Source: Caldora sp.
GTDB taxonomy: Bacteria > Cyanobacteriota > Cyanobacteriia > Cyanobacteriales > Coleofasciculaceae
Assembly (NCBI GenBank): GCA_965222765.1
Contig: CBDCVG010000043.1
Location: 33,053 to 97,052 of the forward strand
Length of the DNA: 64,000 nucleotides
Direction of reading: 5' to 3'
The first letter of the stretch is position 1, and the number at the start of each line of letters is the position of its first letter. Under the pieces are notes generated by a model. That model made no database searches and was not told the DNA's origin. It saw nothing but the letters and a program-made list of their open reading frames with translations. Positions 1 through 64,000 of this stretch are shown here, piece by piece. The translations under genes and the position numbers were made by a program.

Positions 1-377
1 TGGATGAAAACGGGGATCCTTATCAAATTCGGTATAACCACAATACACGGATACCTCTAGAGGTTTCTTTCGATAAGATTCATGACTTATTGGCAGCCTA
101 TAGGCGATTCTCTCAACTGTTGCAAGATCCTGAATATAATGCCAAGTTTTTGTTGACTCCAGGAAAGGTATTGGTAGTTGACAACTGGCGAGTTCTTCAC
201 GGAAGAACAGGGATTTGGAATCCGAATCTACAACGAATTTTGTTGGGAGCCTATGTAGAAGAGGAAAGCTTCCGGTGTAGACGGCGGATTTTATTGGGGG
301 ACAAAACTGGGATGTCAGATTTGTGGTTAATGGGATGCTCAGATCGTGCTCTAGAAATCCTGGGCGATCGATATTAG
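1..377 (+). CDS. TauD/TfdA-family Fe(II)/2-oxoglutarate dioxygenase, C-terminal part (5' end lies outside the window)
   Basis: Reading frame is open from nt 3 (DENGDPYQIRYNHNTR...), so the listed ORF at 90 is an internal TTG. Motif VVDNWRVLHGR is characteristic of the TauD/TfdA/gamma-butyrobetaine hydroxylase C-terminus. Confidence 0.55.
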   Translation, partial: DENGDPYQIRYNHNTRIPLEVSFDKIHDLLAAYRRFSQLLQDPEYNAKFLLTPGKVLVVDNWRVLHGRTGIWNPNLQRILLGAYVEEESFRCRRRILLGDKTGMSDLWLMGCSDRALEILGDRY

Positions 378-552
378 GGACTTCCTAATCAAGGGACTTG
401 CACAAAAATAATCCAGAGTAGCCTGACCTATAAAAGCTCTTTTTTAGCAAGTCCCTTAGGGAATACATTCTGGCAATCGGGTTTTTGAAGGGAATCACAA
501 AATCACAAAGTTCACAAAGGTAGGTTAAGCTAAGACTAACACCTAACACCTA

Positions 553-3500
553 TTAAAATCTCATTTCGTACCTAACTTTTACTTCATTGAAAAAGTAATC
601 GTAGGAGATACCAACAAAGGCATCTTCTCCTACCTGATAAATACCTTCGGCAATGGGTAAGACTCGCAAATCACTCAAGCCGATGGTTTTGCCTACTGAA
701 CTCACGGATTCTTCAAAGATAAATGAGATATCCCTTAACAAGGGTCTGACGACAAACCGCGTTACGGCAAATCCTAACAGTTGATTGACTATATCTCCAT
801 CTTCTGAACTTTGCTGTATTCCCTGTAAAGTAGAAAGTAAGTTGTTACCTAGCAAGGCGGTAATTTCTGTTTCACTGAGGGAGGGAATACTGGTGAGGGT
901 AACTAAGGAAGAGTTGAGTAGCTGGATGTTGGCTTTGTCTCCTAGATAGGCATATTGTAAACAGCTCTCAAGTTGTTGTAACTCTGCTGGAGAATAGTAA
1001 CTTCCTCCTTCAACAGTCGGATTAATAATATTGTCGGTAATCTGGCAACTACCAGATTGATCTTCATCTAATGCCAGTAATGCCAACAATTGTTTTCCTT
1101 CTCCTTGAATATTAAGATTAACTTTAATTTGTTGGGGTCTGGCTAGTACTAATTGGCTCGTATCGCGGATCTCGTTACGATTACCAAACTCTTCTCTTTC
1201 TAGAAAATTTTGACTACCAGAAGGATCAACAACTACTGCTCCTAATTGGAGATCTATATTAGGATTGAGTAGTCCCTTGTTGGGGGTAAAGGCAATCTCT
1301 TGGCTAACTTCCGGATTACGGGTAACGTGAAACTCGTTGTCGAATAGTTCTACATATCCCCGCCGCAGTTTAATTGTCCCTGCTGGCTCTAATTTCTCTG
1401 GTTCTAATAAGGGACCATTTAAATTTAAACCACCAGTAAAGTGGAATTTAGCAACAAGCAGAGGTTGAATTTTTAAGCCATCCCCCAGTACTAACTGAAA
1501 GTCTTTAAAACTCGGGGTGAGAGCTAAGCCAGCAAGAGGTGAAGCATTGCTATTTTGCTGGCTAACTCCAGTATTTGAAGCAGTAAGGATGGTATCTTTA
1601 GTTTCCTTCTTCTCAGTGATAAACTTAGGGATGAATACCTGACCATGTTCTAAGCGCAGTTCTCCTCCAATTTCTGGCTCTCTTAGTGCTGTACCTGTTA
1701 AGATTACTTCCCCTGCAACATCACCTTTGTACAAATCTTTTAAATTAATTTGACCAGGGGCGATCGCAATTGTGAGAGGATTGGATGAGTCTGGGTCATT
1801 AGTACTGAGAGGTTCCAATAGGGGTAGAACTCCGGCAATGGAAAACTCACTCTCGGCTAAGTTACCTTCAAGTTGCTCTACGGAAATCTGTTGATTGCTC
1901 AGATTTACCTTACCATTGAGCTGGAGTTTTTCGCAGAATTGGTTACTTTTGAAAGTAACGTCATTGAAGCTAATTCCACCGGTAGCAACTAAATCCTGCA
2001 ACTGTAACTGTTCAGCTAGTTTTAAACGTCCACTAGCTTGTAACTCTAGCTCAGTTTCACCCTGCTCCCACTCTACTAATCCTTGGGTAAATAACCCAAT
2101 CAGGGCGATCGCATCAGTGCCTAGCTTAGCATCTAGATGAAAGCGATCGCTAATTCTTGGTACAATGGGGAATGGTAATTGTCCTTGAGCTTGTATACTG
2201 GAGGGCTGGATAGTATTAAAGTTAAGCTGGAAATTGCCATAGCTAAATTGACTTTTGATATCCTCTAAAGGTTGATTATTAACCGTGGCATCCTCTAAAG
2301 AAATTTCCCCTGCTTGAATCTGGAGAGTAGCCAACTTACCTTCTAAACTACCTCCTAAAGAACCACTCACGTTGAGCTTACCTTGGATGTTATCGGGAAT
2401 CGTGACAAAGTGGCGCAGGGTATCCAAGGAGAGATTTTTGACGAGGAAAACTCCTGCTTCTTTGGCTAGAGAAAGTTGTCCTTGATAAGAGAGTAGCGCA
2501 TCTTCAACTTCAACTTGCACTGGTTCGAGGTTGAGTAAGCCTCTTTTTAGATCAATACTTCCCTTAGCAATTAGTTGATCTATATTAATTGTTGTTGGTT
2601 GTTGGTTATTGGTTGTTGGTTGTTGGTTATTGGTTGTTGGTTGTTGGTTATTGGTTGTTGGTTGTTGGTTGTCTGCAACTTCTATAACTGTGGGCTGGGT
2701 ATGCCATACCCAATCATTACCTTGGAGATTGAAGTTAATTTGGGGTTGTTCTAAGTTACCAGCTAAGGTGATTTCTCCGATATAACCCCCCTTGATATCC
2801 AGTTGGCTAGGAATTCCTGGTTCCCCTGCTTTAGCTGCTAACTGTTGCAATTGCATCTCAATTGCTGCTAATAGCTTCAACCTCTCAGCTAGGGAAGCAT
2901 TAGGTGAACCTACTCTTGGCAAAGGTTGCAAATCCACTGCCTTACCCTCAGGGGTTTTAATTCCTCTGGCTAGATCCTGGAAATTAAACCATCCTACAGT
3001 AGTTAGCAGGTCTTCCACATAGCCTTGGGCAATATCAATTTTGCCGTTGAGAGCGCCGGAGTTAAGATTTAAGCCAGCTTCTAGATTGTAGAGACTTTTT
3101 CCCAAAACTAAGGAAGCTTCTGTCAGCTTGGCAATACCATCTCGGTAAGAAAAACCACCAATAAAGTTTTCTGCTTGCAGGTAACCCAGAGCTGGCTTCT
3201 GGATTTCCACCTTACCAGTAGTTGCGAGAGTGAAGAGATTAAGCTCCAGATTCCCTGTTACTTGACCCGCTATTGGAGATGATATACCCACTGGGACAGC
3301 AGGAGCAATATTGAGTAGAGCTAAAGGAAATTCTTGTACTGAGACATCGAAAACTTCACCTCGGCGTTTACCAAGAGCCACAACAGAGTTTTCTCCCACT
3401 CCCTGGCGAAATTCCAAGGAGGTGGGAAGGTAGGGAAATTGACAGCGTCTACTAGTACAAGGTTCTAAACCAGCAGCAATGACATCGGTAGTTCCCCGCA

Positions 3501-6500
3501 AATCAATAGCTACTGCCTTCCCTGTCTGTACTTTCACTTCCCCTGCCATTAAGGGATTGAATATTAAATCATTGATGGCAAAATCCCTGAGTTGTAGTTT
3601 CCCTAATAAATTCAAGTTACCAGGAGCCAAGGGATCTGACAGTAAATTGGCACCCTTGAAGCTACCCTGAAAATTTCCTCTGCCAGCTACTTGGATTTCC
3701 CTCGGCAAAAACTCTGGATTCAATGACTGCTGAGCTGCAACCACCTGAGTTATCAGCCGACTTACTGGCAAGGCATTGGTGTCATAATCTAAGTTTCTGA
3801 TATTCAGGTCTAAGTTAGCAACTTCGGGAATAGTAGCAAGGCGGGAAAGGAGAATGTTACCCTGAGCATCTAAGGATTGCTCTCCCAACTGCACCACTAG
3901 TTGGTTGGCTTGGATAGCAGCAGCAGGATTGATTTGGAGTAAGGGTTGAAGCGCTCCCGATAAGTCTAATTTAGCATCTAAGGTCAGTTGTTCAGGTTTA
4001 AAGGAAGCAAGTAGAGGTTCCTCAGCCACTCCCAACTGATACATGACTTCTAAGGTATTGATGTTAGCAGCTGCAATCTTAGTTTGCCACTGACCATTAT
4101 TTAAGCTACCCCTAACTTGAGCAGTACCATCTGCTCCATCCAGCTCGCCAGCAAAGGTAGCATCAAAGCTGCTCAAATCCCGTTTTTGGTTAAATGCCAG
4201 TAGCTCATCCACTGCACCAGACAACTTTATATTACCTCCCTGAAGAGCAACAGGAACGGGTAATTTAAGCAAATTGTTCAATTGAATACCAGAAGCTCTA
4301 GCTTCAGCGGCTAAAGTACCAGTCTTTAACTCCCCAGTTGCATTTACAGTACCTTCATCCACTCCCAACAAGCCAGCAAAAGTAGTCTCCAACTGACTCA
4401 AGTCTTCAATGGAGCGTACTGCAAGTAACTCATCAACAGAAGTGGAAACTGTAGCATGACCTTCCTGTAGAGCCACCGTTACTGGTAACTGAGGAATTAA
4501 AGGATTGATGGCAATATCAGCAGCTTTCCCTTGAGCTACTAGAGTACCACCCTTGAACTCTCCACTGGCATTAACTCTACCTCCATCTACTCCCAGTAAT
4601 CCAGCAAAAGTTCCATTGACGTTACTCAAGTCTTCAATGGAGCGTACTGCGAGTAACTCATCAACAGAAGTAGCAACTGTAGCGTTACCTTCCTGCAAAG
4701 CAACCGTTACCGGTAACTGAGGTACAAACTTATTTAATTGAATATCAGCAGCTTTCCCTTGAGCTACTAAAGTACCAGCCTTGAACTCTCCACTGGCATT
4801 AACTTTACCTCCATCTACTCCCAGTAATCCAGCAAAAGTACCATTGACGTTACTCAAATTATCAACGGAGCGTACTGCGAGTAACTCATCAATAGAAGTA
4901 GAAACTGTGGCGTTACCTTCCTGCAAAGCAACCGTTACCGGTAACTGAGGTACAAACTTATTTAATTGAATATCAGCAGCTTTCCCTTGAGCTACTAAAG
5001 TACCAGCCTTGAACTCTCCACTGGCATTAACTTTACCTCCATCTACTCCCAGTAATCCAGCAAAAGTACCATTGACGTTACTCAAATCATCAACGGAGCG
5101 TACTGCGAGTAACTCATCAACAGAAGTGGCAACTGTAGCGTTACCTTCCTGCAAAGCAACCGTTACCGGTAACTGAGGCACAAACTTATTTAATTGAATA
5201 TCAGCAGCTTTCCCTTGAGCTACTAAAGTACCAGCCTTGAACTCTCCACTGGCATTAACTTTACCTCCATCTACTCCCAGTAATCCAACAAAGGTTCCAT
5301 TGACGTTACTCAAATCATCAACGGAGCGTACTGCAAGTAACTCATCAACAGAAGTAGAAACTGTGGCGTTACCTTCCTGCAAAGCAACTGTTACTGGTAA
5401 CTGAGGTACAAACTTATTTAATTGAATACCAAAGGCTCTCGCCTCCGCTGCCACAGCACCAGCTTGTAAACTAGCATTGCTATTAACCCTACCCCCTTCT
5501 ACATCCAACTGAAGGTTGGTTGAAGCTTTGATAGTGGCTGGATCTAAGGAATTTAACTTACCTGAGGCATTAATTATTCCCCTTGCCAACTGCCCTGATA
5601 CTGGTAAAAATGGGTCTAATAGTATAGATCTAGCCTGAAGGGATGTCTGCCAATTTTGAGTTTTGAGATTCCCAGTACCAGTAACCATAACAGTACCTTC
5701 CCCTGCTTGCAACTTGGTGTTCAGGATACGAATTTTTTGGTTGCTCAGGATGATTTCACCTGCACCAGTAATATTTAAGGGAGTAGTACCTTTAGTAAAG
5801 GAGACGAAGTTGGGGACTAGGGATCGAGCTCTTGGTATTTTCCAAGTGAGCTTAGCTGAAGGGTTTTCCAGAGTGCCTTGGAGCTTACCTTGGGAAGTGA
5901 GGGTACCGATAGTAATTTCTGATGGTAAGCCATAGGATTTTGCTAGCACTGCATCCACCGGTAGGGAGGTATCAAAATCCAACTCAAGCTTTAGCTGTTT
6001 ATCCTTCGGTAAGGGTTTTTGTTTATCCTTCGGTAAAGGTTTTTCTGCTTCAGCCGCTGAGGCTTTTTCTTGCAGGTACTCAACAAATCCCTGCTTGCTT
6101 TTGACTTTACCACTAGCCTTAAATTCACCCCCTGCTGTTGGTTTCACTGATAAAGATTTAAGCTGAAACTCACTAGGGTTAGCAGCAAAGTCAGCCTTAA
6201 TCCGGGAAAACTTTACTTTATCGATACGGGTAGTTTTGGTGTTGCGAATTTTCCCTATAAGTTCTGGCTTATCGAAGGAACCCTTGAGAGCCAGTTTAGC
6301 TTGCATTTCCCCAGCTATGTCTACCGGCAATTGTACAGATATAGTTTGGAAGAGATTAGATAAACTCAAAGGTTGAAGCTCTAGATTCAAGTCCAACCCT
6401 TTTTTTCCATCAACGATACCGGAGACTAGAGTGGTAATATTTCCATAACTACCCTGAGTGTCTTCAATACTTATCTTCTGTCCCTGAAAGCGCAACAATG

Positions 6501-7455
6501 CCTGAGCCTTTACAACATTATCTAACTGCTCGGCTTCTACTTCAATTCCCTGCAAGCCAAGTACTCCCCACACTTCAGGCAGCTTTTTCTCTGATATTTC
6601 TGGCAAATTGGTAGGCAGTTCTTGGAATTCTGGGAGTTTAAGCTTCAGATTAGCATTGAGTTGGCCCTCTTTAACTTTAATGGGGGAAGAGGGTATCAGG
6701 GAAGCTAAAACTGGTAAGGGTAAATCTTGTACCCGAACAACAGCTTTAGTTTTACCAGTTTCTTTGAGCGTCTCACCATTGATACGCACCTTACCTGTAG
6801 CAATATCGGCAGCGATATCATACTTTAACTGTTGGGGACGGTTTGTTTCAGCGAGGAAGTTAACTTTACCATCGAATTCCACAGCGATGGGAGTAGTTGC
6901 CCCATAAGGTAGAATGGCAATTTGACTCTCGCTAAGATCAACATCAATATCTACAGGAATTGGAGACTCGAATTCCTCTTCACCCTGCTCCAAATTAACC
7001 CATTTTCCCTGCTCAGCTTCATCTACATAAGCATCCACTTCCCCTAAGGTGATTTTGATAGGTAAAGGGCGTCCTGTAATTAATGGTAAGGGATTCCAAT
7101 TAACCTTGATCGACTCCACAGAAACAGTATCAGCATCATCAGGAGTCGAGGGAATAAAACTAGAACCAAGTTGAATACCACTAAGGGAAAAGCTTTCAAC
7201 TTCTCCCACCCTCACTTCCCGTTGGAGGAGCTTGCTGAGTTCAGTTTCCATCAGGGAAGATAAGTTTTGATAAATCCATACCTGTACTCCAATGTATCCC
7301 ACTCCACCAATAGTAAGGCTGGTAACGCCAAAAATCATGGTAGAAGGGCGCCTCAACCACCTCGTCAGGCGAGTGAGAGGATTGATGTTTTGATGGGGAT
7401 TAGGTTCGGGTGGAGTATTGGGGGGGGGATTAGTCATTTGGCACCACTGCAACAA
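553..7455 (-). CDS. tamB: Giant TamB/Tic236-like translocation-and-assembly-module protein (AsmA-like N-terminal signal anchor, beta-helical repeats, DUF490-like C-terminus)
   Basis: 2300 aa. Single N-terminal TM helix (MIFGVTSLTIGGVGYIGVQVWIY), long G/N/L/T-rich beta-strand-like repeats, C-terminal region ending ...YDYFFNEVKVRYEMRF. Size and architecture match cyanobacterial TamB homologues. Confidence 0.65.
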   Translation of the reverse strand: MLQWCQMTNPPPNTPPEPNPHQNINPLTRLTRWLRRPSTMIFGVTSLTIGGVGYIGVQVWIYQNLSSLMETELSKLLQREVRVGEVESFSLSGIQLGSSFIPSTPDDADTVSVESIKVNWNPLPLITGRPLPIKITLGEVDAYVDEAEQGKWVNLEQGEEEFESPIPVDIDVDLSESQIAILPYGATTPIAVEFDGKVNFLAETNRPQQLKYDIAADIATGKVRINGETLKETGKTKAVVRVQDLPLPVLASLIPSSPIKVKEGQLNANLKLKLPEFQELPTNLPEISEKKLPEVWGVLGLQGIEVEAEQLDNVVKAQALLRFQGQKISIEDTQGSYGNITTLVSGIVDGKKGLDLNLELQPLSLSNLFQTISVQLPVDIAGEMQAKLALKGSFDKPELIGKIRNTKTTRIDKVKFSRIKADFAANPSEFQLKSLSVKPTAGGEFKASGKVKSKQGFVEYLQEKASAAEAEKPLPKDKQKPLPKDKQLKLELDFDTSLPVDAVLAKSYGLPSEITIGTLTSQGKLQGTLENPSAKLTWKIPRARSLVPNFVSFTKGTTPLNITGAGEIILSNQKIRILNTKLQAGEGTVMVTGTGNLKTQNWQTSLQARSILLDPFLPVSGQLARGIINASGKLNSLDPATIKASTNLQLDVEGGRVNSNASLQAGAVAAEARAFGIQLNKFVPQLPVTVALQEGNATVSTSVDELLAVRSVDDLSNVNGTFVGLLGVDGGKVNASGEFKAGTLVAQGKAADIQLNKFVPQLPVTVALQEGNATVATSVDELLAVRSVDDLSNVNGTFAGLLGVDGGKVNASGEFKAGTLVAQGKAADIQLNKFVPQLPVTVALQEGNATVSTSIDELLAVRSVDNLSNVNGTFAGLLGVDGGKVNASGEFKAGTLVAQGKAADIQLNKFVPQLPVTVALQEGNATVATSVDELLAVRSIEDLSNVNGTFAGLLGVDGGRVNASGEFKGGTLVAQGKAADIAINPLIPQLPVTVALQEGHATVSTSVDELLAVRSIEDLSQLETTFAGLLGVDEGTVNATGELKTGTLAAEARASGIQLNNLLKLPVPVALQGGNIKLSGAVDELLAFNQKRDLSSFDATFAGELDGADGTAQVRGSLNNGQWQTKIAAANINTLEVMYQLGVAEEPLLASFKPEQLTLDAKLDLSGALQPLLQINPAAAIQANQLVVQLGEQSLDAQGNILLSRLATIPEVANLDLNIRNLDYDTNALPVSRLITQVVAAQQSLNPEFLPREIQVAGRGNFQGSFKGANLLSDPLAPGNLNLLGKLQLRDFAINDLIFNPLMAGEVKVQTGKAVAIDLRGTTDVIAAGLEPCTSRRCQFPYLPTSLEFRQGVGENSVVALGKRRGEVFDVSVQEFPLALLNIAPAVPVGISSPIAGQVTGNLELNLFTLATTGKVEIQKPALGYLQAENFIGGFSYRDGIAKLTEASLVLGKSLYNLEAGLNLNSGALNGKIDIAQGYVEDLLTTVGWFNFQDLARGIKTPEGKAVDLQPLPRVGSPNASLAERLKLLAAIEMQLQQLAAKAGEPGIPSQLDIKGGYIGEITLAGNLEQPQINFNLQGNDWVWHTQPTVIEVADNQQPTTNNQQPTTNNQQPTTNNQQPTTINIDQLIAKGSIDLKRGLLNLEPVQVEVEDALLSYQGQLSLAKEAGVFLVKNLSLDTLRHFVTIPDNIQGKLNVSGSLGGSLEGKLATLQIQAGEISLEDATVNNQPLEDIKSQFSYGNFQLNFNTIQPSSIQAQGQLPFPIVPRISDRFHLDAKLGTDAIALIGLFTQGLVEWEQGETELELQASGRLKLAEQLQLQDLVATGGISFNDVTFKSNQFCEKLQLNGKVNLSNQQISVEQLEGNLAESEFSIAGVLPLLEPLSTNDPDSSNPLTIAIAPGQINLKDLYKGDVAGEVILTGTALREPEIGGELRLEHGQVFIPKFITEKKETKDTILTASNTGVSQQNSNASPLAGLALTPSFKDFQLVLGDGLKIQPLLVAKFHFTGGLNLNGPLLEPEKLEPAGTIKLRRGYVELFDNEFHVTRNPEVSQEIAFTPNKGLLNPNIDLQLGAVVVDPSGSQNFLEREEFGNRNEIRDTSQLVLARPQQIKVNLNIQGEGKQLLALLALDEDQSGSCQITDNIINPTVEGGSYYSPAELQQLESCLQYAYLGDKANIQLLNSSLVTLTSIPSLSETEITALLGNNLLSTLQGIQQSSEDGDIVNQLLGFAVTRFVVRPLLRDISFIFEESVSSVGKTIGLSDLRVLPIAEGIYQVGEDAFVGISYDYFFNEVKVRYEMRF
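2590..2672. repeat. In-frame 21-bp tandem repeat (ttggttgttggttattggttg x4) encoding (NNQQPTT)4 inside tamB
   Basis: Direct reading of the DNA. Translation of the minus strand gives QPTTNNQQPTTNNQQPTTNNQQPTT. Confidence 0.9.
4400..5450. repeat. 228-bp tandem repeat, at least 4 near-identical copies plus diverged flanking copies, encoding a 76-aa module inside tamB
   Basis: Protein shows AADIQLNKFVPQLPVTVALQEGNATV[S/A]TSVDELLAVRSVDDLSNVNGTFAGLLGVDGGKVNASGEFKAGTLVAQGK repeated. The DNA copies (e.g. gcgtactgcgagtaactcatcaa... recurring every 228 nt) are about 95-99% identical. Confidence 0.85.
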
Positions 7456-7496
7456 GCTAGAGTGTTTTGGTGTATCAAACTATTGTGGTGAAAAAT

Positions 7497-7592
7497 TTGG
7501 GAATTGGGAATTGGGAATTGCTAATTGGGAATTTCTCCCTTATCTCCCCATCTCTCCCAGCTCCCCCAGCTCCCTCAGCTCCCTCAGCTCGG
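7497..7592. repeat. STRR heptamer array (GGGAATT) followed by a cagctccct-type short repeat, intergenic
   Basis: gaattgggaattgggaattgctaattgggaatt ... ctcccagctcccccagctccctcagctccctcagctc. Confidence 0.9.
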
Positions 7593-7692
7593 TGTCTCAA
7601 GCCAAAGGAAGCTTTACCCTTCAGACTTCAAAGTCCCTAGAGCAGCGCGGCGGCAATAACCCAAAGCGTGACAAAAGCTTCAAGAGCTTACC

Positions 7693-9585
7693 CTACAAGC
7701 TTTCTTCTCTCCTGCCTCCTGCTTCCTGACTTCTGCCTTCTGGCACTAGTTTCTGAGAAAACTTTTCCAGTACTACTCGATCCCCTCCTTCGGCTTTAGC
7801 TTTATATAGTGCATTGTTAGTCGCATCTATCAGCATTTTAGGGGAAGACTCTAGAGTAGGAACAATGCTAGTTACGCCTAAACTTAAAGTGATATACCGA
7901 TTCACTGGAGAACTGAAATTGGCTAATTTCAACCGCTTAACAATTCCCCGCATCTTTTGAGCAATCCAAACTCCCCCAGGAGCATTGGTATTAGGCAAAA
8001 TTACCCCAAACTCCTGCTCACCGTAGCGAGCTACTAAATCCGTTGGGTGCTCAACTGCTTGGCGAATAGCACTGGCAACTTGTCGCAAACAATCATCCCG
8101 AGCTTGATTGCCATAGGTGTCGTTAAATTCCCGGAAAAAGTCAATATCCGAGACAATTAAAGCGATAGGAGACTGCTCTTGTGCCAATCTCCGCCACTCC
8201 CAGTCTAGATAGCCTTCAAACCAACTGCGATTGGCTAGCTGGGTTAAACCATCTACACAGGTAAGGTACTGTAATTGTTGGTTAGCTTGCTCCAGCTTTT
8301 GAACCAGTTCGGCTTTATCAATGGCAACACCAACTTGGTTTGCTAGTTGTTTGAGTAATTCAACCTGCCACTGTGACCATTTTCGAGGTGCAGTACAATG
8401 ATGGCAAATCAATAATCCCCACAAGTGTTCGCCTGTTAGCAGGGGAACCACAACTTTTGCTCTAATACTGAAGAATTCTAGAAACCTCAGCTGTCCTTGC
8501 TTGAGATCCGCTTTGTAGGTATCCTCGATGATGCGAACCTCTCCTTGCTGGTACTGAGTAAGGTAATTGGGATCGGCAATCCAGGGATCACGACCCTCCC
8601 ATCCTAGCAGGCAAAGCAAATCAGCTGCCACTGACTCCGCTACGACTAAACCATTGCCATCTGAACTAAAGCGATAAATAACTACCTGATCATTCTCCAG
8701 CAACTGACGCACTTGAGTTACTGTAGTGTTAAGAATTTCTTCTAGGTTCAAAGACTGGCGAAGGCGTTGGGAAAAGGCTGCAACTAACTTCTCTTGCTCT
8801 CGCCATTGCTGCTGGATTTCCTGTGCCTGTTGCTGTTGAGTTATGTCCTGAATAACAATTATGCTGCCAATAGCTTTACCTTCATTATTGGTGATGGGAG
8901 TAGCTACACTATTAATCGGTATTTCTTTGCCATTGATGGTTCTTAACAGGTAATGATTTGACAAATTAATTTTGATACCCTTTTGCATTACCTCCATCAG
9001 GGGGTTCTTGATTTTTTTGTGAGTTTGGGCCTGAATAAAAGTCAAAACTTGATTGGTATCTTTACCTAAAACCTCTGTTAGAGACCAACCGGTGAGAGAC
9101 TCGGCAGCCTCATTCATAGATAAAATGCAGCCCCGATGGTCAGTAACAATGGTTGCTTCTCCTATACTAATGAGAGTGTTAACAATTTGTTCTTTAGTTT
9201 CTTGGGAGTGCTTCTCTAACTGATGTCGGCGCAGAGCGATTTCGATGGTTGTCTGTAACTGTTGCTCCTGAAAAGGCTTGACAAGATAGCCATAGGGATT
9301 AGTTCTAATAGCTCGCTGCCAGGTATGTTCATCAGCATGAGCTGTTAGATAGATAATTGGGATATTAAAGCGATCGCGGATTTGTTCAGCAGCGGTGATG
9401 CCATCCATCTCATCTTCGAGGCGAATATCCATTAGTACCAGATCTGGTTTGAGAGCAGCAGGAATTTGAATCGCTTCTGCACCAGAAGTGACATTTGCCA
9501 CCACTTTGTACCCTAATTCTTCTAAGGTTTCTTGAATATCCCAGGCAACAACGCTTTCATCTTCTACAATTAATATTTTGCTCAT
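7693..9585 (-). CDS. Response-regulator receiver + PAS + GAF + GGDEF-like domain protein (GGDEF motif degenerate: RYGEQEF)
   Basis: N-terminus KILIVEDESVV...DLVLMDIRL (CheY-like REC). PAS/GAF core. C-terminus has ...GEQEFGVILPNT in the position of the GG(D/E)EF motif. Confidence 0.7.
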   Translation of the reverse strand: MSKILIVEDESVVAWDIQETLEELGYKVVANVTSGAEAIQIPAALKPDLVLMDIRLEDEMDGITAAEQIRDRFNIPIIYLTAHADEHTWQRAIRTNPYGYLVKPFQEQQLQTTIEIALRRHQLEKHSQETKEQIVNTLISIGEATIVTDHRGCILSMNEAAESLTGWSLTEVLGKDTNQVLTFIQAQTHKKIKNPLMEVMQKGIKINLSNHYLLRTINGKEIPINSVATPITNNEGKAIGSIIVIQDITQQQQAQEIQQQWREQEKLVAAFSQRLRQSLNLEEILNTTVTQVRQLLENDQVVIYRFSSDGNGLVVAESVAADLLCLLGWEGRDPWIADPNYLTQYQQGEVRIIEDTYKADLKQGQLRFLEFFSIRAKVVVPLLTGEHLWGLLICHHCTAPRKWSQWQVELLKQLANQVGVAIDKAELVQKLEQANQQLQYLTCVDGLTQLANRSWFEGYLDWEWRRLAQEQSPIALIVSDIDFFREFNDTYGNQARDDCLRQVASAIRQAVEHPTDLVARYGEQEFGVILPNTNAPGGVWIAQKMRGIVKRLKLANFSSPVNRYITLSLGVTSIVPTLESSPKMLIDATNNALYKAKAEGGDRVVLEKFSQKLVPEGRSQEAGGRREESL

Positions 9586-9589
9586 GATT

Positions 9590-9640
9590 TATTGTTAATT
9601 GCTAATTGTTAATTGTTAATTGTTAATTGTTAATTGTTGA
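9590..9640. repeat. STRR heptamer array (TTAATTG x7)
   Basis: ttgttaattgctaattgttaattgttaattgttaattgttaattgttga. Confidence 0.9.
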
Positions 9641-9749
9641 TAGTAATATTATCTCTTCCTAGGAAAATCGGAAATATGCTCTAAACCCTTCATATATTTT
9701 CTTAGCTTTTCTTTATAAAGATTACAATTCTACATCTACAGACTTCCAT

Positions 9750-11756
9750 CTACCCTGAGGCAGTAAATGTAATCTTAAAAATTGTTTCCTTCTCCCTCTC
9801 AAGTTCAATATTCCCCTTTAGCTGCTTAACTAAAGTCATAACTAGTTTGAGCCCCATAGATTGGACTGTTTGCAGCTCAAAATCTTGAGGCAGGTTATCA
9901 CCACTATTACCAACTGTTAAGATTAGTTGATTGTGAGTACTCGCTTCTAAATTGACAAATACTTCACCTTCTTGATAGTTGCGAAAACCATGTTTAAGGG
10001 CATTGGTAACTAATTCATTAATAATTAATCCACAGGGGACAGCTTGAGCAAGACTAATGAAGATCTCATGCTCTACTGTAACCTTAAAGGAAATAGCATC
10101 AGACTTGACGTTGTAAATCTGAAATAAGTTACCTGTCAGATTGCGCACATATTCAGTAAAGTTGATGCGGCTAAAGTCTCCAGAGCGATACAAATTATCG
10201 TGTACCAGCGCCATTGATTCGACTCGGTTACGGCATTCTTGCAGAATTGCTTGTGCTTGGGAGTCTTCAACACGATTAGCTTGTAGACGCAACAAGCTAG
10301 TAATAATTTGCAAGTTATTTTTCACCCGGTGGTGGATTTCTTTGAGTAGAACTTCTTTTTCCCTCAGGGATATCCGAATTTGTTCGTCTGAGAGTTTACG
10401 TACAGTCACATCCTCAGCAATTCCCGCAAGGCGGTATACTTCTCCATCTTCGTTGTGAATGGGAAAAGTACGCTCGTAGATCCACCGGATTTCTCCATCC
10501 GGTCGCACAATGCGATATTCTTTCGTGGTTGACTCCCCTTGCCGCTGTCGCTCAAAATCAGCGATCGCAATTCCTCGATCTTCCGGATGCACAGCTTCTA
10601 TCCATTGATAAGGAGCAGCCGACAAATTCCCGCAAGAGTATCCCACCATGCGCTCATAGGCAGGACTAACATAGAGCATTCGCTCACTATCTAGGGAAAA
10701 CAGCCAGAAGATATCTTCAATATTATCTGCCAACTGGCGGAACCGTTCCTCACTTTCCCGCAGTGCTGTTGCTGCTTGTCGGCGCTCTGTAACATCTCGC
10801 AAGGCAACCACATAAACTAATACTCCTTGCCAACTAGTTTCGGCTACCCTCATCTCCCCGATAACTAGTCCCCTTTCCGGGTGATTAATTCCTAACTCCG
10901 CTGTTTCTTCTACCACTATTGGCTCACCAAAATCGTGATCCAGCAACTCTTCTGGTTCCTTGCCAAACAGCTTAGCTACTGCTGGGTTAGCAAAACGCAC
11001 AATGCCTTGGAGATCTACTAACAAGATACCATCGGAGATACTGTTGACAATCGTGTATAGCCGTCCTTCACTTTCCCATAAAGCACTCTCAATAAACTTG
11101 TGCTCGGTAATATCTTGAGCTGTAGCAATAATTTGCTCAGGCATACCGTCAGGGGTTCTAGTAAACACCACATTCCGACTGCAAAGCCAACGCCAGGAAC
11201 CATCATTGTGTCTCAGCCGGAACTCCTGCTCAATTACTTCCCCATCACCGACTGTGGCAAATTTCCTGGGAAGTTCTTGAAACAAAGGTAAATCAGCTGG
11301 ATGCAATCTCTCGAGAAAAAACTCTGTTCCTAGTTGCTGGGGTGACTCAGAAGGAAAACCCAACATCTGAAAAACTTGGCGATTAATGTAGATGTTGTAC
11401 TCAGCAATCAAGTCGTAGATATAGAACAGCTGCGGCATCGTATCTGCAATACGCTGTACTAACAGCTGGCTGCGATGTAGTCCCTCTCTACTCTCCTGCA
11501 AGGCTTCCTCTGTCTGTTGATGTTCTTTTACCTCAGCTTGCAGTTGACTATAGTCGAGTTCTAACTCAGCAATTCTTTGTTCAAATTCTGATGCTACCTG
11601 CTCCTGAGCTATTTGCACCTCTTGCAAACTGGTGTGGAGTTCCTCAAAAACTTGTGTTAACCATTGGGATTGTTCCTGAGTTTGAGGTAATTTGTTGACC
11701 CCTTGTTGTAGTAAACTTAGGCGATCGCGCAGATAATCAAATTTGTCATTTGTCAT
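9750..11756 (-). CDS. Multi-PAS sensor histidine kinase, HisKA_2/HWE-type (HHRVKNNLQ) with HATPase_c
   Basis: Coiled-coil N-terminus, at least 3 PAS-like segments, H-box EIHHRVKNNLQIITSLLRLQ, C-terminal ATP-binding region. Sits upstream of, and co-oriented with, the REC-GGDEF gene. Confidence 0.7.
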   Translation of the reverse strand: MTNDKFDYLRDRLSLLQQGVNKLPQTQEQSQWLTQVFEELHTSLQEVQIAQEQVASEFEQRIAELELDYSQLQAEVKEHQQTEEALQESREGLHRSQLLVQRIADTMPQLFYIYDLIAEYNIYINRQVFQMLGFPSESPQQLGTEFFLERLHPADLPLFQELPRKFATVGDGEVIEQEFRLRHNDGSWRWLCSRNVVFTRTPDGMPEQIIATAQDITEHKFIESALWESEGRLYTIVNSISDGILLVDLQGIVRFANPAVAKLFGKEPEELLDHDFGEPIVVEETAELGINHPERGLVIGEMRVAETSWQGVLVYVVALRDVTERRQAATALRESEERFRQLADNIEDIFWLFSLDSERMLYVSPAYERMVGYSCGNLSAAPYQWIEAVHPEDRGIAIADFERQRQGESTTKEYRIVRPDGEIRWIYERTFPIHNEDGEVYRLAGIAEDVTVRKLSDEQIRISLREKEVLLKEIHHRVKNNLQIITSLLRLQANRVEDSQAQAILQECRNRVESMALVHDNLYRSGDFSRINFTEYVRNLTGNLFQIYNVKSDAISFKVTVEHEIFISLAQAVPCGLIINELVTNALKHGFRNYQEGEVFVNLEASTHNQLILTVGNSGDNLPQDFELQTVQSMGLKLVMTLVKQLKGNIELEREKETIFKITFTASG

Positions 11757-11934
11757 TTGTTATTTGTCATTTGTCATTTGTTATTTGTCATTTGTCATTT
11801 GTTATTTGTCATTTGTCATTTGTTATTTGTCATTTGTCATTTGTTATTTGTCATTTGTCATTTGTTATTTGTCATTTGTCATTTGTTATTTGTTGTTTGT
11901 TGTTTGTTGTTTGTTGTTTGTTGTTTGTTGTTTG
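11741..11934. repeat. Long STRR array: (CATTTGT/TATTTGT) about 20 copies followed by (TGTTTGT) about 7 copies. The first units overlap the annotated start codon of the histidine kinase.
   Basis: Direct reading. The +strand ORFs 11743-12105 are translations of this repeat and are not genes. Confidence 0.9.
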
Positions 11935-12289
11935 GGAATCGAAAACAATTGCTGCCAATCCTTTTTCTTCCTGCTCTCCTACTCCTTTTTCCTCTTTGTC
12001 TCCCCATCCCAATGCTATACCAGGGCAAGCTCATCTAAATTAGTATCAAAGACTACAGATAAAAATTCAAGGATAGTGTCACAATCCTCAACTCAGGTTG
12101 ATTAATGTCAACAAATTGCCCTTATTCTCAATAATCTGAGGATTATTCCTTCTGTGATTTGAGAAAGCTGGAAATCTTAATTGCGATCGCAACAACTTGT
12201 TTTCTTCCTGCTTCAAAGCAAGCCAAGAATTCGGAATATATAGAACTAAAGTACTATCTGACACCAGATGACTCAATCTGCTCAAAAAT

Positions 12290-12400
12290 CTAGGACTGAT
12301 GCACCGTAACGGAATTATGTCATCCTGAGCGATAGCGAAGGATCTCCAAACAGCTCCGATGCTTCACTATCACCTATCTCTAGCTCAAGTTGACACTAAT
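12290..12400 (+). repeat. Copy A of an approximately 105-bp dispersed element (inverted copy at 58326-58443)
   Basis: ggactgatgcaccgtaacggaattatgtcatcctgagcgatagcgaaggatctccaaacagctccgatgcttcactatcacc is about 85% identical to the reverse complement of 58340-58443. Confidence 0.75.
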
Positions 12401-12504
12401 GCTCTATACCAAAAAAGTAAAATAAATTCTCTGCTGCGTAAAAGACAAGGAAACTGCTGATAAGTATCACAGCTACCCAAAAATTCACTTCAATTCAGCG
12501 CATT

Positions 12505-15426
12505 ATGAGTCATCGTCTCAAGTATCCATGGATATTGTGGAACAAGCTTCCTAGCTTTGCCTATCACTGTTTCGCTGTATTAGTGAGTTTTGTCTTCTTT
12601 TGGGATGTAGGGATAGGTATTGTTAGAGCAAGTGAGGCTAATGGTAGTAAAGCAGTGCAGATGGCACAACAGGATGATGGTTCTACTGAACCTAATAGTA
12701 GTGCAGCAGAACAAGTCTTTGCTGAGGGAGTGCAACTATATCAGCAAGGAACAGCAGAATCTCGACGACAGGCAATTCCTAAATTTGAACAAGCTGCCAT
12801 CCTCTATCGTCAAGCAGGTGACAAAGGCTCAGAAGCCTCTTCTCTCGTTGCTCTTGGCTTTATCTACAACTCATTAGGAGAAAAGCAGAAAGCCTTAGAA
12901 TTCTACAACCAAGCTTTGCCCCTATTTCGGGCGGTGGAGGATCGAGAGGGGGAAGCCACTACTCTCAATAATATTGGTGCTGTCTACAACTCATTAGGAG
13001 AAAGGCAGAAAGCCTTGGAATTCTACAACCAAGCTTTGCCCCTATTTCGGGCGGTGGGGGATCGAGGGAAGGAAGCCGCTACTCTCACTAATATTGGTGT
13101 TGTCTACGATGATTTAAGAGAAAAGCAGAAAGCTTTGGAATTCTACAACCAAGCTTTGCCCCTATTTCAGGCAGTGGGGGATCGAGGGAAGGAAGCCGCT
13201 ACTCTCACTAATATTGGCTCTGTCTACGATGATTTAAGAGAAAAGCAGAAAGCCTTGGAATTCTACAACCAAGCTTTGCCCCTATTTCGGGCGGTGGGGG
13301 ATCGAGAGGGGGAAGCTGCTACTCTCAATAATATTGGCTTAGTCTACTCTGATTTAGGAGAAAAGCAGAAAGCTTTGGAATTCTGCAACCTAGCTTTGCC
13401 CTTAACACGGGTGGTGGGGGATCGAGGTGGGGAAGCTAATACCCTCCATAACATCGCCTTCTTGCAGCACAGCCAAGGCAATCTGAAAGCAGCGTTAACC
13501 CTGATGGATCGCGCTATCACTATTGTTGAAGAACTCCGCACCAAAATTGGCTCCCAAGAACTCCGCGCCTCCTACTTTGCCACCGTCCAAAAGTACTACG
13601 AATTCTACATCGACTTGCTGATGCAACTGCATCAACAAAACCCCAATCAAGGATACGATGCCCTCGCCCTCCACGCCAACGAACGCTCCCGCGCCCGTAG
13701 TCTTCTCGAACTCCTCACCGAAGCCAATGCAGATATCCGCCAGGGTGTAGAACCCCAACTAATTGAACAAGAGCGCACCTTACAGCAAAAACTTGATGCT
13801 ATTGAAAAACGCCGCGTAGAACTATTCAGTGGCAACTACACCCAACAACAAGCTACCGCAATTGAACAAGAAAGGAAACAACTGCTATCCCAATACCAGG
13901 AAATCCAAACAAAAATCCGCACTACTAGTCCCCGTTATGCTGCTCTAACTCAACCTGAGCCTCTCACTCTCACAGAAATTCAGCAGCAGATTCTAGATGA
14001 AGATACCCTACTATTACAATATTCCCTTGGTAAAGAGCGTAGTTATCTCTGGGCTGTTAGTAAAACCAGCATCAGCAGCTACGAATTACCCCCAAGAGCA
14101 GAAATCGAAACTGCCACCAAACAGTTCTATGAATTACTCAAAACCCCAGGCTTTCATCTAGAAGACACCAGAGGCAGTATTCGAGTAGAAAATGTCAAAG
14201 CCACCGAAGCCGTCAGCCAAATCAGCCAAATGCTCCTAGCACCTGTAGCTGAGGAATTAGGTAACAAACGGCTACTGATTGTTAGTGATGGTGCTTTGCA
14301 GTACATACCCTTCTCGGCTCTACCTCTACCAGGAACCTCCGGTGAGGATGGGGATTGTGTTAACCAAACTACCTCGACAATGGGCAAGGGGTTGCTGGGG
14401 GCGGGTTTATCTAAATTCAAGCAAACAAGGGAATTTGTTGGTGAACCCGCCCCTACAGAGGATGAACAGGAACCTGATGAATCGCAATTGCCTCATATCA
14501 TGGGATTGGTAGGGGCGGGTTTTTCGAGCTCTCAACCAAGAGGCGAAATTCTAGCTAAACCCGCCCTGACGGCATCTGAAACCGCTCCTACGGCTTGCAA
14601 CGAAGAGAGGAAAATTACCCCCCTTCTAGCCAATAACGAAATCGTCAATCTACCTTCTGCCACTACCCTAGGGATTATTCGACAGGAACAAACAACCAGA
14701 AAAACTGCACCTAAAGCGATCGCTATTCTTGCAGATCCTGTCTTTAGCTCCAATGATGAGCGCTTAACTAACAACAAACAAAAGAGCGATCGCACTCTAC
14801 CACAACAACTACTCGATCGCTCTGCCAGAGAAACCGATATCGGTGTCTGGCAAAGGCTACCAGGAACTCGCACTGAAGCCGAAGCCATCATGGCACTAGT
14901 ACCAGATTCAGAACGAGTGCATGGCTTTGACTTTGCTGCCAATCGGGAAATGATCACTAATCCCCAACTGAGTGATTACCGCATCATCCACCTTGCTACC
15001 CACGGCTTACTCAACAGCACCAATCCTGAATTATCCGGAGTCGTACTCTCCCTCTTCGATGAACAAGGCAACTCCCAAAACGGCTTCCTAAGACTCCATG
15101 ATGTCTTCAACCTCAACTTACCTGCGGAACTCGTAGTATTGAGTGCCTGTCAAACGGGATTAGGACAGGAAGTCAAAGGAGAAGGACTAGTGGGGTTGAC
15201 AAGAGGCTTCATGTATGCAGGTTCACCACGGGTATTAGTAAGTCTGTGGAATGTCAGTGATGAAGCCACGGCAGAGATGATGAGTCGCTTCTACCGCAAG
15301 ATGTTAGAAGAAGGCTTGTCAGCAACGGCAGCTTTAAGAGCAGCACAGTTAGAAATGCAACAAGAGACTCAGTGGGATGCTCCTTATTATTGGGCAGCTT
15401 TTACTCTTCAAGGGGAGTGGAGGTAA
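12505..15426 (+). CDS. TPR-repeat + CHAT-domain (caspase-like) protein with N-terminal TM segment
   Basis: Six 42-aa TPR-like units (ALEFYNQALPLFRAVGDR.GEA.TL.NIG.VY..L.EKQK). C-terminal CHAT signature (IIHLATHG ... VLSACQTG ... SLWNVSD). Confidence 0.8.
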   Translation: MSHRLKYPWILWNKLPSFAYHCFAVLVSFVFFWDVGIGIVRASEANGSKAVQMAQQDDGSTEPNSSAAEQVFAEGVQLYQQGTAESRRQAIPKFEQAAILYRQAGDKGSEASSLVALGFIYNSLGEKQKALEFYNQALPLFRAVEDREGEATTLNNIGAVYNSLGERQKALEFYNQALPLFRAVGDRGKEAATLTNIGVVYDDLREKQKALEFYNQALPLFQAVGDRGKEAATLTNIGSVYDDLREKQKALEFYNQALPLFRAVGDREGEAATLNNIGLVYSDLGEKQKALEFCNLALPLTRVVGDRGGEANTLHNIAFLQHSQGNLKAALTLMDRAITIVEELRTKIGSQELRASYFATVQKYYEFYIDLLMQLHQQNPNQGYDALALHANERSRARSLLELLTEANADIRQGVEPQLIEQERTLQQKLDAIEKRRVELFSGNYTQQQATAIEQERKQLLSQYQEIQTKIRTTSPRYAALTQPEPLTLTEIQQQILDEDTLLLQYSLGKERSYLWAVSKTSISSYELPPRAEIETATKQFYELLKTPGFHLEDTRGSIRVENVKATEAVSQISQMLLAPVAEELGNKRLLIVSDGALQYIPFSALPLPGTSGEDGDCVNQTTSTMGKGLLGAGLSKFKQTREFVGEPAPTEDEQEPDESQLPHIMGLVGAGFSSSQPRGEILAKPALTASETAPTACNEERKITPLLANNEIVNLPSATTLGIIRQEQTTRKTAPKAIAILADPVFSSNDERLTNNKQKSDRTLPQQLLDRSARETDIGVWQRLPGTRTEAEAIMALVPDSERVHGFDFAANREMITNPQLSDYRIIHLATHGLLNSTNPELSGVVLSLFDEQGNSQNGFLRLHDVFNLNLPAELVVLSACQTGLGQEVKGEGLVGLTRGFMYAGSPRVLVSLWNVSDEATAEMMSRFYRKMLEEGLSATAALRAAQLEMQQETQWDAPYYWAAFTLQGEWR
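12878..13400. repeat. 126-bp in-frame tandem repeat (about 4 copies) encoding the TPR units of the CHAT protein
   Basis: gaattctacaaccaagctttgcccctatttcgggcggtgg... recurs every 126 nt with only a few substitutions. Confidence 0.85.
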
Positions 15427-15442
15427 TGAGTGCCTGAGGGCG

Positions 15443-15488
15443 AATTAAGAATTAAGAATTAAGAATTAAGAATTAAGAATTAAGAATT
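15443..15488. repeat. STRR heptamer array (AAGAATT x6-7)
   Basis: aattaagaattaagaattaagaattaagaattaagaattg. Confidence 0.9.
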
Positions 15489-15646
15489 GCGTTCTCTGTG
15501 ACTCTGTGGTGATTTCAAGTTTGGTAATGGTTAATCTTTTATTCAGCAAGCCCTACTTTATGCTTGTTTTCATCCACTAGCTGAAGTCAAAGTGGTTTGA
15601 AACTGCGTCTATAATTAAGTGAAACACTACATGAGGAGATCCTTTT

Positions 15647-18220
15647 GTGCAGTCACGTTACAATCCGGTTGAGATAGAGGAAAAATGGCAAAAGATTTGG
15701 ACAGAGCAAGGCTTGTACCAAACCGACACCCAAACCGATAAGCCGAAGTTCTACGCTCTGTCGATGTTCCCCTATCCATCGGGTAATCTGCACATGGGTC
15801 ATGTCCGTAACTATACTATTACGGATGTCATTGCCAGGAAGAGCCGGATGCAAGGTTATCGGGTATTACATCCCATGGGTTGGGATGCCTTCGGTTTACC
15901 GGCAGAAAATGCGGCAATCGCCCGTCAGGTTCATCCAGCCAAATGGACTTATCAAAATATTGCTCAGATGAAGTCTGAGTTAAAGCAGTTAGGACTTTCC
16001 TATGACTGGGATTGTGAGCTTGCTACCTGTTCTGCTGACTATTATCACTGGACTCAGTGGATTTTCTTGCAATTTTTCCAGGCTGGCTTAGCTTACCAAA
16101 AAGAAGCCGCTGTTAACTGGGATCCTGTAGATCAAACAGTATTAGCCAACGAGCAGGTAGATAGTCAAGGTCGTTCTTGGCGTTCCGGTGCCTTAGTAGA
16201 GCGTAAAATGTTAAGGCAGTGGTTCCTCAAAATTACTGACTATGCTGAGGAATTACTCAATGACTTAGATAAATTAACCGGTTGGCCAGAGCGAGTCAAG
16301 GTAATGCAGGCTCACTGGATTGGTAAGTCTGTGGGAGCCTATCTGGAATTTCCCATCGTTGGGTTAGCAGAAAAAATCGGGGTGTTTACCACTCGTCCCG
16401 ATACAGCTTATGGTGTTACTTATGTTGTCCTCGCACCGGAGCATCCCCTCACTGCCAAAGTTACTACTCCTGAGCAACAAGCCTCAATTGAAGCATTTAT
16501 TGAAGAAGTCGCCAATCAGAGTGAACTAGAGCGCACAGCTGAAGATAAACCCAAACGGGGTATTCCTACAGGAGGGAAGGCAATCAATCCCTTTACTGGA
16601 GAAGAGATTCCCATTTTGATTGCTGATTACGTACTCTATGAATACGGTACTGGAGCTGTGATGGGAGTACCAGCTCATGATATCAGGGACTTCAAATTTG
16701 CTACGGAAAAGAATTTACCCATCAAAGTGGTAATTGTACCAACTACAGAAGATGTAGCAACATTCGCTCAAACTCCACTCGAGGAAGCTTACACTGAACC
16801 CGGAATTATGGTCAATTCCGGTGAGTTTAATGGCAAGAACTCGTCGGCAGGCAAACAAGCAGTTATTGAATACGCCCAAGAACAAGGATACGGTAAAGAA
16901 AGAATTCAATACCGCCTCCGAGATTGGCTAATTTCCCGACAAAGGTACTGGGGTGCGCCAATTCCGGTGATTCACTGTCCTCAGTGCGGTACCATACCAG
17001 TACCGGAAGCAGACTTGCCAGTAGAATTACCAGAAAATGTATCATTTACTGGTGGTAAGGTGTCTTCCTTAGCGGAGTTAGCAGACTGGGTAAACGTACC
17101 TTGTCCCAATTGCAGCACAGAAGCAAAGCGGGAAACCGATACCATGGATACCTTCATCGATTCTTCTTGGTATTTCCTCCGCTACCCAGACGCCAACAAT
17201 GGCAAGCAAATATTTGATACCAACCAAACTAATGACTGGATGCCAGTGGATCAATATGTGGGAGGGATTGAACACGCAATTCTGCACTTATTGTACTCCC
17301 GCTTCTTTACTAAAGTACTACGCGATCGCGGTTTATTGAACTTCGATGAACCCTTCCAACGTCTGTTAACTCAAGGTATGGTACAGGGTTTAACTTACCT
17401 CAATCCCCGCACTGGCAAGTGGATTCCTTCAGCAGAAGTAGATCCGGCTGAACCCAAAGATCCGGAAACCGGGGAAACATTGGAAGTTTCCTACAAAACG
17501 ATGTCCAAATCCAAGTACAACGGTGTTGCTCCCAAGGAGGTAATTAATAAGTACGGAGCAGATACTGCCAGGATGTTCATTCTCTTCAAAGCACCACCAG
17601 AAAAAGACTTGGAGTGGGATGAAGCAGATGTAGAAGGGCAATTCCGTTTTCTCAACCGCGTCTGGCGTTTGGTGACAGAGTTTGCTGCCAAAAATACTGA
17701 ATACTCTACTGCAAAACTGAAAAAGTTGAGTAAAGATGAAAAAGATTTGCGGCGAGCAATCCACACAGCCATTAAAGAAGTAACTGAGGATTTAGAGGGA
17801 GATTACCAATTCAATACTGCGGTTTCGGAGTTAATGAAACTCAGCAACGCTCTTACTGATGCTAACTGCCAAGATTCCCCAGTATATGCTGAAGGAATTG
17901 AAACTCTCATCCTGTTATTGGCTCCCTTTGCACCCCACATTGCCGAGGAACTATGGCAACAAATTGGTCATACTGATTCAGTACATACCCAAAACTGGTC
18001 TAAATATGATCCAGCTGCCTTAGTAGCCGATGAAATTACCCTAGTAATTCAAATTATGGGCAAAACCCGTGGCACAATTCAAGTACCAGCACAATCGGAT
18101 AAACAAGCCTTGGAACAGTATGCCAGAGAATCAGAGGTTGCCGAGCGCTATCTTCAGGGTAAAGAGATTAAAAAGGTGATTGTCGTACCTGGAAAGTTGG
18201 TAAATTTTGTAGTGGGTTGA
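15647..18220 (+). CDS. leuS: Leucine--tRNA ligase
   Basis: GTG start. [14 protein letters not shown], class I HIGH-type motif [20 protein letters not shown], 857 aa. Confidence 0.95.
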
Positions 18221-18226
18221 AGAATT

Positions 18227-18430
18227 GGCTTGCTGAATAAGTCGTAATTTTCGGGTTGCCATAGATGTTAGGTGGTAGTAGCGCGACACAGCTAAAAATG
18301 TAGGTTGGGTGTAACGAAGTGAAACCCAACAGAATATACGCCGGTGTTGGGTTACGAAGAAAGCTCCACCCAACCTACTTATTCTCTCATTTTAGCTGTG
18401 TCGCGCCAGTAGCATTGTTTAGAGTAGTTG
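18227..18430 (+). mobile_element. MITE-like element immediately 3' of leuS: GGCTTGCTGAATAAGTCGTAATTTTCGG head followed by an approximately 150-bp imperfect palindrome
   Basis: Head motif is shared with 54226, 35354 and 63450 (+) and with 15538 and 34787 (-). Long inverted repeat cgcgacacagctaaaaatgtaggttgggtg ... cacccaacctact ... cattttagctgtgtcgcg. Confidence 0.6.
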
Positions 18431-18747
18431 ATAGTGCTGCTAATCAAAAGGCTTGTCCGGTCTTTTCAACTTGTTACATAAATGGAGCAGCCGAAGGTAT
18501 AAAATAATGGTGTCAACTAGATAGCAAACATTATTAATTCTTAATTCCGCGCAGCGCTACTAGTGACTCAAATCACAGGCAAGCAACTCATATCTCACAC
18601 AAAAACCTGATGCTAATTTCAGTTTGTGGTGTTTGACTTAACAAGTTGTTGGGACGCAAATCATTTAGTCCCTCAAGTAAATATCTCAATATTAACCATG
18701 TCAGCTCAAAAAATATTTAATTTATCAGTACAACGGAGAAAAAAACA

Positions 18748-19236
18748 ATGCAACTAAAGATTTTAGCAACTCTTGCCTTAGTAACTCCTCTGTTTCTAAC
18801 TAGCTCAGTTAAAGCCGAAAATCCTGATCATGTGCAACAGCTATTGCTAACTAAAGAATGTGCCGGTTGTAATTTAGCAGGAGCTGACCTTTCAGAAACA
18901 GATCTTTCAGAAACCCATTTGATTGGTGCTGACTTGAGGAACGCTAACCTACGAGGAACCAATTTAGTTGATGCTAATTTAGAAGGTGCGGATCTCAATG
19001 GAGCTAATCTACAAGGCGCTAACTTAACAGCAGCTTTTCTGACCAATGTCTGCCTTAATGATACCAATCTTAACCAGGTTAATTTAACCCGTGCTCAGAT
19101 TTATGATACAGATGTGTCAGGAGCCTTAATGGAAGAAATCATCTTAACTGATGCTGAAGTATATAACACTAGTATTGGTATTGGTGGAGTATATCCTGTA
19201 GAGGTAGGCTCTTCTCCTTGTAGCCTGGACAATTGA
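18748..19236 (+). CDS. Secreted pentapeptide-repeat protein
   Basis: Signal peptide MQLKILATLALVTPLFLTSSVKA, then consecutive A(D/N)LxG pentapeptide repeats (ADLSE TDLSE THLIG ADLRN ANLRG TNLVD ANLEG ADLNG ANLQG ANLTA). Confidence 0.85.
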   Translation: MQLKILATLALVTPLFLTSSVKAENPDHVQQLLLTKECAGCNLAGADLSETDLSETHLIGADLRNANLRGTNLVDANLEGADLNGANLQGANLTAAFLTNVCLNDTNLNQVNLTRAQIYDTDVSGALMEEIILTDAEVYNTSIGIGGVYPVEVGSSPCSLDN

Positions 19237-19247
19237 GTTAGGACATA

Positions 19248-21026
19248 ATGACCCAACAAGATGACCGTCAACCAATTATCCCAGCTAAAGAGGCTCTTTG
19301 GGGTCACAAGTGGGGATTTGCTGATACTTACTTGAAAATCAATAATGACGGCTCAGTAACGATGATAGGCGGGCGCTATCATCTATCGGGTTACAAAATG
19401 CCCCATCTTCTACCCTACATTGAAGAACTCTTAGATATCAAAATCGAGCCAAGCGATCGCTTAGAAGAAGTCGCAAATCCCTACATTGCTCCCCCAAATT
19501 ACCACCAAGATTTCTGCGAAGCGATCGCTAATTTATTTCCTACTAACCAATATAGCTTTGAAGACTCCGAACGCTTAGTTCATAGCCACGGACAAACTAC
19601 CTTTGACGAAGTTTACAAAGTCCTGTATGCCAAGTTAGAACGCTTGGTAGACATGGTATTTTACTGCGAATCCACAGCAGATGCTCAAAAGCTAATCGAG
19701 TTAGCTACCAAATATAATGTTTGCCTTGTACCGTTCGGAGGAGGAACTAGCGTTAGTTGCGCCCTAAAACTACCACTAGCAGAAACCCGGATGATTGTCG
19801 CCGTAGACATGAGACGGATGAATCAAATTGAGTGGATTGATCAGGAAAACCTCCGTGCTTGTATCCAGGCAGGGATTACAGGGAAGCAACTAGAAGCGGA
19901 GTTAAATAAAGCAGGTTTTGTTTGTGGGCATGAACCAGATAGTTTAGAGTTATCTACTTTAGGGGGTTGGATTGCCACTAATGCTAGTGGGATGAAGAAA
20001 AACCGCTATGGCAATATAGAACAAATTGTAGAAAACATTACTATCTTGACACCAACGGGGATACTCGAACAAATAGAACCAACACCCCGTGCTTCGATGG
20101 GAATGCAACTCAATCATCTTCTGTTTGGTAACGAAGGTAACTTGGGGTTAATTACCAAAGCCGTGATCAAAATTCATCCCTTACCCCAGGTGACTAAATA
20201 TGGCTCCCTGATTTTCCCCAATTTTGAACTAGGGGTAAAATTCCTCTATGAATTAGCTCATAGTGGATTTGTCCCTGCTAGTGTCCGTTTAGTCGATAAT
20301 AATCAATTTCGCTTTGGTCAAGCCTTAAAACCACAAACTACTGGTAGTCAAGCTTACATCGATAAGCTGAAAAAGTTTTACGTACTTAAGCTACGAGGTT
20401 TCAATCCCCGGCAAATGGTAGCTACAACTATTGTCATGGAAGGCTCTGCCGAAGAAGTTGCCTATCAACAAACCCACATTTATGCTCTAGCCAAGCAATT
20501 CCAGGGTTTAGCTACTGGTGAAGGGAACGGGAAGCGGGGTTATATGCTCACCTATGCCATTGCCTATTTAAGAGACTTTTTATCTTCTCATTATATTATT
20601 GGCGAAACCTTTGAAACTTCCGTAGCTTGGAGTAAAATTCAACAACTATGTAGTGGTGTCGAACAGCAACTCCAAGAGCAACACAGCCAGTTAAATTTAC
20701 CAGGAAAACCCTATCTTTCCTATCGCATCAGTCAGGTTTATCACACTGGGGTATGTGTTTATTTCATGTTTGGTATCTACGTCAAAGGAGTTGAACAGCC
20801 AGAAGTCATTTGTAGTCAAATTGAGCATTCTTTGCGACAAACGATTATTGCTAATGGCGGTTCTATTTCCCATCATCACGGCGTAGGCAAAATCCGCCAA
20901 GATTTCATGCAAGATACCCTATCTCCTGCTAGTATTGAACTACTACGCCAACTCAAGCAGGCTAGCGATCCGCAAAATATTTTTGGCATTCGTAACAATG
21001 TTTTTGCTGAGGATAAGTCATACTAA
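19248..21026 (+). CDS. FAD-linked oxidase, alkyl-DHAP-synthase/D-lactate-dehydrogenase superfamily
   Basis: PCMH-type FAD-binding motif VPFGGGTSV. C-terminal HHHGVGKIR motif typical of the FAD-oxidase C-terminal domain. Confidence 0.7.
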   Translation: MTQQDDRQPIIPAKEALWGHKWGFADTYLKINNDGSVTMIGGRYHLSGYKMPHLLPYIEELLDIKIEPSDRLEEVANPYIAPPNYHQDFCEAIANLFPTNQYSFEDSERLVHSHGQTTFDEVYKVLYAKLERLVDMVFYCESTADAQKLIELATKYNVCLVPFGGGTSVSCALKLPLAETRMIVAVDMRRMNQIEWIDQENLRACIQAGITGKQLEAELNKAGFVCGHEPDSLELSTLGGWIATNASGMKKNRYGNIEQIVENITILTPTGILEQIEPTPRASMGMQLNHLLFGNEGNLGLITKAVIKIHPLPQVTKYGSLIFPNFELGVKFLYELAHSGFVPASVRLVDNNQFRFGQALKPQTTGSQAYIDKLKKFYVLKLRGFNPRQMVATTIVMEGSAEEVAYQQTHIYALAKQFQGLATGEGNGKRGYMLTYAIAYLRDFLSSHYIIGETFETSVAWSKIQQLCSGVEQQLQEQHSQLNLPGKPYLSYRISQVYHTGVCVYFMFGIYVKGVEQPEVICSQIEHSLRQTIIANGGSISHHHGVGKIRQDFMQDTLSPASIELLRQLKQASDPQNIFGIRNNVFAEDKSY

Positions 21027-21057
21027 ATAAACACTCAAAATAATTTAAAAATGACTT

Positions 21058-21687
21058 ATGGCTCAAGCCCAAGCAGAACCTCAACTATACAGCTTTGATG
21101 AATTTATCAGCTGGTACCCTGAAAACTCAGAACTCCGATACGAACTGCATGATGGAGTAATTATCGCAATGCCCAAGCCTAAGGGAAAACATTCAAATCT
21201 AACAGGTTCCCTTATCGAGCAACTGTTAATAACTATCCGGCAGATGGGCAAAGGTGGCATTTGGACTATTCCTAGAGAATCGATTGTCAAACCTAAACGC
21301 GAAAAATCAGGTTATGAGCCGGACATTATCGTTTTGAACCAAGAAGTTCTGGGAACCGAATCCCGATGGGAAAGCGAATCGATTATCCAAAATCCTGACT
21401 CAGTCAAATTAATTGTCGAAGTTGTTTCAACTAATTGGCGTGACGATTACTACAATAAACTTCGAGATTATGAAGAAATGGGCATTGAGGAATATTGGAT
21501 TCTCGATTACGCAGCATTGGGGGCGAGAAAGTTCATAGGTAACCCCAAGCAACCGACACTTTTTGTTTGTAATTTGGTTGACGGAGAATATCAAATGAAT
21601 CCATTTACAGAAAGCAGTCCTATTATTTCCCCAACTTTTTCCCAGTTCAACTTATCCGCACAACAAATTTTTGATCTGGCTTTGTAG
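21058..21687 (+). CDS. Uma2-family (DUF820) PD-(D/E)XK endonuclease
   Basis: YELHDGVII ... YEPDIIV ... EYWILDY, the hallmark Uma2 segments. Confidence 0.75.
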   Translation: MAQAQAEPQLYSFDEFISWYPENSELRYELHDGVIIAMPKPKGKHSNLTGSLIEQLLITIRQMGKGGIWTIPRESIVKPKREKSGYEPDIIVLNQEVLGTESRWESESIIQNPDSVKLIVEVVSTNWRDDYYNKLRDYEEMGIEEYWILDYAALGARKFIGNPKQPTLFVCNLVDGEYQMNPFTESSPIISPTFSQFNLSAQQIFDLAL

Positions 21688-21708
21688 GAAAGTTAAGTCA
21701 AATTGTCC

Positions 21709-21766
21709 ATTGATAATTGATAATTGATAATTGATAATTGATAATTGATAATTGATAATTGATAAA
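21709..21766. repeat. STRR heptamer array (TTGATAA x8)
   Basis: ttgataattgataattgataattgataattgataattgataattgataa. Confidence 0.9.
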
Positions 21767-21826
21767 TTTGTTCTAAGACCTCTTCTCTTCGTTGGCTAAA
21801 TTATCACAGCTTCAATCGATCACTAT

Positions 21827-22648
21827 ATGAGCAAATTTAATAACCAAGTAGTATTAATTACAGGAGCATCTGCTGGTATTGGAGCAGCTCTTGCCCGGGA
21901 GTTTGCTTTTCAAGGAGCTAATCTAGTCCTATTAGCACGGCGCACAGAGAGATTAGCAGCCATTGCTGCAGAAATTGACCCTACAGGTCAAAAAGTGCTT
22001 ACTATACCCTGTGATGTTACTAAAGATGGTGATCTAGAGCGAGCAGTAAGTCTTGCCCATAATAAATTTACCAAGATTGATATTGCGATCGCTAACGCTG
22101 GTTGGTCTTTAAAGGACAATCTTGAAAACCTAAGCTTAGATGATTATCGTCTACTGTGGGAGACTAATGTCTTTGGCGTACTCCGCACCATTTACGCCAC
22201 CCTAGATGATTTGAAGCAAACTCAAGGTAGATTAGTGATCATCAGTAGCGTCAAAAGCTACATCTCTTTGGGTGGTGATTCTGCCTATAGCAGCAGCAAG
22301 TTTGCCCTCAGAGCTTTATGTGAATCATTATCTAGCGAATTAGCACCCTACGGAGTATCAGTTACCCACGTCTGCCCTGGTTACGTTGCTACAGAAATTC
22401 GTCAAATAGACAATCAGGGAACTTTCCACAGTGATTGGCAGGATCATGTTTCTCCACGGCTGTTAATGAGTGCCGAACAAACAGCAAAGCAGATTATACA
22501 AGCCATGGACAGAAGGCAACGGGAACAGGTACTGACTTACTATGGCAAGTTGATAGTTTTTCTCAAGCGCCACCTGCCTTGGTTAGTGTTCTGGTTAATT
22601 TCAATCCTGCAAATTAAGGCAGTTGCTAAACCCAAAAATATGACTTAA
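21827..22648 (+). CDS. SDR-family short-chain dehydrogenase with C-terminal hydrophobic tail
   Basis: VVLITGASAGIGAALAREFA (TGxxxGxG), catalytic YSSSK, C-terminal LPWLVFWLISIL. Confidence 0.85.
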   Translation: MSKFNNQVVLITGASAGIGAALAREFAFQGANLVLLARRTERLAAIAAEIDPTGQKVLTIPCDVTKDGDLERAVSLAHNKFTKIDIAIANAGWSLKDNLENLSLDDYRLLWETNVFGVLRTIYATLDDLKQTQGRLVIISSVKSYISLGGDSAYSSSKFALRALCESLSSELAPYGVSVTHVCPGYVATEIRQIDNQGTFHSDWQDHVSPRLLMSAEQTAKQIIQAMDRRQREQVLTYYGKLIVFLKRHLPWLVFWLISILQIKAVAKPKNMT

Positions 22649-23023
22649 TTCCGCGTAGCGGTACTAGATTAATTTTTGTTTTGATTTTGTCAACTAATCA
22701 TAATTCATGTATTTTTTTGCAATCTATTATTGAATTTGATTGAAAAAATCAAAATTCTTTTTCAAGAACACGTCATAGTCATTTATTAGTACAAAAGACT
22801 TTCTGGCCAATGACTAATGACAAAAACTCTCGTGTTTTAGTAGGAATTTTTAAGATTTACTATAGAAATCATGGTTAACTAATTGAGTTATACTGTTAAT
22901 TTGACCATCTGTGAGCACACCTTAAAGCATTACAAGAGCTGGCATCTAGTAGTAGGTTTACGATGGTAAGGTTTTCAAACTCTGCCAAGGTTTTACGTAT
23001 TATTACCTATAAAGGGATTAATC

Positions 23024-25333
23024 ATGGCTCAAATCGATTTACAACTCCAGGCAATTGATATTAATAGCTGGGAACAAAAGCCTATTAATATCTCTGCTCA
23101 AATTCAGTCTCACGGAGTATTGTTGGTTCTAGAAGAACCTGAGCTCAAGATATTACAAGTTAGCAGCAATACATCCAGTATTTTAGGCATATCTCCCGAA
23201 AATATACTGCATCAAAAACTCGAAGACTTATTAGATCCTTTCCAAGTTGATAGACTCAAAACCGGATTAGCCGATGACAACCTGGATTTTATCAACCCGA
23301 CTAAGGTTTGGATCAGGAAAAAGGGAGACGATTACGTAGTATTTGATAGTATTTTTCATCGCAACTCAGATGGATTGCTAATTCTTGAATTAGAGCCAGC
23401 CATCTCCCAAGATAATATCCCCTTCTTAAGCTTTTATCATCTAGCGAGAGCATCCATCAACCAACTTCAATCAACATCTACTCTCCGTGACTTTTGTCAA
23501 ATTATTGTTAAAGAGGTACGACAAGTTACTGGATTTGACAGAGTCATGCTTTATAAATTTGATGAGGATGGGCATGGAAGTGTTATTGCAGAAGAAAAGC
23601 TAGAAAGTATGGAACCTTACCTAGGTCTCCACTACCCAGAGTCAGATATTCCTAAAGTTGCCAGAAAATTATTCAGTTCTAATTGGATCAGATTAATTCC
23701 TGATGCTCATGGTCAGTTGGCGGAAATTCTCTCTGCCGATAACCCCATTAGCCAGGAGCCCCTGGATTTAACCCACTCTATTCTCAGAAGTGCTTCCTCC
23801 TGTCATCTAGAATATTTGCACAATATGGGAGTTGGTGCTTCGCTGACGATCTCTTTAATTAAAGACCAAAAACTCTGGGGATTAATTGCCTGCCATCATC
23901 AGACACCAAAGTATGTTTCCTATGAACTAAGAAAAGCCTGCGAATTTTTAGGACGAGTGATATTTTCGGAAATCTCTGCTCGAGAAGAAACTGAAGATTA
24001 CGACTATCGCATGAAACTGACATATATCCAATCAGTGTTGATTGACTATATGTCCCAAGAAGCAAACTTTATTGATGGTTTAGTCAAACATGAGCCTAAT
24101 TTACTAGATTTAACTTCTGCTCAAGGAGCAGCTGTGTGTTTGGGTGACCGTTGCACTGTAATTGGTGAAACTCCCACAGAAGAAGAACTGAATTTCCTCA
24201 TGCAATGGCTGAAAAAGCATGTTGACAAAGAAGTCTTCTATACTGATTCCTTGCCTCTGATTTATGCAGATGCAGAAAAATTTAAAGATATGGCTAGTGG
24301 TTTACTTGCCATCGCCATTTCTGAGAGAAACTATGTATTGTGGTTTCGACCAGAAGTTATTCAAACAGTAAATTGGGGAGGGGATCCTAATAGAGCATTT
24401 GAAACCAAACACTCAGAAGGAAATCTCTGCCTGTCTCCTCGTAAGTCATTCGAGTTGTGGAAACAAACGGTTCGATTAAAGTCTTTACCTTGGAAACAGG
24501 TAGAAATTAAAGCAGCACTGGAACTGAGGAAAGCACTGATTAATCTTATTCTGCGTCAAGCCGATGAACTTGCTCAATTAGCTCAGGATCTAGAGCGTTC
24601 TAATGCTGAACTGAAAAAGTTTGCCTATGTTGCCTCCCATGATCTTCAAGAACCGCTCAATCAAGTAGCAAACTATGTACAGTTATTAGAGATGCGCTAT
24701 GAAGAGCGGCTTGATGAAGATGCCAAGGATTTCATTACCTTTGCTGTAGAGGGAGTCAGCTTGATGCAGACACTGATTGATGATGTGTTGGCTTACTCAA
24801 AAGTTGATTTGAAAGGCATTGAGTTTGAACTCACGGAGGTAGAGACGGCTCTAGAGCAAGCTCTGAGTAATTTGCGGGGGCGCGTCTATGAGACTGGAGC
24901 AATTATTACCCAAGAGTCCTTACCAACTGTGATGGCTGATAGTACTCAGCTGATGCAATTATTTCAAAATCTGATTGGTAATGCCATTAAGTTCCGGAGT
25001 AAACAACCACCAAAAATCCATATAGGAGCAAAACGGTTGGAAGATGCTTGGTTATTCTCCGTCCAGGATAATGGCATTGGCCTTGAACCACAGTTTGCTG
25101 AGCGCATTTTTGTTATCTTTCAGCGTCTGCATACGCGGGATGAGTATCAGGGTACAGGCATGGGTTTGGCTATCTGTAAAAAGATTATAGAGTGCCATCG
25201 GGGTCGTATTTGGGTAGAGTCAGAACTTGGACAAGGCGCAACGTTCTACTTTACTATTCCAGTGGGGGGACGTGAACATGAGCGTAGGAACGGAAGAAAA
25301 GCACAAAGTAATCTTCTTAGTAGAGGACAATAA
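23024..25333 (+). CDS. cph1: Cph1-type cyanobacterial phytochrome (PAS-GAF-PHY-HisKA-HATPase)
   Basis: IQSHGVLLVLEEPELKILQVSSN (phytochrome PAS). GAF chromophore pocket RSASSCHLEYLHNMGVGASLTISL with Cys-His. H-box ASHDLQEPL. G-boxes. Confidence 0.85.
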   Translation: MAQIDLQLQAIDINSWEQKPINISAQIQSHGVLLVLEEPELKILQVSSNTSSILGISPENILHQKLEDLLDPFQVDRLKTGLADDNLDFINPTKVWIRKKGDDYVVFDSIFHRNSDGLLILELEPAISQDNIPFLSFYHLARASINQLQSTSTLRDFCQIIVKEVRQVTGFDRVMLYKFDEDGHGSVIAEEKLESMEPYLGLHYPESDIPKVARKLFSSNWIRLIPDAHGQLAEILSADNPISQEPLDLTHSILRSASSCHLEYLHNMGVGASLTISLIKDQKLWGLIACHHQTPKYVSYELRKACEFLGRVIFSEISAREETEDYDYRMKLTYIQSVLIDYMSQEANFIDGLVKHEPNLLDLTSAQGAAVCLGDRCTVIGETPTEEELNFLMQWLKKHVDKEVFYTDSLPLIYADAEKFKDMASGLLAIAISERNYVLWFRPEVIQTVNWGGDPNRAFETKHSEGNLCLSPRKSFELWKQTVRLKSLPWKQVEIKAALELRKALINLILRQADELAQLAQDLERSNAELKKFAYVASHDLQEPLNQVANYVQLLEMRYEERLDEDAKDFITFAVEGVSLMQTLIDDVLAYSKVDLKGIEFELTEVETALEQALSNLRGRVYETGAIITQESLPTVMADSTQLMQLFQNLIGNAIKFRSKQPPKIHIGAKRLEDAWLFSVQDNGIGLEPQFAERIFVIFQRLHTRDEYQGTGMGLAICKKIIECHRGRIWVESELGQGATFYFTIPVGGREHERRNGRKAQSNLLSRGQ

Positions 25334-25724
25334 AGCTGATATTCGCCTGATTCAAGAAGCTCTCAAAAATAGTTCAGTACCACACCAAGTGGTGACGGTT
25401 AGGAATGGTATGGATGCTATGGCTTACTTACGCCAAGAGGGCGAATATGTTGATGCGCTCCGTCCAGATCTAATCCTGCTAGATTTGAATTTACCAAGGA
25501 AGGATGGCAGAGAGGTGCTAGCGGAAATTAAAGCTGATCCGAAGCTCAAACGCATTCCAGTGGTAGTGCTAACGACTTCGAGGAATGAGGATGATATTTT
25601 CCATAGCTATAACTTGCATGTAAATTGCTACATTACTAAATCCCGCAACCTCAGTCAGCTATTCCAAATTGTCAAGGGTATTGAAGAGTTTTGGCTAGAA
25701 ACCGTTACTCTGCCATCCGAGTGA
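25278..25724 (+). CDS. rcp1: Rcp1-like CheY-type response regulator partner of Cph1
   Basis: MSVGTEEKHKVIFLVEDNKADIRLIQEAL resembles Rcp1 N-terminus. D...D...K receiver residues. ATG at 25278 overlaps the cph1 3' end in another frame. The longer listed ORF start (25227) is unlikely. Confidence 0.75.
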   Translation: MSVGTEEKHKVIFLVEDNKADIRLIQEALKNSSVPHQVVTVRNGMDAMAYLRQEGEYVDALRPDLILLDLNLPRKDGREVLAEIKADPKLKRIPVVVLTTSRNEDDIFHSYNLHVNCYITKSRNLSQLFQIVKGIEEFWLETVTLPSE

Positions 25725-25778
25725 GACGAAATTGACGCAGGGAAAAGGGAATGCTGGAAACAAGGAGACAAAGGAGAA

Positions 25779-25818
25779 ATTCTTAATTCTTAATTCTTAA
25801 TTCCCAATTCCCAATTTA
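25779..25818. repeat. STRR heptamers (TTCTTAA / TTCCCAA)
   Basis: ttcttaattcttaattcttaattcccaattcccaatt. Confidence 0.9.
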
Positions 25819-25847
25819 GGAGCTAAGGAGGTAAAAACTAGAAGATT

Positions 25848-27014
25848 ATGCCTTTAAGCTCAGTAAAAATCTTGTTGATTGAGGACAACTTAGCAGAAGC
25901 CAGACTACTGCAAGAAGTGCTTAAGGGCGCTACATTAAAACAGTTTAGTTTGCTACATGTCAAGCGATTAAGGGAAGCCCTCGACCAACTCAATCAAGAT
26001 GAGTTTGATATCATCTTGTTGGATCTGAGCTTACCAGATAGTCAAGGATTGTCATCCCTCACTCCTCTTATCAACCGTGCCCCTAGCATACCAATCGTTG
26101 TACTAACGAATACCAACGACAATGAACTGGCAATTGAAGCAGTCAGACAAGGAGCGCAAGATTATTTGGTTAAGCGTCAGCTCAATAGAGAAGTGTTGAT
26201 TCGCTCCGTAAGCTATGCCATTGAGCGCAAACAAGCTTTGGAGGAATTACGGGAAGTCAACGAAACCTTAGAAATCCAGGTTCAGGAACAGACTGCGGAG
26301 TTAATGAAAGCCAAAAAGCTTAACCAACTCAAATCTGAGTTTGTCTCTATGCTCTCTCACGACTTTCGCAATCCTCTCAATACGATTCTCCTTTCGACTG
26401 GATTACTTCAAGAGAACACCTACAAATTAACTAAGGAGAAAAAACTTACTCATTTCCAACTGATTCGCTCGGCGATCAATAATATGACTCAGTTATTGGA
26501 TGAAGTTTTATTGATCGGTAAAGCAGATTCCGGTAGTCTTAAGTTTCAACCTACCCCACTGGCTTTGGAGTCGTTCTGCCATCAGTTGGTAGAAGAGCTA
26601 CAACTAACAGCTAGCAAGAAACATCAGTTAGTTTTCACCAACTTTGGGGAATTGGACGAAGCACTATGGGATAAAAGCCTACTAAGACACATTTTTGGCA
26701 ATTTGCTGGACAACGCTATTAAATATTCACCAGAAGGTGGTATAGTTCGATTTCAACTGATAGTTCAGGAAAAAACAGTCATCTTCCGGATTCAAGACCA
26801 AGGGATTGGCATTCCTCCTGAATACCAAAAGCAAATATTCGATCCTTTTACTCGTGCTAGCAATGTTAACACAATTACTGGAACTGGTTTAGGTCTAGCA
26901 ATGGTTAACAGATGTGTAGAGCTTCATGGTGGTCAAATTTATGTGGAGAGTGAAGTGGGAGTAGGTACAACTTTTATTGTTACCCTACCGTTGCTCTTCC
27001 CACCAAAGCCTTAA
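25848..27014 (+). CDS. Hybrid response-regulator / histidine kinase (REC-HisKA-HATPase_c)
   Basis: KILLIEDNLAEARLL...DIILLDLSLPD receiver. H-box SHDFRNPLNTIL. N/G-boxes GNLLDNAIKYS ... GTGLGLAMV. Confidence 0.8.
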   Translation: MPLSSVKILLIEDNLAEARLLQEVLKGATLKQFSLLHVKRLREALDQLNQDEFDIILLDLSLPDSQGLSSLTPLINRAPSIPIVVLTNTNDNELAIEAVRQGAQDYLVKRQLNREVLIRSVSYAIERKQALEELREVNETLEIQVQEQTAELMKAKKLNQLKSEFVSMLSHDFRNPLNTILLSTGLLQENTYKLTKEKKLTHFQLIRSAINNMTQLLDEVLLIGKADSGSLKFQPTPLALESFCHQLVEELQLTASKKHQLVFTNFGELDEALWDKSLLRHIFGNLLDNAIKYSPEGGIVRFQLIVQEKTVIFRIQDQGIGIPPEYQKQIFDPFTRASNVNTITGTGLGLAMVNRCVELHGGQIYVESEVGVGTTFIVTLPLLFPPKP

Positions 27015-27238
27015 TGATTGTACGGCTTCAATTTCATCTTCTTTCACTTGCTCGAGAAACCCATATAGCTGTTCTTTTAGTACCTGCTGCAACCACTGGC
27101 AATCATTAACATCAACATCTGTTTTACATAGCGAGAATTGACCAATTTGACTTCCAGATCAAATGATTCCAAAATGAAGTATCGTAAAGTTTTAATAAAC
27201 ATATAGTCATTCATAGTCATTCATGTCATAATGTGGAC

Positions 27239-27319
27239 ATGAAGCTTTCAGAATATGCCAAAAAAGTAGGAGTGAGTTATAGAACCGCCTGGAGGTGGTG
27301 GAAACAAGGGACTAACTAA
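27239..27319 (+). pseudogene. tnpA: Remnant of IS607-family tnpA (serine recombinase): only the N-terminal MerR-like HTH (26 codons) survives
   Basis: MKLSEYAKKVGVSYRTAWRWWKQGTN* matches the conserved N-terminal HTH of IS607 TnpA and then terminates. tnpB follows 50 nt downstream. Confidence 0.55.
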
Positions 27320-27368
27320 GGTTATCAACGGAGAAGAGCATAGCTGAATTAACATCTAATGGACAGTA

Positions 27369-28592
27369 ATGTTACTAGCAGAAAGACACATTATTAAGAA
27401 AGGACATCGATTTTGGACCCAGATAGATAATTTATCTTGGCAGTCCAAAAATCTTTACAACTCAGCTAATTATATAATCCGTCAAAACTTTATTTATGGC
27501 TATGGCTATTTGACTTATAATCAGATGGCTTCACTGATGAAAACAAAGGAGCAATATCAAGCCTTACCCGCTAAAGTTTCACAGCAAATATTAAGAGCAT
27601 TACACCGTAACTGGAAATCATTTTTGGCAGCATCATCAGAATTTAAGACTAATCCTAATAAGTTTCTGGGAAAACCGAAAATCCCCGGTTATAAAGATAA
27701 AAACAAGGGGAGAAATCTTTTAGTCTATACGATTCAAGCTCTGAGTAAAGTCGCCCTAAAACAGGGTTTGCTCAAACTATCGGGGACTTCAATCGAGTTG
27801 ACTACTAGAGTTGCAAACTTGATCGCTGAAGTCAGAATTGTTCCCAAATGTGATTGTTATGTAATCGAGGTTATTTATGAAAAAAATGAACAGTTCTTAG
27901 TCCCTAATGAGAAAATAGCGGCAATAGATTTGGGGGTAGATAATTTGATGGCTGTAACTTCAAATCAACCGGATTTTACTCCTTTGTTGATTAATGGTAG
28001 ACCCTTAAAAAGCCTGAACCAATTTTATAACCAACGTCGTGCTTTCTTACAATCGAGATTACCAGGTAATCGTCAAACTTCTCAAAGAATTCGCCGTCTA
28101 ACTCGCTGTCGCAATCAGAAAGTAGATGATTATCTTCACAAGGCTAGTCGTTATTTAGTTAATCTCTTGACACAGCAACAAATTACCACTTTAGTTATTG
28201 GCAATAATCTCGGCTGGAAACAAGAGGTAAACTTAGGGAAAGTCAATAACCAAAAATTTGTGACTATCCCCCATGCTCGATTAATTGACATGATTACTTA
28301 CAAATGTCAATTAGTAGGAATACATGTGATTCTTCAAGAAGAATCCTATACTAGTGCTTCTAACTTTTTCAATAATGATCCGCTCCCAGTTTATGGACAG
28401 ATAACTGAAAAACCAGTTTTTTCAGGAAAAAGAATAAAGCGAGGTTTATATCGTACAGATGGAGGATTTCTCTGTCAATCCGATGTGATGGGTTCCTACA
28501 ATATTTTAAGAAAAGCATTCCCAAATGCGTTTACTCGCTATGGGATAGAGAGGTGCGTAGTTCACCCCAGGAGAATTAATCTCTCAAAGTGA
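27369..28592 (+). CDS. tnpB: TnpB-like RNA-guided-nuclease-family protein (IS607-type OrfB) with RuvC D/E/D residues present but zinc-finger cysteines lost
   Basis: RuvC-I IAAIDLGVDNL. RuvC-II LQEESYTSASNFF. RuvC-III region FLCQSDVMGSYNILRKAF. The usual CxxC...CxxC is replaced by ...FSGKRIKRGLYRTDGGFLCQSD. Confidence 0.65.
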   Translation: MLLAERHIIKKGHRFWTQIDNLSWQSKNLYNSANYIIRQNFIYGYGYLTYNQMASLMKTKEQYQALPAKVSQQILRALHRNWKSFLAASSEFKTNPNKFLGKPKIPGYKDKNKGRNLLVYTIQALSKVALKQGLLKLSGTSIELTTRVANLIAEVRIVPKCDCYVIEVIYEKNEQFLVPNEKIAAIDLGVDNLMAVTSNQPDFTPLLINGRPLKSLNQFYNQRRAFLQSRLPGNRQTSQRIRRLTRCRNQKVDDYLHKASRYLVNLLTQQQITTLVIGNNLGWKQEVNLGKVNNQKFVTIPHARLIDMITYKCQLVGIHVILQEESYTSASNFFNNDPLPVYGQITEKPVFSGKRIKRGLYRTDGGFLCQSDVMGSYNILRKAFPNAFTRYGIERCVVHPRRINLSK

Positions 28593-28789
28593 AAGTGAAA
28601 GGAATTTCTGAAATGAAATTCAGTCTGTCTATATTTGACTATACTTTTACCAACTATGTCCTGACCTGGGGATGTCACTACAGATAATCTTTCAAACGGG
28701 ATAGGAAATTTTTCCTTCCTCAGAGCCCCCTCCCTCCTGCCTTCTAATGCTTATTACTTCAAAATGCAAGCCCTAATTAGGACTTAATT

Positions 28790-31696
28790 ATGACGCTAAC
28801 TCAGGTTTGGGGAGCTTTGCTCATTTTTACTGTCTGTCCCCTGTTGGGGGGAGTTCCCCTAATTGCCGGGATTACCTACGCACTAACAAGGCGTCAGCTA
28901 GCGCAGTTGGGTACTGGTAATATATCTGTGTCAGCAGCTTTTTACCACGGGGGACGCTTAGTTGGTATCCTGGCAGTTTTGTCGGAGGCAGGCAAGGGAA
29001 TTGCTGCTGTTTTACTGGCTCGTTACTTCTTTCCGACAGAACTATCATGGGAGCTGATTGCTCTAATTATGCTGGTAATGGGTAGATACTGGATGGGTAA
29101 AGGAGCAGGGACGACTAATGTAGTCTGGGGCTTTGTGGTACATGACCCGATCGCGGCTTTCTTGATATTCTTAATTGGGGGAATTAGTTTTACCATATTC
29201 CGCGATCGCACTAGTGGACGGCTGGGGGTACTCATCCTGATGCCTATGATGTTAGCACTGGTATACCCTCAAGACTTATCAAGAGTAGTATTCGCAGCTG
29301 TCCTTGGTTTATTACTCGGTTGGATTTATCAAAAAATCCCCGATGATTTAGAACTTCCCACTAAACAAGGTAAGGCAGAATCTCAAAGAGTGTTTCGTTT
29401 TTTTCGAGGCGATCGCGCCATAGTTTCTCTTAATAGTAAGCTAGATGCCCAGAAGGTGGGGCAAAAAGCTGCAACCCTATCTCAATTAAAGGATTGGGGT
29501 TATCCTGTACCTCCTGGTTGGGTTCTACCACCGGGAGATGATGCCACACCCCTGATTAAACACCTCCCAGTTTCCGAATCTCAACCTCTGGTAGTACGCT
29601 CTTCAGCAGTAGGGGAAGATTCAGAATTTGCCTCTGCAGCAGGAGTATATCAAAGTGTTTTGCATGTCACCAATCCCCTAGCTTTGCAGGAAGCGATTAC
29701 CCTAGTCCTAGCATCTTACAGGAAACCAGTTGCAGCTCAATATCGACGCGATCGCTCTTTGCCAGATATCTCCATGGCAGTGCTGATTCAGCAACAAATT
29801 CCGGGGGTTTTTTCTGGGGTTGCTTTTAGCCGAGATCCGATTGCTCAACAGGGAGAGGCAGTATTAATCGAGGGATTACCGGGGGATGCGACTAGAGTAG
29901 TATCAGGACAAGTGACACCAGAGCAGTATCGAGTGTATCTCCAGGAATCACAAAGGGCAACAGAAGGAGAAAATCAACCCGTTATCACCTCACAAATCGA
30001 AGGTACTGGTGATGTACCTCCAACCCTAGTAAAGCAAGTAGCGATCCTAGCCAGGGAACTGGAGAAACGATACGACAGCATTCCCCAGGACATCGAATGG
30101 ACTTATGATGGTCAACAGTTATGGTTACTACAAGCACGACCGATTACTACCCTGCAGCCTCTTTGGACTCGTAAAATTGCTGCTGAGGTGATTCCTGGTT
30201 TAATTAGACCCCTTACTTGGTCGATTAATCGTCCCCTCACTTGCGGTGTTTGGGGGGAAATCTTTACTCTAGTATTAGGTAAGCGAGCAGCTGGTTTAGA
30301 TTTTAATCAGACAGCAACCCTTCACTATTCCCATGCCTACTTCAATGCCACTCTGTTAGGGCAAATTTTTCGCCGCATGGGTTTGCCAGCAGAAAGTTTG
30401 GAATTTCTCACCAGAGGAGCTAAGTTCTCCAAACCGCCTACTAGTTCCACTCTGCGGAATCTGCCGGGATTACTGCGCTTACTGGGTAAGGAATGGAATT
30501 TAGAACAAGAATTTGAATTAGATTACCAACAACAATTTGCCCCCACCCTGAGTCAGCTGCATAGTCAAGAGTTGTCTCAATTGTCCCCTTCAGCCTTACT
30601 AGAAAGAATAGACGGGATTTTAGAGGTTTTGCAACAAGCTACTTACTACAGCATCCTTGCTCCCCTAAGTAGCTCCCTGCGACAAGCATTGCTGCAAGTT
30701 AAAGATACAGAACTAGATAACAGCCAAACACCAGAAGTTGCCAGTTTGCGATCGCTTTCTCAAATAGCAGCAGATGCTCGTCATTTATTATCCCAGGAGC
30801 AAGTAATTAGTGATAGTGGTGCTTCCCTGTTTACTACCCTAGCAGAAAGCCCAGACGGTCAAAGTATTGTGGAGCAGTTTGAGCAATTTTTAGAGAGTTA
30901 TGGCTACCTGAGTGAAGTAGCAACCGATATTGCCATTCCCACCTGGAAAGAAGACCCCAGAGCCGTGCGGCGACTATTTACTCAATTTCTCTCTAATCCT
31001 CCTCCAAAGTCTGTACCACCGACACAACAGGGTTTACGAGCCCAGCTAGTACAGGTACGCTTAAATCTGAAAGGTAGAGTTACCCAAGTTTACTCTGAGT
31101 TGTTGGCTCATCTTCGCTGGAGCTTTGTGGCACTGGAAACTACTTGGTTACAAGGGGGTCTACTATCAGAACCAGGGGATATTTTTTTCTTGGAGTTTGC
31201 CCAAATCCGTTCTTTAGTTGCCAATGCTGATTTGGAATTAAAACAGCAGCTTCCCCAATTATTACAACAGCAGCGCAGTGAACTGGAAAGGAACCGTCAA
31301 TTGGCGAGTATACCTTTCTTAGTCTATGGGAATAATCCTCCTGCTCCGGTTGCCTCTATTTCTCCATCCCTTCAACGACAGCTGCAAGGCATTGGTGCTA
31401 GTGCTGGACAAGCAGAGGGTTTGGTGAAGGTAGTGACAGACTTCCAATCCTGTGATGATTTTGACAGTCAAACTATTCTCGTTGTACCTTACACTGACTC
31501 TGGTTGGGCTCCTCTACTCGCCCGAGCTGGTGGTTTAATTGCAGAAGTGGGAGGGCGTCTTTCCCATGGTGCCATTGTAGCTCGTGAGTATGGCATCCCA
31601 GCGGTTATGGATATCCCTAATGCTATCCAAGTATTACATGATGGTCAAAAGGTACGTATTGATGGTCAGTTGGGTATTGTTGAAATACTGGATTGA
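28790..31696 (+). CDS. Fusion protein: divergent PlsY-like polytopic membrane domain (about 190 aa) + PEP-synthase-N-like ATP-grasp domain + PEP-utilising swivel phosphohistidine domain, with no TIM-barrel
   Basis: N-terminus GTGNISVSAA / EAGKGIAAVLLA / GRYWMGKGAGTTN parallels the PlsY motifs GSGNxGATN / D..KG / GHxxxxFKGGKGVAT. Middle KVGQKAATLSQLKDWGYPVPPGWVL (PPDK_N). C-terminus GGRLSHGAIVAREYGIPAV (catalytic His of the PEP-utilising mobile domain). Confidence 0.65.
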   Translation: MTLTQVWGALLIFTVCPLLGGVPLIAGITYALTRRQLAQLGTGNISVSAAFYHGGRLVGILAVLSEAGKGIAAVLLARYFFPTELSWELIALIMLVMGRYWMGKGAGTTNVVWGFVVHDPIAAFLIFLIGGISFTIFRDRTSGRLGVLILMPMMLALVYPQDLSRVVFAAVLGLLLGWIYQKIPDDLELPTKQGKAESQRVFRFFRGDRAIVSLNSKLDAQKVGQKAATLSQLKDWGYPVPPGWVLPPGDDATPLIKHLPVSESQPLVVRSSAVGEDSEFASAAGVYQSVLHVTNPLALQEAITLVLASYRKPVAAQYRRDRSLPDISMAVLIQQQIPGVFSGVAFSRDPIAQQGEAVLIEGLPGDATRVVSGQVTPEQYRVYLQESQRATEGENQPVITSQIEGTGDVPPTLVKQVAILARELEKRYDSIPQDIEWTYDGQQLWLLQARPITTLQPLWTRKIAAEVIPGLIRPLTWSINRPLTCGVWGEIFTLVLGKRAAGLDFNQTATLHYSHAYFNATLLGQIFRRMGLPAESLEFLTRGAKFSKPPTSSTLRNLPGLLRLLGKEWNLEQEFELDYQQQFAPTLSQLHSQELSQLSPSALLERIDGILEVLQQATYYSILAPLSSSLRQALLQVKDTELDNSQTPEVASLRSLSQIAADARHLLSQEQVISDSGASLFTTLAESPDGQSIVEQFEQFLESYGYLSEVATDIAIPTWKEDPRAVRRLFTQFLSNPPPKSVPPTQQGLRAQLVQVRLNLKGRVTQVYSELLAHLRWSFVALETTWLQGGLLSEPGDIFFLEFAQIRSLVANADLELKQQLPQLLQQQRSELERNRQLASIPFLVYGNNPPAPVASISPSLQRQLQGIGASAGQAEGLVKVVTDFQSCDDFDSQTILVVPYTDSGWAPLLARAGGLIAEVGGRLSHGAIVAREYGIPAVMDIPNAIQVLHDGQKVRIDGQLGIVEILD

Positions 31697-31803
31697 CAAA
31701 AAATTGTTCAACGGTTAAGTCCCTTGAAAAGCGTCCCGATTGATTTTTTTAATTTGTCAACTCAGGAGAACCATGAGACCTTCTACTCTATTTTAACTAG
31801 GAC

Positions 31804-33141
31804 TTAATTTTTAATACCCTTAAACTGTTCTTGTGCTGCCTTAAAGGCTTCTTTCATAACCAACTGAATCTTGTCAGGATCCGGTTTTTTACCCCCCATT
31901 AAATCTCCAAAGTAAACACAGGCTCCTTCACCTAGTGCCCAGGTATAGGCAGCTGCCCAGGAAGCAGCAATCACACTACCGAAGACGGGTAGGAATTTGA
32001 TTAACTCCCGCCCAACTGCCTGTGCGAGGAAACCACCAGCAATTGCACTGACAACTCCTCCAGCTTGAGATGAGGTCAACGTTTGCCCATACAATTGTCC
32101 CAAAAGACCTACCATCGAGACTTGCAAAGTCGTGAGTACAGGCATAGTAGCAAATGGTAAGGGTACAGCTGCTAAGGTAGCCGCCATAATAGCAAATGCC
32201 AACATGTAACGCCTTCCAACATCCCGGTAGAGGTTACCCAATTGCTTACTAGCATCCTCATCTAATAGCTGATAAATGGCACGAGCTTCAACTTCCGGGA
32301 GGAGCTCTGCTAGAGTATCCCTCAGGGCTTCTAAGCCATAAAATACTGGATTATAGTTATCTTCCTCTAAGGTGAAGTCGATTAATACAGTGCGATCGCA
32401 CAATTCTGCAAAAGCTTGCTTAATCCCTTCAAAGACTCGGTTAACTTCTTCATAGTCAGGTGGATAGGCAGGATGATCCCCAATATTGGGAGGATAAACC
32501 TCATGCAAGCAAGTAACTGCCAACAGACAGGGAATATCTGGATACTGCTGACGCAGCTGTTGCGCTATTTGTCGTAGCGTGTCAGTAGCAAAATCATTGA
32601 TTTTGACAGTTAAAATCAGGACTCTGGCACAACTAGTAGACTCTTGCAAATCCCCAACTAGTTCCTGAATAATGACCTGAGTATCCTGGTTGACATCTCC
32701 GAGTCCCACCGTATCAGTAAAAATAAGCAAGGGTAGGTCATCCGAAGGATAGGCATAGCGCTCAGTATGTTGGGTGTGGGGACGAAATCCCTGGCCAATA
32801 ATTTCAGCAGAAACTCCCGTCAATCCCCGCACAATCGAACTTTTTCCAGCTTGGGGTTTTCCAATCAGAAGAGCTTCTGTAGTTGGCAGTTCTGCTCTAA
32901 CCGTCTCCAAAATTTCTGCAACCTGAGCCTCGTTGACGCTAAATAATTCAACAGCTGTTTGTGCTACTTGCTCTATGGGTAGAAGTTTCATCAAACTGCT
33001 TGTTGTACTATGCCAAACCCCAGTAATGCGGTTTGTCCAAGAATCCTTTTGTGGTTCATTTGTACTATTTTTAGTAGATTCATCCAACTCCTGAGAATCA
33101 GTTGCAGGGGAGTGAGCATTATGTTCCTCAGTCATAGGCAA
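31804..33141 (-). CDS. GTPase (MMR_HSR1-like G domain) with C-terminal DUF697/YcjF-like membrane domain
   Basis: G1 GKPQAGKSS, G3 DTVGLGD. C-terminal hydrophobic helices AIMAATLAAVPLPFATMPVLTTLQVSMVGLLGQLYG. Confidence 0.6.
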   Translation of the reverse strand: MPMTEEHNAHSPATDSQELDESTKNSTNEPQKDSWTNRITGVWHSTTSSLMKLLPIEQVAQTAVELFSVNEAQVAEILETVRAELPTTEALLIGKPQAGKSSIVRGLTGVSAEIIGQGFRPHTQHTERYAYPSDDLPLLIFTDTVGLGDVNQDTQVIIQELVGDLQESTSCARVLILTVKINDFATDTLRQIAQQLRQQYPDIPCLLAVTCLHEVYPPNIGDHPAYPPDYEEVNRVFEGIKQAFAELCDRTVLIDFTLEEDNYNPVFYGLEALRDTLAELLPEVEARAIYQLLDEDASKQLGNLYRDVGRRYMLAFAIMAATLAAVPLPFATMPVLTTLQVSMVGLLGQLYGQTLTSSQAGGVVSAIAGGFLAQAVGRELIKFLPVFGSVIAASWAAAYTWALGEGACVYFGDLMGGKKPDPDKIQLVMKEAFKAAQEQFKGIKN

Positions 33142-34800
33142 AAGTGGCAGATAGCTTCTAACTCAATCCTATCTATACGAGGCTGGTTTTGCAGGAGAGA
33201 AACAACATATAGATTTAAAGGTGCGTTACGCTACGCCTACGCTAACACACCCTACAAATCGAGGCTTTGCGTAAGTCCTGAGATTGACATCCTCCCTCCG
33301 CTAACCTCTAACGAGGTATAGCAGGGGATTCCCAAGAGTTCTTGGTTCGCAGTTCATCGAGCCGACTTAGAACCAGAGCGTCTCCGTTCTTGAGCCAGAG
33401 GTCAGTTTCTCCCTGCGCTTTCGAGCTTTTGGCTCCGGATTCTGTATGCCCTACAGTACCGTTTAAATATTCAGCTAATAACAATAATCCTTTTTTCAAG
33501 ATGTTTTTGGCTGCGTTATGGTCGCGGTCTAATACCGTTTTACAATTACTGCATTTATGTGTTCTGGTGCTAAGTGTTTTCTTCACCTTCGCCTTACAAC
33601 ATGAGCAATCAACAGTTGTATTGTGAGGCACTACAGCAATAACTATCACACCATACACTTTGGCAAAGTATTGAAGCCATTTGGTGAATCGATACCAAGA
33701 TGCATCGCTGATGGATTTAGCTAGCTGGTGATTTTTTACCATGTTTTTTATCTTCAAGTCCTCGTAGACAATTAAATCTTTCGACTTAACTAGCGCCAAA
33801 GCATCTTTACGAGCTTTGTCTTCACGCTGTCTACTTACCTTCAGATGTTGCTTCGCTAAAGCCTTGCGTGCCTTGTGGTATCTGTTAGACTGTTTCTTCT
33901 TTTCAACATGTTTCTTGGAAACTCGACGTTGAAGCATCTTTAATCTTCGTTCGGATTTCCTCAAATATCGAGGGTTGTCAACAGTATTTCCATCGGAATC
34001 GGTATAGAACTCTTTTAGTCCTAAATCAATTCCCGTCATTTTCCCTTGAAATTCATGCTTCTCTCGTCTATCCCAATCCACTAAGAACTGAGCATAGTAG
34101 CCGTCAGCACGTCTTATGACTCGAACTCTTCGGATTTGTTTTTCCCTGGTCCAAACTAAATCCCTAGAACTCCACAAATCCATCATTCCGACTTGAAAAC
34201 CATCAGTGAAAGTTATAGTCCTTCTCTCAGCAGACAATTTCCACCCTGAATTTTTGTACTCGAGGGAACGACTGAATTTTTTGTAGCGAGGATAGCCTTT
34301 TTTACCGGGTTTTCCTAATCTACAGTTTTCATAAAAACGCTGAATGGCAGACCATGCCCTATCAGCGTGAGCCTGCCTTGCTTGGGAGTTGAGTTTTTTC
34401 GCCCAAGGGGCAAGTTTGTCCTTAGCTAGTAGGGCGCAAAGCTTTTGGAGGTCGTTACGAGTGACCCGTCTGTTATCTTCCCAATAGCGCAAACAGGTGT
34501 TGCGGATGAACTGCCCTGTTCGGATTGCTTCATCCAACTTGCTGTACTGAACTTTGGTTCCTTTGAGCTTGGCTTCAATGACTAGCATGAGACCAAGCAT
34601 AACATATTTTACCGACTACGAATACAGGTATAATTATTTGGATTCGCTACCGCTCAATTGTTAGCTGGTCGGCATTCATCTCACCGCTAAACCATTGGCG
34701 GTACTCGGCTACGCCTCGATAAATCCGCCTCGGTTATAGCGGGAGCCTTCTGCCGACATTAAGGTAAAATTTTATAGGTTATGCTTTTATTCAGCAGCCC
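33142..34800 (-). mobile_element. tnpB-only IS200/IS605-family (IS1341-like) element: LE with subterminal hairpins (about 34600-34800), tnpB, RE/omega-RNA region (about 33142-33400)
   Basis: Complete TnpB ORF. LE hairpin gtcggcattc...gccttctgccgac. RE-proximal segment tttgtagggtgtgttagcgtaggcgtagcgtaacgcac has a solo homologue at 54150-54195. Confidence 0.6.
33308..34600 (-). CDS. tnpB: TnpB (IS200/IS605 OrfB) RNA-guided endonuclease, apparently intact
   Basis: N-terminus VIEAKLKGTKVQYSKLDEAIRTGQFIRNTCLRYW. RuvC-I IDLGLKEFYTDSDG. RuvC-II E in YEDLKIKNM region. Zn finger CSCCKAKVKK...HKCSNCKTVLDRDHNAAKNI. Confidence 0.85.
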   Translation of the reverse strand: MLGLMLVIEAKLKGTKVQYSKLDEAIRTGQFIRNTCLRYWEDNRRVTRNDLQKLCALLAKDKLAPWAKKLNSQARQAHADRAWSAIQRFYENCRLGKPGKKGYPRYKKFSRSLEYKNSGWKLSAERRTITFTDGFQVGMMDLWSSRDLVWTREKQIRRVRVIRRADGYYAQFLVDWDRREKHEFQGKMTGIDLGLKEFYTDSDGNTVDNPRYLRKSERRLKMLQRRVSKKHVEKKKQSNRYHKARKALAKQHLKVSRQREDKARKDALALVKSKDLIVYEDLKIKNMVKNHQLAKSISDASWYRFTKWLQYFAKVYGVIVIAVVPHNTTVDCSCCKAKVKKTLSTRTHKCSNCKTVLDRDHNAAKNILKKGLLLLAEYLNGTVGHTESGAKSSKAQGETDLWLKNGDALVLSRLDELRTKNSWESPAIPR

Positions 34801-34807
34801 CTAATTA

Positions 34808-35311
34808 TTGCAATCTATGGAATTAGACAACTACTGGCTCGGTTTAGATCCTGGACTTGCTCGCATTGGTTGGAGCATTGTCGCTGAAGACAAAGACAAT
34901 CAACCTCATCTGGTTGATTGTGGCACAATTGAGACAAGTAAAAACTTAACTACTCCTCAAAGGCTTGTAGAAATAGAACAAGATTTGATGGAATTACTCA
35001 AGGAATTCTCCCCAGATAATATAGCATTAGAAATGCCTTTTTTTAGTAGACAAATAAAGGCAGCTGGAGGAGTTTTACAGGCAGTAGGAATTATTAATTT
35101 GGTTTGTTATCGAGAAGCAGGGCTGCTCCCTATATCCCTCCATCAAGCAAGTTGGAAGGCACACCTTGGTAACGGCAGAGCAACCAAAAATGAAATAGCT
35201 GAAATTATCCAGTCCCTTTTTGATTTGAAACAACTTCCCATTGATGATACCGTTGACGCAGTCGGTATAGCTTACGCAGGAATGTGCGGTTTAACCAACA
35301 ATATCAGCTGA
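34808..35311 (+). CDS. ruvC: Crossover junction endodeoxyribonuclease RuvC
   Basis: WLGLDPGLARIGWSIV ... catalytic E/D pattern. The true start is probably the ATG at 34817 (MELDNYWLG). Confidence 0.8.
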   Translation: MQSMELDNYWLGLDPGLARIGWSIVAEDKDNQPHLVDCGTIETSKNLTTPQRLVEIEQDLMELLKEFSPDNIALEMPFFSRQIKAAGGVLQAVGIINLVCYREAGLLPISLHQASWKAHLGNGRATKNEIAEIIQSLFDLKQLPIDDTVDAVGIAYAGMCGLTNNIS

Positions 35312-35497
35312 AGTAGGCAATTGGGCTAAGCACAGCGCTAAAGACAATAATTCGGGCTTGCTGAATAAGTGCAAAGAAATTGAGCCCATTTGATTCAATT
35401 TCCTTGCACTTTCGTTGAGATTAACTCAAAATTTGTTACTTGTTACTCGTTACTTTGTACTTCCTTAAATGCTTCCATTTGACTTTTTCAGCAAACC

Positions 35498-36775
35498 CTA
35501 CATAGTTAGTGACTGCGGATTAGTTTCAATCAACTTTGCCAAGTCTTGCAAGAAGGCTGCTGCATGAGCACCGTAAATAATCCGATGATCACAGGTAATA
35601 TTTACTTGCATCTGACGCTGCACCCCCATCCAACCGTTAGCAGTGGCAACCACTTGTGGACGGGATGCCCCAATCGCTAAAATTGAACCCTGTCCTGGTG
35701 GTAAGATGGCATCAAAACGGTCAACGCCAAACATCCCTAAATTCGATAGGGTGAAGGTGCCAGAGTTATATTCATCTGGTTGCAATTGCTTATTTCTGGA
35801 ACGTTCTACTAAATTTTTCCAGCCGCGAGACAGAGAATAGATATCCACTTGATCCGCATTTTTTAATACTGGCGTAATCAAGCCACCATCATCCATTGCC
35901 ACAGCTACAGCAATATTAATGGCACTTTGATATTGAATGCCTCCTTCTGTATAACTGGCATTAACCAGAGGATGTTTTTGCAACGTTACTGCTACTGCTT
36001 TAGCAAGCAGTGCTGTCATTGTCACTCCCTTAGACTTAATTTGTTTATAGACTTTATCCAACTCATCAGTGGTAATGGTATACCCAACCCGGTAAGTAGG
36101 CATTTGTAGGCTAGCAACCATATTCCGTACTACCGCATTTTGCAGCGTATTCAAAGCTACAACTTCACCAGTAGCTATCCCTGGGGTAGGCACTACTGCT
36201 GCTGGGGAAGGAGCTGAGGGGACAGTAGTCGTTGGGGTTACTGGAGCAGGAGCAGGAGTGCTAATTTTGCCTGTAGCTTTTTCTACATCTTCAGCAACAA
36301 TACGTCCGTGGGGACCGGTACCTTTTAATGTATTAAGGTCTACCTTTAGTTCCTTAGCTAACTTACGAGCGCGAGGAGAGGCGATCATCCTGCCATTGCG
36401 GCGGCTGGGACTGTCTTGAACTACAGTTGTAGTTGCTGGTACAGGCTCAGGTGCTGCTGTTGCTTGCTCCTTAGTTGCCACAGCCGATGGTTGACTCATT
36501 TGAGCCGCTTTTTGTTGAGCTACCTCAATGTCTGCTTCCGTTTCTGCAATTAGTGCAATTGGAGCACCTACAGGAGCAGATTCACCAGCCGGTACTGTGA
36601 TTACTGCCAGATAGCCCTCATAAAAGGACTCAACATCCATATCCGCCTTGTCAGACTCAACCACTACCACGGTTTCACCTTTTTCGATTTTATCCCCCGG
36701 TGATTTTTCCCAGGCAACTATTTTGCCTTCGGTCATGGTAGAACTGAGGGCTGGCATGAAAACGTCGTGGATCAT
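35498..36775 (-). CDS. pdhC: Dihydrolipoamide acetyltransferase, E2 component of pyruvate dehydrogenase
   Basis: Lipoyl domain ...VVESDKADMDVESF. Ala/Pro linker. E3-binding segment. Catalytic C-terminus DHRIIYGAHAAAFL. Confidence 0.9.
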   Translation of the reverse strand: MIHDVFMPALSSTMTEGKIVAWEKSPGDKIEKGETVVVVESDKADMDVESFYEGYLAVITVPAGESAPVGAPIALIAETEADIEVAQQKAAQMSQPSAVATKEQATAAPEPVPATTTVVQDSPSRRNGRMIASPRARKLAKELKVDLNTLKGTGPHGRIVAEDVEKATGKISTPAPAPVTPTTTVPSAPSPAAVVPTPGIATGEVVALNTLQNAVVRNMVASLQMPTYRVGYTITTDELDKVYKQIKSKGVTMTALLAKAVAVTLQKHPLVNASYTEGGIQYQSAINIAVAVAMDDGGLITPVLKNADQVDIYSLSRGWKNLVERSRNKQLQPDEYNSGTFTLSNLGMFGVDRFDAILPPGQGSILAIGASRPQVVATANGWMGVQRQMQVNITCDHRIIYGAHAAAFLQDLAKLIETNPQSLTM

Positions 36776-36922
36776 GGTTTAATTTTCCGAATTAACTTCA
36801 ATGTGAGCTAGCAAGAACCTTTGCCAGATCGCATTGTAGCTTGAGGGGGTGAGCGAAAAAAGGTGTGGCAGAGCTTTTTTGAGTGTTGAAGAATAGAATG
36901 TGATATAGCAATTCTCGTATCC

Positions 36923-37969
36923 ATGAGGTATATCTCCTATTCCCTATTCCCCATTCCCCATTCCCAAAAACCAATAACTAATGTACCTCACAAGTATGAG
37001 AAACGCTATATGAGAAAGGTATTTTGGCTAAGTTTGCTGGTTATTAGTTTGTTATTTGCTCTGTTATTAGGTTTCTGGAACGAAGTAGGACATACCAAAT
37101 TTGCAATTGCCAAAACGCTGCCAGAAGCCCAAATTAACTATCAGTCCCATCAACTAGATTCAAGTGTAGTCCACAGTCTCTTGATTCCTGTTTCCAGTGG
37201 CTTTGTCGTAAAAACTGCTTCGTCTGAACAACTCATTTCTTTGGAACACTTTGCCCAACAGCATCAGACATTAGTAGTAATCAACGGTGGTTTTTTTGAC
37301 CCTAACAACCAAAAAACTACATCTTACATTGTCCAAGAAGGGCAATTAGTCGCAGATCCCCGGCTCAATGAAGGGCTGATGGATAATCCTAACAATGCGC
37401 CTTACTTAGATAAAATTCTCAACCGGACTGAATTTCGCCGCTACAGTTGTGGGTCAACTTTTCGTTATGATATTGCCCTACACAGCGAAGCCATTCCTGA
37501 AGATTGTATCTTAGTTGATGCCCTAGGAGGTGGGCCAGGTTTGCTACCAGCGCTAACTTTATTTCAAGAAGGCTTTTTGGATTTTGAAGACGGGAAAGTT
37601 ATTCGTGATGCCTTGGGAACTAAACGGCTCAATGCACGGAGCGCGGTGGGCATTACTTATGAGGGTGATATTTTACTAGTCATGGCGGCTCAAAAACCAG
37701 AATTACCCCAAAATAGTGGAGTATCTCTGCCAGAATTGGCTGAATTTATGAAAAGTTTTGGAGTAGAAAAAGCGATGAATTTAGATGGGGGAAGTTCTTC
37801 TGCTCTTTATTACCAAGGTGAGACTTTTTATGGCAGAGTTACTCGAGATGGAGATAGAGTACAACGACCAATTAAATCGGTTCTGGTTGTTACTCCTTAT
37901 CAACGTTCTATTGCTAGCGATCGCGCAGTTGTGTTTCTAGCTTGTCCAAATATTCTTTCGGGAAAATAG
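36923..37969 (+). CDS. Phosphodiester glycosidase-family (DUF2233/NAGPA) protein with N-terminal TM anchor
   Basis: MNLDGGSSSALYYQGETFYG motif. The probable real start is MRKVFWLSLLVISLLF (about 36999). Upstream TCCCCAT-type heptamers. Confidence 0.7.
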   Translation: MRYISYSLFPIPHSQKPITNVPHKYEKRYMRKVFWLSLLVISLLFALLLGFWNEVGHTKFAIAKTLPEAQINYQSHQLDSSVVHSLLIPVSSGFVVKTASSEQLISLEHFAQQHQTLVVINGGFFDPNNQKTTSYIVQEGQLVADPRLNEGLMDNPNNAPYLDKILNRTEFRRYSCGSTFRYDIALHSEAIPEDCILVDALGGGPGLLPALTLFQEGFLDFEDGKVIRDALGTKRLNARSAVGITYEGDILLVMAAQKPELPQNSGVSLPELAEFMKSFGVEKAMNLDGGSSSALYYQGETFYGRVTRDGDRVQRPIKSVLVVTPYQRSIASDRAVVFLACPNILSGK

Positions 37970-38531
37970 TTAAGTGTCCATAGAAAGCCTTGCCACTGTC
38001 AGTATTGGTTACCTCCATCCAATAAGCATAGCGCTCTCCTAAGAGTAATTCTCCCTCCTGAGCAGCCAATAAAGGTCGCTCTTGCCGCCGTGCTAAATCT
38101 ACAGTTTCTGGGGTGGGGTAGTCGTACACTAGTCTAGCTCGCTGGTAGTCTTGATAAATCGCTGGACCGTAGATGACTCTTAGAGATTCTTTCAGCCGGT
38201 TAGGTGTCACACCATTAATCTGGTCATAGAAGGCAATGCGTTCCTTACGAATTTGCCCTCGGTCTTTGACCAAAGTCAGCTCACCTGGAGGCAACACACT
38301 AGCTTCAAAGGTAAACTGCTGAGCAGCTGTATTGCTCTTGCGCACTCTTAATCCATCAATAACATTAGGTCGTAGGGTGGGATGAGCATTGATCCAGGCA
38401 GCAACTGTCTCAGTACTCTCCCCCGGTAGAGCTTTGGCAGCAGAGGTAAACAGGAAAAAGTAAAAAGGAAAAAGTAAAAAATATTTATTGGGGCTTTTTG
38501 TCTTTGCTTGTCTTAGTTGTCTATTTTTCAT
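37914..38531 (-). CDS. Hypothetical secreted protein (N-terminus uncertain; encoded partly by an A-rich repeat)
   Basis: ORF only. Convergent 56-nt overlap with the preceding gene. No recognisable motif. Confidence 0.4.
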   Translation of the reverse strand: MKNRQLRQAKTKSPNKYFLLFPFYFFLFTSAAKALPGESTETVAAWINAHPTLRPNVIDGLRVRKSNTAAQQFTFEASVLPPGELTLVKDRGQIRKERIAFYDQINGVTPNRLKESLRVIYGPAIYQDYQRARLVYDYPTPETVDLARRQERPLLAAQEGELLLGERYAYWMEVTNTDSGKAFYGHLTIFPKEYLDKLETQLRDR

Positions 38532-39562
38532 TAGCTTGGTTGAATTGCAACTTTAATTGCCTGACGATTTTTCATATCTTCAAACGCCTGCTCTAAATCC
38601 TTTAGGGGTCTATAGTCACTAATGAGTAGTTCAAAGGGTATAACTCGACTTGCTAACAGTGATAGAGCCTCTCGGACAAAGGTTGGTGTGTTGTGAAAGA
38701 CACCTTTGAGGGTCAAAGCATTGTAATGTAGTTGTTCGGTACTGACGGTAATGGTGGTATCCCGAGGACAGCCACCAAATAAGTTAATAGTGGCACCAGG
38801 ACGACTACAAGCGATCGCAGTTTCCCAAACACTGGGGATACCCGTTGCCTCAATTACAATATCTGCCCCCCAACCATCAGTTAAGTCTCGCACCAATGCT
38901 GGTACATCACTTAAATTATGGTAGTTAAATGTTCGAGATGCCCCTAATTTTGCCCCAATTTGCAGGCGTTGCTCATGACCCCCGAAGAGAAACACCTCTG
39001 CGACTGATTGCTGAGCTATTACTGCCGTGAACATCAGACCAATTGCACCATCTCCGATGACCACTACCCGGTCAGCAGGTTGGATATTAGAACATGCTAC
39101 CCCATGCAACACACAAGCGAGGGGTTCTGTCATTGATGCTAGAGCATTATCCAAATGATCTGGTACGGCTAAGAGATTATGTTGCACAATTGGTGAGGGT
39201 ATTTTGAGGTACTCAGCAAAAGTGCCATTGTTGAAGATCAAATTGGGACACAAGGAATACTCGCGGCGATGGCAGAAAAAACAATTCATACAGGGAGCAG
39301 AGTTGTTGGCAACTACGCGATCGCCAATTTTCCAGCCCGTGACTCCCTCTCCTAGGGAAACAATTTCACCGACGGCTTCGTGACCAAATAATGTAGGGAG
39401 TTGCAGCATTTTGGCATGACCACCACGACGCCATACTTTCAGATCTGTACCGCAGGTTGTTGCCGTCCCAACTTTAATCACAATCTCACCTGTAGCAGCT
39501 GTGGGGACATGAACTTCTTCCAATCGCAAATCTTCTTGACCGTAGAGTAATGCTGCTAGCAA
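38531..39562 (-). CDS. Zn-dependent medium-chain alcohol/sorbitol dehydrogenase family oxidoreductase
   Basis: GHEAVGEIVSLGEGV (catalytic Zn), structural-Zn cysteines CMNCFFCHRREYSLC, Rossmann GDGAIGLM. Confidence 0.85.
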   Translation of the reverse strand: MLAALLYGQEDLRLEEVHVPTAATGEIVIKVGTATTCGTDLKVWRRGGHAKMLQLPTLFGHEAVGEIVSLGEGVTGWKIGDRVVANNSAPCMNCFFCHRREYSLCPNLIFNNGTFAEYLKIPSPIVQHNLLAVPDHLDNALASMTEPLACVLHGVACSNIQPADRVVVIGDGAIGLMFTAVIAQQSVAEVFLFGGHEQRLQIGAKLGASRTFNYHNLSDVPALVRDLTDGWGADIVIEATGIPSVWETAIACSRPGATINLFGGCPRDTTITVSTEQLHYNALTLKGVFHNTPTFVREALSLLASRVIPFELLISDYRPLKDLEQAFEDMKNRQAIKVAIQPS

Positions 39563-39642
39563 GATGAATCACCTCTGAGCGTTTTTATCCTTAAATCTTA
39601 TCTAAGTTAATCTTATCTAAGATCGAGAAAAGGCTTTTCAGC

Positions 39643-39978
39643 TCAAGGATCAAGTGTTTTCTCCCGATTTACTTCCGTCACATTTCCATTTACCGTACCC
39701 AGCTGTTGACGAACATCATCAATTGCTGTATTAAGTTGGGCAATTTTATCTTCTAAGCTGCGACGAGCTGCTTCAATACTTTCTTCAGCCTTCATCTGAC
39801 TCTTTCTACCCTTAATAGCTCTAGCTTTTGATAAGCTGGAATTGAGAAAAGACTGCTCTTGCTCCTCATCTTCATTATCTTTTTGACTAGCAACCAGAAC
39901 TCCTGCTATTCCACCAACCAAGGCGCCAAATAATGCTCCAGCGAAAAATCCGCTTGTAAAACCATCCCGTTGACTCAT
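39643..39978 (-). CDS. YtxH-like small membrane protein (glycine-zipper TM + coiled coil)
   Basis: GFTSGFFAGALFGALVGGIAGVLVA followed by a charged helical tail. Confidence 0.6.
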   Translation of the reverse strand: MSQRDGFTSGFFAGALFGALVGGIAGVLVASQKDNEDEEQEQSFLNSSLSKARAIKGRKSQMKAEESIEAARRSLEDKIAQLNTAIDDVRQQLGTVNGNVTEVNREKTLDP

Positions 39979-40042
39979 ATTTCTGTTTTACCTTTGATTT
40001 ATTAATACTTCAAGATTAACGGTTGACTAATCCTGTTGCCTA

Positions 40043-40699
40043 CTAACTGGAAGTGCCAAAAATGCGATCGCCTGCATCTCCTAATCCTGGAACAATATAG
40101 CCTTGAGAGTTAAGCTCTTCGTCAATCATCGCAGTATAAATGTTCAAACCTGGATAATCTGTACCTAACTTTTTTAATGCTGGTGGAGCTGCAACAACGC
40201 TGACAATCCGTATCATCGCCGCATCAACACCTCGCTTGGTTAGTTCTGCCATCGCCACCATCATAGAGTTACCAGTTGCTAGCATCGGATCAGTAATTAA
40301 TATTCGTGTCTGGGGATCAAATTGCTGGGGCAATTTATTTAAGTAACAGCTGGCTTCAAGGGTTTCCTCATTCCTCACTATACCCAGATGGTAAATCGAG
40401 GCCAAAGGTAACAAGGTTTGAGCTCCTTCTAGCAATCCCAATCCTGCTCGCAGAATTGGTATTACAACTAGTGGCTTCTCTGGATTTACTATCGTCACTG
40501 TGCACGGAGCTAGGGGCGTCTGTATTACCATTTCCTCCGTGGGTAACCAGTCACGAACTGCTTCATAGGTTAGCCAGCGTCCCAATTCCTTAATCGCAGT
40601 TTTAAACAGTGGCGAAGGTGTTGCCACATCACGGGCAACCCCTAGCCAATGTTTAATCAGGGGATGGGGTGGGACATAAACACGGAGTTGAAGAGTCAT
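40043..40699 (-). CDS. upp: Uracil phosphoribosyltransferase
   Basis: MTLQLRVYVPPHPLIKHWL ... IPILRAGLGL ... DPMLATGNS ... YIVPGLGDAGDRIFGT. The start was trimmed from the listed ORF (40861) to the internal ATG that gives a 219-aa UPRT. Confidence 0.9.
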   Translation of the reverse strand: MTLQLRVYVPPHPLIKHWLGVARDVATPSPLFKTAIKELGRWLTYEAVRDWLPTEEMVIQTPLAPCTVTIVNPEKPLVVIPILRAGLGLLEGAQTLLPLASIYHLGIVRNEETLEASCYLNKLPQQFDPQTRILITDPMLATGNSMMVAMAELTKRGVDAAMIRIVSVVAAPPALKKLGTDYPGLNIYTAMIDEELNSQGYIVPGLGDAGDRIFGTSS

Positions 40700-40990
40700 A
40701 AAAGCTAGGTCAGAAGGAATGACAGAGTGAAGTCCAGCAACCATAATAATGCTTTTGAGGTTCTGGCTGGGTGTTCTAGCTCTGCTCTTTGAGCAATTAT
40801 CCTTCCAAGTATTGACATTTATTTTCAATAATTCTATATTTAATTTTAGTGTTCTCCTCATCTATTAAGGATCGGCAGGTGGGGGCAGTAAGCGATCGCA
40901 AGCTGACCCCTACTTTTTATTTAGAATCTTGCTCAAGAAACGTTAAACTCAAATACGTCAGGCTAATTTCCTAAAAAACTGCGTATTTTC

Positions 40991-42553
40991 ATGACTGCTG
41001 CGTTCAACTCTCGCTCATTGACTGATCGCTCCGGTTCCCTCTCTGAGGCATCATCGGTATTTGACGTCATTGTTATTGGCTCTGGAATTGGAGGACTAGT
41101 AACAGCAACCCAACTAGCTGCCAAAGGAGCCAAAGTACTAGTACTGGAGAGCTACATCATTCCTGGTGGTAGCTCTGGCTATTTTGAGCGAGAAGGGTAT
41201 CGCTTTGATGTAGGAGCATCGATGATTTTTGGCTTTGGTACCCAGGGAACGACTAATCTCCTCACTAGGGCACTTGAAGCAGTGGATGTTAGCTTGGAAA
41301 CTATTCGGGACCCTGTGCAGATTCATTATCATCTTCCTGCTGGTTTGGAGCTGAAAGTTCATCAAGATTATGAGAATTTTTTGCAAGAACTAACTGCTCA
41401 CTTCCCGCAAGAACGGGAAGGTATTCGCAAGTTTTATGACGAATGTTGGAAGGTATTCAACTGCCTGAACTCGATCGAGTTACTGTCTTTGGAAGAACCC
41501 CGGTATCTAATGCGGGTATTTTTCCAAAATCCGCTGGCTTGTTTGGGTTTAGTCAAGTACTTGCCTCAGAATGCAGGTGACATTGCTCGCAAGTATATTA
41601 GTAACCCCCAATTATTAAAGTTTATTGATATGGAGTGCTACTGTTGGTCAGTTGTACCTGCTGACAAGACACCAATGATTAATGCTGGGATGGTATTCTC
41701 AGACCGACATTATGGTGGCATTAATTATCCTAAAGGAGGTGTAGGTAAAATTGCCCAAAAACTGGTGGAGGGATTGGAGAAAGCTGGGGGTCAGATTCAG
41801 TATAAGGCGAGAGTAAAGGAAATTCTGACTCACAATGGCAAGGCAGTGGGTGTCAAGCTTACCACTGGTAAGGAATATCGAGCCAAGCGAATTGTCTCCA
41901 ATGCTACCCGGTGGGATACTTTTAATAAATTGTTGCCAGCAGAGAAGATGCCAGCAGCAGAAAAGAGGTGGCAACAACGTTATCAGAAGTCACCCAGTTT
42001 TTTAAGTTTGCACTTGGGAGTTGAAGAGTCAGTTTTCCCAGCAGGTACAGAATGTCACCATATTGTGCTAGAAGACTGGGAAAAAATGGAAGACCCAGAA
42101 GGCACAATTTTTGTTTCAATTCCTACTCTGCTTGATCCAGATTTAGCACCAGCCGGCTACCATATTGTCCACACTTTTACTCCTAGTTGGATGTCAAATT
42201 GGCAGGGATTGTCTGTCAAGGAATATGAACAGAAAAAGGAAGATGCAGCACAACGCTTGATTGAAAGATTGGATAAGATTTTTCCTGGTTTAGATGCCGG
42301 ACTAGGCTATATGGAGATAGGTACGGCACGCAGCCATAAACGGTTTTTAGGTCGAGAAGATGGGACTTATGGTCCAATTCCAAGGCGCAAGTTAATGGGG
42401 TTGTTAGGGATGCCGTTTAATCGCACAGCAGTACCGGGATTGTACTGTGTGGGTGATAGTACTTTTCCTGGACAGGGTTTGAATGCAGTAGCATTTTCCG
42501 GATTTGCCTGTGCTCACCGTATAGCTGTGGATTTGGGAATTGTTAATTGTTAA
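40991..42553 (+). CDS. crtH: FAD-dependent carotenoid isomerase/phytoene-desaturase-family oxidoreductase (CrtH-like)
   Basis: [29 protein letters not shown] dinucleotide-binding fold. About 520 aa, the length and layout of cyanobacterial cis-carotene isomerase. Confidence 0.6.
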
Positions 42554-42674
42554 TTGTTAATTGTTAATTGTTAATTGTTAATTGTTAATTGTTAATTGTT
42601 AATTGTTAATTGTTAATTGTTAATTGGTAATTGGTAATTGGTAATTGGTAATTGGTAATTGGTAATTGGTAATT
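42538..42674. repeat. STRR array: (TTAATTG) about 13 copies then (TTGGTAA) about 7 copies
   Basis: Direct reading. It begins inside the last codons of crtH. Confidence 0.9.
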
Positions 42675-42734
42675 CCTCCGTTGTCTCCCCCAGTTCTCCA
42701 ATCTCCCGATGTCCAATCAGTGATTTGAACGATA

Positions 42735-43466
42735 TTAAACTAATTCCGATGGATCGATTCCGAGTTCTCTTAATCGTGCGGCGAGCCGCTCGGCTCGTTC
42801 TCGTTCGTATTCAGCTCGTTCTCGTTCGTATTCAGCTCGTTCTCCTTCTTCACGATAAGTTCGTAAATATTCTTGAGCCTGAGGATTAAAAAACCGCAAT
42901 TGACCATCTCGAAGTAGATGCATCTCTAACCCTAACACCTGAGAAGGGAAAGAAAGTGTTCCATCTTCTAAATGATTGGGGGTGAGGACTTGATAGTTCT
43001 GTTTCACTAAACGCCGCCCTTTCAGTGCTGGCTTAAGATAATCTCCAGTGGGGTCATATTGGAAATATTCCGACACACCCATTCGAGCATAAGTATCCGG
43101 TTTCTCTCGTTCGTCCTTATTTCGGGTACTTCTAGAAGTCACCTCTAGAATCCAGTCCGGCGTTTTCCCACTTTCTTCCCAAACTTTGTAACTTCTGCGG
43201 GGACGATTTTCCACTCCAAAGACAACAAACACATCAGGACAAACAACCGCATCGGGAACCCCTTGCTCGTAAGATAGCCACAGATTACCGGAAACGTAGA
43301 CATCTGTACGATGTTGAAAATAGAGTTTGAGGGATTCAACACCATAAACCAGATAATCTCGATTGGGGTCGCTTTCTGCCATAGGAGAGCCGTCGGGTTC
43401 TGGATAAACTATTGGGGTTTTCAGATGTGCTTGAGTCATGGCTGGTGAATCTGTAGCAGACCGCAA
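42735..43466 (-). CDS. Uma2-family endonuclease with C-terminal (ERAEYER) repeat tail
   Basis: Uma2 core (DYLVYGVESLK...YEQGVPDAVVCPDVFVVFG...). C-terminus encoded by a cgttctcgttcgtattcagctcgttctcgttcgtattcagctcgttc duplication. Confidence 0.7.
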   Translation of the reverse strand: MRSATDSPAMTQAHLKTPIVYPEPDGSPMAESDPNRDYLVYGVESLKLYFQHRTDVYVSGNLWLSYEQGVPDAVVCPDVFVVFGVENRPRRSYKVWEESGKTPDWILEVTSRSTRNKDEREKPDTYARMGVSEYFQYDPTGDYLKPALKGRRLVKQNYQVLTPNHLEDGTLSFPSQVLGLEMHLLRDGQLRFFNPQAQEYLRTYREEGERAEYERERAEYERERAERLAARLRELGIDPSELV

Positions 43467-43555
43467 TTAATAAGCTGACACCAGTTCATTATAATAAACT
43501 ACCCCATTTGTGAGCTAAACTTACGGTCTTGATGATGAAAAAATGCGATTGCAAC

Positions 43556-44203
43556 TCACAAGTTGTACAAATTCTTGAACCAATTCACGAACGTCTGAGC
43601 TTTTGGATGCTTGGGATCTAGAATTCTCTCCATGATGGCATTGTGTAGTTGTCTTCCTGGTGGTTCTTGCCAAGCTAGCCAAGTGAAAATGTGAGCTTTA
43701 TCTAGATGAACATCTTTGAAAGGTGCGTTTCTATTTTTAGCTGCTGATACTGCTTCTTGAGCATATTCCCAAAGTGGTTCACTCTCATCTGGAACCAGGT
43801 ATGCCAAGAAAGTTTCCAACATTCCTCGCATTTTGTTATCTGGCATAATCCAGACACCAAACTTAACCTCATTTGGCAGGCAATGAATTAATCCTGTCTC
43901 AGGCAGTTCTTCAGGGATATCATGAATAGCTGGTAAACAAGAATTCCTTATACTCTGCCATCGTCCGGATGGATTATCATCAGCATCTACCATTAATCCT
44001 AGAGAGGTAAGTCCTGATGCTTTTAATTCCGTAGAAATGGTTGACGGTTCAATAACATTTCTGTCGCCATCAAGAGATTTAATATAGACAATTGGGTTAT
44101 CTTTTATTCCCCAGTCAATTCCGTTAGCTTCTATCAAATAAGGTATAGTTCGTTTCTCTTGTTCACCTTCCACTAGCAAAAGATTTTGGTGTCTCTTTGC
44201 CAT
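43556..44203 (-). CDS. DUF4276/RloB/AbiLii-like small protein with TOPRIM-like acidic motifs
   Basis: NLLLVEGEQEK (Glu) and LMVDADDNP (DxD), reminiscent of the TOPRIM catalytic E ... DxD. Its start lies 3 nt after the stop of the upstream ATPase gene (operon). Confidence 0.55.
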   Translation of the reverse strand: MAKRHQNLLLVEGEQEKRTIPYLIEANGIDWGIKDNPIVYIKSLDGDRNVIEPSTISTELKASGLTSLGLMVDADDNPSGRWQSIRNSCLPAIHDIPEELPETGLIHCLPNEVKFGVWIMPDNKMRGMLETFLAYLVPDESEPLWEYAQEAVSAAKNRNAPFKDVHLDKAHIFTWLAWQEPPGRQLHNAIMERILDPKHPKAQTFVNWFKNLYNL

Positions 44204-44205
44204 AA

Positions 44206-45315
44206 TCAGCGCACCTCAATTCCCCGTTCTGCTGCAATGGCAATTTCTTTTTCGGTAAAAACTACACTTGTTTTTTTATCTGGTTCTATACGTTGAATGG
44301 TAATGCCATCAGCCGCTACGTCTTCCCGGCTGGCAATGGTAGCTAAGCTAGTCCAACAGTCACTGTTATGGGTAGTTGCAAAAACCTGCACATCTAGTTT
44401 TTTGGCTGTTTCCCAGATTAGCTTCCACATATCAGACAAAGTAGTAAAGTGGAGACCAGTATCAATTTCATCAATAAGTAGGACTCCTCCTTTTACAGAT
44501 ACAATTGCGAGTGCAAGTCCCAGCATACGCCATATTCCATCCCCTAAACTACCAATAGGTACACGTTGCTCACTGTCAGAAAGACGCACAACAAAGCCAC
44601 CGCGAGAACCAGAATACTTATATCTCCCAGAACTAACTGATGCAATACGCTCAATTCTAGGTTCAATAGTCTGAAGTGCTTCATATATAAGTTTTTCTTC
44701 CGCTGTCAGTACTATTTGCTCGAACAGTTCAGTCATTGTTTCTATAGTTAGGGAGGATGATCTGATTAATTTTGTTTTTGGGGTTAGCTTTTTATTAGCT
44801 ATGCGCCAGCTATGAATATCTTGATCAGAAAGATATAGACATCCATTAGGTGATAAAAGTGGTTGCCTGAATACTAGTGCGTCTCCATGAGTCCAATTAA
44901 TACTCAAATAAAGCCTTTTTGCTAACTCATGTAAGGGATCATCAACTGGAGTCTCAGCAAGCTGGTGACTAAGAATTGGATCTACTCCTATCGAGACAAA
45001 AAGCTTCTGTTGATTATGATCATTTATCCCTAATATAGAAAATGTACTAACTTTTTCAATGTCATGCCCATAAAAAAGATGACAAACATTAAGATCAGGA
45101 GCTTCTTTGTCATCATTCCAAGAATACTCACCTCGTTCAATCATTAGATCACGAAGCGGCTCAAGATTAGCCTGTGAACATAGCAGTTTAATTGCTTCTA
45201 GGATTGATGTTTTGCCACTGTTATTGACACCAACCAGCAAATTGACTCTACCAAGTTGCTGAAGCTCAAACGACTCGAAGCCGCGAAAGTTTTCTATCTT
45301 GAGAGTCTTCAACAT
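44206..45315 (-). CDS. AAA_21/ABC-type (OLD/AbiLi/RecF-like) ATPase
   Basis: LKIENFRGFESFELQQLGRVNLLVGVNNSGKTSILEAI (Walker A). VLLIDEIDTGLH (Walker B). FATTHNSDC (H-loop). Confidence 0.75.
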   Translation of the reverse strand: MLKTLKIENFRGFESFELQQLGRVNLLVGVNNSGKTSILEAIKLLCSQANLEPLRDLMIERGEYSWNDDKEAPDLNVCHLFYGHDIEKVSTFSILGINDHNQQKLFVSIGVDPILSHQLAETPVDDPLHELAKRLYLSINWTHGDALVFRQPLLSPNGCLYLSDQDIHSWRIANKKLTPKTKLIRSSSLTIETMTELFEQIVLTAEEKLIYEALQTIEPRIERIASVSSGRYKYSGSRGGFVVRLSDSEQRVPIGSLGDGIWRMLGLALAIVSVKGGVLLIDEIDTGLHFTTLSDMWKLIWETAKKLDVQVFATTHNSDCWTSLATIASREDVAADGITIQRIEPDKKTSVVFTEKEIAIAAERGIEVR

Positions 45316-45520
45316 AATCTCGTAGTTTAGGAGGCAATTGGCTGATATTAGGATAAGCGATCTTGAGTGCGATCGCTGCTAGGTATTAATTGCATCTTCA
45401 TGGAGAATTGGTATAAGTTATTTATGCACGGATTTTTAGAGATCGCCAAGCCTCAGCACTTAATCCAGTTTCTTTTCCGGTACTGATACTAAATCCGGTT
45501 ACGAAAACCCACTTAAGCAC

Positions 45521-46531
45521 CTACACAAAATTAATTACATATTCTTCACCAAAATTGTCAAGCACTTTTTTGAGATATTTAAGAAAACTGTCCCAGTTTT
45601 CGTAAGCATCAATTTCAATCCACTCATACTTAATAAATTTCCAGAGAATTTCGATTAAGTTATGCTTTGGCGAGTAAGTTGGCAACCAAAATATCTCTAA
45701 TTTTTTGGCTTTCCATTCTTCTAATTTTTCGAGTATTTTATCGCTTGTATGGATTGAAGCTTGATCCATAACTACAACAGTAATTTTTCTTAAATCTTTA
45801 CTATAATTATCTAAAAAGTTAATGACAATTTCACTGTCAATTGTACCCTGATGTATTTCGTAATCTAATTGATTTTCACATCCCATTAATCCCAGAACAT
45901 TTATTCTTTTACTTTGGCAACTCTTAAGAATTATTCTTTCTAACTTTTCTTGCCATCCGTAAGGAATATCTGGCTTCAAAGAAAATCCACTTTCATCTAA
46001 ATATCTTAAGTTAATTTCTCCTTTTTTAGCTTGCTCTTTTAGCTCTTCTAGTCTAGGCAGTTTCACCTCTAACTCCCACTCATCAGGGATTTTACTCATT
46101 CCTCTCTTCATTCTTTTCCATTTCATGTCCAACTTTTTTATAATTCTTTTTATTGTTTCTTTACTTACGTCTATTGACCATTCTTTACTGATTTTAAGTT
46201 TAACTTTTTTGAGGCTTTTGGGTTCAGATTTAACCCAGTTTTTTACTTGCTGTTTTTGCTCCTGATTTAACTTGGATTTTCTGCCCCTACCTTTTTGATT
46301 GTAGATTCCTTTTAATTGTTGATCTTCCCACCTAGTCAACCAATTATATATAGTTTTTCTATTAACTCTAAATATTGACGCTAATTCGTTAATAGAAAAT
46401 TTTTGATGACTCAACAGTATACATTTTGCTCTGTCTCTCACTTGAGGAAATTTACTTTGCCAACTTATTCTTTCTAAAAGCTTTTTTGTTTCGGCATTTA
46501 ATTCTCTAATAAATCTCATATGAATCACCAT
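45521..46531 (-). CDS. IS630/Tc1-mariner-family transposase
   Basis: N-terminal HTH (NELASIFRVNRKTIYNWLTRW). DDE region YLDESGFSL ... VMDQASIH ... LPTYSPKHNLIEILW. Confidence 0.8.
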   Translation of the reverse strand: MVIHMRFIRELNAETKKLLERISWQSKFPQVRDRAKCILLSHQKFSINELASIFRVNRKTIYNWLTRWEDQQLKGIYNQKGRGRKSKLNQEQKQQVKNWVKSEPKSLKKVKLKISKEWSIDVSKETIKRIIKKLDMKWKRMKRGMSKIPDEWELEVKLPRLEELKEQAKKGEINLRYLDESGFSLKPDIPYGWQEKLERIILKSCQSKRINVLGLMGCENQLDYEIHQGTIDSEIVINFLDNYSKDLRKITVVVMDQASIHTSDKILEKLEEWKAKKLEIFWLPTYSPKHNLIEILWKFIKYEWIEIDAYENWDSFLKYLKKVLDNFGEEYVINFV

Positions 46532-46671
46532 TTTGCCTTCTTTTATCTAAGGATATATTATTATTACTAAAATAGGCAATTAATTTTGTGTACCTGCTTA
46601 TATGAGAAATGTAACTTGTGATCACTGGTTGAATTCTCTCTGATTTGTTAGGGGAGGTATGGAAACCCGAT

Positions 46672-48516
46672 TCAGTATGATACAGTTCTGTATGCCTGAT
46701 AAGGGTGATTAGGTTGATCTGGGTATTTGAGTTCCAGTAAATTCTCTGAGAGCATTGGCTTGACGTAGTGGTTCCGGATGCTGTCTGGTTCGCGTCCCAA
46801 CAGGTCAGCTAATGTTCGGAGTTGGAGGTAATGTTCGGAGCAAAGTTTTAGAATGGCTTTCTCCACTATGCTCTTATCTACGCGACCTTTCTCACGGATA
46901 GGAGCTGCAATCTTCTGCAAACGCTCGTAATGTTCGGAGCTGGACTCGTAATGTTCGGAGCTGGACTCGTAATGTTCGGAGCTGGACTCGTAATGTTCGG
47001 AGCTTGGAAACAGTGAAAGCAAATCAGATTGATTTTGGTTTGGGAGAGTATAGTGGGTACCACGACCACGACCAAATTGTTCAAGCCAGCCCTTATTTAC
47101 AAGACGCTTGAGGCATTCGCCTATTTCTCTGGGATGCTCCTGTCTATAACACTGAATGTCAGCATTACTAATGTTTCCAAATCTATGGGCTAGTACCAGG
47201 ATAATTCGGTCTAGCTCAGTCAGACCGCAATAGGAGTCATCACCTACAATCTCTTTTAATTCCTTCTCAACATTTTCGGGTATCAGGCTGACCATTGATA
47301 GAGCAACAGATGTCAGCTCCAAGTCTAATTTTTCTGACACTAAGGGTTTAAACCATTGCTGCTCTCTCCAGGCACGGAGAATTTTCTGAAAACCAGAGCC
47401 TGCTTTTTCTCCTAAACCTAACATTTGAAACATCTTTTGCAGGTTCGGGTGACGAGCATCGCTAATACCACCTTCATAAAGACGCTGACGAGAGATTCTC
47501 AAACGACCGGGATTAGAGAAGAAGAAACCGTCTAATAGTTTAATAACTCTGATGGGACGTGTAGATTGATGGTCAGCATGGATTAGGGTATTAACTAAAG
47601 CTTCTCGCAGTGCCTCATGTACATGGGTTTCACCCTGACGCACAGCGCCCTTGTCAAGTTGAAATGGGACATCTAAATCATTAACTAAGCGACTATAGAC
47701 CCGATAGTAGAAGTTAAAAAGATTAGGCTCCCATCTTCCATCAATGGTTAAGCGATAAGTCCATCGTGTCTCTGGATCATCAGAAAGCTGCTCCTGGTAA
47801 TCAAGCTGGTAGTAAGGCAGGAAATCTTGGATAGTACGTTCACGACCGAACATAAGTAAACCAGCTAATGTTAATCCTTCTTTACCTGTGTTGCGATCTC
47901 TACGCCAACCACCTAGCTGACAGAGCAGATTCCGATCATCTAGAGCCAGCCAAGGGTGATCAGGTTCCCTGGAGCTAAACCGCTGGCGAAATGATTTCAC
48001 TGTTTCTGGATCGAGGTCAGCAAGTTCAAAACCTTCTAAAATTTGCAGGTCTTGAGGGCTATCGCTGGCATCCCGTATCATCTGCCACACTTCCTCTTTT
48101 GTGCAGCGGTAATCCCCCTCATAATTACGTTTGTAACTGCCAGTCATGGGATTATTGTTGATATACACAGGTCGCTGGGTACGTGCGGCTCTGGGTACCC
48201 AAATAGTGATTAAGCTGTGTCCATCAACTTTTGAAACGTTTACATCAGAGTTAGAGCAGATTGGGGTATTGAGTTTTTGTTGGTTGTTATGAATATCCCA
48301 GAAGTTTTTCTGTGCACCATTGGGGTTGCGTACTCCAGAAATGCTCAGCCTACCCTTAGTCTCACTTACACCGAGTACAATATAGCCTCCATCTGTATTG
48401 GCAAAGGCAGATACCGTTTCCCACAAATCTTTTGGTAATCCTCCATTGGCAGATTTGAACTCAAGGTCTTCATCTTCTCCGATATCTAGACGTTGTAGTA
48501 ACGTTTCTACATCCAT
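46672..48516 (-). CDS. AlbA_2 (Schlafen-like) + HATPase_c_4 + C-terminal HTH putative nucleic-acid-binding ATPase/regulator, with (SEHYESS)4 repeat insert
   Basis: N-terminus DLEFKSANGGLPKDLWETVSAFANTDGGYIVLGV (AlbA_2). 24-bp tandem ctcgtaatgttcggagctggact x4 at 46918-47012 encodes SEHYESSSEHYESS... Confidence 0.65.
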   Translation of the reverse strand: MDVETLLQRLDIGEDEDLEFKSANGGLPKDLWETVSAFANTDGGYIVLGVSETKGRLSISGVRNPNGAQKNFWDIHNNQQKLNTPICSNSDVNVSKVDGHSLITIWVPRAARTQRPVYINNNPMTGSYKRNYEGDYRCTKEEVWQMIRDASDSPQDLQILEGFELADLDPETVKSFRQRFSSREPDHPWLALDDRNLLCQLGGWRRDRNTGKEGLTLAGLLMFGRERTIQDFLPYYQLDYQEQLSDDPETRWTYRLTIDGRWEPNLFNFYYRVYSRLVNDLDVPFQLDKGAVRQGETHVHEALREALVNTLIHADHQSTRPIRVIKLLDGFFFSNPGRLRISRQRLYEGGISDARHPNLQKMFQMLGLGEKAGSGFQKILRAWREQQWFKPLVSEKLDLELTSVALSMVSLIPENVEKELKEIVGDDSYCGLTELDRIILVLAHRFGNISNADIQCYRQEHPREIGECLKRLVNKGWLEQFGRGRGTHYTLPNQNQSDLLSLFPSSEHYESSSEHYESSSEHYESSSEHYERLQKIAAPIREKGRVDKSIVEKAILKLCSEHYLQLRTLADLLGREPDSIRNHYVKPMLSENLLELKYPDQPNHPYQAYRTVSY

Positions 48517-48896
48517 TCAATATGAAAAATAAGTGGTAGATACTTCAGGTAGTAAAATTTGTCTTTTCTAATTCTAGTGCGATCGCAAATCTAGCCAGTC
48601 ACCATTCAAGATAGTGCCTGAGAGAAGTACGGCATGTCCTCTCAAATTGTGATCCACCAAAAAATTCATGATCGAGACTCAAACTTAGCTTTTGCCGCTT
48701 GAAGTTTTGCTCGAACAGCTTCTTGACTCGGTTTGGGTGGTTGGGCAGTGAGGCAAGGATTTCACTTTAAGTTGACACCAATGATTGCATACGCCCAGTA
48801 CCATTTTAGGCACGATAGATCCTACCAAAATGGGCAATTTATCAGTCCAGTTGTTAAAAATATCGATTTTGCCCACCCTACGCTCTCATGCAGGCG

Positions 48897-48929
48897 AGAT
48901 GCCCGACTTCTTTAATAAGTCGGGCATCT
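48897..48929. terminator. Perfect 12-bp-stem hairpin between hpnH 3' end and the upstream region (candidate bidirectional terminator)
   Basis: agatgcccgact tctttaataa agtcgggcatct. The flanking T-run is weak, so intrinsic-terminator status is uncertain. Confidence 0.4.
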
Positions 48930-48958
48930 GGAGTATTTGCGATCGCACTTTAGCCGAC

Positions 48959-49981
48959 TTACCTACTCCCTAATAACGCACCAACAGAGCGCCCGATATT
49001 CCCTGGCTGCATCGCATCCATTGCGGCTGTGGGTTCATAACCACAATGCACCATACAGTCAGCACATTGGGGATTACCACTGGCACGACCATAGTTATCC
49101 CAGTTGGTTTCTTGTAGCAGTTCTTTGAAACTAGTATAATGCCCTTCATTCAAAAGATAGCAGGGCTTTTGCCAACCGAGGACACTGTAGCTAGGACTAC
49201 CCCAAGGAGTACATTCGTAGTCTTTCTCACCAATGAGAAAATCTAAGAACAGGGGATTGTGATTGAAGTTCCAGTGCTTTTTACCTGCCTTGAAGGGAGC
49301 CAGAATTTCCCGGAATAGAGCCTTTGTTTGTTCACGCTTGAGAAAATGTTCTTGATCCGGTGCCCACTCGTAACTATAACCAGGAGAAATCATCATCCCA
49401 TCAATATCTAAGGTATTGAGAAAGTCAAAGAAATCCTGCATTTGTTTGGGATCAGTTCCCTCAAAAATTGTGGTGTTGGTGGTGACCCGAAATCCCTTGG
49501 CTTTAGCTGCACGAATTGCTTGTACTGCCTTATCAAAAACCCCTTGGCGATCAACACATTTATCGTGTAAATCCCGCAAACCATCTAGGTGAACACTGAA
49601 GGTTAGGTAAGGAGAAGGTTGAAATTTATCCAGGCTCTTTTCTAACAACAAGCCATTGGTACAGAGGTAAACAAACTTCCGGCGCTCTACCAATCCCTTG
49701 ACAATTTCGTCAATTTGTGGGTGTAATAAGGGTTCTCCCCCAGGAATGGAGACAACGGGAGCGCCACACTCTTCAGCTGCGGTGAAGCACTCTTGTGGAG
49801 TCAAGTTACGTTTAAGTATATCTGTGGGATGCTGAATTTTGCCACAACCAGAACAGGCAAGATTACAGCGGAACAGGGGTTCTAACATTAAGACTAGGGG
49901 GAACTTTTTGCGTCCCATTAGCCGTTGAGTGACTAGGTATTTCCCGACTTCAAGAGCTTGTTGTAATTGAATTGCCATCAA
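48959..49981 (-). CDS. hpnH: Adenosylhopane synthase HpnH (radical SAM)
   Basis: [28 protein letters not shown] (CxxxCxxC) ... [13 protein letters not shown]. Closely matches the HpnH N-terminus. Confidence 0.85.
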
Positions 49982-50016
49982 TATCTCCTCTCACCGTAAA
50001 TCTAAAATCTAAAATA

Positions 50017-50994
50017 TCAATGGTCTCCAAACCAATCCACTGCATCTTTTAGTGCTTTTGTCAAGTCAGATTGGGGTAAACCCAATTCTTTTACTGCCTT
50101 AGATGCATCATAATACATTAGTTGTTGAGACATCCGAACTCCATCTAAGGGGACGGAGGGTGGTTTACCCAAAGGAGCAAGCAGGTATTCATCAATCCAA
50201 GCAACAGTTAAGGGTAACCAAACCGGTACTGTTTGTTGAGGTGCTCTCATACCGGTTATTAGACCGAGTTGGTCAAGTATGGCTTTGAGGGTAAGGTTTT
50301 GGTTACCTAAAATGTAGCGTTCTCCCGATTTGCCCTTGTTTAAAGCTAGCAGGTGTCCCCAGGCTACATCTCGCACGTCAATGAAATTCAACCCCGTATC
50401 TACATAAAAAGGCATTTGTTGACGCAAGAAGCGCACAATAATGTCACCGGTGGGAGTTGGTTTAATGTCCCAGGGACCAATTGGACTGCTAGGATTAACA
50501 ATTACAATGTCTTGACCCGCTTGAGCTGCTTGCTTTGCCTCTTGTTCAGCAAGATATTTAGACTTTTTGTAGTGACCTACCAGTTGCTCTAGGGGACTTT
50601 GATGGGTTTCATCTACTACCTTACCAGCTTTACCTACCCCGATCGCAGCCACAGAACTAGTGTAAACAGTGCGCTCAATTCCAGCTTTACGAGCGCTCAA
50701 GAGTACATTGCGGGTTCCTAGGACATTATTGCGGTAGAGTGCCTCCCGGTCAGTCTGCCAGAGGGAATAATGAGCTGCGACATGGAAGAGTACTTGAGAA
50801 CCTTGCATCTGTTGGTAGAGGTTGGGATCATTCAATTCACCCTTAACTATTTCTACATCTAGATTCTGGAGGTTATCGAGTCGGCTAGTGGGACGCACAA
50901 GCGATCGCACCTGGTATCCTTCCTGTAGTAGTAAACGCACCAGGTTAGCACCAATAAATCCTGTGCTTCCCGTGACAAAGGCTCTTATTGACAT
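50017..50994 (-). CDS. hpnA: Hopanoid-associated NAD-dependent sugar epimerase/dehydratase HpnA
   Basis: AFVTGSTGFIGANLVRLLLQEGYQVRSLVR ... YKKSK (YxxxK). Adjacent to and upstream of hpnH. Confidence 0.8.
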   Translation of the reverse strand: MSIRAFVTGSTGFIGANLVRLLLQEGYQVRSLVRPTSRLDNLQNLDVEIVKGELNDPNLYQQMQGSQVLFHVAAHYSLWQTDREALYRNNVLGTRNVLLSARKAGIERTVYTSSVAAIGVGKAGKVVDETHQSPLEQLVGHYKKSKYLAEQEAKQAAQAGQDIVIVNPSSPIGPWDIKPTPTGDIIVRFLRQQMPFYVDTGLNFIDVRDVAWGHLLALNKGKSGERYILGNQNLTLKAILDQLGLITGMRAPQQTVPVWLPLTVAWIDEYLLAPLGKPPSVPLDGVRMSQQLMYYDASKAVKELGLPQSDLTKALKDAVDWFGDH

Positions 50995-51060
50995 TGTCCT
51001 TTGTTGTTTGTCCTTTGTTGTTTGTCCTTTGTTGTTTGTCCTTTGTTGTTTGTTGTTTGG
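50995..51060. repeat. 14-bp tandem (tgtcctttgttgtt x4) plus TGTTTGT units abutting the hpnA start codon
   Basis: Direct reading. Confidence 0.9.
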
Positions 51061-51311
51061 GAATTGGAGATGTCTCCCCTAGCTCCCTATCTCCCTAGTG
51101 CAGCGCGGCAGAAGTATAGTCATTCCAGTTTAGACTGATACAAACTTTTTGGTGTAAATCTTGCTGTAAAAGGTTTTCGACGGAAAGAAGTGTTTCATTC
51201 TTATGTGAAATGACTATAACTAACCAGTTTGAGATCGATAGAATCCTTACTCTATAAGCATTCTTAATTCTTAATTCTTCATTCTTAATTCCGCGCAGCG
51301 GTACTAGCTCC

Positions 51312-53903
51312 TTACTCCCCAGTTGCTGCAGGTGCAACCTTCCTGGCAGCCGGAGGGGCTGGGGGAGCTGCTATTGGTGCAGATTGAAATTTGGGAGCAG
51401 GAGCCGCAGGTGCCGGTGCCGGTGGTGCTGCTTTTTGTACTGGTGCGGAGTAGGTGCGTGCTGACTGCCTCGGAGCAGAGTAGGTGCGTGTTGACTGTCT
51501 GGGAGCAGAGTAGGTGCGTGCTGACTGTCTGGGAGCAGAGTAGGTAGGTGCGGAGTAGTTTCTTGCAGGTGCTCGGTAAGTAGAACGTCTTGCAGGTTGA
51601 GACTGGCTGTAACTTCTACCGCTACTACCTTGGTTGTAACTGCGATTGTAGTTACGGTTGTAATTACGATTATAGTTACGGTTGTAATTACGGTTGTAAT
51701 TGCGGTTTCCTCTATACTGCCTATTGGTTCCAGTATAATTTTGCTTGGGAACTGTAGGTGGTATATATTTTTTCACAATTTCCCGTTTGGGTTTTATGGG
51801 CTTTGCTTTAATATTGCCTTTGCGATTTTCTAGGTTATTGGGACGCTTAGGAAAATTCTCAACATTCAAGTCTTCTACTACCTGAACCATGAAATTACGC
51901 CAGGTATAGGCAGCAGTACTACTCGAACTCCAAGTAGGTTTGTTGTTATCGTTGCCTAGCCAAACCCCGGCTACTAGCTGAGGGATGTAGCCCACAAACC
52001 AGAGATCACGAACTTCATCAGTGGTGCCAGTTTTCCCAGCAACAGGTCGATTCAGTGCAGCCCCTCTACCTGTACCATAGTTAACTACTCCCTGTAACAT
52101 CCAGGTCATAATTGCAGCAGTGTCTTCCTCAAGCGCTCGCTGACTGTTTAAACTCTGCTCGTAAATTACATTGCCGTGCTGGTCAAGAATGCGCTTGATG
52201 CCGTAAGGTTCGGTGTGAATTCCTTTGGCTGCTAGAGTACCATAAGCACTAGTCATTTCTAGCAGATTTACCTCAGATGCTCCCAATGCCAGGGAGTAGG
52301 TAGACTGGAGCTCTGATTCAATACCCATTTTGTGGGCAATTTCAATAGTTGGGTCCCAACCAACTGAGATTAAGGCTTTGACGGCAACTATGTTGACGGA
52401 GTATTTTAGGGCCTCAATGATCGAAGTCCAACCCCGGAAAGTTTCAGTATAGTTTTTGGGTTTGTAGCCATCAACAATGTATTCAGAGTCGAGGTAACCT
52501 CGGTTAGGAGAGAAACCAGCTTCGATCGCAGTAGAGTAAACGAAGGTTTTGAAGGTAGATCCGGGCTGACGGTGAGATTGGGTAGCACGGTTTAAATAAT
52601 TATTACTTTCTAGGTCATTAAAATCTTTGCCCCCTACCATTGCCTTAATATGACCATTGCGTGGATCGATCGCTACTAGAGCTGCTTGATCAAATCCCTG
52701 GTAACTACCATAGTTGCTTACAGCATTTTTGATTGTTTTCTCCGCTGCTGTTTGCCACTCCCGATTGAGAGTCGTTTCTATAGTTAACCCCTTCACCTCC
52801 AGCACCGCTTTAGAGACTCGTTTAGGTAACTCCTGTTGAATGTACTCGGTAAAGTAACTTGCTTCACGCTCTAGTCGCTTCGGTTTACTTGGGTTAATCT
52901 TCAAGGGCGATGCGATCGCTTTTTTAGCTTCAGCCTCGGTAATAAACCCACTTTTTTGCATCCTTTCCAGTACTAGATTACGCCGCTCTTTGGCGAGCTT
53001 TTTATTGCTCACTTTTCCTTCTACCAAAGGCGAGTAAACACTAGGAGCAGGAGGCAAGCCAGCCAACATTGCCATTTCCGGTAGAGTCAGTTTTTCTACC
53101 GGTTTACTGAAATATACCCAAGCTGCATCAGCAACACCGTAGGCTCCAGAACCCAAATAGACTAGATTTAAGTAACGCTCCAGGATTTGCTCTTTGTCTA
53201 CATCATGCTCAATTTTTTGAGCAGTACGCATTTCCTTGAGTTTACGCGACCAACTAACCTCTTGGTTAAAGTAAACAATTCTAGCCAGCTGCTGGGTGAT
53301 GGTACTACCCCCTTCAACCACTTTCCCTGCTAGCAAATTAGCACCCGCAGCACGGACAATACCCTGGAAATCTACCCCATGATGTTCTTCAAAACGCTGA
53401 TCTTCGATCGCAATGAAGGCATCAATCAAGGTTTCGGGTACTTCCCAAATCTTCAGGGTTTCGTGAGTTGCTGGTCCGATTTGCTGTAATATAGTTCCGT
53501 CTGAGGCTTTGATGGTGATCGTGTCATCTCTGACATAAGTTAAGACATCTTCAGTAGAGTCAGGGACATTTTTCTCCAGGACATACAAACCCCAACCAAG
53601 TGCGATCGCACTGCTACTAACCCCCAGCCCCAGCCAAAACCAATAGCGGCGATGTAGTTTCAGCGGTCCGGTAAATGGCTGGGCAACATAACTAGAAGCA
53701 CGCTTGAGTCCTTTGACAGTAAGAGTCGCTCCCTGTTTGACTCGGTTCACTAACTTTTTAGCTGGTGAAGGTTGCTTCTTCTCTTCTTCTGGCTGCTCTG
53801 GTTGAACCTCAGTTTCAGAAACGTCTGGCGTTTCCCCTTCTGTAGATGCCACTGACTCAGATTCGCTAGATAGCTCTTTTTCCTTTGGGATGAAATTTGC
53901 CAA
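51312..53903 (-). CDS. mrcA: Class A penicillin-binding protein 1A (GT51 transglycosylase + transpeptidase) with long low-complexity C-terminal tail
   Basis: GT51 motif EDQRFEEHHGVD. TPase STFK. Tail has (NYNR)n and (YSAPRQSART)4 encoded by 12-bp and 30-bp tandem repeats at about 51466-51720. Confidence 0.85.
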   Translation of the reverse strand: MANFIPKEKELSSESESVASTEGETPDVSETEVQPEQPEEEKKQPSPAKKLVNRVKQGATLTVKGLKRASSYVAQPFTGPLKLHRRYWFWLGLGVSSSAIALGWGLYVLEKNVPDSTEDVLTYVRDDTITIKASDGTILQQIGPATHETLKIWEVPETLIDAFIAIEDQRFEEHHGVDFQGIVRAAGANLLAGKVVEGGSTITQQLARIVYFNQEVSWSRKLKEMRTAQKIEHDVDKEQILERYLNLVYLGSGAYGVADAAWVYFSKPVEKLTLPEMAMLAGLPPAPSVYSPLVEGKVSNKKLAKERRNLVLERMQKSGFITEAEAKKAIASPLKINPSKPKRLEREASYFTEYIQQELPKRVSKAVLEVKGLTIETTLNREWQTAAEKTIKNAVSNYGSYQGFDQAALVAIDPRNGHIKAMVGGKDFNDLESNNYLNRATQSHRQPGSTFKTFVYSTAIEAGFSPNRGYLDSEYIVDGYKPKNYTETFRGWTSIIEALKYSVNIVAVKALISVGWDPTIEIAHKMGIESELQSTYSLALGASEVNLLEMTSAYGTLAAKGIHTEPYGIKRILDQHGNVIYEQSLNSQRALEEDTAAIMTWMLQGVVNYGTGRGAALNRPVAGKTGTTDEVRDLWFVGYIPQLVAGVWLGNDNNKPTWSSSSTAAYTWRNFMVQVVEDLNVENFPKRPNNLENRKGNIKAKPIKPKREIVKKYIPPTVPKQNYTGTNRQYRGNRNYNRNYNRNYNRNYNRNYNRSYNQGSSGRSYSQSQPARRSTYRAPARNYSAPTYSAPRQSARTYSAPRQSTRTYSAPRQSARTYSAPVQKAAPPAPAPAAPAPKFQSAPIAAPPAPPAARKVAPAATGE

Positions 53904-54224
53904 CTTTTACTCCTCATACTAAATTGTGATTTAAAAATATTACTTCCTCTATTTCACAGCAACTCCTCCTCTACTCCTAATCAACTGATACAGGCGGTCA
54001 CCTGAAGGTAATTTGATATAAGTTATACCAGTAGCTGAGACTACTGTTTGCCTATTGTAAAGTTTCCGAGCAAGAGTTGCCCTTAATACCGATTTTCCTT
54101 TTGAACTTTATCCGAATCAGCTAAGAAATTGCAATGTTTAGAGCAAAAGAATGTACCCTTTGTAGGGTGTGTTAGCGAAGCGTAACGCACAGTCCGGCAG
54201 GTATTTTGATTTTCAGAGATTACC

Positions 54225-54522
54225 TAGGGCTTGCTGAATAAGTCGTAATTTTCGGGTTACCATAGGTGGTAGGTAAGATTAATGGTGGTAGAATGTTTGG
54301 TTGATGAGGCTCTCTTGAGCAGTGATAGGTACATTCATTTTCACCACACCCCACACCCTACACCCTGTCTCCTTTTTAGCTTTGTTGTCACCCCTTGAGA
54401 AATCGGGGTTTACGACCCCCGTTTTGAGCAAACCCCTAAAACCCTGTAGAGACGTTGCATGCAACGTCTCTACAGGATCGGACTTGTCTGGCATAGCTTC
54501 CACACTTATGCAGCAAGCCCTA
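54225..54522 (+). mobile_element. MITE-like element with 18-bp terminal inverted repeats and an internal 34-bp perfect palindrome
   Basis: TIR tagggcttgctgaataag (54225) / cttatgcagcaagcccta (54505). Palindrome cctgtagagacgttgcatgcaacgtctctacagg at 54443-54476. The head is identical to the element at 18227. Confidence 0.6.
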
Positions 54523-54692
54523 CCGAATATCCCTCTTCTGTCACTTTCCGAAATTCTGACGAAATTCCGTCATTACAGCTAACGACACCTAACGAGAGAA
54601 TCAAGGTTTGACCCCCATTTTTCGGAGTCTGACAGAAGAGGGATAAACTATCAGCTAATGCTCATTCAATTTATCAAGGTAATTCTTCCATT

Positions 54693-55550
54693 ATGAGAAG
54701 GGTAGCTACTTCATATTTAGTGTTCATGGCAACGGTCGTTGGGCTAGGAACGGCTACCATTGAGATTGGCAAGGCTGAGAGTTTAGCTGCCCTAGCAACC
54801 GAGGGAGGAGCTTCTTCGGAGACGAGTAATTACCTGATGGCTCAACTGTTTTATCCTCCAGTAACCGATCCATCAGCATTGAGGGTTCCAGGTAGGGGTC
54901 GAGCCAGTGAACCAGCCAACTTGGGGCGTCTTATCTTTGAATTTGAGGACAGCAATTTCCCAGAATCACTACCAGAAGGCACACTGTTCTACTCTGAGGT
55001 GGCGCAAAAACCACTCACCAAGGACAGCTTTGAGGCAATTGTTGATGCGCTGGTGGCAAGCGGTGTAACTACTGAGGCGATTGAGGTGAAAATCACATCA
55101 CCTCGCCCTAGCGTGTTGCCCTTTCCCTTTCCTTCGACTGGAACACCAGGAAGTGCCAAGATATTGGTCAAAGTCGAACAACCGACTCGTGAACGCTTAG
55201 AGCCGATTGTCACTACAATCAGCGAAGCTACTAGCAAGAATGATTCTCTCTCTATTTCAAGTGTAAATGTGCAGTATTTTGCCAAAGACTGTGAGGTTTT
55301 AGAAAGAGCCGCTTATCAGGCAGCAGTGCGAGATGCTCAAAACCGAGCTAGTGCTATTGCCGAGGCAATGGGAGCCACAATGAGAGGAGTTGGCTCGGTA
55401 GCAGAGCCGTTTTATAAAGTTTACTTTTCTGGATGCAACAATGATGCAAGCTTGCCTTTTGTGGGTGATGATACATCCCCTTATGATCCAGATGCTCCGA
55501 TGGAGATAGAGGTAAATAAGGAAATTTTTGTTACTTTTCCTGTGGAATAG
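54693..55550 (+). CDS. SIMPL-domain (DUF541) periplasmic protein
   Basis: Signal-anchor N-terminus. C-terminal segment ...AAYQAAVRDAQNRASAIAEAMGATMRGVGSVAE is typical of SIMPL/26-kDa periplasmic immunogenic proteins. Confidence 0.55.
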   Translation: MRRVATSYLVFMATVVGLGTATIEIGKAESLAALATEGGASSETSNYLMAQLFYPPVTDPSALRVPGRGRASEPANLGRLIFEFEDSNFPESLPEGTLFYSEVAQKPLTKDSFEAIVDALVASGVTTEAIEVKITSPRPSVLPFPFPSTGTPGSAKILVKVEQPTRERLEPIVTTISEATSKNDSLSISSVNVQYFAKDCEVLERAAYQAAVRDAQNRASAIAEAMGATMRGVGSVAEPFYKVYFSGCNNDASLPFVGDDTSPYDPDAPMEIEVNKEIFVTFPVE

Positions 55551-55582
55551 CTCGGTTATAAATCAAGTGAAAAATAAGTGCT

Positions 55583-56550
55583 ATGTCAGAAGCAAACGAC
55601 GAGATGTTTGAAAGCATCGAGCCAGAGGAGTTTAGCTCCGAAAGGGGATTAGATTATACGCGACTTTGTGATCTCTTAGCAGCAGGAAAGTGGGAAGAGG
55701 CTAATACCTAAACCTTCAATTTTATGCTCAAAGCGTTTGGTTACGAAGGAGAAGATGACTATTTTAGCTGTCTTCCGGGAGAAGCCCCACGTCCTACCCC
55801 GTAGGGGAGGCGTGGGATGAATCCCGGCCAGGCTCTAGACACTTGGGACAACTATTCGTGCTACAATTTAAGATAAACAAAGGTAACAAAGCCTAAAATG
55901 CTGGTTACCAATAACTGAACTTAGACAACTTGAAATATGGGGTTCCATCCAGTAAGTGTTCTTTTACTGAACTATCTGTGGGTGGGTAAAATTTCAACAG
56001 TACATAGATTGAAATAGTATGTGTGTATTGAAAAGGGGCGGTGGGGCATCCCGTCTCGTTAATAAAGCTCAGTTAATGTCCGACGGGATACCGGGAGTCG
56101 CTGAGAAGCCCACACTTACCCGATAGGGAAGTGTGGGAGTATGTCACAATAGAAGATATTCCCTGTACCGACCTACGCACGATTGATCAGCTTTGGGTAA
56201 AATACAGCGATGGTCACTTTGGTTTCAGCGTACAAAAACGCATCTGGGAAGAACTTGGTGGCAAAGTAGATGCTCAAACGGAGAATATGCTAGCAGAACG
56301 CATCGGTTGGAGCAAAGGAGGTAGGTGGTTGTATGCTTGCGATTTGACATTTTCTCTGGCTCTTAATGAAGGGTTTCTCCCATTGAAATATTACCCACTT
56401 AGTTTCCGTGTTACTTTTTCGCAGCGACTTGTGGACTGTGGCATAGAAGCGTTCCGACCTTCTGCTGATGATGCTTGTTCAATCTGTGCCAGTGCACGAT
56501 TGTTTGATCCGCATGGACAAACCGATTTTCCGTTAAACCACTGCAGTTAG
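55583..56550 (+). pseudogene. gun4-like (GUN4-domain, Ycf53-like) gene disrupted by an in-frame TAA (55709) and a 316-bp insertion (about 55775-56090)
   Basis: N-terminal part GLDYTRLCDLLAAGKWEEANT*TFNFMLKAFGYEGEDDYF. Downstream part DREVWEYVTIEDIPCTDLRTIDQLWVKYSDGHFGFSVQKRIW. The two halves are colinear with GUN4 domains but separated and out of register. Confidence 0.6.
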
Positions 56551-57472
56551 GGACAGTCGATTTGAGTAAACGATAGTCATCCGGCTGAACAAAGTTCAAC
56601 TCAAACCAAACAGCAATCTTTGCAATTAAACGACTGAGGAAAGACCAACGGAAGGGAGCATAGTATCGAAAGTTGATCCAAGTATTGTCCTGATCAATCG
56701 GGGTTAGGGTAACAAACAGCTTAGTCCCACCCCACCCAAAATCAAAAACAGATAGGTTAGGAAATAAAATCTCATTCTTGAATTCAAAGGAAAGTCCACC
56801 CTTCCGCTCACTCTTGAGAACACCTTGAGTTTTGATTTGATTGCCAGTCACCTGAGTTTCCAGGCAGTCAATACGCTTGACTGTCGCCATCCCTAACGAT
56901 TTAGCAATCCGATGGTGAGCAAAGGCAAAGTGATGAAGATCAATCAAGGCACTTTCGGCAGCACGGGTGAAATGAATATCCCACACTAATTCTTCATCTG
57001 CCCAACGACGGGGTTGATCCTTCAGTTCCGTAAACCAAGGAATTTCAACAGCTGCCGTTTGTTCATTCCCCCACCACAACCAAATCAATCCATGGGATTC
57101 TTCCACTTTGTAGGATTCAACCCGCATAGCTGGACTAATCTGAGCTCCTTTACCTTCACAGGGCATTAATACACAATGACCATTGGCTGCAAATTGAAAT
57201 CCATGGTAAGGACATTCCAGACAACTTTTCCCATTCTGAGTGGCAATTTTACCTAAGGCTAAGTCAACACCTCGATGAGGACAGTGACGACTTTGACAGA
57301 CAATCTTACCGTCAGCATCCCGCCAGAGTACCAGCTCCATCCCTAGGCGACGGATACCCAGGGGTTTAGATTGAACTTTATGGGATGCTGCGATCGCATA
57401 CCAAGCAACTGGAAATGTAGCTTCTAATGCTGGGAGATTATTAGTTTGAGGAGCTAGGGAAGATAAGACCAT
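56411..57472 (-). CDS. Rieske [2Fe-2S] non-haem-iron oxygenase (PAO/KshA-like alpha subunit)
   Basis: CPHRGVDLALG ... CPYHGF (CxH...CxxH Rieske box), followed by a catalytic domain with His/Asp ligand candidates. Confidence 0.75.
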   Translation of the reverse strand: MVLSSLAPQTNNLPALEATFPVAWYAIAASHKVQSKPLGIRRLGMELVLWRDADGKIVCQSRHCPHRGVDLALGKIATQNGKSCLECPYHGFQFAANGHCVLMPCEGKGAQISPAMRVESYKVEESHGLIWLWWGNEQTAAVEIPWFTELKDQPRRWADEELVWDIHFTRAAESALIDLHHFAFAHHRIAKSLGMATVKRIDCLETQVTGNQIKTQGVLKSERKGGLSFEFKNEILFPNLSVFDFGWGGTKLFVTLTPIDQDNTWINFRYYAPFRWSFLSRLIAKIAVWFELNFVQPDDYRLLKSTVPNCSGLTENRFVHADQTIVHWHRLNKHHQQKVGTLLCHSPQVAAKK

Positions 57473-57556
57473 AGGACTAAATCACAACAGTTGTTATCTA
57501 TTTACATCATAACAGTTGTTATAAACTAGGCAAGTACTTCATTTAAATTTGCAGAC

Positions 57557-58150
57557 ATGAGTGCTCTGGTAGATAAGCAAACTGAGTGGCGCTCGAAGGT
57601 GGCAACAGCAGCTTTAGGATTAATTAACCGTGAAGGATTGAAAGGAGCCAGTTTGCGAGCGATCGCCCGTGAACTTGACAGTACAACGGGAGTGTTAACC
57701 CACTACTTCCGTAACAAGGATGAATTATTGCTGTTTGTGCTGGAAACAATCATGATCCGTCTTGCTGAAATCATGATGCAAGCTGCAGATGGTACTCAAG
57801 GGTTGCAGCGCCTAAAGGTAATGATGTTGGGGATATTACCCACCACTCCTGAGCTAGTGACTATTTGGCGGGTTTGGTTAGCCTTTGTGGGAGCAGCACT
57901 GGGTGATAGTGGATTAGTCGAGGAGCACAAACGTCACTACGCTAACCTTAAAGCCTTTATTGGAGAAGAACTGGCTGTGTTGCAAGCAGGGGGTGAAATC
58001 AGTTCGGAGCTAGATCTAGATTTTGAAGCTGCTGCCTGGATTGCCACCTTTGATGGCATTGGCGTGAATATGATCGCTGCTCCCCAATCCTACTCACCTG
58101 AAGAGTTAGAAACTTTGGTCAGCCGATACTTGCAAACTTTAGAACCTTAA
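57557..58150 (+). CDS. TetR/AcrR-family transcriptional regulator (divergent from the Rieske oxygenase gene)
   Basis: HTH LKGASLRAIARELDSTTGVLTHYFRNKDEL. Confidence 0.8.
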   Translation: MSALVDKQTEWRSKVATAALGLINREGLKGASLRAIARELDSTTGVLTHYFRNKDELLLFVLETIMIRLAEIMMQAADGTQGLQRLKVMMLGILPTTPELVTIWRVWLAFVGAALGDSGLVEEHKRHYANLKAFIGEELAVLQAGGEISSELDLDFEAAAWIATFDGIGVNMIAAPQSYSPEELETLVSRYLQTLEP

Positions 58151-58325
58151 GGAACTGACTAAGCTATTCTGCATTTAAATTTTTTAAGTTAAACCCTTGT
58201 GATAAAGAATATGGGTTTCAAAAATCCTAATTTAAATGCGTTTTAACTCATTGATTAAAAGTAGGACATGCTAGTATTTATCCTAATTATTCATTGCACT
58301 TTTGTGCAATTATCAACTCCATCTT

Positions 58326-58443
58326 TTACAGGACTTACGCACTCAAGTGTCATGCTGAGGTGATAGAGAAGCATCACCGACCGTTTGGAGATCCTTCGCT
58401 ATTGCTCAGGATGACATAATTACGTGACGGTGCGTAAGTCCTA
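58326..58443 (-). repeat. Copy B of the approximately 105-bp dispersed element, here bounded by 13-bp inverted repeats (aggacttacgcac / gtgcgtaagtcct)
   Basis: Reverse complement aligns with 12290-12400. Confidence 0.75.
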
Positions 58444-58579
58444 TTTTAGTAAAAAATATAATCTCAAAGAACAGTTTGATTACTTAGTAATTTCGCTGAA
58501 AGTATTTTTTTAAAGATTCGGTAAAGATATTTATTCACCAGAGCTTTATTTCGAGCATTGATTGTATACTCATCAATAA

Positions 58580-59623
58580 TTGTTGCTCCAGTTGATAAAG
58601 TGCTTGACTATTCTAGTAGCGCCCCATGGAGCAACCTTAGTGAATCTACTATTTAAGATAAAATTTATGAAATTACTAAATTCTAGTAAATTTTTGCCTA
58701 TAGGAATCGCCGCTATCGGTACTTTAGCTCCATTGAGCTTGGGGATTTCTCCTACTGCTGAAGCAGCATCTTTAAAAACAATCACAGCTTCAGCATTCGC
58801 ACAAACTCGTTCTAGCGATGCTGATTTTCCCTTCTTTTTTACGTTCTCTTTTCCTGATCAGCCGAGAACAGGGGCAACCGCTATAGCTGTATCTATTGCT
58901 GACACTTCTGTAGGAAGGGCGGATGCCTTTGCAAGTTCAACAGCTATACGAACTGCAACTGGTAATTTGTTCTTTTCAACTCAAGAGCGTCAGGAAATCC
59001 TGCGAAGGACTCCTGGTGCCTTGCAAGCTTTTGCTGTGACTAATGCAGATGCAGCACCGGATCCATTTGAATCTCCTGCTCTCCCCAATGTTGTTAATGA
59101 AGAGGGCACTCCTTTGTCTATGGAAGAGAAGTTTGAATCGGATCTGAATACATCTTTGGAAATTACGTTTAATGATGAAACAGACCAAATTTTATTTGAT
59201 TTTTTAGGTAGTGCTCTACTGAAAACTGAGGGTCTGTTTGCCTTTTCAACAGGTATTAGACTAGAGTCTGTTGGATTAGGACTCTTACGCTCGTTTACTA
59301 TCAATGAAAGTTTTGAACTCGCTTTTCAAGGAGGTTGGGGATTAGACGATTTGTCAGTTACGCAAGATAGAAGCTCTTTTTTTGCTGATTTGGACAATCT
59401 GGATTTTGCAATTCCCGTTGCTTCAGAATTTACCAGAGAAGATTTTCAAAATCTCGACTTTAGATTTAACGGCTCAGGTATTGTTGAAGCCGCTTCAGTT
59501 CCAGAACCAGCTTCTCTACTTGGTTTCCTCTCAGTGGGTATTATAGGTGCTGGTTCAGTAATTAGTAGGTTGCGTAGAAAAGATATGAGTATTAATCAAA
59601 AAGTACTGAATCTAAACGACTAG
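58580..59623 (+). CDS. PEP-CTERM (exosortase-sorted) secreted protein
   Basis: C-terminus VPEPASLLGFLSVGIIGAGSVISRLRRKD (PEP motif + TM + basic tail). The probable true start is MKLLNSSKFLPIGIAAIGTLAPLSLGISPTAEA (58637), which carries a signal peptide. Confidence 0.8.
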   Translation: MLLQLIKCLTILVAPHGATLVNLLFKIKFMKLLNSSKFLPIGIAAIGTLAPLSLGISPTAEAASLKTITASAFAQTRSSDADFPFFFTFSFPDQPRTGATAIAVSIADTSVGRADAFASSTAIRTATGNLFFSTQERQEILRRTPGALQAFAVTNADAAPDPFESPALPNVVNEEGTPLSMEEKFESDLNTSLEITFNDETDQILFDFLGSALLKTEGLFAFSTGIRLESVGLGLLRSFTINESFELAFQGGWGLDDLSVTQDRSSFFADLDNLDFAIPVASEFTREDFQNLDFRFNGSGIVEAASVPEPASLLGFLSVGIIGAGSVISRLRRKDMSINQKVLNLND

Positions 59624-59795
59624 CAGCAACCTTGAAGGAACCATATTGAGGTCGAGATGAAGAATAGTAGCCACGGCTAACTTGCGAGGGATAACAGTGA
59701 GAGTAGTTAAATCTTAATTGATGTCCACCATTGATCGTGGTCGCTTGATCCGCTGTAAGTTCTGTAAACAATGGATGTTTTCGATTAATTTTCAT
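59592..59795 (-). CDS. Candidate double-glycine-leader (bacteriocin/RiPP-type) precursor peptide, 67 aa
   Basis: Leader MKINRKHPLFTELTADQATTINGG (L-12, I-4, GG) then a 43-aa Ser/Tyr/Arg-rich core with one Cys. TATAAT and a weak RBS upstream. Overlaps 32 nt of the PEP-CTERM gene end on the other strand. Confidence 0.35.
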   Translation of the reverse strand: MKINRKHPLFTELTADQATTINGGHQLRFNYSHCYPSQVSRGYYSSSRPQYGSFKVAASRLDSVLFD

Positions 59796-60080
59796 TGCTT
59801 GAGTCCTGTTTGATTATACATACGTACTTACTTACCCTTACTCAAGTAAGAGATTTTATCCGGATAGTATCAAGTGCTTAAACACTCTGAGCGATAGCGT
59901 TTACGCCAAGGGGATGCTTAGCAAACGTACGGGTGAGGTGAAATTTACAGTGGCTTTCAATAAATAAGGCTCCGAGGCAGAGGGCTCCAAGGCATAAGAA
60001 AAAAAACGACAATCTAGGTTTACAACTCGTTTGGAAACACTATATTTCGTTATCGTATGTTCCGAATTCTTCCACACTAA

Positions 60081-60663
60081 TCACCTCGCCTCCAGAACCT
60101 GTGTAGCTGTCAGCCCCAATTCAGGAAAAGTCCGAGAGACAATCCGCTGATTGCCAGAAAACTCAGTTGCCTGATACCTACCATTCACCAACAGCAGTAC
60201 AATCACAACCTTTGCTTGAGGGTCAACAATCCAGTATTCAGGAATGCCCCGCTGCTCATACTGTAGGCGCTTCTCAACATAATCACGTTTGTAGTTCTCA
60301 TCCTTTTGGCTTCTGTAGGGGCTGACGACCTCAACAACTAACTGTGGGGGCGGCATATCGAGAGTGATAGTGCATCGTTTTTCGGGTTGGGTGAGATGCT
60401 CTTCCCTAATCACCACTAAGTCAGGGAAGCGATTTTGTCGCTTCCCAATTACTTGCAGTTCACAGCAATTAGTAGGCAAGACAAAACGTCGGTCAACCAT
60501 TTGGACTAATTCATCTCTTAGCCACAGGGACATCCAGATATTTCTTTTTGATTCTGGTGGCACTTCTACCAACTCCCCATCGAACAATTCATAGCGGTTA
60601 TCTGTGCCATCGTCATATTCGAGATATTGCTCAAAGGTCAGTTTTACTGGTGTGTGGGTCATT
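60081..60663 (-). CDS. Uma2-family endonuclease (third copy in window), translationally coupled to the upstream RHH gene
   Basis: YELFDGELVEV ... FPDLVVI ... EYWIVDPQ. The start was chosen at MTHTPVKL (ATG about 4 nt after the RHH stop) rather than the longer listed ORF. Confidence 0.7.
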
Positions 60664-60666
60664 TTC

Positions 60667-60870
60667 TTAGTTTTTTTGAGATTCACTTCTTTTGCCAAGC
60701 CAGTCGCTTACCAATTCAGAAATCACATCACTCATAGATTTACCCGCTTTTAGGCATTCAAGTTTGAATTCTTTCTTTATCTCCGATGGGACATAGGCGT
60801 TTATTTGTGAGAGTTTGCGTTTATCATCATTCATCCTTCTGAATTTCCTAAACCATGCATCTATGGTCAT
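60667..60870 (-). CDS. Ribbon-helix-helix (CopG/Arc/ParG-like) DNA-binding protein
   Basis: KRKLSQINAYVPSEIKKEFKLECLKAGKSMSDVISELVSDWL: beta-strand + two helices, the RHH pattern. Confidence 0.6.
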   Translation of the reverse strand: MTIDAWFRKFRRMNDDKRKLSQINAYVPSEIKKEFKLECLKAGKSMSDVISELVSDWLGKRSESQKN

Positions 60871-60882
60871 TGTCGCTTAGTC

Positions 60883-60950
60883 TGCTAGTCGTTAGCAAAG
60901 AAAGATGATGTGATGATTTGTCATTATGTCTGCTAATCATTATAATGACA
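60883..60950. promoter_or_regulatory. Two palindromic candidate operators in the RHH promoter/5'UTR
   Basis: Perfect palindrome tgctagtcgttagca (60883-60897). 9-bp IR tgtcattat ... ataatgaca (60919-60950) embedding a TATAAT. Confidence 0.45.
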
Positions 60951-60958
60951 GCATAGCT

Positions 60959-61014
60959 AAACGGCAATACCGTATCACTGAAACGGCACTATTGCCGGAA
61001 CAGCAAAACGGCAC
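60959..61014. repeat. Three iteron-like direct repeats AAACGGCA(C) spaced 22 and 26 bp apart, upstream of the RHH-Uma2 pair
   Basis: aaacggcaataccg ... gaaacggcactattgccgg ... aaaacggcacaac, followed by a T7 run. Confidence 0.5.
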
Positions 61015-61209
61015 AACTTTTTTTAGACAAAAAATGGCTGAAAATCAAGCACAGTAAGTAATAGAAGTACGGCACAGCAATGTGCTACCGCTACCTACCG
61101 CTACTACCCCGGCACAAGAGGTATTACCTCAAACCTATACCACAATTTCGTTCACCCAGTGTAGCCAGTGCAAGCGAGTAGAATCCCCGCTGCTGTTTTA
61201 CAGGGAGTG

Positions 61210-62640
61210 TCAAAATGATGCCTGTAAACCAATAGTTAACTGCCAATCAGTTTCCAGTTGGGGACCATCCAAAGATTGAACAAGAGGTAATGCAAACTCA
61301 ATCCCTAAGCGTGTTCCTTTGAGAGCACCACTGGGAGCATAGAGGTTCAACCCTAAACCTAAGTCTAACCGTTCACCACCCCGTAGATCCGGGTCTGCAG
61401 TGGGAATCATCATGGGATTGAGGAGAGGATCAGCTCCACTGATATTACCCAAAGTTTTGAAGTCAAGCCGCAATGAAGTACTGAGCCAATCTACCCATTT
61501 ATTAGCAATCCAGCCTGTGAGATTAAATTGATCTCCGAGCTGATAATCATTACTATTTTCTCCCAAGCGGACTATAGCACTTCCCTGAGCTCCCCAAGAA
61601 AACTTATCTACCTGACCTAAGTAAGTAATACCAGGTCGCAGATCAAAAGTACCAGAGCCAATCTGCATCGGATACGGTAGCCTCACATTGTTACCTGCTG
61701 GCGTATCATCTCGCTCGTCAATTGAGCCAGTAGGAAAACTCATCCCTAGATTAAAGTGCAAGCGCTGTCGATTTTGACGCAGGACGTTGTAAAGTGCTGT
61801 CAGCTGAAGGTCACCAAATCCTTCTGAATTGGTGGTAAAGTTCACCCCTGTACGGGTAAGGTGATCCATCTCCTTCAAGACATAAGGAACCATCACCATC
61901 AAGGTAAGATCATCTGTTGGAGCATACATTCCCCCAAACATGTGCATTTCCATGTCCATGTCAGTCGGAGTCACAGGAAACTGCTGCAAAACTTCCTGAT
62001 CACTTAGATCCTCAGTACCATCCCGGTTCCCATCCATCCTCATGAACATATAACGGTAGGAAAACATAAACTCCGCCGCTTGATGAGTATGCTCCCCCAT
62101 CACACTAATAGGAGCATGACCATCCGGTCGAGCTGAAGTCCATTGGAGCTCACCACTACCAGAGTTACTCCCATCATTACTATCACTCAATAAGAGATTA
62201 AAATTGTCAACATTCTGGACTGACAAAGTAGGGAAAATATCCTGCTCATTCCGTTGTACTGATAAAGTCGTCGAGGTTAGAGATGGTAGCTCATCAGGGG
62301 TAATGCCAATAGTAGTAGCCTCTAATGGTTCAGCAACCGACTCTGTAATTGCTGTAGTTTGGTTCGTTAAAACCTTTTCACTAACTGATCCAGGGTTATT
62401 CAGTTCAGGTGGTGGGTTTTTACCAATCTCGATCGTATTAATTGGTAAGAGTGCTTCTGCTGTTAACTTGGTAGTTAACTCACTAGTCGTCTCGATAGTA
62501 GCAGTTGGGGGTAAATTGTTTATAGGTACTGAGTTATCTTTAGTGACGGAATACTCTGCTAGCTCAGCCTTAGTTGTTGCTGAACAACTCAAGAAAATTC
62601 CTAGCGTAACTAAACTAATTTGGCAGTAATTCCACTTCAA
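61210..62640 (-). CDS. Outer-membrane beta-barrel protein (MetA-pathway/'transporter' PF13557-like), signal peptide, C-terminal Phe
   Basis: N-terminus MKWNYCQISLVTLGIFLSCSATTKA. C-terminus alternating hydrophobic strands ending ...QLTIGLQASF. Confidence 0.55.
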   Translation of the reverse strand: MKWNYCQISLVTLGIFLSCSATTKAELAEYSVTKDNSVPINNLPPTATIETTSELTTKLTAEALLPINTIEIGKNPPPELNNPGSVSEKVLTNQTTAITESVAEPLEATTIGITPDELPSLTSTTLSVQRNEQDIFPTLSVQNVDNFNLLLSDSNDGSNSGSGELQWTSARPDGHAPISVMGEHTHQAAEFMFSYRYMFMRMDGNRDGTEDLSDQEVLQQFPVTPTDMDMEMHMFGGMYAPTDDLTLMVMVPYVLKEMDHLTRTGVNFTTNSEGFGDLQLTALYNVLRQNRQRLHFNLGMSFPTGSIDERDDTPAGNNVRLPYPMQIGSGTFDLRPGITYLGQVDKFSWGAQGSAIVRLGENSNDYQLGDQFNLTGWIANKWVDWLSTSLRLDFKTLGNISGADPLLNPMMIPTADPDLRGGERLDLGLGLNLYAPSGALKGTRLGIEFALPLVQSLDGPQLETDWQLTIGLQASF

Positions 62641-62795
62641 GGGGCAAACCTCTTATCAAAAGAAGGAAAGGTTAAAGATTAGTTAAGTACCTTAGTGGGG
62701 TCTGCTGCCTGAGTCAAAAGACAAATTGTCACAGTTGGTAATAATACCAGTTAAAATGTAATGACCCTGAATCAGTTATTGCGGCTACTCTACCT

Positions 62796-63002
62796 ATGTT
62801 TGAAGGCTTTTGGGAAAACGTCTTGCGCTATCCCCGCTACATGATTAGCATCATTTTCGGCATCTTCTATTCGTTCTTCTTGTGGTTTAAACCACTTCTA
62901 GATCGTCCTGTAACTGCGATCGCACTCATACTTATGATAGTGGCAGGTTTCTTTTTCATTACTTTTACCCTTCGTGCCATGCTAGGGCTAAGTTCAGTTT
63001 AG
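62796..63002 (+). CDS. Small two-TM membrane protein (conserved hypothetical) upstream of rbfA
   Basis: Two hydrophobic helices, ORF only. Confidence 0.45.
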   Translation: MFEGFWENVLRYPRYMISIIFGIFYSFFLWFKPLLDRPVTAIALILMIVAGFFFITFTLRAMLGLSSV

Positions 63003-63044
63003 ACTAGAACAATAAACTGCCCATATTGTTAGCAAGGGGGCATT

Positions 63045-63446
63045 ATGGCTACCAATCGCCGTATTTCTCGAGTGTCTTCCCTAATTAAGCAGGAAGTCAG
63101 TCAAATGTTATTAAGCGACATCAAAGATGATCGTGTAGGTGCTGGGATGGTGAGCGTCACGAATGTAGACGTTTCTGGAGACCTCCAGCACACAAAAATC
63201 TATGTGTCAATTTATGGCACTGACGAGGCAAAGGCAGAAACTATGGCGGGATTAGAGTCTGCCACGGGTTATGTCCGCCGGGAATTGGGTAAACGCATCC
63301 GCTTACGCCGTACACCAGAGGTCAAATTTATTGAAGATAGAGGTCTCGAGTATAGCGATCACATGATGACATTGCTCAATCAGCTCTCTCAGGAGCGTCA
63401 GAACAAAGAGCTCAATCATGCTGCTATATCTGAGCAGGAAGACTAA
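63045..63446 (+). CDS. rbfA: Ribosome-binding factor A
   Basis: [18 protein letters not shown] ... [50 protein letters not shown]. Confidence 0.9.
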
Positions 63447-63739
63447 TTAGGGTTGGCTGAATAAGTCAAATGGGAGCATTTGAGGAAGTAAAAATTAAGC
63501 TCATCCCACGACTAAAGTACGTGGGATTTCGCGTCATTAGTCATTAGTCATTTGTCCTTTGTACTAATGACCAATGACAAAGTGGGAAATTTCCTCGAAG
63601 CCTGACAAGTTGGAGGAGATTTCCCGCTTTTTGTGAGCTCAGCGTATTGTATACTTATTTGCTTGTCGGGGGGATAATTCATGAATTGCCTCTCTAGGTG
63701 ACATAACTGCTAGGCAATTTTTGCAAGGTCTTTCTTAGC

Positions 63740-64000
63740 ATGGGATTAAAGCTGGAACATTCATCTGAGCCAAACTCTCTAAACAATTTGGAGAACCTCT
63801 CCTTAGAAGAACAAGTAGCCCAAATGATAGTAGTTAGGGCATCTGGCTACTTGTTCGATCACCAAATTCAGTACCCGGATTGGGAACCTCCAGCAAAGCA
63901 ACTACAGCATTGGTTGCAGGATTTAGGTGTTGGTGGCGTGATTTTGGTGGGAGGTAGCGCTGGAGAAGTTGCTATCCGGTCGCAACAACTGCAAAACTGG
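63740..64000 (+). CDS. nagZ: Glycoside hydrolase family 3 beta-N-acetylhexosaminidase (NagZ-like), 5' part (continues beyond the window)
   Basis: LSLEEQVAQMIVVRASG ... DLGVGGVILVGG, the GH3 N-terminal motifs. Confidence 0.65.
   Translation, partial: MGLKLEHSSEPNSLNNLENLSLEEQVAQMIVVRASGYLFDHQIQYPDWEPPAKQLQHWLQDLGVGGVILVGGSAGEVAIRSQQLQNW

Follow-up and report, generated by a model that had tools for sequence, protein, structure and literature searches.

The locus raises the question of whether a small ribbon–helix–helix (RHH) protein, encoded immediately in front of a Uma2 nuclease gene, is the dedicated partner of that nuclease or whether the two genes owe their proximity to something else. 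In the window, by which we mean the whole stretch of 64,000 nucleotides that was analyzed, the initial annotation had read the two genes as an autoregulated pair, either toxin–antitoxin-like or a relic of a plasmid or integrative element. The genes are as follows.

60081–60662, minus strand: Uma2 (PF05685/COG4636) PD-(D/E)XK nuclease gene, 193 aa; Pfam 112.5 bits (cut-off 27), 2e-32
60667–60834, minus strand: RHH gene, 55 aa (MNDDKRKLSQINAYVPSEIKKEFKLECLKAGKSMSDVISELVSDWLGKRSESQKN), stop codon counted in
60835–60870, minus strand: 5′ extension of the 67-aa ORF, non-conserved; leader, not coding

The Pfam match bears out the original assignment of the nuclease gene. Its product also matches PDC-S03 of PADLOC (236 bits) and a homologue of solved structure (9y1l, E = 1e-12), and it carries the residues of the PD-EXX-K motif as defined for Uma2/COG4636 (PMC551604), P80–D81, E111 and K131, all invariant in the paralogue alignment (A5). 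The position of the family's conserved His is occupied by Asn41 in the subfamily to which the window protein belongs. By profile and motif, then, this is a typical member of the Uma2/COG4636 PD-(D/E)XK nuclease family. The RHH stop codon (TAA, 60669–60667) is followed by 4 nt and the Uma2 ATG at 60662, which agrees with the spacing of about 4 nt first reported. The gap is 4–5 nt in the window and on five other contigs (L001–L005) that encode a protein 100% identical to the window RHH.

The ORF at 60667–60870 (minus strand) matches the Pfam ParG family (PF09274) with 28.9 bits against a gathering score of 21.4 and lies just under the cut-off for RHH_1 (PF01402; 19.7 versus 20.5 bits); precomputed matches to RepB-RCR_reg (PF10723) are weak. 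A profile of the RHH family compared with PDB sequences finds ParG (1p94, E = 1e-4), and the turn G31-K-S33 can be read straight from the sequence. The AlphaFold monomer has helices at residues 17–30 and 34–54 (pLDDT 79), with residues 3–14 as a low-confidence helix and no N-terminal β-strand, the ribbon forming only in the dimer; the top Foldseek matches of this model are all RHH proteins, none of them significant. With a ParG score above the curated threshold, the protein is by profile a member of the RHH superfamily, as originally proposed, but the length of 67 aa proposed with it does not stand. The start is the second Met (60834) in all 18 of 18 homologues, which lack the extension, and the first ATG of the longer ORF (60870) reads ATA in the five closest relatives (5/5, L001–L005). 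What homologous loci keep of that ORF is its 55-aa part. Some 8 residues precede the predicted strand, and the homologues are equally short there. At the other end the chain stops 8 residues past helix B, and the protein would thus have no toxin-binding tail or neutralization domain. The RHH genes of the window and L001 differ by 7 synonymous and 0 non-synonymous changes (dS 0.27, dN 0), and the protein is evidently under strong purifying selection; outgroup polarization of the seven differences was ambiguous. A phage origin was rejected, as 50,697 phage records gave no tblastn match and PHROG no match to the RHH.

A survey for Uma2 genes with an RHH gene immediately upstream, suggested at the outset as a check on the partnership, found this RHH at 0 of 80 Uma2 loci. 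The closest homologues of the window Uma2 (85%) possess the same catalytic residues and are solitary, with housekeeping genes around them; the window's second Uma2 paralogue is solitary as well. Stand-alone Symploca paralogues are 85–86% identical to the window Uma2, which shares only 63–66% identity with the Uma2 proteins behind the identical RHH in L001–L005. Sixteen of 66 Uma2 genes begin within 60 nt behind an unrelated ORF on the same strand, and where another Uma2 gene is preceded by a small ORF, that ORF is never RHH-like; those identified encode a PIN domain, an integrase fragment and a DUF5838 protein. The clade of the window Uma2 has many paralogues in each Symploca, Caldora or Moorena genome, and throughout this paralogue subfamily conserved ends flank a variable middle (about residues 37–103). 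The alignments give evidence that this segment has been swapped among paralogues between the conserved ends. The whole subfamily is patterned alike, and for that reason we rejected the idea that the mosaic reflects special diversifying selection on the RHH–Uma2 pair. In the literature, Uma2 is regarded as a likely solo toxin seldom linked to antitoxins (PMC2701414) and COG4636 as a selfish PD-EXX-K nuclease family (PMC551604, PMC2701414).

Seen from the RHH side, the association is uncommon as well, in a small sample of 18 protein clusters, 8 of which were examined for genomic context. Uma2 is absent from seven of the eight, whose RHH proteins are 68–80% identical to that of the window; among the clusters examined, it is carried only by the 100%-identical copies L001–L005. 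There it stands between the RHH gene and further genes, one of which encodes a protein with homologues all on cyanobacterial plasmids, and the RHH–Uma2 junction is kept in three downstream contexts (window, L001 and L003). In six of the seven clusters without Uma2, RHH opens an operon whose small ORFs lead toward a large protein (the P0007 loci end after two small ORFs). In P0005, P0006, P0013, P0014 and P0017, small ORFs follow RHH and, in four of the five, are themselves followed by a protein of >1100 aa; a divergent operon is present in four of these five clusters and also in the P0007 loci. The large protein was identified in two clusters, as CyRepA1/DUF3854 in one (L025) and as a D5-type primase (D5_N/Pox_D5) in another (L020). 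The former, of 1177 aa, scores 482.7 bits with NCBIfam CyRepA1 and is 47–51% identical to many cyanobacterial plasmid Rep proteins. An integrase is encoded nearby. On the sequenced plasmid pMIC7113.07, a DUF3854 gene follows an RHH annotated as ParG (44% identical) at a distance of 230 nt. RHH is thus the first gene of a replication-protein operon in L025, L020 and pMIC7113.07; the operon in the window is truncated after Uma2. Among the called genes next to RHH in the window and the fetched loci, the precomputed Pfam listings contain no ParA-type match, and two divergent-operon proteins that were scanned (137 and 268 aa) match no Pfam family.

Searches further afield added no members. GTDB representative genomes, scanned by protein alignment and by degenerate DNA pattern, gave no confirmed RHH match, and neither did a protein scan of IMG/VR, where the DNA pattern returned one hit (L024) that lies inside an 861-aa ORF and was dismissed as chance. 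The leader pattern, which does match 15 of the 24 fetched loci and the window, had 0 matches in the JGI contig collection. With seven of eight RHH clusters lacking Uma2 and none of 80 Uma2 loci having this RHH, a toxin–antitoxin-like role, or a dedicated RHH partner for Uma2 as the initial annotation envisaged, is unlikely.

The other alternative offered there, a plasmid- or ICE-derived relic, is borne out better by the evidence, part of which lies upstream of the pair.

61034–61159, plus strand: pseudogene stub of the element's divergent 277-aa gene; first 42 codons, with an in-frame TAA at codon 8 (61055–61057), then truncated
61209–61212, no strand: chromosomal synteny breakpoint, at the stop codon of a MetA-type outer-membrane gene (61210–62640)

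The stub matches residues 1–42 of the 277-aa protein of L003 with 71% identity by tblastn, and its own ORF reads MAENQAQ before the stop. DNA homology to L001–L004 ends at about 61143–61159 on this side and at the Uma2 stop on the other, which delimits a fragment of 1.08 kb in the window, comprising the divergent-gene stub, the intergenic region, RHH and Uma2. A contig of Symploca sp. SIO2C1 (L112) is 95% identical to the window from 61209 to 63449, with more matches to 64000, and parts from it at 61209; past the breakpoint, the Symploca genome has a pyridoxal decarboxylase gene, without RHH or Uma2. Elsewhere in the window no element remnants were found, RHH and the 42-codon stub being the only matches, and the window has no tRNA gene. 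Both RHH and Uma2 ORFs and the predicted promoter are intact, and the adjoining element genes are lost. The segment 60081–61159 looks like a decayed fragment of a plasmid or integrative element at a chromosomal breakpoint.

How the RHH gene might be controlled is suggested by the sequence in front of it.

60939–60967, minus strand: predicted RHH promoter; −35 TTGCCG (60967–60962), 17-nt spacer, −10 TATAAT (60944–60939); consensus scan 10/12
60918–60946, plus strand: predicted divergent-gene promoter, face-to-face with the former; TTGTCA, 17 nt, TATAAT; consensus scan 11/12; function inferred
60864–60943, minus strand: leader box array, proposed RHH operator; about ten 8-nt units of CTAG/CAAG-nnGA type, 3 direct, 2 inverted, 3 direct
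60899–60908, minus strand: leader segment TCATCTTTCT, predicted anti-SD, pairing with the RHH RBS and AUG
60831–60840, minus strand: AGAAGGATGA, SD-like purine run and RHH start codon, 3′ partner of the anti-SD helix

The RHH −10 is TATAAT, TATACT or TATAGT in most aligned loci and TATCCT in L006 and L008; in the window it shares 4 bp with the predicted divergent −10 (60941–60946), inside the palindrome TCATTATAATGA. From the −10 to the RHH start codon runs an array of about 80 bp with a period of 8 bp, which is highly conserved at all loci, even though they share no related sequence upstream of the −10. The array contains two direct repeats of 23–25 nt (60942–60918 and 60894–60870) set 48 nt apart, a pair recovered independently in the window, L006, L016 and L020. 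The likely candidate for the operator is this array and not the palindrome. The array overlaps the predicted −10 of the RHH gene, and the original idea of an autoregulated RHH holds up, with binding to the boxes and autorepression inferred from the arrangement of the sequence elements. The array resembles the operator OF of ParG, whose eight boxes, some direct and some inverted, recur every 8 bp (PMC3130281).

The same leader could also act as RNA. In RNAalifold predictions, the anti-SD helix has 10 bp with one covarying pair (C–G in 5 sequences, U–A in 4) and 93% of cells paired, and all four predicted leader helices together have 94% of cells paired, against <55% when the partners are slid; the alignment behind these figures comprises 12 sequences of few lineages, in which U-rich/purine-rich pairing is easily kept by chance. 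Folding of the single sequence gives z = −2.3. These predictions are suggestive of a leader helix that would mask the RHH RBS and AUG. Some of the leader conservation could therefore reflect RNA function instead of protein binding, a point that runs counter to an operator. An Rfam-type search gave no match; a sub-threshold PreQ1 hit over the RHH–Uma2 junction (23.4 bits, gathering score 39) was taken as chance.

Upstream, the initial annotation had pointed to palindromic operators and iteron-like repeats.

60919–60927 and 60942–60950 (arms), no strand: 9-bp inverted repeat TGTCATTAT-N14-ATAATGACA, surrounding TATAAT and enclosing the 12-bp palindrome TCATTATAATGA
60959–61013, plus strand: three exact AAACGGCA direct repeats, starting at 60959, 60981 and 61006, spacing 22 and 25 nt

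The 9-bp inverted repeat about TATAAT is there as described; 6-bp arms are all that is left of it in L001–L005, and it is absent from the rest of the RHH family. A perfect 15-bp palindrome, reported along with it, was not found in 60860–61220, where the longest perfect palindromes have 12 bp (TCATTATAATGA, 60937–60948) and 13 bp (GAGGTAtTACCTC, 61118–61130). The repeats are real, yet their iteron role is unproven because they are poorly conserved. Counting both strands, AAACGGCA occurs 5 times in the whole window against 1.6 expected, and 3 of the 5 copies fall within 55 nt. Three exact 8-mers at spacings of 22 and 25 nt are beyond chance, but among related replicons little of them is kept. 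L001–L005 retain the proximal copy, with a degenerate middle copy and a distal copy that differs by 1 mismatch, and an 11-nt tandem repeat has expanded between copies, altering the spacing; other family elements lack AAACGGCA, and four of them carry two TTGCGGATGC-like copies at the same position. The RHH −35 shares bases with the proximal copy, and the repeat region includes an 8-bp inverted repeat, CGGCAATA/TATTGCCG, at 60962–60969 and 60990–60997.

Probably, then, the locus is the relic of a plasmid or related element, in which RHH was a ParG/CopG-like autorepressor of a replication operon and Uma2 a co-transcribed passenger. A Symploca-like chromosome would harbor a decayed piece of a cyanobacterial plasmid or integrative element, and with it the 55-aa RHH, the element family's ParG/CopG-like repressor. 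RHH dimers would coat the array of about 80 bp, which reaches from the −10 into the leader, and thereby shut both their own promoter and the overlapping divergent one; control of translation may come in addition from the leader hairpin over the RBS and AUG. A Uma2 gene would have come to lie right behind RHH in one sub-lineage. This Uma2, from a massively expanded, selfish-looking paralogue family, would be co-transcribed and possibly translationally coupled, as a passenger and not a cognate toxin; we favor passenger status because RHH is found at none of the 80 Uma2 loci and because the window's other Uma2 paralogue, like the homologues at 85% identity, is solitary. It must be said that RHH and Uma2 are both intact, that dN is 0 at dS 0.27, and that their junction persists in three contexts, which is also the pattern of an addictive pair.

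These last features have a counterpart explanation of their own, in which RHH and Uma2 form an addiction or controller cassette, with a toxic nuclease kept harmless by RHH transcriptional repression alone, in the manner of the C protein of restriction–modification systems or of a repressor-only antitoxin. Loss of RHH would be lethal, and this would explain why exactly RHH and Uma2 survived the decay of the element. The spacing of 4–5 nt in the window and L001–L005 is tight, the two ORFs and their promoter have stayed intact beside a nonsense-bearing stub, RHH has accumulated no replacements, and the junction has held in three downstream contexts even after exchange of the Uma2 variable segment; moreover, addiction modules are common on plasmids, the presumed origin, and Uma2 is both a proposed toxin and a PADLOC defense candidate. 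We nevertheless consider such a cassette unlikely. RHH ends 8 residues past helix B without a neutralization domain, seven of eight RHH clusters have the same conserved operator without Uma2, and RHH is missing from all 80 Uma2 loci; Uma2 paralogues 85% identical to that of the window, with the same catalytic residues, stand solitary behind arbitrary genes and are evidently tolerated without RHH. Also unlikely is the reading in which RHH controls a toxic Uma2 through transcription only and the two are a minimal addiction cassette that has outlived its plasmid; were it true, this would be the first experimentally tractable switch for turning on a Uma2 nuclease, through which its target and the reason for its cyanobacterial expansion could be found.

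The remaining possibilities assign other roles to the DNA or RNA. RHH could be a ParG-type centromere binder, with the AAACGGCA copies and/or the box array as a partition site or replication iterons and the locus a partition or origin relic. ParG provides the best Pfam and PDB matches, plasmid homologues are annotated as ParG, the similar box array of ParG is both operator and centromere (PMC3130281), and there are three exact direct repeats upstream, with four other element types having their own two-copy TTGCGGATGC-like repeat there. That such a role is quite improbable is indicated by the lack of a ParA-type Pfam match among the neighbors of RHH, whether in the window or in fetched loci, by the two scanned divergent-operon proteins without a Pfam family, by the 8 or so residues before the predicted strand where ParG has a ParF-contacting tail of about 30, by the degeneration of the AAACGGCA copies in the nearest relatives and their absence elsewhere, and by the operons of relatives, which RHH heads toward a large replication-type protein. 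Highly improbable, in our estimation, is conservation of the leader mainly as a cis-acting RNA, whether as an RBS-sequestering hairpin or as an antisense-RNA target comparable with pSYSA ssr7036/asRNA1, with a minor role or none for RHH. It would account for the predicted 10-bp helix with the SD and AUG and its covarying pair, for four helices that are paired far better in register than slid, and for the z score of the fold, and it has a precedent in pSYSA, where a small gene upstream of CyRepA1 works largely at the RNA level (PMC9978351). RNA pairing cannot, however, explain direct repeats in an 8-nt register, the 12 sequences come from few lineages with pairing easily kept by chance, no Rfam family matches, Ssr7036 is not homologous to RHH, and the RHH protein itself is under what appears to be strong purifying selection.

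For Uma2 biology, the outcome of reading the locus as an element relic is mostly negative; no general RHH partner is on offer here, consistent with the published view of a solo, selfish nuclease, although the variable segment (about residues 37–103) points to where target specificity may reside. Modestly useful is a well-conserved and hitherto undescribed regulatory head, shared by plasmid-like or integrative elements of cyanobacteria (CyRepA1-type in at least one case) and made up of a 55-aa ParG-like RHH, an 8-bp-periodic candidate operator and a leader. It could serve to mark such elements and could be a compact repressor/operator part for cyanobacterial vectors. The locus also illustrates clearly how a piece of plasmid can become fixed where chromosomal synteny breaks off.

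Among known systems, the type II antitoxins RelB, ParD, CcdA and CopG-type VapB resemble this RHH in having an RHH domain encoded directly upstream of a putative toxin and operator-like repeats. In RelB, ParD and CcdA, a C-terminal extension binds and neutralizes the toxin. The RHH here is without such an extension, and its co-occurrence with Uma2 is not conserved in either direction (one of 8 clusters; 0 of 80 loci). The nuclease, for its part, is like the Uma2 “solo toxin” family and PDC-S03 in its strong Pfam and PADLOC matches, its D81/E111/K131 and its many-paralogue clade; it differs in lying behind a plasmid RHH and not behind a housekeeping gene or another Uma2, and in having Asn41 at the conserved-His position.

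The closer analogies are to regulators of plasmid maintenance. CopG of pMV158 is a very small RHH protein, encoded by the first gene of the plasmid rep operon and presumed to repress the promoter of that operon. RHH and its relatives are alike in size and, for the relatives, in heading a rep operon, as are CopG and RepB-RCR_reg proteins. In contrast, the CopG system has a rolling-circle RepB, where the RHH relatives have CyRepA1/DUF3854 or D5-type primase-helicases and several small ORFs between RHH and Rep, and the CopG operator is a 13-bp pseudosymmetric element, as opposed to a long periodic array. Among CyRepA1 systems, the pSYSA locus ssr7036/asRNA1–slr7037 (CyRepA1) of Synechocystis 6803 is controlled by antisense RNA and RNase E (PMC9978351). 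There too, a small gene with a leader of about 100 nt lies upstream of a CyRepA1-family Rep on a cyanobacterial plasmid. Ssr7036 (64 aa) belongs to no Pfam family, and as neither sequence nor profile comparison revealed similarity to RHH, we rejected homology between the two. ParG of TP228 (PDB 1p94), likewise a small plasmid-borne RHH, is the best sequence match, and its OF parallels the RHH array in having some 8–10 short boxes, direct and inverted, with an 8-bp period, overlapping its own promoter upstream of the gene. The tail of ParG, about 30 residues, contacts and stimulates ParF (PMC3130281). ParG has 76 aa with a long flexible N-terminal tail, compared with 55 aa without one, and adjacent ParF/ParA, which RHH does not have beside it; its box is ACTC, where that of RHH is of CTAG/nnGA type. 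Finally, ParG belongs to a partition operon, whereas the relatives of RHH head an operon directed toward a replication-type protein.

The locus is a probable ParG/CopG-like plasmid autoregulator adjoining a typical Uma2 gene, with a remnant of a divergent gene upstream:

60667-60870, minus strand: ORF with the ribbon-helix-helix (RHH) protein; Pfam ParG 28.9 bits (gathering score 21.4), RHH_1 19.7 bits
60081-60662, minus strand: Uma2 ORF; Pfam Uma2 112.5 bits
61034-61159, plus strand: pseudogene stub, the first 42 codons of a divergent 277-aa gene of locus L003, at 71% identity

The initial annotation had described a 67-aa RHH ORF ending about 4 nt before the Uma2 ATG. The spacing is exact, as 4 nt separate the stop codon TAA (60669-60667) from the ATG at 60662, and the family stands on the ParG match, but the length does not. 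The second methionine is the start in all 18 database homologues, and the five closest relatives (loci L001-L005, which encode an identical RHH protein) have ATA where the 67-aa ORF has its first ATG. Thus, the real gene has 55 aa and spans 60667-60834. Against PDB sequences, the family profile matches ParG of TP228 (1p94; E=1e-4) and, more weakly, SvtR and CopG-type antitoxins. The AlphaFold monomer (pLDDT 79) has helices at 17-30 and 34-54, with a G31-K-S33 turn, read from the sequence, between them, a C-terminus of 8 residues past helix B, and an N-terminus modeled as a low-confidence helix with no strand. Because the ribbon of RHH proteins forms only in the dimer, the missing strand is not unexpected. 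The best Foldseek matches of the model are all RHH proteins (MatP, RelB, VapB, CopA, AtaR, and Arc), none of them significant.

In Uma2, the PD-EXX-K residues (motif as defined in PMC551604) D81, E111, and K131 accompany the Pfam match; the PADLOC single-gene candidate PDC-S03 also matches, at 236 bits. The idea of a dedicated RHH partner, to be sought by surveying Uma2 genes for an upstream RHH ORF, fares poorly. The window gene belongs to a clade with numerous paralogues in each Symploca, Caldora, or Moorena genome, and it has 3807 protein matches with E below 1e-20. Its closest relatives (85-86%) are solo genes in housekeeping surroundings, a second paralogue in the window (21058-21687, plus strand) lies 31 nt behind a 592-aa gene without RHH, and none of 80 metagenomic Uma2 loci has an RHH homologue, the upstream small ORFs there being in no case RHH-like. 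That second paralogue is distant (28% identical), with His in place of Asn41. Moreover, 16 of 66 Uma2 genes follow an unrelated ORF of the same strand at a distance of 60 nt or less, so that tight tandem position is a recurrent trait of the family.

Between the window Uma2 and the Uma2 genes that follow the identical RHH in L001-L005, identity is only 63-66%. The divergence is concentrated in nt 111-308, where the window gene resembles solo paralogues, and the conserved ends are common to the whole subfamily. Paralogues from the window, L001, L003, L026, and L028 are nearly the same over ~110 nt at the 5′ end and ~270 nt at the 3′ end, also as DNA, and differ sharply at codons ~37-103, with similarity stopping at the start and stop codons; the pattern points to a putative exchange of the variable segment between paralogues, which may possibly be specificity-determining. 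In locus L104, a PIN-domain (VapC-like) gene (1558-1971) lies 30 nt ahead of a Uma2 gene (2001-2582), an example of Uma2 adjoining toxin-antitoxin components, as noted for Synechocystis (PMC4963859). On the Allocoleopsis plasmids pMIC7113.04 (L110, 10152-12284) and pMIC7113.07 (L111, 1-1533), Uma2 genes follow a TIR-domain gene at 18 nt and adjoin a site-specific integrase, defence-island-like surroundings that fit the PDC-S03 candidate label.

The RHH family presents a different association. Among contigs encoding eight RHH clusters, looked up for gene context, Uma2 follows RHH only in the 100%-identical cluster P0001 (L001-L005). Six clusters with 68-80% identical RHH (P0005, P0006, P0007, P0013, P0014, and P0017) each head an operon of small ORFs, five of the six with a divergent promoter region at RHH. 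A 1137-1304-aa protein is reached within the fetched sequence of P0005, P0006, P0014, and P0017; the fetched P0013 and P0007 loci stop short of any large protein. The 1177-aa protein of L025, where an integrase lies near the RHH locus, scores 482.7 bits to NCBIfam "plasmid replication protein, CyRepA1 family" and is 47-51% identical to Rep proteins of many cyanobacterial plasmids. In one other locus the large protein is a D5_N/Pox_D5 primase-helicase, and those of the remaining two clusters gave no family match. After the P0002 RHH (80% identical) come 240 nt of non-coding DNA and then an unrelated gene. On the sequenced Allocoleopsis franciscana plasmid pMIC7113.07, 230 nt separate a ParG-annotated RHH (44% identical) from a DUF3854 gene downstream of it. 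In L001, RHH and Uma2 are followed by a 266-aa gene that overlaps the Uma2 stop, then by a 138-aa gene and by a protein whose homologues occur on cyanobacterial plasmids only. Thus, RHH is the leading gene in a replication or early operon of plasmid type, and Uma2 is an addition within one RHH sub-lineage.

At the DNA level, the window resembles L001-L005 only over about 60081-61143. The stub has an in-frame TAA at codon 8, its similarity to the L003 gene ends after 42 codons, and the other element proteins have no match anywhere in the 64-kb window. The flanking genes are of ordinary chromosomal type (a MetA-type outer-membrane protein, DUF751, RbfA, TetR, and a Rieske protein). Over 61209-63449, the window shares 95% identity with a contig of Symploca sp. 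SIO2C1, with further matches up to 64000. This identity is lost precisely where the outer-membrane gene has its stop codon, so that the RHH–Uma2 module abuts a synteny breakpoint; there, SIO2C1 has a pyridoxal decarboxylase gene and neither RHH nor Uma2. Elsewhere in the window, short tandem repeats of 7-nt period (15442-15488, 25778-25804, and 21701-21782) match SIO2C1 intergenic repeats and look like a putative dispersed cyanobacterial family. A separate 67-aa ORF (59592-59795, minus strand; MKINRKHPLFTELTADQATTINGG followed by HQLRF...), with no Pfam match, is reminiscent of the double-glycine leader peptides of bacteriocin or RiPP precursors; on the opposite strand, a 347-aa ORF (58580-59623), whose 3′ end it overlaps, has no Pfam family and a C-terminus like a PEP-CTERM sorting signal.

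The truncated stub with its nonsense codon, the plasmid-type relatives, and the synteny break support one of the two readings initially offered, a plasmid- or ICE-derived relic, and Uma2 is probably a passenger in it. The other, a toxin-antitoxin-like pair, seems unlikely, also in the form of a transcription-only controller or addiction model: RHH lacks a neutralisation tail, the two genes show no co-occurrence in either direction, and nearly identical Uma2 cores exist without RHH. Against these points stand the intactness of the pair where neighbouring element genes were lost, the junction kept in three different downstream contexts, and the differences between the window and L001 RHH genes, seven synonymous and no non-synonymous (dS 0.27). 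The conserved head of RHH and proposed operator has some value, as a genetic part and as a marker for plasmid-like elements of cyanobacteria, of which at least one is CyRepA1-type.

The regulatory region contains the following:

60937-60948: 12-bp palindrome TCATTATAATGA, among the longest in the scan
61118-61130: 13-bp palindrome GAGGTAtTACCTC, among the longest in the scan
60919-60927 and 60942-60950: 9-bp inverted repeat, from the same scan
60967-60962 (TTGCCG), 17 nt, 60944-60939 (TATAAT), minus strand: predicted RHH promoter, sigma-70-type scan
60918-60923 (TTGTCA) and 60941-60946 (TATAAT), plus strand: predicted face-to-face promoter aimed at the divergent gene, sigma-70-type scan
60959, 60981, and 61006: three exact copies of AAACGGCA

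The inverted repeat had been described before; a perfect 15-bp palindrome, also described, was not found in 60860-61220, the range scanned. The two predicted −10 boxes overlap by 4 bp within TCATTATAATGA. The GAGGTAtTACCTC palindrome, inside the stub and possibly the one meant, reads GAGGCAgTGCCTC in L001-L004 (about 56-68 in L001), two symmetric substitutions that leave the 6-bp arms complementary; it may serve as a hairpin or binding site close to where the conserved block ends.

The AAACGGCA repeats, in a 199-nt divergent intergenic region with the proximal copy overlapping the RHH −35, are real and non-random (5 octamers in the window versus 1.6 expected, 3 within 55 nt). Their putative iteron role is unproven: L001-L005 keep the proximal copy, with the middle degenerate and the distal carrying one mismatch, and the motif is absent from other RHH family members. 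Between two of the AAACGGCA-type repeats, an 11-nt tandem repeat, GACGCGGTAGT, is expanded to 4 copies in both L001 (about 205-260) and L004 and to 2 in L003; the window lacks it. At the position that corresponds to the AAACGGCA repeats, about 100-200 nt upstream of RHH, four other element types (L009, L016, L020, and L022) instead have a TTGCGGATGC-like motif, TTGCGG(A/C/T)TGC, in two copies about 35-40 nt apart, which could be candidate sites for a second regulator or for the Rep protein. GCGGTAG repeats further upstream fall inside the stub, encoding LPLPTATT.

The main feature of the region is a conserved leader array rather than a palindrome. All RHH loci show high conservation of the ~110 nt from the −10 to the RHH start codon, and the DNA upstream of the −10 is unrelated between them. 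The leader holds two 23-25-nt direct repeats, always spaced by 48 nt; in an 8-nt register, it reads as about ten CTAG/CAAG-nnGA units, three direct, two inverted (GTCAT), and three direct.

RNAalifold predicts that TCATCTTTCT (60908-60899) pairs with AGAAGGATGA (60840-60831), the SD-like run and AUG of RHH, with one covarying pair (C-G in 5 sequences, U-A in 4). Pairing reaches 94% of cells when all four predicted helices are counted (slid controls, <55%), and the single-sequence fold has z = −2.3. Because the alignment holds only 12 sequences from few lineages and sets a U-rich strand against a purine-rich one, RNA-level control through this predicted helix is suggestive only. No Rfam family matched. 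At the gene junction, a sub-threshold PreQ1 riboswitch hit (60661-60695, minus strand; 23.4 bits versus a gathering score of 39) covers the RHH stop and Uma2 start in A-rich sequence and is most likely due to chance.

Two known systems bear comparison. On pSYSA, CyRepA1 is preceded by a small gene with a similar leader that acts mainly as RNA (PMC9978351), although its product is not homologous to RHH. The ParG OF operator has the same architecture as the RHH leader array: eight degenerate boxes of 8-bp period, direct and inverted, each binding one dimer (PMC3130281). From this likeness we propose that RHH dimers would coat 60864-60943 and repress both predicted promoters.
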